Assembly (NCBI GenBank): GCA_951406725.2
Contig: OX597824.1
Span: 52,948,001-53,012,000 of the forward strand
Origin: Octopus vulgaris
Taxonomy: Eukaryota
Direction: 5' to 3'
Length of the DNA stretch: 64,000 nucleotides
Shown here: positions 1-64,000 of the stretch, piece by piece
Layout: each line of letters starts with the position of its first letter
How positions within the stretch are numbered: position 1 is the first letter of the stretch
Made by a program: the position numbers and the translations under genes
The notes under the pieces: model-generated
The model's database searches: none
The model's input: the letters and a program-made list of their open reading frames with translations, nothing else
Told to the model about the DNA's origin: nothing

Positions 1-625
1 GAGCAACGCGGCCGACGAGAAACAAAGGTGGATAATGACGAACTGAAAGCCACCGTCGAGGCAGATCCATCTCACAGTGCCCGTGAAGTATCGTTGTTTG
101 GTGTTAGCAAGCAAACAATATTGACTCACCTAGTTCAAATCGGTAAAGTGATAAAGTTGGACAAGTGGGTTCCACATGAACTCAATGAAAATCAGAAACA
201 GCAATGTTTGGAAGCCTGCATTATGCTACTTTCTCGTCACAAAAATTAATCATTTTTGAATCGAATTGTAACATGTGATGAGAAATAGATCCCATACAAC
301 AACTGTAAACATTCAGCGCAATGGTTGGACAAAGACAAGCCACCAAAACACAGTCTAAAGAGCAAGATTCATCAAAAGAAACTTGGATAACTTTTTGATA
401 GAAAAAATATTTAATTCCAATGATGCTGTAAAACAAGCCCTCCAAGATTTTATTGACTGTAGATTGCTAGGCTTTTACACTTCCGGGTTGGACAAACTAC
501 CTCTGAAAAGGCAAAAGTGTTTTGACAATATGGGTGCATATTTTGATGAATAAAACTATTCCTTGTGTTTATAAAACATTAGCAAACTTTTTCTTTTCTA
601 CAAATTTCATACTTGACGACCTAAT
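1..625 (+). mobile_element. Degenerate mariner transposase (3' part, internally deleted) with right terminus
   Basis: ORF 28-249 has the mariner WVPHEL motif. The same frame continues past a stop as FLNRIVTCDEK (first catalytic D). A C-terminus ...KCFDNMGAYFDE* ends near 553, and a TIR-like end (tttcatacttgacgacctaa+ta) lies at ~605-625. Confidence 0.85.
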
Positions 626-993
626 ATATAAAGGAAAAGGGAAATAAAACCCTGCTAAACGTGTTGTAAGAATACGCCCAAAAGCGTTATAAAATCACCT
701 TTAGCTCCTGTAAAAATACGGGTTGTAGACGAACAAATGAAAAATGCAGAATGAAACTCGACACTCAATTGTGCATTGGTCCAATTTCGAGATTAAAGCA
801 GTACCCATCCACGAAACAAATTCGTACGATCATGTGCAAATATCCGCGTTTGTGCTTCAAGATAAAGTCAAATTTTTACTTTTCATTTCAGCCGCGTATT
901 TTTTAAACCGAAATAGCCTGAAAGCACACACATATTCACACATAATACAATTGCACGCGCGCACACAAACACACATGAATTTATATATGAATT

Positions 994-1362
994 GGAGTGG
1001 CTGTGTGGTAAGAAGTTTGCTTCTCAAAAATGTAGTCTTACGTTCAGTCCCACAACGCAGCACTGTGGGTAATCATCTTCCACTATAGCCCCGTGTCGAC
1101 CAAAGCACTGTGTGTGGATTTGGTAGACCGAAACTGAAAGAAGCCTTTCATATACATATGTGTATCTCTGTATCTATGTGAGAGTATCTCTGTGTTTGAG
1201 CGCGTCCCCACCGCCACTACTACCGTTTGAGTGCTGATGTTGGCTAGTTTACACCCCGTAACTTAATAGTTCGGCAAATAGGACCGATAAAATAGGGACC
1301 AGGCTTAGAAATTAGAACTGGGGTCGATTTATTCGATAAAATCAATGCGGTGCCCCAGCGTG
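994..1362 (+). mobile_element. tRNA-derived CORE-type SINE (octopus OR-like), diverged copy
   Basis: Head ggagtggctgtgtggtaag, body ...gaccaaagc...ggatttggtagac.gaaactgaaagaagcc, tail gcggtgccccagc; matches other copies in the window. Confidence 0.75.
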
Positions 1363-1741
1363 GCTTGCTTTCCAACCACATGGTTCGGGATTTATTCCCC
1401 CTGCGTGGCACCTTGGGCAAGTCTTTTCTACTCTAGCGTCTGGCCGACCTAAGCTTTGTGAGTAGAGTTGGTACACGAAAACTGAAAGAAACCTGACGTA
1501 ATATGTGTGTGTGTGTGTGTTTCTGTGTGTGTCTTTGTGTCTGTGTTTGTCCCCCATCACTGCTTGACAACCGATGTTGGTGTGTTTACGTCCCCATAAC
1601 TTAGTGTTTCACAAAAGAGATCGATAGCATAAGTAGTAGGCTTACAAAGAATAAGACGTGGAATCGATTTCTTCGACTAAAACACCCTTTAAGGCGGCGC
1701 TTCAGCATGGCCGCGGTGAAATGACTGAAACAAATGCAAGA

Positions 1742-1742
<1 letters not shown>
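1363..1742 (+). mobile_element. OR-like SINE lacking its 5' head
   Basis: CORE-like tgcgtggcaccttgggcaagt, internal (TG)n, 3' tail ggcggcgcttcagcatggccgcggtgaaatgactgaaac. Confidence 0.85.
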
Positions 1743-1774
<32 letters not shown>

Positions 1775-2199
1775 GATGCATATATATATACATATATAAC
1801 ATGGGTGGCTCATTCGCAGTTTTACAACCTAAGAGCAGAAATATAGACGTCACTAAAGTAACGAACGTTATCAATCAGCACCAGTAGTGTTAGAAATAAG
1901 AGTCAAAACAACTCAATAGCCACGGAAATCAGTACATTAATGACTGACAAGGGAAGCTGTGGACATGACCAGATCATCCTTGATTTTGCATTTTAATGCT
2001 ACCGCATTTTAATACTCATCGCTATCTTTCACCTCACCTAGCGTTAATCTCAGCTCACCTTGTCAGTTTCTATATAGTTATGTTATTTTATGTTAAGAAT
2101 GAAAGAGACTACAGTATAAAGCTCAGATTTCACACTGTACTATCCAGTAGTAGTATTATACGTACTTCCAGGTTTGTGTTTGGGCTTCTCTAGTACCTG

Positions 2200-2550
2200 G
2201 ATAGATAACTGGAAAAACTGGAGTCAGTAAGAAGGAATACGGTTAAACATTTATTTTCAATCACTACATTCGTTTCTACGCAACGCAGTTCTCCAGGTTT
2301 GCATGTATTATTTATGTAACTGTTTCTCTGCATTATGAGATCTAGCTGTGTTCCCTCAGGCTATATGTAAATATTGTCTCCGTAGTTCAAATTCTCGGCT
2401 TCAAGAGCATCATATCTGTTTGTCGTGGTCTGAAGTTAGTAGTAGCCACTGAGCGTATGGAGAACTACGTTGCATAGAAACAATTGTAATGATTGCAAAT
2501 AAATTTCCAACCGTACTCCTTCTTGTTGACCCCCAACATTTTCAATGATA
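2200..2550 (+). mobile_element. PLE-terminus-like fragment with an inverted duplication and a degenerate hammerhead
   Basis: 2205-2295 is a diverged reverse complement of 2458-2550. 2443-2496 reads CUGAGCG-UAUG...CAUA-GAAAC-AAUU-GUA (palindromic stem III, damaged core). Confidence 0.5.
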
Positions 2551-2637
2551 TATACATATATATACACTAGCAGAAAAGCAGCCTTCCGGGCGGTTTTCTA
2601 CTGTTTAAGCCTGGAGTGTGTGTTTTGATTAGAGAGA

Positions 2638-2639
<2 letters not shown>

Positions 2640-2731
<92 letters not shown>

Positions 2732-2950
2732 CCGAGATAGAGAGAGAGACACCGAGATAGAGAGAGAGACACCGAGATAGAGAGAGAGACACCGAGATAG
2801 AGAGAGAGACACCGAGATAGAGAGAGAGACACCGAGATAGAGAGAGAGACACCGAGATAGAGAGAGAGACACCGAGATAGAGAGAGAGACACCGAGATAG
2901 AGAGAGAGACACCGAGATAGAGAGAGAGACACCGAGATAGAGAGAGAGTG
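2640..2950. repeat. (GT)n followed by a 20-bp tandem repeat (accgagatagagagagagac, ~11 copies)
   Basis: Directly visible perfect 20-bp period from ~2731 to 2948. Confidence 0.95.
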
Positions 2951-3179
2951 TGTGGGGAGAGAGAACATTGCAAACAATGAATGAAATAAACATGAAATGA
3001 AAGCTCGTTAAAAACTATCTTGTACCGAATAATTAAATTTGTGAACTTGAAATATTCAACAATAAAAGGGACTCAGAAAGTAAATTCTCCTGAAAACTTC
3101 AATTTATAAAAAAACCTCACTTGCTTAGTAAATATTTCTTTCAGTAATTTATTGTAGTTGTTATATATTTGTAATTTAA

Positions 3180-4920
3180 ACAAACTTCAAGGTTTAGCGT
3201 ACTAGAAATAGTAGCGGCCTCATAGTTATTATTATAAGCATTCCAAACAGCCATACCAACAAAATCACTTCATAAGTTTTTTTAAATCATACCAGTATAT
3301 TAAACAATTTCATTTTATCAAAAATAAGCTTCAAAGTTATACAGCTGTTTTGTCTAATATCATTCATTCATTCAATAAATATTTGTTTTTTACATTACCT
3401 ATATAGAATAAACTGTGGGTTTTGTAAATAGCGAAATAAAACTTGAAATGAATATATATTAAATTATCATTAATGAAAATAGAGCAAAAGAGAGGAGGTA
3501 CTGTTGAAAATGAAAAAAAATTTCGCTGCAACGAATTAATATTGTTTATTAAATCTACTCCGCAGTGAATGCAACAAATATTTAAATTTGTGAAAAGCTT
3601 GTAGTTCAAATATTTAATAATCTTCAGAAATCGAAATTACAGGAAATTTTTTAGAACATAAATTTACAAAAACATCTTGCATCTAGACAACCTGGACCCC
3701 GCACGCATATATTTAACACTAGGTCAAAAACTAAAGCAGCCAAAATAGCTAACAACAACAGGCATTGCTACCCACCTCCTTTGTCCAAAAATGTAGATAG
3801 CACTCCATTCTCAAAAAAAAGTGGCGGACGCTCAATGCTATGGTACACACCCCGCTTCTCGCTTAATGTTAAGAACTTAACTAAAACCTTCTTTAAAATA
3901 TTGGACTACAACTTCCCTCGTCAACATAAATATTATTCTATTTTTAATAGATCCACCCTGAAGCTATCCTATTCTGCACCACCCAACTTCGAATCTATCA
4001 TAGCAGCCTCTAATAAACAAACGTTTTCTCTCTACTATCAAAACTCACGTAGTTACAACTCTAGATACACGAACGCTCAACATGCACAATATCCTTACAT
4101 TAGACCATAACCACAACTCAATCCATCCTACTAGCACTACCCGGAACACCACCACAACCTCTACCACTCTTACAAATAGTGCAACTAATAACAACAATAG
4201 TTGTAATAACAATAATAGTAATAATAACATTAATAATACTAATAGTTGGACCTTTCTACCCCCTTCTCTAGCCTCTCCTCTGATAATATTACCTCGTCCA
4301 TTCCTGAAAACCATCTCCAAAATTCACCCACTTGTAACTGCCGTCCTGGGGCCATCTGCCCTTTACAAACCCATTGTAGAAGATATAACGTAATTTATAA
4401 ACGCACTGTCCTTAACACATTACACAATTCTACAGCCACATATATAGGATCAGCCATAAATTTTAAACAACGATATGCCACTCACCTCCATTCTTTAGAT
4501 ACGATAAACATAGTAAATCTACAGCACTAGCCAATCACATATATCATCTAAGAAATACAAATATACCCTACACATTGTCATGGTCCATATTAGATTCAGG
4601 GCTTCCTCACCAAGGTCAACGCTCAACCTGCAAGTTTTGCCTGAAGGGGGCACTCCACATATTAAAGCACATCTCTTCAACACTACTAAATAAACATAAT
4701 GAGGCCTTAAGTATATGCAGCCTCCGCTTTTTTCATACCTTCAAATTCTACCACAAACTTAAATGCCTAGATAACAACATAGTATATTTCCGCAATACCC
4801 CGTAGGTAACCCCCAACAACCTTATGAATCTCCATTTTAAATTCTAATCCGTATTTAACTCACTGTTTCTTACTTTAGGATCACAATCATTTAATTATAT
4901 ATATATGTATGTGTGTGTGT

Positions 4921-4959
<39 letters not shown>

Positions 4960-6285
4960 CACATAAACGAATACATGTATGTTTGAATATGTATATATGT
5001 ATATACGTATATATATGTGTGTGTGTATGTATGTGTGTGTATACATATATGAGCATGCAAACGGGTACATAGAGTATGTATGAGTATATGTATAGATATT
5101 TTATATAAGTATGGATTTGTATGTGGGTATATGTAAATATATGTATGCACACATACGCGCCTGTGTGTGCGCGCGCGTGTGTGTGTATATAAGCACCTAC
5201 ATACGATTATGCGCGTGTGTATGTTTGTATGCATACATTTACATTTGCAAAATTTATATATACAAAAATAGATACGAATGGATGTGTACATGTGTGAATG
5301 CGCGTGAACATACATGAGTTTGTATGCGTATGTATGTGTTGAAGTGTGCATATGTCTATATATATATATATATAGGTGGGGGGTGGGTACGTATGTGTGT
5401 ATACATATTCACAGATATATATTCTTTCTTTTCCTACTTATCACTAACCTATCACACATGGCTATTTATAGCAACTTGACTTATATTCTTCGTTCTTTAT
5501 ATTCTTTATTCCACCTCAATTTTACTACCAATACTAATACCCACTTACACATCACCTTACCCGTACCTTCTCTCTACCTTTTGTATACCCATCCCTTAAT
5601 GCAGTTCTATCACACCACCCCTGCTCACATCCCTCACGTTCTTTTACTCTTTACTCTCTCATCTCTTCCTTTCTCTCCTCTCACCTTTCCCTCCCTCCTA
5701 TCATTTTATCCTGACAACTAGTTAATACACCCTCACTCGTTTAATTTCATCCCTTCTTTCTTCATTTCCTTTTTGTCTCCCTCCCTTTTTTCTTTCTTTC
5801 TTCTTCCTCCCATTCCCTTCCTGTTTTTGATTTGATCTATCTCCTCTTTCTAATCATATACATCTCTCCTCCCTCCATCTATCCATTAACATTACAAACA
5901 CATTTCTAAATTTTAATTCACACCAAAACCCCACTCGATCGAACAACACTCTTTACAAGACTCTATGCTTGGAATGGCCAAATATAACTACCATTGGAAC
6001 TCCCACACAAGGTACAGGAAACTTCTTCACAACTTATATACACCATTCTACTTGAATAATGGAAGTGCAAATACAGTATCCTTATGTATCTCACTTCTAT
6101 TTTCATTCTCTCACTTCCTTCTGTATATCATATCTTCTCTATAATAATTAATACTCAAACATTTTCTCACAGCATCTCTGAGGAAGGGATATATAAAGTA
6201 TTCCGGAAACATCTGTAAGACCATTTATTTATAAATGTTCTGAAAACTATTTACAGCCTTGGAATTTTTTAATCTCATTTTTTCA
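3180..6285 (+). mobile_element. Decayed Penelope-like element (Neptune-type): RT remnant, GIY-YIG endonuclease, microsatellite-rich 3' region and terminal HHR
   Basis: Frameshifted peptides WYTPRFSLNVKN...KLSYSAPPNFESII, CNCRPGAICPLQTHC...VIY...YIGSAINFKQRYATH and WSILDS...CKFCLK. HHR-like motif at 6175-6220. Confidence 0.8.
6175..6220 (+). ncRNA. Minimal type-I hammerhead ribozyme (PLE terminus)
   Basis: ucu-CUGAGGA-aGGGAUAU...GUAUUCC-g-GAAAC-AUCU-GUA-aga. A second, mutated copy lies on the minus strand at 39891-39938. Confidence 0.6.
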
Positions 6286-6305
6286 ATATATATATATATA
6301 TATAT

Positions 6306-7228
6306 ACGAGGTGGTATCCCAAAGTAACCGGAAACGTATTCTGTGAGACGAGCCCGTTGTAGTACGGGCTTCCGCTGCTAGAAGCCACTTGATACAACTC
6401 TCAGGTATCAGACTGCCGATCGGCATTGTCAACTTGGATCGTACGGCCACGTGTTGCGTCTTTGTTTTTTCAGTTTTTTCTCCTCTATTTGTCGATTTTT
6501 GCAATCGCTGAAACGGAGGGACAGCTTGCTTCTTTGAAATTATGTTTTCTGCTGGGGAAAACGGCGGCCAAAACAGTTTTCATGCTTCAAACAAGTTACA
6601 AGAGCGCTGTCATAAAGCAAAACACAAGTCTACAAGTGGTTTTCACACTTCTGGAATGATCACTTCTCGCCTGAAGACAGTTGACTTCCTGAATGAATGA
6701 AGATATCACAAAGATTCATCAACTGATCTTGTAGGACCGTTGCCAAATAATTAGCGCCAAGTCAATGGAAGTCAATGGAAGTATTCAATGTCACTACGCC
6801 CCACAAAAGTGCGTCAAGTGAAGTCCAATGTCAAGGCGGTGCAGATTTGTTTCATCGATGCGAGAGAAATTGTCCACAATGTTTGTTCCTCCTATTGAAA
6901 CTGTTAACCAGAAATTTTACTTGGCAATTCTGAAGCATTTGCGAGACACTGGCAAACTGGGGAGTGGTGGTTTCATCACAACAATGCCCCTTCACACACT
7001 GCCTTGAGTGTGAGACAATATTTGACCAAAAATGGCATGAACCCGTTTACCCACTGTCTCTATTAACCCGATCTTGCTCCCAGCAACTTGTTTTTTCCAC
7101 TGAATGATGCCGATGAGGAAGAGTTGAAGAAAAAACGACGAAGACGTTAAAAGGCATCACTTCGCAAGAGTTCTAGGACTGCTTCCAACGCGTCTAGACC
7201 GATGCATTACTTCAAACGGAGGATCGTC
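6306..7228 (+). mobile_element. Degenerate mariner element
   Basis: Starts tacgaggtggtatcccaaag after (TA)n. N-terminal HTH-like LKLCFLLGKTAAKTVFMLQ and catalytic-region WWFHHNNAPSHTA...PDLAPS, with many stops and frameshifts. Confidence 0.85.
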
Positions 7229-7379
7229 GTATATATTTATATATATATATATATGACACTCCGGTATCACGCCATTTCCACACCACCGGTCACTCCTTGC
7301 AACACCTGTCTGTGTTCGGATTGTCCTTGCACAGAGGCCATCCGGATTCCCGCTTGCGCCGTGAACAGGGATTAAATTT

Positions 7380-8039
7380 CCTATCATCGCTCTTTTACGC
7401 TATTTGGGCTCAACTCTCCCTCCCTTTTCATCTAACCTCCCCCGACTCCTACTTCTCTTCAGTCTTTCATCTTTTCACCCCTACTCTCTTTCCCTCCTCT
7501 TTTCTTATTTCCCTTCTTCCCCCTTCTTCCCCCTTCTTCTCTCTTCTTCTCTCTTCTTCCCTCTTCCCCTTCTCTCTTTCTCTCTGCTCCCTCACTCCTC
7601 TTCTCTCCCTACCACTCCCCTCCTTTCCGCCTCTCCCCTCCTCTCCGCCTCTCCCCTCCCTCTCCACCTCTCCCCTCCCACGAGCCCTCTTTCACACGCA
7701 CATACACAATCTCTTATACACACACGCACCTTTATGTTGGGGCCACCTTCGTTTTGTGAGTCACTTGACCCTGTTATCTCCCCTACTGTCCCTCTAGCTA
7801 CTAACGTCTGACCTCTGACCTCTGCCTGAAGTCAGAACGCCATGATAGATCGTTAGCTCCTACACGCATTTTTTTCTCTCCTTGTTTCTCTCCTTGTTTT
7901 TTTCTGTGTATCTTTCTGTCGAAGAGCGTAGGCTCGAAACGTAAAAGTTCTATTTCTATTCCTGAGCGCCATACTAATACATTTGTTTGTTTGTACTCCA
8001 CCTGCCTTCGTCTTTTGTTTATTTTCGTAAACCTTCCCG

Positions 8040-8040
<1 letters not shown>
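7380..8040 (+). mobile_element. Pyrimidine-rich PLE-terminus-like repeat with a minimal HHR-like motif
   Basis: 7912-7947 reads cuuu-CUGUCGA-aGAGC-GUAG-GCUC-GAAAC-GUA-aaag (non-canonical position 6). A more degenerate copy lies at ~8640-8760. Confidence 0.4.
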
Positions 8041-8070
<30 letters not shown>

Positions 8071-8071
<1 letters not shown>

Positions 8072-8475
8072 TCGTTTACTCTTTTACTTGCTTCAGTCAT
8101 TTGACTGCGGCCATGCTGGAGCACCGCCTTTAGTCGAGCAAATCGACCCCGGGACTTATTCTTTGTAAGCCCAGTACTTATTCTATCGGTCTTTTTTGCC
8201 GAACCGCTAAGTGACGGGGACGTAAACACACCAGCATCGGTTGTCAAGCAATGCTAGGGGGACAAACACAGACGCAGAAAGATACACACACATACATATA
8301 TATATATATACATATATACGACAGGCTTCTTTCAGTTTCCGTCTACCAAATCCACTCACAAGGCATTGGTCGGCCCGAGGCTATAGCAGAAGACACTTGC
8401 CCAAGATGCCACGCAGTGGGACTGAACCCGGAACCATGTGGTTCGTAAGCAAGCTAATTACCACACAGCCACTCC
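8071..8475 (-). mobile_element. Full-length OR-like SINE
   Basis: Reverse complement gives A box tggctgtgtgg, B-box-like ggttcagtccc, CORE-like cttgggcaagt and tail ggcggtgctccagcatggccgcagtcaaatgactgaagc. Confidence 0.9.
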
Positions 8476-8976
8476 TTTTATATATCCTTTTATCCTTTTA
8501 TCTTTTTCTAGTTTCAATCATTAGACTGTGGTCATGCTGGAGCACCAACCATACATATATATATATATAACATTTCATCATGTGAAACTAGTAATCCCTA
8601 CATATCTTTTCTCTCTCAATTTTCCCCCTCTTAATTGTTTGTGTTGAAGAACATAGACTCTAAGCATCAAAAGCTTTTCCATTCTTCTAGAGAGCTAAAC
8701 TAACACACCGGCTTGTTCCTTCACCTGTCTTCGTCCTGTGTTTTCTGTAAATTTGAACTCGAAATAGGGAATAATAAACAGTCAGCAACTGAGGAGGAGT
8801 AAGACATCTTTTGGTATTTTGTCGCGTTCTAGTCTCTCGTTACGTGTTTACGTATTTTTCACACGTTGTTGATGTCCTATTCTTATTGGGCATATTTTGA
8901 TAATTTACCTATACTTACCTCTCGTGTTTTTACGTGTTTTTCGCTCATTGATGATGGCCTGTACCTAATGTATATT

Positions 8977-9169
<193 letters not shown>

Positions 9170-9182
9170 CATATATGTATAT

Positions 9183-10363
9183 GCTGAAATAAGTGACCTA
9201 GTGGGCCTTTTCATCCTCCATAGGCTGAAAACCCTATTCACAGGCCTCTCCGGTGGTCTTTACCGCGATGACGGCCTTTTCGCCCTCCACAAAATAAACC
9301 CCAGGACCACGGATGGGTTCCGGAAAAATCTTTACACCTTCTTTAAAAACTTAGGCCTTAGGATTACCTTAGAATCCAACTTAACAAAAGCTAACTTCCT
9401 TGATGTCACCCTCGACTTAAAAACCTCACTTTATTACCCGTACCACAAACCGAATGAATCCCTTAGATATATAGATATTAATTCCAACCACCCCAAAAAT
9501 ATATTAGATAACCTAGTAAAAAGTGTCTCAATTAGAATTTCTAGCCTGTCCGCCACGGAAGATATCTTTAAGGCCGCAGCCCCCTATTACAACGAGGCCC
9601 TGGCCCGCAGTGGCTTTAAAGATAAGATTACCTATACTAGTATAGCCCCACGCCAACCCAGGAAAAATAGACGAAGACACATTAGCTGGTACAACCCCCC
9701 TTCAACCGTGAGGTCGCTACACCTGTAGCTAAAATCTTCTTCACTCTCCTACAGAAACACTTCCCCACCCAACATAAGTACTACACTATCCTAAATAAGA
9801 ACACTATTAGACTCTCCTACTCTACCACGCCCAATCTAGCCAGGAACCTAGCCAACAACAATGTGAAAAAACTTAACATATCTACTTTTTCCGAGGCCCA
9901 TCCAACGTCCGATAGCAATTGCAACTGCCCTGATAAAACCACCTGCCCCCTCAACAACAACTGCCTACAGAGGGACCTAGTATATACATGCGAGGTAAGA
10001 TCAGGCCCTGACGATAAAAGAAAATCCTACATCGGAATGACGTCAAACAGCTTTAAGACCCGTTGGTACGCACACACACACTCGTTCCGGCGACAGGATA
10101 AATCCAACCAAACTACCCTCGCCGCCCACATCTGGTACCTTAAAAGGAACTCAATCCCCTTCAAGACCAAGTGGAAACTACTACAGAAGGCGCGCTCGTA
10201 CACAGGAGGCCATACCTGCTGTGACCTCTGCATATCGGAGAGCCTAGAGATCTTGTTCGCCAAAGGCCCTCTCCTTAACAAAATCTCAGAACACTCCCCA
10301 AATTGCATGCATAAGAAGTATGCGAACTACAAGAACTATAGACCTACCCGGCAACCAGATTGA
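9183..10363 (+). pseudogene. PLE reverse transcriptase/GIY-YIG ORF, 5'-truncated, one frameshift
   Basis: Open from AEISDLVG to WYNPP; one frameshift in the C-run at ~9694-9700; then open ([14 protein letters not shown]...) to the stop at 10363. Confidence 0.9.
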
Positions 10364-10581
10364 TGACACCCCACCCACAAAACCCCCCCAATCCCACCGT
10401 TCCCCTAGCACCCCCGATTACCTTTTCTCCTAAGACCTTTCACATATTGTATGTGCACGCTTGTATATGTGTATCGTATATATGTATAGAAATGTATGGG
10501 TATAGTAGGAATATACGCATGTATTATGTGTGTGTGTGTGTATGTATGTAAAAATATATATATATATATATATGTATGTGC

Positions 10582-10612
<31 letters not shown>

Positions 10613-10712
10613 TATATGTATATATGTATATATGTATATATGTGTGTATGCATATGTATGTGTATATGTATGTGTGTATGTATGTGTATGTATGTATAAA
10701 ATATTATATAAT

Positions 10713-10911
10713 TAGGGCTTAGTAAAATAAATTACTTTGCCACATACTGAACTTTCTAGAAATAGCAGCCAAAAAAGTTTTTTAGCCTCTTCCACTACTT
10801 AGAGAATATTTTCCCTCAGACATTGTTTACTCAAAATAATAATGGTCCTTTTACATACTGAATACTTGGTGAAATTGATTAATAACTAATTAACTTTACC
10901 CTCAATTGTTG
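10713..10911. mobile_element. Rearranged fragment of the 565-bp HHR-element family
   Basis: 10713-10837 matches the minus strand of the 565-bp unit. 10841-10911 matches its plus-strand end (...ccctcaattgttga). Confidence 0.85.
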
Positions 10912-11008
10912 ATAGATGTATGTGTGTGTATATATATGTATATGTATATGTATATATATATATATGTACATGTATGTATATGTGTATGTATGTATATATA
11001 TGTGTATG

Positions 11009-11057
<49 letters not shown>

Positions 11058-11302
11058 GTATATATGTATGTGTGTGTATATGTGTATTATGTATATATTT
11101 ATATATATGTATATATGTATATGTATATGTATGTGTGTGTGTATATGTATATATGTGTATATATATGAGTGTACGCGAGTATGTCGATGTATATGTAGGT
11201 ATGTAGAGTTATGTGTATGTGCATGTATGTGAGTGTAGATACAAATTGTAGATGTGTATATATATATGTGTGTGTATATATACATGTATATAGGTATATG
11301 TA

Positions 11303-11345
<43 letters not shown>

Positions 11346-12348
11346 ATATGCGAGTATGTAGAGATATAAGTATGTGCATGTGTATATATATGTGTGTATA
11401 TATATGTATAGGTATGTGTATGTGTATGTATGTATATATATATGTGTGTGTGTATGTATGCATTTATGTATGTATGTATGTATGTATATGTGTATGTATA
11501 TATGTGTGTAAGTGTGTGCATATATGTATATGTAAGTGTGTGTGCGTGTATGAGTATGTATGTATGTTTGCACACATGTATATGTGTGTGTGTGTATATA
11601 TGGATGCGCGTGTGTGTGTGTGTGTGTATGGGTACGCATGTACATGTGTATGTGTATATGTGTATGTATGTATGTGTGTGCGTATATTTGTATATGTATG
11701 TATGTATATGTATGTATGTGTGTGTGTATATATATATATATGGGTGTGTGTATGTGTATAAATGTATGTATGTATGGATGTATATATGTATGTATACGTA
11801 TGTATGTGTATGTGTGTATATGTATGTATGTGTATGTGTGTGTATATATATGTGTGTATATATATTTGTGTATATATATATATATATGTATATATATTGG
11901 TATATATATGTATATATATATATATGTATATATGTATGTATTTGTATGTAGGTGTATATGTATGTGTGTATATATATATTTATTGGTGTATATGTATAGA
12001 CTAGCCTTCTAAGAGTGTAGACATGAATCTGTAGGTACGCGTACGTATGTGTATATACGTGAATGTATGTAGATGTATGTATGTATGAATATAACGCGTG
12101 CGTGCGTGTATGTGTATGAGGGTACGAATGAGTGAGTGTACGTGCTAATGAGTGTGCGTGCGTGAATGAGTGCTTGTTTTCAAGTAGACAGATAAATGGA
12201 CTTGCTGTCATAGCCAAGATCCTTGGGACCAGCGGTCAAAGATAACAAAAGTAATAAATGAAGATAATAAAATTAAAATTAGGGAATGGGTCTGTATTTG
12301 TATGTACATATATGTGTGTATGTGTAGGTATGTATAGGTACACATATG

Positions 12349-12381
<33 letters not shown>

Positions 12382-12916
12382 ATGTATGTGTATGTATATA
12401 TATGTGTGTATGTGTATATATGTGTATATAGGGACTAGTGTGCTGTGTGTGCATGTGTGTATGTGTGTATGTATATATATTTTTATGTGTGTATATGTAT
12501 GTGTGGTCGTGTGTGTATATATACATGTGTGTATACGTGTATGCATGTGAGTGAGTGTATGTATATATATATATGTGTATGTGTAGATATGTATATGTAT
12601 GTGTATGTGTATATATATGTATATGTGTGTGTGTGTATGTATGTGTGTATGTATATATGTATGTATGTGTGTGTATATATGTATACATATGTGTATAGGT
12701 ATAAGTGAGAATCTCCTTATTTACCTAAAACTCTATTCTTTTTTATATATATATTTTTTTATTTTTTTATTTATTCTTTTATCTAATTTACCACTGACTC
12801 CTTGACCACTCCCCCAAGTATGATATTTTGCGCTATGCCTACCCCCAAAAAGTCCCCCACCACCACCCCTTTAAACCTGCCTAAATGTATAAATGTCAAT
12901 ACAATTCTTGTTAACT

Positions 12917-12967
12917 AGCTTCCTGAAGATTTCTCTTGAATGAAACAGTTCTAGTCCTGTAGAAGCT
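12917..12967 (+). ncRNA. Type-I hammerhead ribozyme at the PLE 3' end
   Basis: AGCUUC-CUGAAGA-uUUC-ucuu-GAAu-GAAACAG-uucuaguc-CUGUA-GAAGCU; stem I is a perfect 6 bp and the cleavage triplet is GUA. Confidence 0.8.
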
Positions 12968-13047
12968 CCTTCTATATAATAAATTAATTTTACTCTATGT
13001 ATTGAGTACCTTATTTACTGTGGTTAACCCCGAATCAACCCGGGACC

Positions 13048-13105
<58 letters not shown>

Positions 13106-13109
<4 letters not shown>

Positions 13110-13660
13110 GTCAGGCAAAATGATCTGACACATTTGTAGGTTAAATAAAAGGCAAATGAAGTAAAGAAACAAAAAAGTGTTTTTATTTTTGAAAAGTACA
13201 TATAATGCCATTTTGTTTCATTATGTTTTAAAAATTAAATCAGTCAAATGGGATCCATTATTGTCCACACACTGTCGAAGGCGTTCACGAAAGTTGTCAA
13301 TAACTCGGCGGGTCATTTCATGTGGAATAGCAGTAATTTCTTGACGAATTGCATCTTTAAGTTCTGGCGGTGCGAGGTCGGCCGGTTGATTTTCGTTTCA
13401 ATGCAGATCCAGTAGCTCTGAAGTTGGTAACCCATAACAAGATCGTGTTTCGAGCTGGTACGGGATCACGTCTACCAAGATTGAAGTGCAAACGGAACGC
13501 TCTTTGTGTTGCAGTTACAGAATCGTTTGTTTTGATAAACGTTTCCACAATGAAAGCACGATGCTCACCAGTCCAATTCATGGCAGTAACTGAAAAAGAA
13601 ACGAAAAACAATGTCTTTTATTTAACCTACAAATGTGTCAGATCATTTTGCCTGACCCTG
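13106..13660 (-). mobile_element. Internally deleted Tc1/mariner-superfamily element (DUF4817-type N-terminus) with ~50-bp TIRs in TA
   Basis: TIR cagagtcaggcaaaatgatctgacacatttgtaggttaaataaaag and its reverse complement at the right end. N-terminus MNWTGEHRAFIVE...GRPRTART is joined directly to C-terminus LKDAIRQEI...GSHLTDLIFKT; the catalytic domain is missing. Confidence 0.92.
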
Positions 13661-13744
<84 letters not shown>

Positions 13745-13989
13745 TGGATGGATGGATGGAACAACAGTCGACCAAGAGGAGCAGCAGCACACACAAGGAC
13801 GGAAAGTCTTACTGAAGAGTTCACAGATGTGTAACGAAAGATTTTCGGACAATGGACATGAGTTAAAATAAGAAGAGTAATAAACGAGTGAAGAACGAAT
13901 ATACAGTGCATGTGTTTATTTGGTAAAAAAAATAGCCATCTCGAAATGCAACAAGATAGATAGATACATATATACATACATACATACAT

Positions 13990-16900
13990 AAATTAATGGA
14001 GTTAAAAGCAGGTGTTATTCAAATCTGTTTACTTCCGACACATGTTTCGAAGAAAATATTGGTATTATTCATGAAATAATAAAATGATGTAAAACAATGC
14101 AATTTTCTCATCAGGGAAAGAACGAAACCAAGCACATTAGTAAGACACATTAGTAAAACATTAACAGAATGTGATGACTGCGTATATGATGAAGGGAACA
14201 GTAGCAAGTTTTTTTTTTAAAAACCGTTAATTGATATAATGTCTAAGGCAGTTTATAGAAAGAGGAGGAGAAAGAAGGAAATTAGCAGAAAACTAATAGT
14301 GGAGAGACATAGTGTACATTCGTTCTTCACTCGATTATTACTGTCTTTAATTTAACTCATGTACATTGTAGTTCTTCATCTCAGTTGTTCAAAAGAATTT
14401 CTAATCATTACTCAACATTTAGACATATCATTAAACGAAGCAATACTGAGCTTAATAAATTAATAGGGTATCTAAAGGATCGTAATAAACAATTTCATTT
14501 AGAATGGAGTATTCTGTCTAAATCATTTCCGTATGATAAAGGTAAATATTTCTGTCCGCTTTGTAACGATGAAATATATTTCATCCTGAACTCAGAGAAT
14601 CCTCTTGTAAACACGTTTAAAGAACGCGTTTATCGTTGCAAACATTGGCAAAAACATATCTTTAGTTCTTATAAATGGTTTCTACCATTCTATAAAATTT
14701 GACCTTTAACACTCTTCTTACATTCCAATTCCACTAAATATATCTATTTTCAAGCCTTTAAGCTTTATTCCTATTCACTTATATTCTCTCCACTACATAT
14801 ATAAAAAAGACGGCGGAACCGAAAGTAATTTTACATTGATAAACATAGTTTATAGTCTTAGAATTACTGCTAAGGAAACGAATGCGATTGGAATCCACAT
14901 CAGAAATACTGACACCGCTATTATTATTATGTAAAGAATGGTTAGTGTTGATAATATCAATGTTACTATTTTTATTAAGTGGATTTGCATTTAACAACTT
15001 ATTATTATGCGAAGAGATGATTTGTGAAAGATTTTTAGTATTAGAAAACCCTATCCTGATTCGGTGTGAATTAATAACCGAATAGCAGCGTGAATCTTTG
15101 GGGCAATTCCTTTCTATAGCTTCGTGAAACTTGTATGGAATTATCAATCAAATGGTTTTGCTAGGACATACCCTGTTATTAGGATAACTAAGGCACAGTT
15201 GTAAAATTCAGCTTTATTGTTGAAGATATCAATATTAGCAGATAATCTAGAATGTCTAAGTGAAATATTCCTAACTAAATTCTTTGTAATAGCCTTAGAG
15301 TGAAAGAGCTAATATATTTTAAATTAGTTGAGGGTTTATAGTATGGGAAATATGAATCATTATGTAAGTTAAGGGTAATATCCAAAAAGTTGGCTTTAGT
15401 TATATCATCGTCAAAAACAATGCTTAAGCTCATGTTTCGGAAAAATTTAACCAAGCTATTCTAAACCCTTTGTAATTTTTGGTTAGAAGCATTTTGAAGA
15501 TAGACAGTTATCTATCTACTAATAGCGGAGAGCTATGGAGCGATAAGTGACTAGGAATAAAGCTTAAAGGCTTGGAAGTAGATATATTTAAGGGAAATGT
15601 AAGAAGACAGTTAAAAGTCGAATTTTATAGAATGGTAGAAATCACTTATAGGAACTAAAGGTATGTTTTTGCCAATGTTTGCAACGATAAACGCGTTCTT
15701 TAAACGTGTTTATAAGAGGATAACCTGCTAATAACATAGTTACCACATATGGAGTATATTTGATATAAACGCATCTCTTAAGGATATACCTATTCCTCAA
15801 GGAAGGTTTTTCTTAAGCAACTCATTAGTAAGAAAAACTCCTTTATTAACCGTATTAGATGGCTTGCTTTTTCTTCGACAATGAAGACATTAAACGGCCC
15901 TCTAGAGTAGACAGTTATCACGATATAGACCTCCATTGATGTTTGGGAATTGGTCGGCCATCTCATAAAGGATATATATTTGTGATTTGTGCTGAATCAG
16001 AACTTCCCATCGTGGCATCAAAACTGTCGGACCCAAAGCTTGTTATCAAATTTAATAATAGATTTTCAGGTGGCTAACACGACATTAATTTCATCTCTGG
16101 TGAGACCTGCTTTGTTGTGTGCGAGCCAGAGTGCCTTGTTGAGTACGATTGGGTTCATAGAGGAATAGAAACTAGAAATATCAAACTGGATAAACTTAGT
16201 GCATTTCTTGTTATTAATGGAATTAAACCAATCGACCACTTGGAACGAATAAGACCATAAATTAAGCTTTAATTTTTCTAACTAAGGTAGGAATATATTT
16301 ATCTAGAATATTTTTGCTAAGTACATCGACATCAGAGCCAGAAGGAAAAATAAGTCGTAAGGTGGGACTATTAAAAAAAGGTTGTTTGGGATCAGGGGAT
16401 TCTGTCTTCATCTGTATGTCATATTTCTCCTTAATTCTCTTAGCCCCAAGGTTGTTTTATCTGATTGCATTTTTAGCGGTAATCCTATAATTCTTTTGAA
16501 TTTCTTTTCTAAGCGATTCTAGTCTGTATAGGTTTCCTGTTTTATCCGATTGAACCAGTATCCCATCCATGTTATGAATTTCTTTGGTGATATTGTGAAG
16601 ATACCTCAGATGTTTATTTCTGAAGGTTGAATGGTGGAATTTCACATTCTTCACGATAGACCGAAGATCGTCTTCAAACTGTTTCAATCTGTTAAAATTC
16701 AGAAGTTAGATCGTTAGAGGGCCGTTTAATGTCTTCATTGTCGAAGAAAAAGGCAAGCCATCTAATACGGTTAATAAAGGAGTTTTTCTTACTAATGAGT
16801 TGCTTAAGAAAAACCTTCCTTGAGGAATAGGTATATCCTTAAGAGATGCGTTTATATCAAATATACTCCATATGTGGTAACTATGTTATTAGCAGGTTAT

Positions 16901-17390
16901 CCTCTTATAAACACGTTTAAAGAACGCGTTTATCGTTGCAAACATTGGCAAAAACATACCTTTAGTTCCTATAAGTGATTTCTACCATTCTATAAAATTC
17001 GACTTTTAACTGTCTTCTTACATTTCCCTTCCACTAAATATATCTACTTCCAAGCATTTAAGCTTTATTCCTAGTCACTTATCGCTCCATAGCTCTCCGC
17101 TATTAGTTTTCTGCTAATTCCTTTCTCCTCCTCTTTGACGTTATATCTATTAACGGTGTTTTTTTTTTTTAAATTGCTAGCATTCACTTCATCATATACG
17201 CAGTCATCACATTCTTTTAAAATGTCTTACTGATGTGTTTGGTTTCTTTCTTTCCCTGATGAGGAGATTGATTTGTTTTTACATCATTTTATTCCTTCTG
17301 GAATAATACCAATGTTTTCTTTGAAACCTATGTCGGAAGTAAAAAGATTTGAATAACACCTGCGTTTAACTCCATTAATTTATTTATCTA
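13990..17390 (-). mobile_element. Rearranged Penelope-like element with an inverted pseudo-LTR and internal inversions
   Basis: Minus-strand N-terminus (SLKDIPIPQG...FINRIRWLAFFFDN) and RT (FIQFDISSFYSS; ANFLDITLNL), with GIY-YIG split between strands. 14000-14310 and 17090-17390 are inverted copies, each with an HHR. Confidence 0.88.
14033..14118 (-). ncRNA. Hammerhead ribozyme with extended stem II (PLE terminus)
   Basis: uucc(c)-CUGAUGA-GAAAAU...AUUUUC-uuc-GAAAC-AUGU-GUC-ggaa on the minus strand; paralogous copy on the plus strand at ~17252-17339. Confidence 0.65.
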
Positions 17391-17847
17391 TGTGATACAA
17401 ACACATTTCACTATAACCTGGAATTTCTACCTTTATAAGTAGGCTGTTACATCCATGGTACTTGTGTGAACTTTTGCTTCCCTGGTAACTATTTATTTAT
17501 TTTTCCGTTTTATTTGTAAACATTGAAAAAATACACATACATTTATATATATTAAATGAATTAATTAAATCCGTACACGTGTTCATTGTAGTTTGCCTTT
17601 CTTGAACTGTTTCCATTTCATTTATTATACCTGTCTAACGTCTCATGTCCGACTTGAGCAATTCTATGCAATCTGTTTTGTTAAAAGAATATGACTATAT
17701 AATGCATGCATGCACACATACACACACACATACATACATACATACATACATACATACATACATACATACATACATACATACATACATACATACATAAGCA
17801 CATTTATATCATGAACTAACTGTTACTTTCTCAGATGCAGCACGAAG

Positions 17848-17985
17848 TTTTGTCAGTGAACAGGTCGCGGTTTCAAAATTACGAAAATATTTTGACAGAA
17901 ATCAAATATAAATGCTGAAGTAAACCTAACGGTTTTGTGTGTTCTTAAATGGCTTATAAACATCTTCGACGCTCCAATTGTGTAT
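17848..17985 (+). mobile_element. Short PLE-terminus-like fragment with a variant (G3-C8) hammerhead
   Basis: uuuuguca-GUGAACA-gGU...AC-GAAAAUAUUU-ugacagaa; 8-bp stem I. Confidence 0.45.
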
Positions 17986-17990
17986 ATATA

Positions 17991-18036
<46 letters not shown>

Positions 18037-19420
18037 GGATAGAAAAGCGACAGAGAGGGAATCCGAGACAGACAAAGAGAAAGCCAAAGTCGATTGCCCG
18101 GGAGAATTAGAAGCAAACGAAATAAAAGTCTGAGATGAAAATAGAGAGAGCAACTACAGTCGTCCAAATTATTTGTTCAATCCATCTATTCTATACATTC
18201 ACAAACACACACACATACTCACACTCACATATATCACACACACACACACACATTCATGCACACACACTCACAGATACACACGTAGTTATTTATATATAAA
18301 TAGATAGATAAACAAGACAAATACTGCAAATTAGATCGATAAATAATATGCTAGATATTTAGGCAGACAGACAGATAGACATCCGCCATCCAGGCAGACA
18401 TACAAATAGTAAACTAACCAGTGAGCTTGTGTAAATGGGTTATAACGATGTACAAATGAGAACATGTTTATAAATGTATAACTGCAACACTATTACACAG
18501 ACACGTGTCTATACATCTACTAAGGTGTATGCACACACACACATACAAACACACATTCACACACATCTATATATGTTGAGTGTATGTAAATGTGTATGGT
18601 GGTATATTATATATATAATACACACACACACACATATATATATAAATGTGTGTATGTATAATATGCACACACGCACATACACTCATGTATGCCCAACATA
18701 AATAATAGACACAGTCGCATGGATACATGAAATCTGTCGTAATAATGAAGTGAACGGCAGAGAGTGAGAAACACAAAAATGTGTCCATACTAAATAGACG
18801 TATGTCCCAAAATAACTAAAACGTAACGTGGTATTTGAATTTAGGCCTTGCTACTGCATGTCTTTTCCGTCTCTTTTCTCTAACTGAACTACAGAAGAAT
18901 CAGAGAGACAACGTAAAAAAAAAAGGTGAAGATGAGATATATTCTGAGGTTGACAGAGATATATAGTGTTGTTAAACAAGAAGTTAGGAAGTGACAGAGA
19001 TGAAGAGATGATTCGATAGTAAGATGTAGCCACTGAGTAACATGGTCGAGGATAAAGAGGAAAACCAATATGGAAGTTTGTACTGCGAGAAAGAAATGAA
19101 TAGAAACACATAAACCAGTGATAAAGGCAGAGTAATAACTCACTGGAAATTGCAGATACACTGGTTGGAGAGGGAAAATACATTGAGAGCGTGAATAAAT
19201 GTAAAGACAGTGAGATAGAGTGACGCTAGATAGAAAAAAAATCAAGGGGAAACGCAAAAAATACCTAAAACGTTGAAACATACACACACTCTATTTCTCT
19301 CTCTCTTTCTTTCTTTCTCTCTCTCTCTCTCTCTCGCTCGCTCGCTCACACATAGATACATACATACATACATACAAACATACATACATACATACATACA
19401 TACATACATACATACATACA

Positions 19421-19452
<32 letters not shown>

Positions 19453-20226
19453 CTCAGATAGAAAGGCAGGGAAATACAGGCATAAAAATAGCGAGATAAG
19501 GGGATTTAGAGAGTTTTAGGCAGAACTTGAAAATATGAAGAAAGAAAGACTAAAATGGCAGATAATCAGGGAGCTAGTGAAAAAATATACACCTGCATGA
19601 CCACAGTTTCACTGGATAGAGCAACTAATAGAATCAAAGTCTAAGTAAATAATCGTAGAGGTAAAGTAATAAACAAGAAAATTCAGAGAGAAGACTGAGT
19701 CTAACAAATCGAAATTGATAGAGAAAGGGAAGAGGTAGGGTAGAGCAAGGAAAAGAAAGGCAGATGTAGATAACGAAAACCATGAAAATACAGTGAGACA
19801 GAAAGATACTAGAATACTATAGAAATAAAACTAGGCAGACAAAGCAAGAGACAGATAGAACCGGAGTAAATAAGACAGAAAGAAAAAAAGACACAAAGGG
19901 ATGTCCACGTGATCGATGAATATCCTGTTCATCGGTGTTCAATAGCAAAGCATTGATTATTTGGGGCAAAAGTTAATTTAGCACCGTTGATGCTGACTTC
20001 TTTTAATCCTTAAGAACCATTGTCTGAATTCCTTCATAAACAGTTTTGATGTCTTCACCGTTGTCATTGGCACTTCTATTGTATCAAAGACAAAGTTGAA
20101 ACGAACCATATACTCACACACTCACTTGATGTATACGTGTGTACATCTAAGTTTGTGTGCGTATGTATATAAATCGAACAGACACTATTCTATGTGATTA
20201 TGGGTATCGATGTGTGCTTACGAAGG

Positions 20227-20275
<49 letters not shown>

Positions 20276-21089
20276 GCATGTATATATGTATGAATGTGCG
20301 TGGGTATATATATATATATATATATATATACACTAGCATGCATACATACATGCATACATACATACATACATACATACATACGTACGTACATACATACATA
20401 CATACATACATACATACATACATACATACATACATACATACATACATACATACATACATACATACATACGTAAGTACACCAGCCTGAGATCGTTCTTTCA
20501 AACAGAATTTCCAAAGTTTGAGGGGACAAAGAAAGATGCTTAAGCTAAGGGATTTTGTTTCTTCTTTCATTCAATGTTCTCTCTTTTCTTTTTGTTTTGT
20601 AATGTTGTTGCCAATATTGGCTCCAGAATTAATCAATAAGTCTTGGATACAGACATCAATTTCAATCTCAGTTCATGACAAAAACTATGTTGGTTTGTTT
20701 GTATTTTGTCCTTAATTTTGTTCTTTTTTATGTAATTTTGCTTTGTTCCCAGTTTTTTTTAATCACATATTTGTATGTGTTTCATGTTGACATTGGTTTA
20801 TTACTACATAGCGTTCTCATTTCATTTCGTAGTAACAAGCCGTAGTTGGTATTGTGAAGGTAATGATATTACGAATATAGAAATAGGTAGATAGATAGAC
20901 AGACAGACAGACGGACGGATACAGATACATAGGAGTTATAGATAAATATATATATGCATATATATATATATATATATATAAGTAGTTGAATGAATTATCT
21001 TATTATGGATAATTCGGTTAACCGATACCTGGGTAGCAAATTCACGTCAGAAAAACACGGTTGAAGCTACATGCCAAGGGCACAGATCA

Positions 21090-23929
21090 CGTGTTTTCGT
21101 GTGGAAATTTGTGTTTTTTTTTAATACAAATAAATGAAAGAATGGAGTTGAACGACGAATTAACAAAATTCCTTTATTCTCGACATATGTTTCGAAGGTT
21201 GCATATTCCTAATTTCGAAAGAATAAGGGTTGCATTATGCTGCCTTCTCATCAGGAAAAACAAGGAACTTGTGTCAGCATCAAGATGAACAAAAACTTTT
21301 AGATGACTGCCCACACGGTGCCCATAGCGATAATGAGTGTTTCTTTAAAATATTCCGTTATAAGCAGTGACGTCAAAAATGGTTGAATGTAGAAGATTCT
21401 AGAAGGTTCAAGGGTTCAAACAAGGTTGGAGGAGAGAGGTCTAAGAATAGGAAGGTGACAGGGTGCAAGTCATATGAATGGTGATTTGTTGTTGTTTTCT
21501 TTTGTGATTGAGTGCCTATGTGTGTGTATGTATATAACTGCATTCATGTCTATGTGTGTGTATGTGTGTGCGTGATTGTGTGTGCGGTTGGGTAGATGCC
21601 AAAAACAAACAGTGGTGAAGTGACAGGTTTGTGTCTGTGTGTTTGATTGTGCTTACGATAGAGAGGGGGAAAGAGAGAGGAGGCGAGGTAGAGAGACAAA
21701 GGTAAAACATACCTCAATGAATTGGGTAGTAGTCCTTTATGAGTATAAAAATTTGACTATGGGGTGATGTATAAATGGAACCAAATTATTAAAATTCAAG
21801 GAGGTTATCTATATTAATCATCATTCATATGAGTGAAAGGTGTGTTTCTGCCAGTGCATGCACCTGTAGGATTTTTCGACCATTGTATTTATTAAAGGGA
21901 ATTTGGCGAACAATATATGGAAAAGTTCAGAATTACAGACGCCACAAAATTTTCTGCCCTTATCAAACGGAAAGGATACAGACAATATGGACCATTCTAG
22001 CTTGAAAGTTGTATTGCTGTCCTTAAGACGCCAAACTAATTTACTTAGTCCTGTGCTTTGTTGTTTTCTTTTATCTCGGAAAGTTGAATAATGATTGGAG
22101 ATCCTCTGGGCTAATTTAGAAGTAGTTGCCCCAATGTAGAAGAAGACATCGGTACCGGAAGAAATTTTACACTGGTAAATGGAATTTCTAATTTTGGAAT
22201 TGCTGGATATGAACTTTAATCTGTTAGGGTTTACCTCCGAGACTAAGACGGAGTTTTTATTGTTATGATTGCTGTTAATAATATTGCTAGCATTGACCAC
22301 AATACTATTCCTATTATTATCATTACTATTAATTGTACTATCGTCGGCAATTTCCCTGACTATAGGAATGTTGGGGTTGTTATCATCAATACTACCACTG
22401 TTATTAGAAATGCTGTCGTTAATACCACTAACACAACCACTGTTAATAATCCGACTAATATTATTATTAATAATATTACTATTGTTAATGCCAACGCTGC
22501 TATGAATGTTGTTATTATCAATACTATTTCTATTATTATTATTATTGTAAGTTTGGTTGGAATTGGTAAGGGCAGTGTCGTAACTCCCAGGTGATGAATC
22601 CTTATTTAGCAGCTTGTTATTATGGGAGGCAATGATCTGCGATAGATTTCTAGTGTTGGAGAATGCAATCCTTACCTTATGCGAATTGATAGTAGAGTAA
22701 TACCTAGAATTCCTGGGAAAGTTCCTAGCTACGGCTTCACGGAACTGTAAAGGGAGGTTTGACCTGATTTGTTTCCCGAAAGGTATGACAAACCAGATAT
22801 AGTTTTTTGTGGATTTAGAATAGTTCAGAGTGTTACCATTTACATTAAAGGGAGTATTTCTGTGCTGGAGAATTGGTGTTGGTTGCCGATTGCCTCCCCT
22901 GGTCCGTAAATTATTTTTGTTAAGTACAGTGGTGTCGACGTTGTTAGAGCTGAAATCATTATTTACATTATTTCTATTGTTATTAGTTTTCTTATCCTGA
23001 GAAGTATATATTGGTTTAGAATGGGCCGTCGAAAACTATGCTCAAGCCCATTCTGCCAAAAAATCTAGCTAATCTGCTTTTAGTCTTCTGTATCATATTG
23101 TTCGGAGCATTCTGTAGGTAAAGTAGACAATCGTCTCGATACAGACCGCCGCAGATGTCCGGGAATTGGTCGGCCAATTCATAGAGAATATAGATTCCGA
23201 CCAAATCGGCTATCTGGGCGCTATCTGTACTTCCCATTAGCACTTCGAACGCGTTGGGGGTATCCCTGCGGACCCATAACTTATCATCGAACTGTATGAA
23301 AGATTTTCTAGCCGCTAAAATTACATTAATTTCCTCCCTGGAGAGGCCTGCCTTATTATGTGCGTGCCATAGGGCCTTATTGAGTACACTAGGGTTGATC
23401 GAAGGGTAGAAACTAGATATATCGAATTGAATGAATTTTGTGTTGTCCTTATTAGTAATAGAAGTAAACCACTCTACGAGTTGAGTGGAGTTAGACCATA
23501 GGCTGAGTTTTAACTTATTGATTAATATAGGTATGTATTTATCTAAGATGTACTTACTAAGGGTACCGATGTCGGAACTAGAGGGGCATATGAGCCTTAA
23601 TGCCGGGTTGGTATGAAAGTTTAGTTTATGGTCCTTAACGATGAATCTTGGTTGTCTGGGGTTCAGCGGCTGTGTTTTCATTTGTAATCCATACGTTTCC
23701 ATGATTTTCTTAATTTCTAAGTTGGCTTGTCTGAGTGTATTCCTATTTGTTGTTCTGTAATTCTTATGTATTTCTGTAATTCTTTGAGCATTTCTAAATA
23801 CTGGTTCTTTGCTAGCTTATATGTGTTCCTGGTTTTATCCGATTGGACCAGGATAGCGTCTAAACCGTTTATATCTTTGGTGACTTTATCGAGATATTTA
23901 AGGTGTTTATTCCGAAGGGGCGATTTACG

Positions 23930-23930
<1 letters not shown>
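21090..23930 (-). mobile_element. 5'-truncated Penelope-like element (same family as 14-17 kb), abutting (TA)n
   Basis: RT ORF 23016-23702 ([32 protein letters not shown]) and GIY-YIG ORF 21821-22300 (IYQC...FYIGAT...QRISNH...CGVC), with an Asn-rich linker and HHR at 21176-21260. Confidence 0.93.
21176..21260 (-). ncRNA. Type-I hammerhead ribozyme with canonical core
   Basis: uuuuc-CUGAUGA-GAAGG...CCUUC-GAAAC-AUAU-GUC-gagaa; palindromic stem III ACAUAUGU, GUC triplet. Confidence 0.85.
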
Positions 23931-23971
<41 letters not shown>

Positions 23972-24653
23972 TATTATAAAAGGCAGATTTTGTCTGCCTC
24001 CCTTTGTCTCTTATAGAAATCTACAATATAAGGATTTCTTCAATTACAATTTACCTAGCATTTTTAAGAGTAGAATACATCGGGTCGTGCCAGGTCCAGT
24101 TTTTAAATTTTCAACCCCAATTAAGCAAAATTTCGAGAAAACTCACATTGTGGTGTGTAAGTGAAGTGCTTTTCTTAGTGTGGGCTACAGCACACACACA
24201 CACACACAAAAACGGAGCGATCTGCTTCACTCACGCTATCACCCCAATTTCTCCTCCTTTCTCTTTGCAAGTGTGCAACGATTAAAGTGAAAGTATTTAT
24301 ATAAAACGGATCACTCATGCTATCAACATAATTTCTCATACTTTCTCTTTGCAAGTGTACCTTAAACCACTACTAAAAAAAAACACAGCAAACAGAAACA
24401 AATAAATACATAACGATTTACTCCTCACACAATTTCTTCAATTAGAGTTTACCTATGATTTTTCAAAGTACTTCCATTCGGTCATAACATACAAAAGTTC
24501 TTTCAATTTCACCCCCATTTCAGAAAAAATTCGAGAAAACTACCATTTCACTTCAAAGCCTTTATTCTGCATATTACTCCCACTTCCTCTTTACACACAT
24601 AGACACGCAAATATATAAATAAAATTGTAAGCTAACGTGTGTGTGTGTGTGTG

Positions 24654-24698
<45 letters not shown>

Positions 24699-24911
24699 GT
24701 GTGTGTGTGTGTGTGTGTGTTAGAGTGAGTGTGTGACAGGGATGAGCCAGTCAGACTGGTCATCCTTTTTGCTACACCACTGGTTTTCAGTTCATATTCA
24801 TCAGATTAATATTCACAACAAGAAGGACTATTCAACAAACATTTGCCATTTCACACATGTATGTAAACAAATTCCTTTCTTAAAAATTTCAATTCATTTT
24901 ATTTTTCAATT

Positions 24912-25761
24912 CATACAAAGTTTTTTAGGACGAATATAAGATCTAAAGTATATCCAAGTAGCAGAAACATCGCCCAAAAGTGTATATAGATATTTAAATG
25001 TATTTATATATTCAACTATACACAGATGTATGTATAATGTGTGTGTATATATTTCCATAGACGTAACCATTCACTCCATACAAAGTTTTTTAGGACGAAT
25101 ATAAGATCTAAAGTATATCCAAGTAGCGGAAACATCGCTCAAAAGTGTATATAGATATTTAAATGTATTTATATATTCAACTATACACAGATGTATGTAT
25201 AATGTGTGTGTATATATTTCCATAGAGGTAACCATTCACTCCATACAAAGTTTTTTAGGACGAATATAAGATTTAAAGTATATCCAAGTAGCAGAAACAT
25301 CGCCCAAAAGTGTATATAGATATTTAAATGTATTTATATATTCATCTATACACAGATGTATGTATAATGTGTGTGTATATATTTCCATAGACGTAACCAT
25401 TCACTCCGCACAAAGTTTTTTAGGACGAAAATAAGATCTAAAGTTATCTCTAAGTAGCAGAAAGATCGCCCAAAAGTGTATATAGATATATAAATGTATT
25501 TATATATTCATCTATGCACACATGTATGTATAATATGTGTATATATTTCCATAGAGGTAACCATTCACTCCATACAAAGTGTTTTAGGACGAAAATAAGA
25601 TCTAAAGTTATCTCTAAGAAAAAGAAAGATCGCCCAAAAGTGTATATAGATATTTAAATGTATTTATATATGCATCTATACACACATGTATGTATAATGT
25701 GCGTGTATATATTTCCATAGAGGTAACCATTCAATCCATACAAAGTTTTTTAGGTCGAAAA
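24912..25761. repeat. ~165-bp minisatellite, ~5 copies, inside the Helitron
   Basis: catacaaagttttttaggacga recurs at 24912, 25077, 25242, 25407, ~25571 and ~25737. Confidence 0.95.
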
Positions 25762-26009
25762 TCTTTATATATAAAAGAAAGGTTGTGTGTCTGTCTACTC
25801 CGATTTAGATTCCTAACTACTCCCACATTTTGCGATGCAGTTTAACCAAAACCGGGTATCTTATAGTCGTGATTCATATCGAGCCCTTCTGGGTATTAGC
25901 GCGCGTCTACGATGAGTCTACGGTTTTACAAATAATTTACCATCATTTTTTTCCATTTTAATGCATATTTTTTTAATAAAGGGAAGTAACTCTCAAACTT
26001 CACACCAAT

Positions 26010-26531
26010 ATGCGTGCTCATATGCAACGTAATATCACATCAGCAGCATTTCCTCACACCCTCCTTGCACTTGGCGAAGGCAAAATACCAGGGGATGAAA
26101 CTGGTAATATTGCCATCGATTCCATTTGTACCTTTGTTAAGACGCCTTCTGATCTCAGAGATGCAGTGTTCCAAGATCTACAAGCTAATTATCAGAATAT
26201 GGATTGGATTGGCCAAAGGGCTCTTCTGGCCCCGAGGAATAAAACTGTTCACCATATTAATGATGAAATGCTAAAACTCATTCCTGGGGAAGTCTATGTA
26301 TATCAGTCTATCGATACAACTCCTGACCCAGAGGACGTCATCAACTATCCAATAGAGGTACTCAATTCCTTTGAGCACCCCGGACTACCACCACACTTTC
26401 TCAAACTTAAAGTTGGTGCCCCTATAATGCTCATCAGATATTTGGTTCCCCCAAAACAATGCAATGGCACACGTTTGATCGTTAAGTCCTTATCTCCCAC
26501 CGTAAACTTATATCAATATTTGCCTGAATAA
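26010..26531 (+). pseudogene. Helitron Pif1-like helicase fragment
   Basis: RALLAPRNKTVHHIN, YPIEVLNSFEHPGLPPHFLKLKVGAPIMLIR and CNGTRLIV are Pif1-family 2B-domain motifs. Confidence 0.92.
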
Positions 26532-26607
26532 TCATCATAATTCAGTGCAATCATTAACAGTACTTTCAAGCAATTCAGCCCCGAGCAACGCCGGGCAATT
26601 CTGCTAG

Positions 26608-26654
<47 letters not shown>

Positions 26655-26774
26655 GAGGGCATTATTACACATAAATGCATCACGCTAAGAGGGACATCAG
26701 TCATTTCTACCAAAACATTTTACTAATCATACCCAATGCAATTTTTCAAAGCAAGACATTTAAAAAATGAATTT

Positions 26775-26839
26775 AGTCTTATATCACCTGTGATTTCGCA
26801 CTTACCGCAGAATTTGCGACCATGCTCATCAGTAAGACT
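26775..26839 (-). ncRNA. Type-I hammerhead ribozyme, minus strand
   Basis: AGUCUUA-CUGAUGA-GCAU-gg-UCGCA-aauuc-UGCGG-uaa-GUGC-GAAAUCAC-ag-GUGAUA-UAAGACU; perfect 7-bp stem I, AUA triplet. Confidence 0.88.
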
Positions 26840-27281
26840 GATTCTGAACATATAAATAAACGACCAGTACCGTCAAAGTCGATTATTTTCGAAATTTTTT
26901 TCTTATGAGGTTTTTCACGCTATCTACCTGATAATTTCTTGTTAAGATTCCTTATTAAGAAGTTATCCTTAATTGTTAAATTTATTCCGAAAAAACTTTT
27001 CCTATCCGAAATGCAATTCGAAAAAGCCCGCCATTTACCGGATATATGATTTGTAAACTTCTCCATGTGCTTCGTTGGAATAGAGCAGTTAGCTCTATTG
27101 AATTTTTTGCTACCCTAATATTGATTTATTGATAATTTTATGATTAATTCCGAAATGGAATCGGCAGCTTATATTTGCTGCCGACAAAATGGCGCGAGTA
27201 CGATCATTTTGAAACTTTTAGGTCAGATATTGCCGAGGCATTAAGGTAGCTGCCTCGTGTAATTTCTATCCCTCCTGGCTC

Positions 27282-27382
27282 CTTTACTGATGAATTGCGT
27301 TGGCCTTTGGAAGATTGACTTGATTTAATTTAATCAGGCTGGTTTACCATTAAAAAACGCTGAAACAATGCATTGTCTAAAG
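27282..27382 (+). ncRNA. Type-I hammerhead ribozyme, plus strand
   Basis: CUUUA-CUGAUGA-auu-GCGUU...AACGC-u-GAAAC-AAUGCAUU-GUC-UAAAG; palindromic stem III, GUC triplet. Confidence 0.82.
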
Positions 27383-27600
27383 ATGAACAGGGTAAATGTT
27401 TTTTAATTTTTCCTCTGTTTCCGGAATTACTACTATTTGCGGTTGAAGACCTGGCTGCTTCTTCTAGTAGGTCGAACGGCCTATTATGGCCGTTCCTCAA
27501 TTTGTTGCTGAACTTATTAATAGTCTCTGACTATTTCCTTTTTCTCACTAGACCGCTGGTGGCAAAATAATATCTATTGAATTTTTTGCTACACTAATAT

Positions 27601-27761
<161 letters not shown>

Positions 27762-27847
27762 TATATATATATAATATATATATATATATAATATATATAT
27801 ATATATAATATATATATATATAATATATATATATATTATATATATAT

Positions 27848-28663
<816 letters not shown>

Positions 28664-28743
28664 ATATATATAATATATATATATATATATAATATATATA
28701 TAATATATATAATATATATATAATATATATATATAATATATAT

Positions 28744-28965
<222 letters not shown>

Positions 28966-29007
28966 ATAATATATAAAAAAATATAAATATAAAAAAATAA
29001 AAAATAA

Positions 29008-29822
<815 letters not shown>

Positions 29823-29835
<13 letters not shown>

Positions 29836-32782
29836 ACATCAGAGGACTACTAACACACAGTAACAGGACAAAAGTCCCGTTCCTGAGAGACTTTGTCGTA
29901 TGCAATCAAGCCTTATGCATAGCACTCACAGAAACGCATCTGAAACCGGACATAGCAGATGCGGAATTACACATACCACAGTATGTTGTACTACGGACCG
30001 ACAGGAAAGAAAGGAGTCATGGAGGAGTTGCTATGTACATCCGTGGGGACCTCACACCCCAGGTCCTTTTGTCATACTCAAACTCGGTGTGTGACACACT
30101 AATTGTACACATAAGGCAACTTGATGTAGTTGTGTGTGCTACATATCGCCCTCCAGATGCCCCAAGTCATATGGGCAAGTTTGAGGACTGCCTTTTAAAA
30201 ATAGAAGAAGTTCCAATCACATTAGAACAACACATAAGTGTACTTCTCATGGGAGACTTCAATCTACCGAATGTCAGATGGCCCGAGGGCCTTTCTCTCC
30301 CAGGAATGACAAGATGTGAACGAGGACAGGCGAGGTCCCTCCTGAACCTCATCAAGACCCTGTACATGGAGCAAGTAATACTCCAACCAACCAGAGCAGG
30401 TAACACACTGGATCTCTGCTTCACAAATAATATGGATCTCATCCATAATGTGAAAGTGACACCGACACTACTCTCGGATCACAACATGGTAGAGCTGACC
30501 ATGTACGGGCCAAAAGAGAGCACGGACATGCAGCCTACAAGAAACCCTCAGAATCTTTCCAGCTTGAACTTCAATAAGGCAAACTGGAAACAAATTGAGA
30601 AAGAGATCCTCAAACAAAACTGGCCTGAATGTCTCTCCTCGCCGGACATCGACATGATACTTCAACAATTCATGTCTGTAATGCAAGCCATATGCTACAA
30701 ATGTGTCCCAGAGAGAAAGGCCACTGTACACAAGAACAAAATCCCCAGAGAGAGGAAAATTTTAATGAGACGGCGTACAAAGATTTCAAATCGCCTAAAC
30801 AAACAAATTGAAAGCAGTGAAAAGTCCCGCCTGAAAATAAAACTGTTGGAAATTGAAAATTGTCTGCAACTCTCCCATGAGAAGGAAAGAGCAGACAAAG
30901 AAGCCTGGGCTATAGACAACATAAAAACTAACCCCAGAGCTTTCTACAGGTATGCCAAAGAAACAGCTACGGTGCACTGTAGGATAGGGCCACTCCTTGA
31001 AAAGGATGGCACACTCACAGGAAAACCAATGAGGGTAAGTGAAATACTGAATGAACAATTCAAGAGTGTTTTCACTCCACCCCTTGGGCATTTCCAAATC
31101 AGCAATCCAACTGACTTCTTTACCACTGCAGATATAGAATCAGAGGCGGCGACGATAAATTACATCGATATAAAGGAAGACGATGTAATAAAGGCTATAG
31201 ATGAAATGAAAACAGACTCAGCTATTGGCCCCGATGGATTCCGGCAATCCTCCTAAAAGTATGTAAGAGAGTCCTAGCAAGACCACTGCAGTTCCTCTTT
31301 CAGAGCTTCCTTGCAGCTGGCAAACTTCCAAGAAAACTGAAGGAAGGTAAAATATGCCCTATTCATAAAGGAGGTAGCAGAGCGGAGGCCAAGAACTACA
31401 GACCTATCTCTCTGACCTCACACATCAGCAAGGTCATGGAACGAATAGTCAGAAGGAAACTAATCACCTTCCTTGAAGAAAATGACTTGCTGCCTGACAC
31501 CCAACATGGTTTCCGACCAGGAAGAAGCTGCTTAACTCAGCTCCTGCAGCACTATGACTGGGTGCTGAAACAACTGCTCAACCACTCAAATGTGGAAGTC
31601 ATATATCTCGACTTCGCAAAGGCCTTCGATAAAGTCGATCATGGAATGATATGTCACAAACTGCGTGATCTTGGCATAGTTGGAAAACTAGGAGAATGGC
31701 TTCATGACTTTCTGAAGAATAGAAGTCAGGTGGTAGCAGCCAATGGGGCCACTTCCATTAGCACGCAAATAGTGAGCGGTGTTCCACAGGGCACTGTTTT
31801 GGGACCACTACTGTTCATAATGGCCCTCTCAGACATGCCCTCAGCCACGCGGAGAGCCACGATCACAAGTTATGCAGATGATACAAAAGTTTCACAGGCA
31901 ATACAGAACCCTGAAGACACTAAGCACCTGCAATGTGAGCTGGACGAAATATACAAGTGGGCTGAAAAGAATAGCATGCAGTTCAATGCTGAAAAGTTTC
32001 AAGCTTTATACTATCAGCATGCAAAACTGAATGCAATACCCAATGAATACACTGGACCCGGAGGGATTGCAATCCCAGAGGCACAATCAGTGCGTGACCT
32101 GGGTATTCACATGAGTGATGACGCGACCTTTCATGTACATGTTGCTAAACTGACAATGAAATGTAGACGGCTGGCTGGATGGATTCTTAGAACCTTTAGA
32201 ACAAGAGAACAAGAAACCATGATGGTCCTCTGGAAGACACTTGTCCTAAGCCACTTTGACTATTGCTCTCAGCTATGGTCACCATCCAGTGTCAAGTTGA
32301 TCACAGAACTTGAGGCGATCCAACGAAGCTACACGAAGAAGATAGCCTCTGTGCAGCATATGAGCTACTGGGAAAGACTCAAGAGATTAAAGCTCTATTC
32401 CCTGGAGCGTAGGCGAGAAAGATATGCCATAATATATATCTGGAAGATCCTGGAAGGTCTTGTCCCAGACTTTGGCATCGAGAGTCACACAAATGCCAGA
32501 ACCGGACGCCACTGCGTAGTACCAAGGACTCCAAATTTGCCATCAAGATGTAGGACAAGATATTGTGATAGCCTGGGCTTCAGAGGCCCACGGCTCTTCA
32601 ATATCCTCCCGAAGAACCTGAGGGACCTGCATGGTGTAGATGCGGATGTCTTTAAAGTAGGACTGGATCTCTTCCTGTCAGGTGTCCCGGATGAACCAAC
32701 TTCACGGCAGGAGGTGCAGATGAGGGCAGCTGCATCGAACTCTCTCATGCATCAGATGGCGTTTGCTAAAAAGCATCCGTGA
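29823..32782 (+). pseudogene. LINE ORF2 (APE endonuclease + reverse transcriptase) with a single frameshift
   Basis: APE motifs NIRGL, LTETHL, YRPP, GDFN, LDL, SDH; RT motifs QHGFRPGRSC, YLDFAKAFDKVDH, GVPQGTVLGPLLF, YADD; C-terminal PDEP. One missing base at ~31241 (GPDGF|PAILLK). Confidence 0.93.
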
Positions 32783-32873
32783 GGTAAACCCGTGTAGCAA
32801 ACCAAATGGCGGTGCCCCAGCATGGCCACAGCTCATTAGCTGAAACTGGAAAAATCAAATCAAAATCAATCAA

Positions 32874-33350
<477 letters not shown>

Positions 33351-33351
33351 A

Positions 33352-33636
33352 ATTTGAGAACGTACGTTTCTAGATCAGCCAAATACAATTCGACATTTCT
33401 TTCGTCAGACCAAAATTCCTTAATTCGGATTTGTAAACACTGAAAGTAGGAGCATACCCTTTTGGTGACTTTTCACCTTCGAAGATCCGTTCAGACTACC
33501 AGTGCCAACAAATTCAATATATGCAAGCGAAGAATTTCTGTCCTCCCCTTTCCACCCACGTGGGCTAAGTTAGCAAACACCATAATTTTATCGGTGAAAA
33601 CCGAAGCATTAAACAGAGAGAAATGAATTATAATTT
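33352..33636 (-). repeat. Inverted partial monomer of the 565-bp array
   Basis: Near-identical reverse complement of ~33796-34080; includes a minus-strand HHR at 33353-33414. Confidence 0.95.
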
Positions 33637-36211
<2,575 letters not shown>

Positions 36212-36290
36212 TATATATAATATATATATAATATATATATATAAATATATATAATATATATATATATATAATAATATATAATATATATAT

Positions 36291-36333
<43 letters not shown>

Positions 36334-36334
36334 T

Positions 36335-36852
<518 letters not shown>

Positions 36853-36855
36853 TAT

Positions 36856-36992
<137 letters not shown>

Positions 36993-37016
36993 TTTTTTTT
37001 AAATATATAATTTTTT

Positions 37017-37080
<64 letters not shown>

Positions 37081-37118
37081 TATATATATATATTTTATAT
37101 ATATAATATATATTTTTA

Positions 37119-37277
<159 letters not shown>

Positions 37278-37300
37278 TATATATATAATATATATATATA

Positions 37301-37367
<67 letters not shown>

Positions 37368-37372
37368 ATATA

Positions 37373-37698
37373 TGGTGACCCCCTTCGGTCAGACACTGAC
37401 CATGGGTTTGCACCTAGAGAGTTACCCTCTGAGGCACAAGTCTGGGCAAGGTTGTTTTTTTTATGGAAGACCAGCAGTCGCCCATGCATATCGGCCTCCC
37501 TCTCCACGTCACCGATGTTCTCCAAGGGAAAGGCAAGGGCCGATACAGCTTGGCACCAGTGACGTCGCAACTCATTTCTACAGCTGAGTGAACTGGAGCA
37601 ACGTGAGATAAAGTGTCTTGCTCAAGAACACAACACGCAGCCCTGTCGGGGATTCGAACTCACAACCTCACGATCGTAAGCTCGACGCTCTAACCATA
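37373..37698 (-). mobile_element. tRNA-derived SINE with a Meta-like central domain
   Basis: Head ggttagagcg...gagttcgaatccc; central gtgttcttgagcaagacacttt...ctccagttcactcagctgtag. Further copies at 37801-38037 (-), 40222-40468 (+) and a fragment at ~61360-61445 (+). Confidence 0.85.
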
Positions 37699-37703
37699 TA
37701 ACT

Positions 37704-38125
<422 letters not shown>

Positions 38126-38419
38126 TTGAGTACGTACATGTTTCTTGATATATCTATATGCATGTATGTATCTATCTATCTATGTAAGCATATATGTACG
38201 TATATATCTGTGTGTATTTGTGTGTGTGTATGTGTGTGTGCACATAAATACATACATATATATCTCTCAAGAAGAATCATTAATCGAACGAAGAACTCAA
38301 TAATTCAAGTAGTGCTAGATTTATATTAAAAATAAAACAGTGATTTCGAAGGTTTTCCAAAACTCACATGTGAAATTGCAAATGAAAAACTGAAATTAAT
38401 TGTATAAAAACAGTTAAGA

Positions 38420-38825
38420 GAGGAGTGGTGTGTGGTAAGTAGCTTGCTTATGAACCACATGGTTCTGGGTTCAATCCCACTGCGTGGCACCTTGGGCAAG
38501 TGTCTTCTACTATACCCTCGGGCTGACCAAAGCCTTGTGAGTGGATTTGGTAGACAGAAACTGAAAGACGCCCTTCGTATATATGTATGTATATATGTAT
38601 GTTTGTCTATATGTTTGTGTCCCTGTGTTTGTCCTCCCAACATCGGTTGACCACCGATGCTGGTGTGCTTACGTCCCCGTAAATAGCGGTTCGGCGAAAG
38701 AGACCGATAGAATAAGTACTAGGCTTACAAAGAATAAGTCCTGTGGTCGATTTGCAAGACTAAAGGCGGTGCTCCAGCATGGCCACAGTCAAATCACTGA
38801 AACAAGTAAAAATAAAGGAGTAAAA
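38420..38825 (+). mobile_element. Full-length OR-like SINE with an unoccupied target motif (aagtagcttgctta)
   Basis: Same family as 8071-8475. Confidence 0.9.
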
Positions 38826-39035
38826 GAGACTTTTATAAATTGAAAGGAATAGTCTAATAACAGAAAAAAGCAAATAAAGAAACTTATAAGGCTAGAATAT
38901 GATTGATATACATATATATAATGAGGTGATAAATCCAAATAAGAAATTATGGTTAGGTTAATAATTTGTAATTGTTTATTGTTTCTACATGTTTGTGAGT
39001 GTTGTGTGTGTGAGTGTGTGTATGTGTGTGTGTGC

Positions 39036-39079
<44 letters not shown>

Positions 39080-39087
39080 GACGTGGA

Positions 39088-39437
39088 ACTTTGGGCTGGT
39101 GTCATCTACTATAGCCTCTGGCCGACCAAATCCCTATGAGTAGATTTGGTAAATGGAAGCTGAAAGAACCCCGTCGTATGTGTGTGTGTGTGTGCGTGCG
39201 TGTGTGTGTGTGTGTGTGTGCGTGTGTGTGTTTATGTGTCTGTGTTTGTGCCCCACCATCGCTTGACAACCGACGGTGGCGTGTCTACGTCCCTGTAACT
39301 TAGCGGTTGGGCAAAAGAGAACCGATAGAATAAGTACTAGGCTTATAAAAAATAACTGCTGGGGTCGATTTGTTTGACTAAATGCGGTGCTCCAGCACGG
39401 CCGCAGTCAAATGACTAGAGCAAATAAAAGAATAAAA
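39088..39437 (+). mobile_element. 5'-truncated OR-like SINE
   Basis: Body and tail gcggtgctccagcacggccgcagtcaaatgact. Confidence 0.85.
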
Positions 39438-39819
39438 TATGTATACACACACATACATATACACATATATACATACATATACGTTTAGTGAGTGTACGCT
39501 TGTGTGACTTTGAATACACGCTGTGTATTCTGTCAGTACCCATGAATGTGCGCATAAATGGAATGAAAAATCCGTATACATGTCTTCCTGGGGCAATAAA
39601 CGGCAGTAGCACTGTCCTGTATAGGACGCCATACTTAGTTGGCAATTATATGTGTATATATATAAATATATATAGGTTATGAGAAGTAATGGTGTCAAGA
39701 AGACCAAAGGTGTCAGGTAATGCTGAGTAAGTGCTATGGACTGACAATAGTTAAGCTCCACGTTCGGTGATTATGCGAATGAGGAATCTAACGTAGGTCA
39801 TATATCAGCATGTGTATAT

Positions 39820-40180
39820 AAAAAAAAAATTAACAGAATGAGATAAAAATCCAAGGCTGTGAAAGATTTCAGAATATTTATAAATAGAAGGTCTTACAGC
39901 TCTTTCCGTGATATTTTATATATCCCTTCATCGGAGACAGTGCGAGAAAATGGGTAAGCAATAGTTATTCTAGATAAGATATGAAATAGAGAATGAAGTG
40001 GAAGAATGAAAATAGACGTTAGATATGTAGGGATATTGCATCTTCAGTTCCATTATTTAGGCAGAATGGTATACATATAAGGTTCCTGCACCTTGTGATT
40101 AAGTTCCAATAGTATTTTAAAATGGTCATTCCAAGCATAGACTTTGTAAACGGTGTTATTGAATCGAGTTTTTTTAAAGT
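39820..40180 (-). mobile_element. PLE 3' terminus homologous to 5930-6285
   Basis: Diverged reverse complement of the first PLE's end, including a mutated HHR at 39891-39938. Confidence 0.75.
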
Positions 40181-40221
40181 ATATATATTAGAAAAAATAA
40201 ATGAGTGGAAATATGGGGGGA

Positions 40222-40623
<402 letters not shown>

Positions 40624-41202
40624 CGGAAAACCTGCCTTTTACATAGATATATAAGTGTGAACAATTCTATGTACTATGCTGGATACATTTGCTGTTCGTC
40701 TGGTATGTTGATTTTTGTTCATTTTATGTATCTTGAATTATGCTTGCACTGACGATTAAAAAGTACATTTTGCACACTAATTATTAAATCATATGATATG
40801 CAGCTGAATTCTGTTTTTAAAATGCTCGCTTCCAGAGTTGCATTCCCTCGAGTTCGGTACAATTTGTTTATTTATTATGGTAGTTTTCACTGTAAGAGTC
40901 CATCCTAGCGTGAGGCATTTATGTATAGTAATGCCCTTGATATAAATAAATATATTTAAGAGGAATAATTGATGGACTTTTCCCTTATGAGGTTTATATA
41001 TATATATATATATTTGAAAGTCTTTGTGACAATTATCTAATACAATTTTTAAGTATAAAAGATTTTCTTTTTTAAATTGCATTTTAAAAAAGTTATCAAA
41101 TCTTTTATCAAGGTGTTACTAACCTTTTCGGAAGAAATATTTTTTCTAGTGTGTGCGAGTGCTTTCGATTACCCTTTTCAAACACACGTGCTCTTGATAC
41201 AA

Positions 41203-41278
<76 letters not shown>

Positions 41279-41831
41279 ATGTATATATGTGTGTACGTAT
41301 GTTTGTATGCATGTGTGTCTATGTATATATATATATATATATATATACATGCATATATACATACATACAAGCATACAAGCACATATATATACATGCATAT
41401 ATGTATATATATCTATGTATATGTGTATATGTGTGTATATAATTTTGTTTACATGTGTATATGTGTGTTGCTTGTTTCCTCCTTGTCATCTCTTTTATTG
41501 CTCTTGTTGCCAACCTCAAATTACCTTTATCACACGCAACGTTAATTTTATTTACTATGTCTAGTTTATCTTATTACTTTTTAATTATGACGTACTATAT
41601 AGTCCCTTTTCTCTTTTTTCCTTCTTTCCTGTCCCTGTTTCCTTCCTTCTACTTCTCCCCTACTCCCTTTGCTTATTCTGGTCCTTCAATCGAATTCATT
41701 AATGTATCACCATGAATATAAACCTCATAATAGCTTCCGCTATTCACTCTCTCAGCCTTAACCTGGTTGGTAGGTCGTCTTGCACTATGTTCTATTTTGT
41801 GAGAAATTATAAGTTTTAACTTTTCTCTTTA

Positions 41832-41916
41832 TTCACCTGAAGAAAACGGGGTTTTTTTGCATGATGCAACGCTTTTGTTTATTAAAAAAGAACACCCCTG
41901 AAACAGTTGTAATGAA
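41832..41916 (+). ncRNA. Hammerhead-like motif with extended stem II
   Basis: uuca(c)-CUGAAGA-aaac-GGGGU...ACCCC-u-GAAACAG-UUGUA-(a)ugaa. Confidence 0.55.
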
Positions 41917-42879
41917 CCTCAACCCATCTGTATTCTTCACCTAACTCGAAACCTTCCATATGTTTCGATCTGGAGCCAATAGTCGACAGTGGAATACGTG
42001 CGATAAGTGTACCCTAGTGTGACTTCGAATAAACGTTGGGTATTCTGTCAGTACTTGTTGACGTGTGCAGAACTGGAATAACAAATCTATATTTACTTTA
42101 GTAAGTACGTATATGTCAGTAGACATTGTTACTGCACTGGTACATTATCCCTGATTCTACCTTGGTGCTTTTACTATGTAAATACCTGATTTTATCGGAT
42201 CCTGAAAATTTTATTTTATATATATGTACCAGATATATATATATATGTATATATGTATGTGTGATGTCTTTGAATAAAGGCAGAGAAACTCGTATTGTTA
42301 GTGTAGCTATTATTAAAAACGGAACGAAACTGACACCTTAAGTTCGTATACACAATAATACAGTGACTGTGGATGAAGGTGACATGAAGAAATTTTGAGA
42401 GAACGAAAGAATTCAAGTGATTTTTTAAATAAAACCAATCAAAACAAATGATTGATTAATTGATCAAACGATTAGTCAAGCAAACATTTACTTACTCAGC
42501 GAAATAAAAGCAGCAGGTGTGTTTTATTTGCATGTTTATAACTGGTAAATCCAAGAGACTGGCTTTTCTTCGTTATAATCAACAGACATACCTTCTCTGA
42601 AATCTATCCAGAGTTTTACTCACCTATTGCAGTTATTTACAAGTGTCCACTATCTACTAGTTTCTATTTTTCTGTGCAGCTGTCACACGATTATTCTCAT
42701 GAATCATCTAGGACAAAATGTCAAGAGCGAAGTCCCTCGCTACCAACGCATTAAGATCGGCACCAGCATACCAAACCGATGTTTCAGCCATTTAAATAGA
42801 ATGTTTCTGAAGAAATGAGAAAATTACGGAGATAGTGAACAAATTATTTGTTGAAGTAAAAATCCGACCAATATTTTTA

Positions 42880-44446
42880 ATATGTTATGAGCCCATCTGC
42901 GCTTTTAAAGATCTTAATGTTGAGCGTCATTACGCTTCAAAACCTTCGAGGTACAATAGTATTAGAGGAGCTGTTAGAAATTAAACAATTGAAGCATTAT
43001 ACAAACGGGTTGATAGCCTAAATACGTTGTTTTGTAAAAGGCAGCTTGAACTCGAAGAATTGTGCATGCGAGATAAGTCGCTAGAGAAAAAACTGCCAAA
43101 CATTCAAAAACTTAAATCCAAGAGACTGGCTTTTCTTCGTATTTGACAGCGAATTTGTAAATGAAAGTTCTTTGGCAGTAGTTGAACATTTGTGTGCGGA
43201 AAAGTGAAATATGTTTCACAAAATTAGCTTGTCTCCTGGGACAATAACAAGACAGGTTGAAGAAATTGCAGCAGATCTCGAAGGTACGCTGTCAAACAAA
43301 AATAATTTGATTCGTTTTCACTGCCTATCGATATATACTTTTTATATATGATATTGAAAAATCATTTTATATCACAAAAATTACTGTTCAGACAATGAAA
43401 TGTTCCGTTACGAGATACAACGTTGATGAAGTGCGCAAAGCAACAACGAAATTGAATCTCTCACCTCAAGAGGCTCGTCAGTGTAACAACAGACGGGGAC
43501 CCAGCAATGATTGGACCAAAGATAGGTCTCCTATCCAAATTAAAAGACGAATTAACTTCTTTAAATTAGTAAACGGTGACGTTGCAACGATTGATTGAAT
43601 AATTCATCAAGAAAATTATGTGGAAGTCTTTAAATTTAGAAATATTATGTGTGTAGTTATTTCAAAAATAAGTTTCATTAAATCCCTAGCACTTAACTAT
43701 CGCCTATCTAAAGAGTTTTAAACGAACTTAAAGGGGAGTATGGCAATTTAGTTTAATTCTTTGTAATTTGCATTGAGGTGAAGACGCTTCAATGATTGTA
43801 TCGCCTCAAAGAAGAGATATGCGCCTCCTAATGTATGAAGGGTAAATTTGTCCCTGAGCTGAAGAATAACTGGGTTTGTAACCTTGCATTTCTCATAGAA
43901 AGCACAACCCATTCAATTGATCTCAATTTAAAATTGCAAAACTGCCGGTTTGGAAGAATTAATTCAGGACTGGCAATGTTTGCCATTTCCAACACGGTCC
44001 TTGCTGCGGAGCTAAGTGAGTTGAAAAAGAACTGAACAGCAAATTTAAGGACTTCAGAACCGGAGAAGATAACTTTAGCCCTTTTGGGAATCCATTTAAC
44101 ACCGAAAAATTATCATGATTGGAAATGCAAATGGAAATAATTGAGCTTCAGAGTGATGAGTTTCTTCAGCAAAAATCTAACGATGAATGTTTAATGCAGT
44201 TTTATAGAACGCTTCCTGTAGAAAATTATACCCAAATAGTGTACTTTGCTAGGGGATATACCACTATGTGTGGTAGTACGTATAAATGCGAACAACTTTA
44301 TCCTAAAATGAAAATAATAAAGTCAAAAAACTAGGTTAAGATTTACCGGTATTCACCTCGAAGATAATTTACTAGCTGCAACATCGCAAATATCTGCAAA
44401 TATTGGAAAAGTTGTAGAGAATGTACAGCGCTAAGTTTCTCACTAA
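42880..44446 (+). mobile_element. Highly degenerate hAT (Buster/SPIN-like) transposase
   Basis: Fragments NVERHYASK, ISLSPGTITRQVEEI, TDG..AMIG, IIHQEN, WVCNLAFL...DLNLKLQ, QMEIIELQSD and GSTYKCEQL; possible subterminal end at ~45300-45360. Confidence 0.85.
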
Positions 44447-47400
44447 AATTTGTCAGTGAATTATTTCTGGTTAATTCAATACAAATGAATAATAAATACG
44501 ATGTATTTTGCCTGTATTTTGTTAGGCAGTGTTTTAATCAGTGTACGTGGTTTGGTGGGACTATTTTCCTCGTTTACGTTGCTCATGTTCTTTACTGCAC
44601 TTCTATCATTATAATACACCCGACTTGTCAGGTTACGTTAATTTGTTTTACAGTTTCTCTTGTTTTTACTTTTTAGTTCCTTCCCTTTAATCATGTTTCC
44701 CTTTTTACCCTAGTACCATTTTCATCATTTTAAACTTAGCGATTTTCATTAAGGAAGATCATACGTGTAAACATCTTTTGCTTTAGCAATAGGAAACGTT
44801 CATAATCTTTTTTTTTCTCTGAAGAGGAATTATATATTTTCGTTTTAAAACTATTCTTATATAACCAAATGAATAAATTAGAAAGAAATCTTACTACTTA
44901 TTTGAATATTTTTATATGTACGCTATCCTTCAATTTAAAAGCGAGTGATGAAATTATTTAACGATTGTTAAATGTGAACCTGTGATTTAAAAAATAGTAT
45001 TAGTAAAATTTTGATACACAAATTATGAAACCATTAACTTTTTTCAATACACGGATCATACAGATATTAATATTTAATAAATTGATTTTTCAAGTAATCA
45101 ATTTTTTCCATTTAGTGTATCATAACAGTATCGTACATTTATCACACTGCCATCAATGACAATATTATAGCAATACTTACAATTTTTAACTTTAGCAAAA
45201 TTCTTTTCTCTAAAACAAAAAAAACTGTCCTCCATATTTAAGGTAGACACTTATGTGTATAGTCTTCTATAATGAAAATTACCTCAATTCTTTTTAGTGA
45301 TGCGGCTCGCCTTATGATTAGCCATATCTTATGCGACCCACTGTTCAAGAAATGTATGCATTGTTATTGAGAATACGAGGTGGTGTATCACCTCAGGAGT
45401 GAAATTCAATGAAACTCGAAAGAAGTACTATCTATTAAATTGGTATTATTACCATCTCGAACATCACCTATCCTAGGCCGTTCTTTATTACTGATAGAAA
45501 TATCAATCACTTTAGAGATTGTCACATTAATCAGAAGTTTCATTAACTGATCTCTAAATTCAAGAATATTTTATCTTAAATAAACAATATTTTCTTAATT
45601 TTTATTAAAGTAAATCTAAACATGTCAGACATTTTTTTGCAAAGAACCGTTATGCATATTGTCGTCATATAAAATATATTTTGAATTTTGATAATATATT
45701 ATTTTAACCTAATTTTACGTTGATTTTATTTTAAATCTTCGTATGAAGAAGTTTATATTTTCTCGATATGTAAAGGACGATATGTTCTCAATATCTTTTT
45801 CTTATTTCAAAGCATTACTGTGATGTCTGACTGGCTGTAGCAGATACAAAAATATCTATAAGAGCTCACATAGTTAAATATTTTTCTCGTGTTTTGAAAG
45901 CAAATTCTAGCTCAAAATAAATGCAAGAAGTACGCTAATTTTTGTCGACCCTAAGAAATATAGCATTCTTTTAGAAATATGTGACATAATTCCAATGTGA
46001 GAAATCAATATTTGGAAGGTGTTAATATTATAGAGAAAAGGGTTCATTAACCCAGGCCGAAATTTTGCCGAGATTTTGTTTCAGTTCTCTGCTAAAAAGG
46101 AACAAGCTTCCCATATAGATATATATAATATATATCGATCGTTACGTCGTTTCAATTTAGTGATGTAGCTAAATTACATCATACAACTAATTCCTTTATA
46201 TAAAAGATCACAATTACACATTTCCTCTCGAAAATATAAGGTAGTTATGTTTGGTCAAATGAGATCAATATTTTCTCTGTGGCGGCGGTGCTGCAGGTGT
46301 AGCAGAATGATTCACTCATCAAAGATTGACAGAATAGTTACCTCTTAAAATGTAAAAAGTCGAGGAAACAAGTAAATCTATCAAAGCTGATTGTGTCTAC
46401 GCCTCGATATATTTTATTTTAATCTGAACTATAAAAAGAAACCTCTTTTTTCTTTTTTTTTAGTGAACAACATTCTACAAAATGTTCGATTATGTTATAT
46501 GTATGTTAGGAAAACATCTGAAAATTATCAATATCTCAGGGGAAACTTTGATCAAACACAAGATAGAACATTAGCTGGTGTAATACACACAGCGACAAGC
46601 CAAGAAATTACTATCGATTTAAACATTAAAATCTATTTAGTTTTTCTCGCATAAATCGGATAGCAATTAATGTTTAATCAAACGATGTGTTTCGGCCTCC
46701 TGTCTCACTTTCAGTTAATAAACAAACCCACCTTAAAATATTCTTACTAATTTCCGATAAACAACTCATTAAAATAACTAACAAACAAAACCCCACTTCT
46801 CTGGGCAATGTAGCATGGTGGGGAGGGTGCTTCAACTACTCTAGCACAATGCAACAAGAGATCAGATTTCGAGAAAGGCAGGCAAACTAAATTAATCTGG
46901 AGAAATAGCATTATCTTTTTCTGAAAAAAAAAAAAGAAAAAGAGAGATCATACCATTTGTTGTTTTCCGATAGAAATCAAGAACAACTGTTTTTCTGCTT
47001 TAAAAGATAATACTGAAATGCATAATGAAGTTTAAGCTTTTATGTAGCATTTCATGTGTAAAGAAATAAGAACGACGGGAAGTAGAGTAGAGTTTGCTGA
47101 TAACTTCAATTATTAAAGATAGGGAACATGAATAATGAATACTTGCGAAGCAAAACTTTGTTTTCAAGGTCACAGTGTTGGCAGGGGCAATGAATTAATC
47201 AGAAAGATTCTTCACATTATATCGTATACACAGTTCTTATGTGTTCGTACAATAAATTATTTTGTTGTCGCTAATTTTCGTTCATACCAGTACAAGTGCT
47301 AGAAACATGAATTTTTAACACTTGCTAAAAATATTGAAGACCTAATGGAAGTAATTAGTTGAAAGTATTTGAACAAGAAATGGCATTTCCGAAGTATCAG

Positions 47401-48519
47401 GTTTTCTAGGATTTTCTACTAATGAAGTAATTAGCCTATTTGTTGTGGAAATTCTCTCTGAAAGGTGGGATATATTCACTAGAACTTGCGTATTTTATCA
47501 CTTTGAAGCTTTTAGAATTTAATTCCAACTGGACAAAGTCTCCTGAAATACATATTTTGTTTTATCCAGCATTGAGAGAAATTCCAGTTAATAATTTTAG
47601 GCTTACGTCATTCAGTACAGTACCTCTTTTACTTAGTTATCGAAATCCATATCATTGACACACTGGAATTATTTCCCGTCGTTTATTTCACTTTTTATGG
47701 AAATTACTACTGACAAGAAATGCTCAAAACACATTCTAAAAGTAAAAGTCATGTGTCAATTGACGAAAGCAGACTCCATGTGGTTCGGTAAGACTGAAAA
47801 ATTCTCTTGTCGGCAATCAAAGATAGATATTTCCAAGATATTTCTATGTCAATTAATTTTGTGAGATTAATTATAATTATGTTCTAATTATAATTATCTT
47901 CTATCTCCTTAAGAAGTTGCTAGCAATTACAGCTAGGTTTTGTTTTCTTTCCTCAAATAAGGAAGACTGAGGGTCTTTTCAATTAATTGCGAATATTATG
48001 CCGACAACATTATCACATATTAACTTATTAATGATAAGATGGTTAAATCTTTATCCGTTGCTATACTATCTCGGCTTTCATGTTATACTTTTCCCTTTCT
48101 CATAAACTTAAGAAGCGTATATTAAAATATTTATATTATATAGTGCGAATATATTGTCTGCAAGTAAGCGTAATAGTTTCTGACTACATATATTTTGTTT
48201 AATATTTACATTCTGTGGGTCGTAATCAGGTATGCAATTTAGATGGGTATATTTAGCAATCCGCTGTACTTGAAATCTGAATAATATTCTTTTTTCCTTT
48301 ACTTTTTAGAAATTTACAATATTTCAAATATTCTATATAATCGAATTGACAATAACGGTGAATCCAGCAATAAAACTCGTTATTTTAAGGGGGGAAATAG
48401 GGAATACTCACAAAGAAACTCACACACGTGCGTGTGTGTGTGTATGTGTGCGCGCGAGTGTGTATTGTACGATAGATATAGATATAAATATATAGATATA
48501 TATAATATATATCGATCTA

Positions 48520-48770
48520 TCCATACATCTTCTGTGCCTAATATTCCTGGGACGATCGTTGGAGTAGAGCCCTCAGGCACATACTCCATAGTGTCCTGTC
48601 AGAAGTAAATCCCATTAGGCTTTCAGTCTGAATTCTCGAATGTAACCAATCGCGACAATGGATCCATCCATCTCGCTCTCGGTTTGCCCCGAGGTCTCCT
48701 GCTCGTTGGTTCCGTCTTACAATTCTTTCCTGCTAATTCATTGACAGTTCCTCTGAATCTGTAAAACGCA
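48520..48770 (-). mobile_element. RTE-like LINE 3' fragment
   Basis: Minus-strand RRPRGKPRARWMD followed (frameshifted) by SDRTLW, typical of RTE-clade C-termini. Confidence 0.55.
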
Positions 48771-49243
48771 ATTGAATAATTGAATAATTTGGGGGAAAAT
48801 TACAATATTATAATAGTCAAAATAACTTCTCCTGGATATGTGATGCTAAATCATTAGAACCAGACAGTATAAATAAGTCACGTCATTCTTTGTTTGTTAA
48901 AACTCATCTACATGAAGAAAAACTATTTCATGAGCAATTTTTATAATGCATACACACTAGTTTAATAAATGGTAAATCTGTAAATATATGCGTAAATGAA
49001 TTGATAGCTGAATTAATAATATGCAGTAAACAGGTACCAAGTTCAATCAATGACAGATAAATAACTGGAGAAAAATCATAAATAAAAATAATCTGTAAAA
49101 GATACATATATCAACATTCTCATACCCAGGTGTAAACATTCAAATAGCAAATATTTATGTATACATTTATGTATACATTTTCTATATATATCCTTACATG
49201 CACGCGTGTTCATACACCGATACACACACACACACACACACAC

Positions 49244-49318
<75 letters not shown>

Positions 49319-49321
<3 letters not shown>

Positions 49322-49670
49322 GGGTTGGACAAAATAGGGGAAACTTTAACATTTCAAACAAATATGGCGTAGGACACCGCTTTTGGCAGTAATTACAGCT
49401 TGAACTCTACGAGTTTAGATGGATATATTTAGCAATTCCAAAGGAATTTTTGTCCATTCCTCAGCTAAAACAGTCTCCAGTTCTTGTAGTGATGATGGTG
49501 GAGGATATCGACTCCTTACTTGTTTTTCTAAAATGCTCTATAAATGTTCAATGATATTGAGATCTAGGGATTGTAGTGGCAAGATAAGATGTTCAATTTC
49601 ACTAGAATGTTCATCGTGCCATTCAGTAACAACATTAGCTGTGTAAATTGGTGCATTATCATCCTGAGAG
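49319..49670 (-). mobile_element. Tc1 transposon 3' fragment with a TIR
   Basis: QDDNAPIY...SLDLNIIEHL...PPSSLQELETVLAEEWTKIP; terminus caggggttggacaaaat next to TA. Confidence 0.85.
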
Positions 49671-49844
49671 TTAAGGCCCCCATTAGGGGATCTTAGAATC
49701 CTCATGAGAAGCGGAAACTTTGTGAATACTTCTTGATTTATACCAATCACTTATGGTTGAAATTTCATCAACATCGGAAATTTGTGAATTTTTATGGGGG
49801 GTTCTGCCCCACACACACACCTTTATGCCCCATAATGCCATATG

Positions 49845-49985
49845 ACTGTGGCCATGGTGGAGCACCGACTTTAGTCGAGCTAATCGACCCCAGGGCTAGT
49901 ACTTATTCTATCGGTCTCTTTTACGGGGACGTAAACACATCAGCATCGGCTGTCAAGCGATGGTGGGACACAAACACACAAACAC
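49845..49985 (-). mobile_element. OR-like SINE 3' fragment
   Basis: tgactgtggccatggtggagcaccg...gacgtaaacaca...cggctgtcaagcgatggtggg. Confidence 0.75.
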
Positions 49986-50028
49986 ACAAACACATACACA
50001 TACATACATACATACATACATACATACA

Positions 50029-50091
<63 letters not shown>

Positions 50092-50447
50092 CATACATAT
50101 AAAAGTGATGACCTGTAAGTGGACATCCATTATGCTAGAAGAAGATCTGCTATGGTCTTACCACTAAGAAATGAATGTTCTCAAGAAAATAATTCAGCAA
50201 ACGCCAAAGCGTAAGCGAGCAAGACAAATGAAAATATACAAAATATAGATTAATCACATACTATGATTTCGTTGTTAATGCTTACATAATCATTTACGTA
50301 ATCATCCCCGATTACAATTGGAGCCACTTTTCAAAAGCCTTCGTTTTGGCGCGCCAAACTACCGGAAATATTTCTGCAGAAAATAATTCTCTGCAGTGAA
50401 TTTTGCCGGTTAGAGAACATAGCAATTTAAATTTAAATATACATATA

Positions 50448-50590
50448 TACGACGGACTTATTTCAGTTTCCGTCTACCAAACCCACTCACAAGGCTTTGG
50501 TCGGCCCGAAGCTATAGTAGAAGACACTTGCCCAAGGTGCCACGCAGTGGGATTGAACCTAGAACCATGTGGTTCGTAAGCAAGCTGCTT
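50448..50590 (-). mobile_element. OR-like SINE, part downstream of the insertion site (head continues at 57062-57099)
   Basis: The SINE match stops at ...ggttcgtaagcaagctgctt; the remainder (accacacagccactcctacgcc) resumes 6.5 kb away. Confidence 0.9.
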
Positions 50591-52702
50591 TATTTCATTA
50601 AGATTTGCCATAAAGGCATTACAAAGAGTAGTGAGCAGGCTGGACACATACATTGATGAGATGAAAGATGAAACAAGGATGATATTGATGGGAGAAGACA
50701 AAAAACGCCCGCCGATTTTCTGTTTCTCTAAAATATCATTCTTCTTTTTTCCAACAGAAAAAAACAAAGCGAGGGACAGTTTTTACAATTATTGGACTTA
50801 ATAGTCCATGCCAAATAATAACATGCAATAACATACAATAAAATATTCAATATACAAGCAACACTAGTCCATTTACAAAAGAGGCGCTGAGCCTCTTACA
50901 TATTATAAGACTGAGGCTTTTCAACCTCTTGTCAATTTTCCACCTCATCATCGCTTGTGTCTATGTACTCCACCATCTCCCATGCTTGATTCAAGGCGGA
51001 TCCGAGTTGCCGTCACCCGGCCACGAGCGATATTCCTCTTTTAGTCCATTCAGCCTTTGTAACACGCACAACATTATGACCTCCACAGCTATCTGAGGAG
51101 GTCATTCGGGATCTCGTGTGAAGGCCAGATACTCCCTCGTAGTGTTCTTCCATCACTTTTTCCACCTCTCCGCCTCTATAAAAGAAGACCAACAGTTCTT
51201 CGTCCTCTGCCTCCGAAGGGGTCAATTGTATCGTTGGCGGCACAATTCCAGCCAATGGTGTCTCTCCCCCACCCGCCGGTGGCACAACCAACGAGGCTCC
51301 GGAACACTCCAGCGCCATGTCTCTGACTGCTGGCAATGTCCCTTTCCCTTCCTCTTCCTTTTTTTCTTCTCGACTGGGGGAGGGTACGTCTCCTCCGTGA
51401 CCGGGAGATTCGCCTCCCCTCCCTCATCCCCAGGATCCTTCGGTGAGCACCCATTATTGCCTACCTTCTTCCTTTTGCGGCTCTTCTTTGAGGAGTCCTC
51501 CGTCTCCTCGGCCGCCTCTACAGAGGTCTCCATCAACCGCTCCAGGACTTTGTTTTACCTTTGAAGACAGTTATTTTTTATATGGCCAGGCTCCAGGCAC
51601 TGATGACACCTGTTGGGGCGTCCCTCAAGCATCACCGAATACCTAGACCCGGCCATTCTCAAAAAGTCTGGAAATACCAGACTTTCGGCTGACTGGCTTC
51701 ATAGGGTTACAACAGCTTGTGACCCCTCCGAGTCAGTCGCAGGCAGAATATTTACGTTGAGGAGCTTGGTGCTACTGCCACCCAGACCCCGGCGAATAGT
51801 ATATCCTATCCACTCCGGGTGGCAAGCCGCAAACCCAAGCCCTCGTCAACTTCTTCCCACAATAAGTGGGAAGAAACAAAATTTCATTGCCCTCCAGGGG
51901 TTGACTCGCAAATTCCTGATCCACTTCTAGGGAGTCAAACAGCAACCACACGGTTGCGTATTTGACCCCCCGAGTGATAAACTTAATCACTGGCTTAAAT
52001 TCTGCCAACTCACTTTCGATTATATCCTTTCTGAAAACGGCAATGGCGTCGAGGGTCCTAGAGTAGGTCCTCAAAACTGTCTTACTTTCAAGTTCTTTTA
52101 ATCATTATTTGGATGGTGTAAATTCCCACTCCACCAACTTTCCTTTGTTATTTGCCATATTTTTTTTTTAAAACGGTCCAAATATATAGTTCTCAAAATA
52201 CAAAATAATTAAGGAAAAACAAGGAAGAGAAAAAGTCCAAACAAAAAAGAAGGCGAGAAAAAGTGCAAATAAAAAGGGAGGAGAGAAAAAATTTACAGTC
52301 CAATAAAGAGTTTTTTTTAATAAAAGATAGATAAAGAGAGAGCAACAGTTCAAAACGCAGCAAAGGCCACTCAGTACTCCGGGCCAAAATGTTAACACAA
52401 TTATTAAACAGTTAATAAATCATTCCAATTTTCTTCTCATAGATACTCCTTGACAGGAACTATATCGTTGAAAAACTATTTTCATATTTAAGTGAAAAAA
52501 GAAATTTTCACTCAGCCTCAGGTAGACTGGAATCTAGTGAGGACTTCTTGTTTGTAAAAGATAATTGCGGCAGACAAGAGGTCCCCACTAGACCCAAAGA
52601 AATCTTACCTTACGGCTGAGTTTCAAAACTCTTCAATTTAAGACGGCTCCAAAAATACGTCTTACAGCTTCAGTGTCAAACACAACTTTGGCTCGCTCAT
52701 GC
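50591..52702 (-). mobile_element. ORF1-only Tx1/L1-like element, unit C
   Basis: ATG at 52158 (MANNKGKLVEWEFTP...RGVKYATVWLLFD...CGLPPG), disrupted; degenerate zinc knuckle; shared 3' tail ending ...ggcaaatcttaatgaaataaag. Confidence 0.85.
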
Positions 52703-52713
52703 GCAAGCTACTT

Positions 52714-54928
52714 TTATTCATCAAATTGGCCATGAAAGCCGTACACAGATAGGTAGCTGCGGGCTGGACAAAGACATTGATGAGATGAGGATGATAACGA
52801 CAATAATGAACAAAAATGGGAGGGGCACCGTCGCCCGCCGACATATAACCACTCGAAATCGCTGTTCTTTTATTCAATTTTAATCAAAACATATCACAAA
52901 AATTACAAAATTTCCATTCATCTTCCTCTTTCTCATCCGAGCCCCCGACTAAGTTCCCTGCCGCCTGCAGGAAAGCCTGCATCGGCAGGTCGGGGCCCGG
53001 AAAGAGAAAAACAAATTCTTCATTTCCAAAGGTCACCATGACCTCAAAAAGTTCTTTTTGCGTTATGACTTCCACCTGCGGAGACCAACTTGCACAGTCT
53101 GTGCAGACCGAGTCGTAACGTTCTCGGTCGAGAAGACTGTCCAAGAATCTCTCAACAGGCCCTCCCATGTGATAGAAAATGATGGGTTCCACCTCTTCCT
53201 CACGGGGAGGAGCCTCAGCCTGCTCTGTGAGTGGCACAATACCCACTGACGGAGTCTTTTCCACCGGTGGCAGACATTCCACCCGCAGATCATTAGGATC
53301 TGTCGGCGGCACATCAACCTCCACCGACCGTCTCCCATTTTTTCTTTTTCTTCTTTCATTTCTTTTATTTGGGGTTGCGGGAGTCAGGACCTCTATCGGC
53401 CTAACCGGGAGGTCCTTCTCCTCTCCCGCAACCTGTGTTGTCTTTTGGTGAGCAACCATTGTTACTCTCCTTTCGTTTCCTTTTCGAGGAGGCAACCTCC
53501 TCCGTCTCTCCTCCAATGGGGGGCGGAGGGCACCTTTTCTTTTTTCTTCTGCTCCAGGGCCTTTCGTCGGCCCTAGGGGCAGTTCCTTTTGATGTGGCCT
53601 GGTTCCAGGCACAGGTGACACTTGGGGGGGGGGCGACCCTCAATGATCACCGGGTACCTGGCCCCGGCCATTACCAAAAAAACAGGGAATACTAGGTCTC
53701 CGGCCGACTGGGTCCAAAGGGTCAGAACTGCTTTTGACTCTGCCCAATCGGTCGCGGCCTCCACCCTGACACTGAGGAGCTTGGTTCCATTACCGCCCAG
53801 ACCTCTACGAATGGTCTGTTCGATCCATTCAGACCGAACTCCGGGCGGCAGCCCACATACGAAAGCCCTCGTTATTTTCTTCCCACAATATGTGGAAAGG
53901 AACAAAATCTCTTCCCTTTCTAGGGGCTGGCTTGCCGCAGTGCAAGCTTCCTCAGGGGTGTCAAATAGCAACCACACCGTTGCATACTTGACACCCCTGG
54001 ACACAAAGTAATTTTTAGCTGGCAAACATTTTGCCAGCTCTTTATCAATAATACCCTTGTCGAAGAGGGCGATGGCGTCACGCGACCTAGAATAGATCCA
54101 TAGTACCACCGTCCTCCTCTCAATGTTTTCAAGCCACTGCTTGGGTGGGACAACCTCCCACTCCAAAGCGGTGGCTTTGTTTTTCTTCATATTCTCTGCT
54201 ATGAGAACAAAATGCCCACATAAAATAAACACAAAACAACAAAAAATTCTAAACACAGGGAAAATAGAAAAAACTGTTCAATAAATGCAGAAGAAATGAA
54301 AATAATAGTTCATACCAAAATAGTTCATAAAAGAAAGAGAAAAGAAAAGCAACAGTTCACAAAGAGTAAATAAAAATATATAGTTGCAGGCAGAAAAAAA
54401 ATTCCAGGCCACAATGGTACTCCGACCCTATTCGATCCCGGCTACGTTGCAGCTCACAATTTGATGGTAAAATTCAATTCTTCACAATTTGCTTGTAACT
54501 AAGCAAAGAACCCTTACACAGTTCCACCAACAGGAAATCTCTTCTTCAGATCAGTAATTTTCAAAACCTAGTTGATTTGAAAACAACAATAATTCCTTCC
54601 TCAAACTCTTCTCCACTGTAGAGAAACAACAATTCACTCTAAAAAGCTCCGGCTCGCTGCTCCTGCTGTTCAAACAAGCCCACCGGCAACAAGCCACACA
54701 CACACACTCTTGCTTGCCAAACAAGCAACAAATTCACCACCATGAGTAAGCGAAAATACCCCAGAGCTGGGTAGAATATACTGTAATAAAAATAAAAACA
54801 CAATAATTCTACCCAACTCAAAACAAACAAAATCGCTTAACTTGACAACGACCTTTCCTTCAAATACGGAGCCAAACAGCTACACGTCCTTCCTCGTTCA
54901 GGGGAAGCAACCAACTGCCAACAAACAC
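52714..54928 (-). mobile_element. ORF1-only Tx1/L1-like element, unit B
   Basis: ATG at 54190; RRM-like region, then CHLCLEPGHIKRNC (CX2CX4HX4C), a basic linker and a C-terminal domain ending at 52884; has a stop and frameshifts. Confidence 0.88.
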
Positions 54929-54946
54929 TTGGTAAGCAAGCTACTT

Positions 54947-57061
54947 TATTTCATCTAATTTGCCACGAGGGCATTACACAGATAGCAGCTTTGCGGGCTG
55001 GACATAGACATTAATGATATGAATGATGGTAATGCAAAAATGATGATGATGGGAGAAGACGAAAAGCGCCCGCCGACCTTCGCTTCTCTAAAACAATGTT
55101 CCTTTCTCTTTATTTTCAAAAAATCGATATGAGGCTTGAAACCTCTTACACAAAGGAGGCACTAAAACCTCTTACAAACTTCTTTCATTCATTTAATTTG
55201 CCACAAGGGCAGCACATAAATTCATAACAATTCTCCCTGTCAGGTCCCCGAAGCAAAGTGCCTTGCCGCCTGCAGACAACTCTGCGACGACGAGTCGAGG
55301 CATGCAAAGAGAAAAGTAAATTATTTCCTGTTAAAGGTCGCTGCGACCTCTGACAAAATATTTTCCGTTACTACCTCCGCAGCCACCTGCGCAGGACATA
55401 ACGGACTACTTGTGCAGACCGTGTCCATACGTTCTCGGTCATCCAAGCCGTTCAAAAAATTTTCCCCTTCCCTCCCTTGTGGTAAAGGAGAATAAACCAC
55501 TCCTCTTCACAGGAAGGGACCTCACACTGACCAGTCAGTGGCACACTTCCCACTGACGGAGCCTTATCCGCAGGTGGCACACATCCCACCTGCGGCTCTG
55601 TCGGCGGCCTAGGAACACTCGCCGCCCGTCCTCTATTCCTCTTTTTCCTCTTTCTTTATGAGACTGCGAGCCCAAGGGGCTCCGTCGCCGGACGCGGGGG
55701 TCGCTACCCTCCTTCTCCGCCTGTACGTTCTTTGGTGAGCAACCATTGTTGCTCACCATTCTTTTTCTTTTCGTGGAGGCAGCTTCCTCCACGACTTCCA
55801 CCGTCTCCCCCTTCAATGAAGGGGCGGCGTGCACTTTCTCTTTTTCCTGCCCCAGGATCCTACTTTGGTCTCTGGGGCAGTTCTTCTTAATGTGGCCGGT
55901 CTCCAGGCACAGGTGACATTTGGGGGGGGGCGTCCCTCAAGCATCACCGGATACCTGGATCCGGCCATCCTCAAGAAATCTGGAAAAACCAGACTTTCGG
56001 TTGATTGGGTCCATAGGGTCAAAACAGCTTTCGACCCCTCTCAATCAGCCGCAGGCAACACTTTTACATTCAGCAGCTTGGTGCTGCTACCACCAACCCC
56101 GGCGGATAGAGACCTCTATCCACTCGGGCTCAACTCCGGGTGGCAGTCCGCAGATCCAAGCCTTCAATAGTTTCTTTCCACAGTAGTTTGGAAGAAACAA
56201 TATTTCCTCACCCTCGAGGGGCTGACTTGCAAAATCGCAAGCTTCTTGTGGGGAGTCAAATAGCAACCGTACCGTTGCATATTTCACTCCCCTTGCAATA
56301 AATTTAATGGCTGGCATGTAGTCTGCCAGCTCGTTCAAAATTGTGGCCTTCGGAAAGACGGCTATGGTGTCGAGCGACTTCGAATAAGTCCTCAACACCA
56401 CGGTCTTCTCCTCCATCTCTTTTAAATATTTTTTGGGAGGTGTCAACTCCCACACAAGAAATTCCTTTGCCATTTTAACACAAAGTTCAATTACAGTTCA
56501 AAATGTAAGAAAATAAAATAAGACACAAAGAAAGAAAAACACAACAGAAGGGAAGAAATAAAAATAGAAATAGCAGTTCAAAAAAGTTCTTTTTTTTTTA
56601 ATAAATGATAGCTCGAAGAAGATAGTTCAAATCCAGATAAAGGAATTAATTTTTTCGGCCAAAAAAGGTACTCCTGGCCAAATGGCCAATTGGTAAAATA
56701 CCTTGCAAAAACAATCCTTGGTAATCCTTGGTACTCCGTGGTAAATCCAGTGGAAAACACAAAGACAATTTCAAAACAAATTATTTTTTTCGGAGGGACT
56801 ACGCCTCCTCAATAACACAATTCTCACTGCAAAGTGAGTCTCTAAAGGCAGCCACAGGCAGGAAAATGTCTGGCGCAGAGTGGAGTCTATTACTCACCAA
56901 AACAATATTAAATACAGAGCAACAAACTCCACTAAGCCCTCACAAATATAAAACAAACGCCTACCTGTAGTCGAGCCTCAAAATTCAATATTTCACGACG
57001 AACGACGTGACATCAAGCAGCAATAACTCCCCGCCAAAAAAACACGTGCGACTTCAACAGA
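54947..57061 (-). mobile_element. ORF1-only Tx1/L1-like element, unit A
   Basis: ATG at 56473 (MAKEFLVWELTPP...), CHLCLETGHIKKNC, same C-terminal domain and 3' tail as units B and C; frameshifted. Confidence 0.88.
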
Positions 57062-57099
57062 GGTTAGCAAGCTATTTACCACACAGCCACTCCTACGCC
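57062..57099 (-). mobile_element. 5' head of the interrupted OR-like SINE
   Basis: Reverse complement ggcgtaggagtggctgtgtggtaaatagcttgctaacc. Confidence 0.85.
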
Positions 57100-57309
57100 T
57101 ATAAAAATTATTAACAACCTTAATCGATTTTCGAATCATATTGGGTTCTTATCAGGGGCGTCTACATCATTCTGATAGTCTATTTTTGTAATAACAATCA
57201 AACCCTAAGTCTTTAAAACTATATACCAAGACCAACAAGTATTTTCATTAAATCATTAAATAAACTAACAGCAGAAATAAAACCTTCGCGAACATAAGTA
57301 CTATGGTAA

Positions 57310-58464
57310 AAATTTTCTCTTTCTTGATTGTCTGTCATGTTAAATGTTATTTCAGTCCCTTTTGATACTCCAGCAGAAGTCAGCCATCATTCGTTTGTCC
57401 CACTGTCCCTGGTAGCTCTCTTACATTGTTTTGATACCCTTATGGAATCTTTCTACTTGCTCATCACTCTCATCACCGCAATTATCCGGAAATTTATCTA
57501 GATGACTATGTAAAAATGAACCTTATTACTCATATTAGCGTCTATGTTCTGTAGACTTTATAACAGCTTTTCCACGAATTCCTTGTAGTTTTCGGCCCGG
57601 CCATTGCCTAAGACGTTTTTCACCACGTCAACAAGCAATGTCTAAACGCGTAATTCCAAGTTATTGAATTAACAAATTCACCATCCTTAATGAGTTTCCT
57701 GGTATCAGGACCATCAAACACTCCTACCTTGAGTTTTTCAGTGCTAAGTCTTGGAAATGATTAACGTATATATTCAAAACATTTACTTTCATTGTCGAGT
57801 GATTTTATATACTGTTTCATTAATCCCAATTTGATATGCAAGGGAGGGAAAATGATTTTTTCTTTCGGAATTAGTGCTGCACAAATAACGTTCTTTTCAC
57901 TGACCTTCAACTCTCGAGGTGGCCAATCTTTCCTTTTCTAGTGCTCCTCTTTTGCTCTCCGACAGTAGAGCAAAACATGGGAATTTCGTGTAGCCACTTT
58001 GTTGACCGAGCAGGAAATTTACCATTTTCAAATCGACACATAACACCCATTTATGTTTGGTGTAGTCAATCTGTTCCATAACCTGTTGAATAGCATCATG
58101 TTTTTCTTTCAAAGTTGTTGAATGACCTATAGGTATTGGCATATACATGCTGGTATTATGGAACAAAACACATTTCAAATTACGTTTTGAACTATCAATG
58201 AACAATCTCCATTCATCAGGATCGTATTTGTGGACGCCTAGTTGAAGAAGAACGCTCTCAACAGCATTGCAATGAACAAGTTCCGTGTTCTCATTAAAGA
58301 ATGGTACAAATTCGGCATCCCTATTTCGATAGAATGTTACCTTTGTGCCTTCTGCAAAAACGGTAGCTAACCATGAAAAACTAAGGTCATTTTCGGAATC
58401 AGTACCATCAAATTAGCTAAAAACGTGTTTTGTTTCTTGGCACCAAAAATCGTGTTGACCAGTG
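57310..58464 (-). mobile_element. Chapaev3-like (CMC) transposase remnant
   Basis: LFIDSSKRNLKCVL, VDLKMVNFLLGQQSGYTKFPCF, IFPPLHIKLGLMKQ, FDGPD, HSHLDKFPDN...SDEQ.ERFH and YQGQWDKRMMADFCW; terminal-like ...gttgaccagtg at 58464. Confidence 0.8.
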
Positions 58465-58999
58465 TTATTCAGCTGGAAAGCGATTTAATTTTCTGGAGAT
58501 TTCTTTTCATCTTAGGAGTTGATTAAACCGTCGTCTAATTAGATCTACTCCGGCTCTTAATCTGGTTTTGTCTCTTATCAAATATTATATCATTTGATAT
58601 TTAATTTGTGCAATTTCTCATCTAATCTCACATAGTTGTTTTTTGTTTTGTTTTGTTTTTACTATTCCACCGTTTAATTCATATACTTGTTTCATTAGTC
58701 ACTAATTAGTTTAAGGCGGTGAATTAATGAAATTGCAACATAACTGAACTGAATAGCTGATACCATCAATTTTTATTCATCCCTCTATATTCTATATCTA
58801 AATCCCTGCGAGCCTCAACATTTTTCTTTCATTAAAACCGAAGAATTGTCAGAGTAAATTAAGAGTCAATTATTATTACTATGAGTTCGTATGATACTTA
58901 TTTTTAAAAATATTGGATGATATATTGACTTTTTTGGGGGATTGAAATTGACGGCCTATACCTTTTCCTTTTCCTATACCTTTTCCTTTTCCATGAAGA

Positions 59000-59510
59000 T
59001 TAAGCAGAGTCACTCGCACCCACCTTTCTTACCACAGCCTTCTATCTTTTGTCAAACACATCTCGCGACAGTCATCTCCTCTCCAGACCTATCTTGCTCG
59101 TCAGATGATATCTGAAAAAAGTGAGCAATCTGGGGTCAGAGATGAAGGCTCCGGTCACGAGTCCTTGCAGTTTAGTCTTCCAAACAAACTCTTTCAACAC
59201 TGCCACGGTAAGGAGAGAACATACCTCACCTTCTATTGAGAGTCCGGGGGGGGGCATAATCTTTATTATAGATTCAGGTGATAGCTGTACTCTGCCTAGG
59301 TGTGACAACACGTGTTCAACGTAAACTATCACGCCTGAAAGCTTCCGACAGTGTAAAATAGCGTGCGGGACAATTTCATCGTCCAGCCCACATCTTGGAC
59401 GTGTCGGTGGTACTGACATTCCATGCCTAGATAAACCTATCGCGAACAGGTAAAGTGTTCCTATAGCACTGCCAGGTCAGGGACTTTTGGCAATTATCCA
59501 AATACCCCGA
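59000..59510 (-). mobile_element. Tx1/L1-type ORF2 C-terminal (zinc-binding) fragment
   Basis: LDNCQKSLTWQCYRNTLPVRDR...RPRCGLDDEIVPHAILHC...LKEFVWK...IGLERR resembles the zf-RVT region of Tx1/L1 ORF2. Confidence 0.75.
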
Positions 59511-60160
59511 AAGTTTTTTGGTATTAACCACTTCCGGTTTAGTTTCGGATTTTTTAAAAATTCTTCTTCTTTTGTTTTTTGTAGTTGTTAAAGAGAAATA
59601 CTTTAAATTTTCCATTTGTACAAATGTCTAGTTGTTCACTAAGTGGAACATTTCTAAGAGATCAATCTTTAATTTGTTATTTATGCACGTTTGCACAACT
59701 GGTTAGATTTGTCCCGGTTTCTCCAATGTAATTCTCATTGCATCCTGGGTATGTAATGCAGTAGGTGAGATGTTTTGTTTTGCAATTCATGTGAATACCC
59801 ACTTTCAATTCCTTCCCATTCTTGAATCTTTTGATTGTTTCTTGTCTCAATTATTTTACATGTCCCACAACAAGCGGCTCAACAGTTCGTAACTTGTTTA
59901 TTTCTTTCTCCGATGTGAACCTCGCCTTTGTTTGGTGGTTGTCTTCGACGGTCGATGATTTGTGACTTTATAATTATTTGTCGAAGACTTGATGATTGAT
60001 ATAGAATTTAGAGGTATCGATTGACTGAAGATATGATGATGTAGCTCTTAGGATTGTGAGTGACTACAAATGGAATATCTATACTTGTGTTTTCGTGTTT
60101 ACTCTTAGCGTGAGTGTTTCTCACAGTCTGTTCTGTCTTCTTATTTGCTTTATGTATATA

Positions 60161-60453
60161 CAGTGGCTGACTGGGTCTAAAATATTGTTGCCAGGAAACT
60201 AAGAGGACCCACCCGCAACTACAATGCTATCTTTAAATTTTTTTCTTTTTTTGCTAAAAGTATTCTTTTGAACTGTCTACAAACAGAGCCAGTCTGAAAT
60301 AATTAATGCATTCTTCATGGAGTAAATAAAAAATTCTCGAACTTGAGGGGATGGGACTCTTAAATACTAACATGGGTCCCCATATATTGATTGTAGTGGC
60401 GCAGGGGCCCACTTGCCATCGGGCAAGCTGGCAATCTGGCCAGTCCACCATTG
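60161..60453. mobile_element. Possible hAT-like MITE
   Basis: Imperfect TIRs cagtggctgactggg / ggccagtccaccattg and an internal gggccc motif; no clean TSD. Confidence 0.4.
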
Positions 60454-60499
60454 TGTGTGTGTGTGTGTGTGTGTGTGCGCGTGTGTATGTGTGTGTGTC

Positions 60500-60612
<113 letters not shown>

Positions 60613-61469
60613 GTGTGTGCGTGTGTGTGTGTGTCATGGTTGTCGACCATGAAATAATAGAAATGTTATCATAATCTCATATCATCAATTTTCATTATTC
60701 ATACTTTACAACGAAAGTGAAAGTTAGTGATCTTTGGTAATCCGAAAGGTCGGTATCCGCCTTTGATAATTTCCAGATGTCTGCGGCCCGTGCGTGTGCT
60801 TCCCGAGATAAACAACTAAATTATCTTATCCTTACGAGCGCGCTGTATATGTGTGTGTATGTATATGTGTGAATGCGTATGTTCGTACGTTTTTACAGTT
60901 GTCTGTAAGTGTGTATGTGTATTCATTTACCATAAATGTCGAAATAAACATAGTCAATCATCACGTGTATTCTCTTTCACTATTTATATTCAGTGGTAAC
61001 CGTCACAGAATGATTTGAAGAACTGACTTTAATTAGAAGCGAAGTGATCGTTGCAATGACCATTCGTTTTTCCACAGTTTTATTAACGTCACTGAAAAGT
61101 GATAGATGCAACCAGGAACCAAATAATATTTGTTTTAACTATACCTCTCACTTGTAATTAGGCCTTCGTATTTTAAAACTCAAAATAAAATTATTTTTAT
61201 TCCATAAGGCAACTAAATGACGCTGCCAGGAATCGAATTAACAGAAATTATTGCACAATTCTACGCAAAGACATCGTTTGCACAATTCTATAAAAACACA
61301 TCGTTTTTGTCTTTAAATAATCTAATCGAATAATAATGATTTGGTTTAATGATTCGAGTGGTTAGGTTATTCCGACCAGGTGACTCGTTGTGTCTTGAGC
61401 CATATACTTTATTTCACATAGCTACAATCTACCCAGCTTAGAAACGAATACATGCATAGTGCTAATGCA

Positions 61470-61518
<49 letters not shown>

Positions 61519-61769
61519 TTCACCCTCCCTCCAACTTTCATATCATGTATATGCCACAGGCTTAATGGTGAGGGAACCGAGATGGTGTCTATGTCTGCTC
61601 GCCACCACATTTAATACAATTAGTGCAAGCTAATTGTTCTAGATGTACATATAGCCATACCCTATTCACTTGCGAATACCAACGCTTTCATAATAAATAC
61701 ATTGTTTTAAAATCTGTAGAGTTATATATTTAGATAATACAGTTCTATATTTAAGAGATGAGGAATTAT

Positions 61770-62136
61770 GTACATCATTGGCTATTATCGGTGATAATGG
61801 CGAACCCGTAGCTAAACCCTCTTCTTGTCGATATATATAAGTGTCCATACTGAAGTATGTAGTTTATACACTGATGGTTAATATTTCCATCAAGTTTCTT
61901 ATTAGTATACTAGTGCGTTCTTTTAGATGTGTGTTTGTCACAAGTTTTTTCTTTTTGACTGATAGTGCTTCACCAGTTGAAACTTTGGTAAACAGACTTA
62001 TCACATCTAGCTTCACCATCTGATTGGATTCAATGGGTGTATCCTTGATAAATTCTGTAAAGTGGCTGGGATTCTTCACGTACGATGTTGACTTTCCTGC
62101 TAATGGACTGATTATATACACAAGGAAGCGGCTCAA
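61770..62136 (-). mobile_element. Penelope (Poseidon-type) RT fragment
   Basis: SYVKNPSHF...LDVISLFTKV...TYF...IYRQEEGLATGSPLSPIIAN. Confidence 0.85.
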
Positions 62137-62256
62137 TTGATGCTAGGACACAACAACCTCCTAAGCAGACCGAGTGTAGTTATGAACAGCATATGGGAAC
62201 CGGTATTAAGGAAGGATAGGAGAATAAACCCTAAAATTCACTCCATAATTGTCCAC

Positions 62257-62335
62257 GGGCATATGGCGTAGTAGTTAAGAGAACGGGCTACTAAACCCAA
62301 GATTCCGAGTTCGATTCCATGCAGTGACCAGAATA
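62257..62335 (+). mobile_element. tRNA-derived short SINE head followed by (AAT)n
   Basis: A box tggcgtagtagtt, B box gagttcgattcc; no clean acceptor stem. Confidence 0.55.
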
Positions 62336-62346
62336 ATAATAATAAC

Positions 62347-62382
<36 letters not shown>

Positions 62383-63004
62383 TATACGAACAGTGGCTCT
62401 CATGGCTTCTGATTTAAACTGATTGGAAGTGTTATCATGTACATTGTTTTGTCTTGGTATAAAAGATGGGCTACAGCAAATATTCTGCTCAATACCATAG
62501 ATTTGCTTGTCAGTTGTTTGACCTTAACCAGCTGAGCATATCCCTTAGTGGCTGACGATTTGTGCATCTCTGATCACAAGCAGAAGTAGTGGGGGAGCAT
62601 CATAGCCCTGTGTTGAAAGGAATTCTTAGAGGTTTGGATAATTCACCTTTGGAAACATGGGTAGTTCGTTCAACATCCTTAAACAATCCTTATTCAGGGA
62701 GCTTTTGAGCAGGATGGGCTACTCGATCAGAAGAAAATTCTAACTGGGCCCCACCTGCAAGGTCAAGCGCTGTTTATCTTGATATGAGATCACCATTCGC
62801 GCACATATAGTTGTGATGCATGTGCCTGGTGTACCCATAGACAGGTAGTCATGATGGGTATTCTGGGCTTCATATGGTTTACCCCAGTGTCACTTTGATG
62901 ACATGCACTGCTCTCTCTCACTCAATAAGAAGAAGAAGAAACAGAAGAAGAAGAAGAAGAAGAAGAAGAAGAAGAAGAAGAAGAAGAAGAAGAAGAAGAA
63001 GAAG

Positions 63005-63128
63005 AAAAATACCTTAGGAATGAGGACCCAGGTTCGAAATTTTCTCAGGACACGGGATGAAGGCTGGAGAGTATATCAGCCGAAAAGTTGAGGACAAATA
63101 TCCGTCAATTGTAAATAATGTAAATAAT
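63005..63128 (+). mobile_element. PLE-terminus-like fragment with a mutated HHR
   Basis: gGAUGA-aGGCUG...CAGCC-GAAA; the core 5' side and stem III are damaged. Confidence 0.4.
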
Positions 63129-63789
63129 CTATATATTTAGAGTATAAAAACACAAGATTGATAAGCAACTTATCAATTTTACCAAGAAGCCTATAAATTA
63201 TCCAGTCTGTCATATGTTTCAATATTACTGTTAACTTGAATAGAAAGACAAGGTCATTTCTGAGAGTATTAAAACAAAGGTTTTTAATTCATTTAAATTA
63301 GAATATTAGATTAATTATACTTTCATTATAAATACGTAATTAAAAGAAAATGTTGCATAAAATCAGCAAATCATCTAACCGTGATAAAATCCATATTACC
63401 ATCTTTTATCAAGATCTTAGCTAATAACTAATAGCAAATTCATAGCACGATTAATTAAGAGCGATTTCTCTGGATGCTTATGTTGATTTCCGTATAAAGA
63501 AAAGATTCGATTTCGGTATTGAGATCATCAAAACTTAATGAATTAGTGTAATAAATAACATCAACAGTATATCACAATGATCCAGTTAGATAACTCGTAG
63601 TCCTCTAGTCACAAATAACGATTGAACTACTCATTAGTAGATGTCTTGTGTGATACTTTGGCTAAATCACTGAACTTATTCCTATCAAGCCTAACAGGAA
63701 AACAAGAGAAAGGCGTTTAGAGAAATGAATGGTAAGGGTAAAGTATTGATACATTAGTAGCAGATTCATAAGGGAAAATTCAACATATC

Positions 63790-64000
63790 GATGTTTAAAG
63801 ACATGATGCACCACATATGATATTTTGTTGATGTTGCATGCCCCTTTGACCACGAATAGTCAAGAAGGAAGTTGAAACAATTGATAAGTACAAGATTCTT
63901 AAGTACGAAATAGCCCGGCTATGGAAAATGAAGAAGGTGAAGATAATGCCAATTATAGTTGGGTCCTTGGGAACAGTATCAGAAAATATCAAGGTGGGTA
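63790..64000 (+). mobile_element. Restriction-like endonuclease (RLE) domain fragment of an R4/Dong-like non-LTR retrotransposon
   Basis: RHD, then VDVACPFD, then (frameshifted) KKEVETIDKYKILKYEIARLWKMKKVKIMPIIVGSLGTV; runs off the window end. Confidence 0.75.

Follow-up and report, generated by a model that had tools for sequence, protein, structure and literature searches.

HAL1 elements, which are mammalian, carry an ORF1p of the Transposase_22 (coiled-coil) type, end in poly(A) and are not known to be site-specific, and HeT-A is the name of a Drosophila ORF1-only telomeric retrotransposon. HAL1 (half-L1) has been described as a non-autonomous L1-group derivative that encodes only ORF1p and arose more than once (PMC5753468), and the ORF1-only telomeric retrotransposons of Drosophila have been reported to need the ORF2 of a partner, to arise repeatedly, to diversify as clades and to form arrays (PMC13534243). 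Moreover, some Tx1-clade elements use transposons as targets, such as Tx1 in Tx1D of Xenopus and Tx1-Mar in Mariner-N4_AMi, with SINEU, of crocodilians (PMC4494074). For R1Bm and SART1Bm, it has been proposed that target-like bases of the RNA anneal to the nicked target DNA and thereby sharpen the junctions (PMC7265360).

The locus described here lies in a 64,000-nucleotide stretch of Octopus vulgaris contig OX597824.1 (positions 52,948,001 to 53,012,000; the window), and its component features have precedents in HAL1, HeT-A-like elements and Tx1-Mar/SINEU. As in the relevant passages on Tx1-Mar/SINEU, a sequence-specific APE-type LINE has a repeat as its target, non-autonomous passengers share that target and tandem insertions sandwich the TSD (PMC4494074). 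In contrast to Tx1 and Tx1-Mar, however, insertion is directed to a single base of a SINE head and the passengers are protein-coding ORF1-only elements; moreover, the relevant passages of that paper report neither an occupied-site preference nor a target-complementary tail motif. As with HAL1, the elements are L1-group derivatives encoding only ORF1p, with multiple origins, here two lineages (PMC5753468). Unlike HAL1, the octopus family has two predicted RRMs plus a CCHC knuckle, no poly(A) and a fixed site; judged by sequence, it is HAL1-type in its ORF1-only makeup and not HAL1 proper. Recurrent ORF1-only clades, head-to-tail arrays with a partner and an apparent ORF2 dependence recall the Drosophila telomeric elements (PMC13534243), which belong to the Jockey clade and occupy chromosome ends, whereas the octopus elements belong to the L1/Tx1 group and have tens of thousands of interspersed SINE sites. 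R1Bm and SART1Bm are described as autonomous and resident in rDNA or telomeres (PMC7265360), and the octopus motif is complementary, not identical, to its target. A literature search, with Repbase and subscription journals beyond its scope, found no report of a SINE-head target, a SINE-targeting Tx1 or an ORF1-only family in octopus; in the text of PMC13282606, Tx1 appears only in a table, and a search for the words ‘target’ and ‘nested’ found neither.

The three units at this locus are, with a probability of roughly 0.85, dispersed ORF1-only elements that were inserted one by one at the same base through the endonuclease and reverse transcriptase (RT) of a two-ORF LINE of the L1/Tx1 group. 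The original prediction, a family of non-autonomous, site-specific elements inserting repeatedly, has been sustained on each of its parts, namely site specificity, the lack of ORF2, a two-ORF partner and a regenerated site. On the minus strand, from 57099 to 50428, the order is SINE head (22 nt), target copy, U3, target copy, U2, target copy, U1, target copy and SINE body (Table 1), the units being ORF1-only non-LTR elements of 2115 (U3), 2215 (U2) and 2112 nt (U1) arranged head to tail, each with a single gene for a predicted RNA-binding protein. The predicted splitting of a SINE at 50590/57062 by three units of 2.1-2.2 kb, with its motif at four junctions, was found at exactly these coordinates.

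Table 1. Features of the stacked insertion in the target SINE (window positions)
Feature	Position	Strand	Remarks
SINE head	57078..57099	-	first 22 nt, A-box-like motif; same head on intact copies
5' copy of target	57062..57077	-	hybrid TSD; distal CTAAC likely element-borne
Unit U3	54947..57061	-	ORF1-only; youngest of three, 96% to relatives
U3 ORF1	55243..56473	-	broken by frameshifts; 71-87% amino acid identity to open copy in L286
U3 3' tail	54947..55100	-	target-complementary motif 54984-54994; TGCC-N5-GGCA hairpin 54961-54973
Junction U3/U2	54929..54946	-	18-nt target copy; equal length in U2 relative L044
Unit U2	52714..54928	-	ORF1-only element
U2 ORF1, N-terminal 205 aa	53573..54190	-	two predicted RRM-like domains and CCHC knuckle
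U2 ORF1, C-terminal part	runs to 52884	-	frame shifted past 205 aa
U2 3' tail	52714..52860	-	target-complementary motif 52751-52760
Junction U2/U1	52703..52713	-	11-nt target copy; abuts slightly 5'-truncated U1
Unit U1	50591..52702	-	ORF1-only; ORF1 ~52158-50935 with stops and frameshifts
U1 3' tail	50591..50740	-	hairpin 50606-50618
3' copy of target	50576..50590	-	start of remaining SINE
SINE body	50428..50575	-	B-box-like motif; 91% to 8297-8455, 90% to 38437-38599

In each of the three window units, the insertion point lies after base 22 of the SINE. Intact copies of the same SINE in the window (~8297-8480 and ~38420-38600) have head and body joined without a gap at this base. One ORF1-like gene per unit and no RT or endonuclease had been predicted; no ORF2 match with E < 0.28 was found in window positions 50501-57150, which upholds the second part, and the genes are present in broken form, all three being interrupted by frameshifts or stops. 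The units are 68-74% identical to one another in the coding part and ~77-80% in the tail, while their 5' UTRs align poorly, in keeping with the predicted distinct 5' UTR of each unit. The shared ~150-nt tail was thus recovered, except that its supposed end, aataaa, reaches too far, the last one or two A being the first bases of the target. The nearest relatives lie at other genomic loci (96.2% for U3, 87.5% for U2 and 85.6% for U1, whose 5' end is ~10 nt shorter than in its relatives); therefore, U1-U3 are not a local tandem duplication, as their divergence had already suggested.

Genome searches with the three tails yielded 1,564, 680 and 1,546 candidates, of which 40 each were scored and the best 30 inspected, and a flank set of 87 non-self tail loci, 29 per unit, was drawn from the best 30 of 40, 40 and 41 matches. 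The 12-nt target (at most three mismatches) directly follows the tail at 75 of the 87 loci, against a background of 182 of 18,278 window positions (1.0%), and the SINE body follows at 69; the target is missing from 12 tail matches, and both the 6-nt core and the SINE body from eight. Insertion at random sequences, the outcome that would have spoken against a fixed site, is therefore not borne out. Moreover, SINE head and body enclose 53 complete insertions, 42 bp to 5.45 kb long and flanked by matching copies of 6-21 nt (mode 15-16), a somewhat wider range than the ~11-18 bp foreseen. Short copies that are truncated at the 5' end and carry duplications typically indicate target-primed reverse transcription. 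A non-LTR element has been regarded as sequence-specific when more than 20% of its flanks share one sequence type (PMC4494074), and the share here is 75/87 for the ORF1-only tails and 28/29 for the LINE described below.

Exact patterns recover 38,579 targets with a T in front and 891 with some other base in that place; of the first 30 in the latter group, 13 are element tails. Occupancy is ~1% genome-wide. With ~39,000 exact sites, the SINE would offer its inserters safe harbour, a reversal of the usual dependence of SINEs on LINEs. This SINE may be OR-like, akin to the tRNA-derived octopus families OR1, OR2 and OK, and its head and body motifs, by their likeness to the consensus, are A-box-like and B-box-like; insertion behind base 22 would part the two predicted boxes. 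ARAGORN found no tRNA genes in the whole window, and the SINE copy at 38400-38620 gave no Rfam tRNA match. OR1 has been described as an octopus CORE-SINE (PMC4824008). An array of the target SINE at C1:2.10 Mb was set aside, its units being joined at TA-rich stretches and not at the target base.

The anticipated autonomous element with a similar tail at the same site exists. First met as an ORF2 end with the same type of tail and the target beside an ORF1-only copy (L169), it is a two-ORF LINE of 5.45 kb, with an ORF1 and an ORF2 of 1132 aa that comprises APE endonuclease, RT and zf-RVT. It is a young family, its tail having 40 matches in the genome at 99-100%. The best PDB match of its ORF2 is human L1 ORF2p (E 1e-66; R2, E 1e-20), which together with the ORF2 domains places it in the L1/Tx1 group; no named Tx1 reference is among its matches, and its RT region is 65% identical to an Argonauta protein. 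Pfam recognizes a CCHC in its ORF1, and an RRM pair is predicted on the homologous ORF1-only protein. All but one of 29 copies (the exception being L325) start directly behind the SINE head, and stacks mixing the LINE with ORF1-only units occur at C1:99.58 Mb, C1:223.7 Mb, C3:44.27 Mb and C17:0.30 Mb. Sequence that the LINE shares with the tails of U1 and U3 is confined to its last 37-39 nt, which show 81-85% identity and include the TGCC-N5-GGCA hairpin, and the two ORF1 groups are ~1.9 substitutions per site apart. The likely donor of ORF2p for U1-U3 is this LINE or an older relative; the latter may be the case because the partner ORF1 is far off and further tail types have ORF2 upstream (L302 and L303). 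Another candidate, an ORF2 fragment at window positions 59018-59507, belongs to 5.3-kb LINEs in arrays of their own, which have U1-U3 tails at 0 of 30 loci, and so is not the partner.

In the mechanism that we propose, the partner endonuclease would nick the bottom strand between SINE bases 22 and 23. The RNA, lacking poly(A) at the junction, would be recognized via its 3' hairpin, and priming would probably rely on target bases that were included by read-through and can pair; the transcript would begin in the upstream target copy, so that the end of the cDNA could anneal to the top-strand overhang and rebuild the target beside the SINE head. The next element would mostly enter this head-side site, and the stack would grow headward. 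ORF1p would probably act in cis to package the RNA that encodes it, which would account for the retention of ORF1. These elements could help to show, in a natural setting, why ORF1 remains under selection in non-autonomous elements; in addition, the system as a whole offers an APE endonuclease that is young, open and specific to a single base, along with RNA signals (3' hairpin, complementary motif and target-bearing 5' end) that can be varied singly.

Stacking is pronounced in the young ORF1-only L149 subfamily, in which 26 of the best 30 copies have another element directly downstream and, at 15 of 19 sites, this neighbour belongs to a different family; downstream elements are also present at C2:106.49 Mb and C4:76.2 Mb. 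LINE sites are stacks in 6 of 34 examined (38 listed), and in the U1-U3 families 8 of the 87 loci have the target without a SINE body downstream. Identity to relatives served as a proxy for age, and its value hinges on the set of copies retrieved. By this measure, and counting differences of at least one point, the head-most unit resembles its relatives more than the body-most unit does in nine stacks and less in one (p 0.02), the difference being below one point in six further stacks; in the window, U3, adjoining the head, is likewise the youngest. As judged from these identities, the youngest unit of a stack tends to lie next to the SINE head. Contigs from four sequencing runs, guessed to be RNA, cover an L149-type element, whose ends and poly(A) are not visible in them.

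The stacks could instead have multiplied non-sequentially, through multi-unit read-through transcripts copied as one or through unequal crossing-over. In line with this, there is no poly(A) between units, the order ‘L149-type, then L281-type’ recurs at ~9 sites, runs of 3-7 near-identical units occur, and the stack at C17:68.7 Mb resembles a block of two units that has been duplicated. However, one young subfamily lies upstream of at least three unrelated partner families, with partners of differing age (99.9% over 95.9% at C1:143.27 Mb), and U1, U2 and U3 relatives mostly have the SINE body itself directly downstream. We consider such an origin improbable as the general explanation, though homogeneous runs may have arisen in this way. 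Under one-by-one insertion, the bias toward occupied sites has several candidate causes, all hypothetical: an open promoter at the 5' end of the resident element, release of Pol III factors once the A and B boxes are parted, pairing with the read-through flank, and co-mobilised dimers. If caused by the site itself, the bias would be a targeting rule for which no description was found in the literature. It is tentatively suggested that the SINE head is a landing pad where insertion is self-reinforcing (a ~50-fold hotter site) and partly RNA-guided by the target-matched tail motif; its guild of users might, with similar reserve, include one or more LINEs, two ORF1-only lineages and a passenger SINE.

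The 5' ends of R2 insertions arise from co-transcribed target. In all 26 full-length copies of the octopus LINE, the 5' target copy ends with CTAAC; on the 3' side, TTA is the reading in 11 of their target copies. The two truncated copies behind the head, L321 and L335, match the local target over ~9 and ~15 nt. The U3 and U2 relatives L286 and L044 also carry the same 5' motif ends as U3 and U2. Because LINE copies are only 0-2% apart, 11 one-way changes are impossible, and the CTAAC bases likely come from the RNA. The 5' ‘TSD’ is thus likely a hybrid, part local target and part element-borne, and the RNA start would likely lie inside the upstream target copy. The notion that each TSD regenerates the target holds in that insertion recurs at a rebuilt site, and needs amending in that the distal 5-8 nt of the LINE's 5' copy are family-fixed and not copied from the local target. 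It had also been allowed that the junction motif might be an intrinsic part of the element, which is partly true, namely of this distal 5' part. Taken further, junction motif and SINE body might be the 3' end of a composite element inserting anywhere, as the body is the 3' flank of most copies and the distal 5' motif is fixed; this is highly implausible, because the SINE head stands upstream of full-length copies and of 5'-truncated ones down to 42-47 bp, and the downstream SINE sequences differ by locus while LINE copies are 98-100% alike.

A search of the genome with the ORF1 protein gave 150 scored matches of at least 61% identity, of which about 50 were fetched, and many of these have open frames of 409-427 aa. 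Of 76 distinct contexts around the knuckle, 73 were interpretable: tail and target follow within 1.2 kb in 67, and an intervening ORF2 is absent from all 73. Pfam identifies zf-CCHC in the ORF1-only protein, and Transposase_22 was not found in that search. AlphaFold (13-row alignment) predicts two alpha/beta domains plus the knuckle (pLDDT 78.6); the best Foldseek matches are tandem-RRM proteins (hnRNP A1, E 2e-4) with a TM of ~0.3, so the domain arrangement is unmatched. A likeness in the ESM Atlas to ZCCHC3 RNA-binding domains (0.90) was unsupported by Pfam. Type I ORF1p, with RRM and CCHC, has been described as typical of Tx1 in non-mammalian animals (PMC5203782), and the predicted ORF1 fold fits this type.

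The ORF1-only family lacks ~50 N-terminal residues that two-ORF elements have, and the two ORF1s are homologous, with 24-27% identity. As proposed for verification, dN/dS was calculated: across the first 205 codons it is 0.09-0.54 (55 non-independent pairs among 11 copies chosen for open frames; dS up to 2.3), with bootstrap intervals below 1 in 54 of the 55; for the C-terminal part, most comparisons between subfamilies cannot be told from neutral evolution. By this codon comparison, the N-terminal domain shows purifying selection. In a tree of 21 ORF1 domains, the nine ORF1-only rows of family A form one clade (100/100) on a long branch, for which the tool warns of long-branch joins. Two separate ORF1-only lineages were detected in the genome, and the families are dispersed, with fixed ends and 5'-truncated copies; the sole ORF1 homologue among 5,710 candidate proteins is from Octopus sinensis (61%). 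That the units descend from two-ORF LINEs by local deletion and are dead, as the homology and the broken frames in the window might suggest, has a negligible chance given the common ~2.0-2.3 kb length and tails at dozens of loci, the open frames, the purifying selection and the separate, fully supported clade, and is contradicted for the copies fetched.

The tails also contain a stretch complementary to the target. Over 165 distinct junctions, the longest stretch of the tail (-100 to -30) that matches the target's reverse complement has a mean length of 6.7 nt, compared with 4.5 nt after shuffling; the motif lies at ~-45 in family A and, in unrelated context, at ~-80 in three LINE tail types. 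Junctions with the AAGAAG variant of the SINE have the matching CTTC form in 17 of 17, which represents few events and not 17, since they fall in about two tail types; the AAGTAG junctions (n=148) have CTAC in 79, CTTC in 4 and neither in 65 over the scanned stretch. The motif is not obligatory, as the second ORF1-only lineage lacks it near its end, and in predicted folds it pairs with read-through target bases in several cases and not in others; its role in choosing the site is hypothetical. No poly(A) was found at the unit/target junctions, and the TGCC-N5-GGCA hairpin is present in 124 of 158 parsed tails (165 in total), with one compensated end pair in the L206 type and pairing in another register in the U2 type.

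The ORF1-only subfamilies that use this SINE target, represented by the L149 type (a young subfamily), L280, L154 and L281, are mosaics: in the same pairs among them N-terminal dS is 1.5-1.8 and C-terminal dS 0.17-0.19. The 5' UTR of U1, one of the three ORF1-only units stacked in the window SINE, shows 76% likeness to that of the L149 type.

A second ORF1-only lineage, ~1.5 kb in size and with a frame of 408 aa, uses the target of the U1-U3 elements and has the same 3' hairpin. In the ORF1 tree it groups with two-ORF elements, separate from family A, to which U1-U3 belong, and the tail motif complementary to the target is absent near its end. Copies lie in L279, L265 and L379.

In the 5.45-kb two-ORF LINE inserted at the same base, the likely partner, one additional T is found within the 5' target copy in 11 of the 26 full-length copies, at two alternative positions and in both 5' sublineages. 

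Some 3' junctions repeat the final 5-8 nt of the tail (L016, L067, L280), which fits slippage as expected when reverse transcription begins.

Further L1/Tx1-group families, 5.3 kb long and with two ORFs (open frames of 1140-1148 aa), are present in the genome, forming head-to-tail arrays of 5-9 copies each, with different junction motifs. Within the window, no target follows the ORF2 3' fragment.

Coordinates of the features in the window and at genomic loci
Feature	Location	Strand	Remarks
Second ORF1-only lineage copy	L279:7775-8998	-	further copies: L265, L379
Full-length LINE copies with extra T	L276, L278, L320, L322, L326, L328, L330, L333, L334, L336, L338		
5.3-kb two-ORF family arrays	L121-L127, L131-L132		C5:29.18 Mb, C2:73.04 Mb, C9:59.2 Mb
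ORF2 3' fragment	window 59018-59507	-	57-72% identity to SINE-targeting LINE
Distant RT fragment	window 31286-31891	+	26% identity
Target SINE, six partial copies head-to-tail	L301:500-1600		spacing 167-189 bp

A short SINE-like element, ~240 bp upstream of the match in L172 and L224, ends in the LINE-type tail; it too has entered the SINE target used by the other elements, where its insertion shows a duplication of 14 nt.
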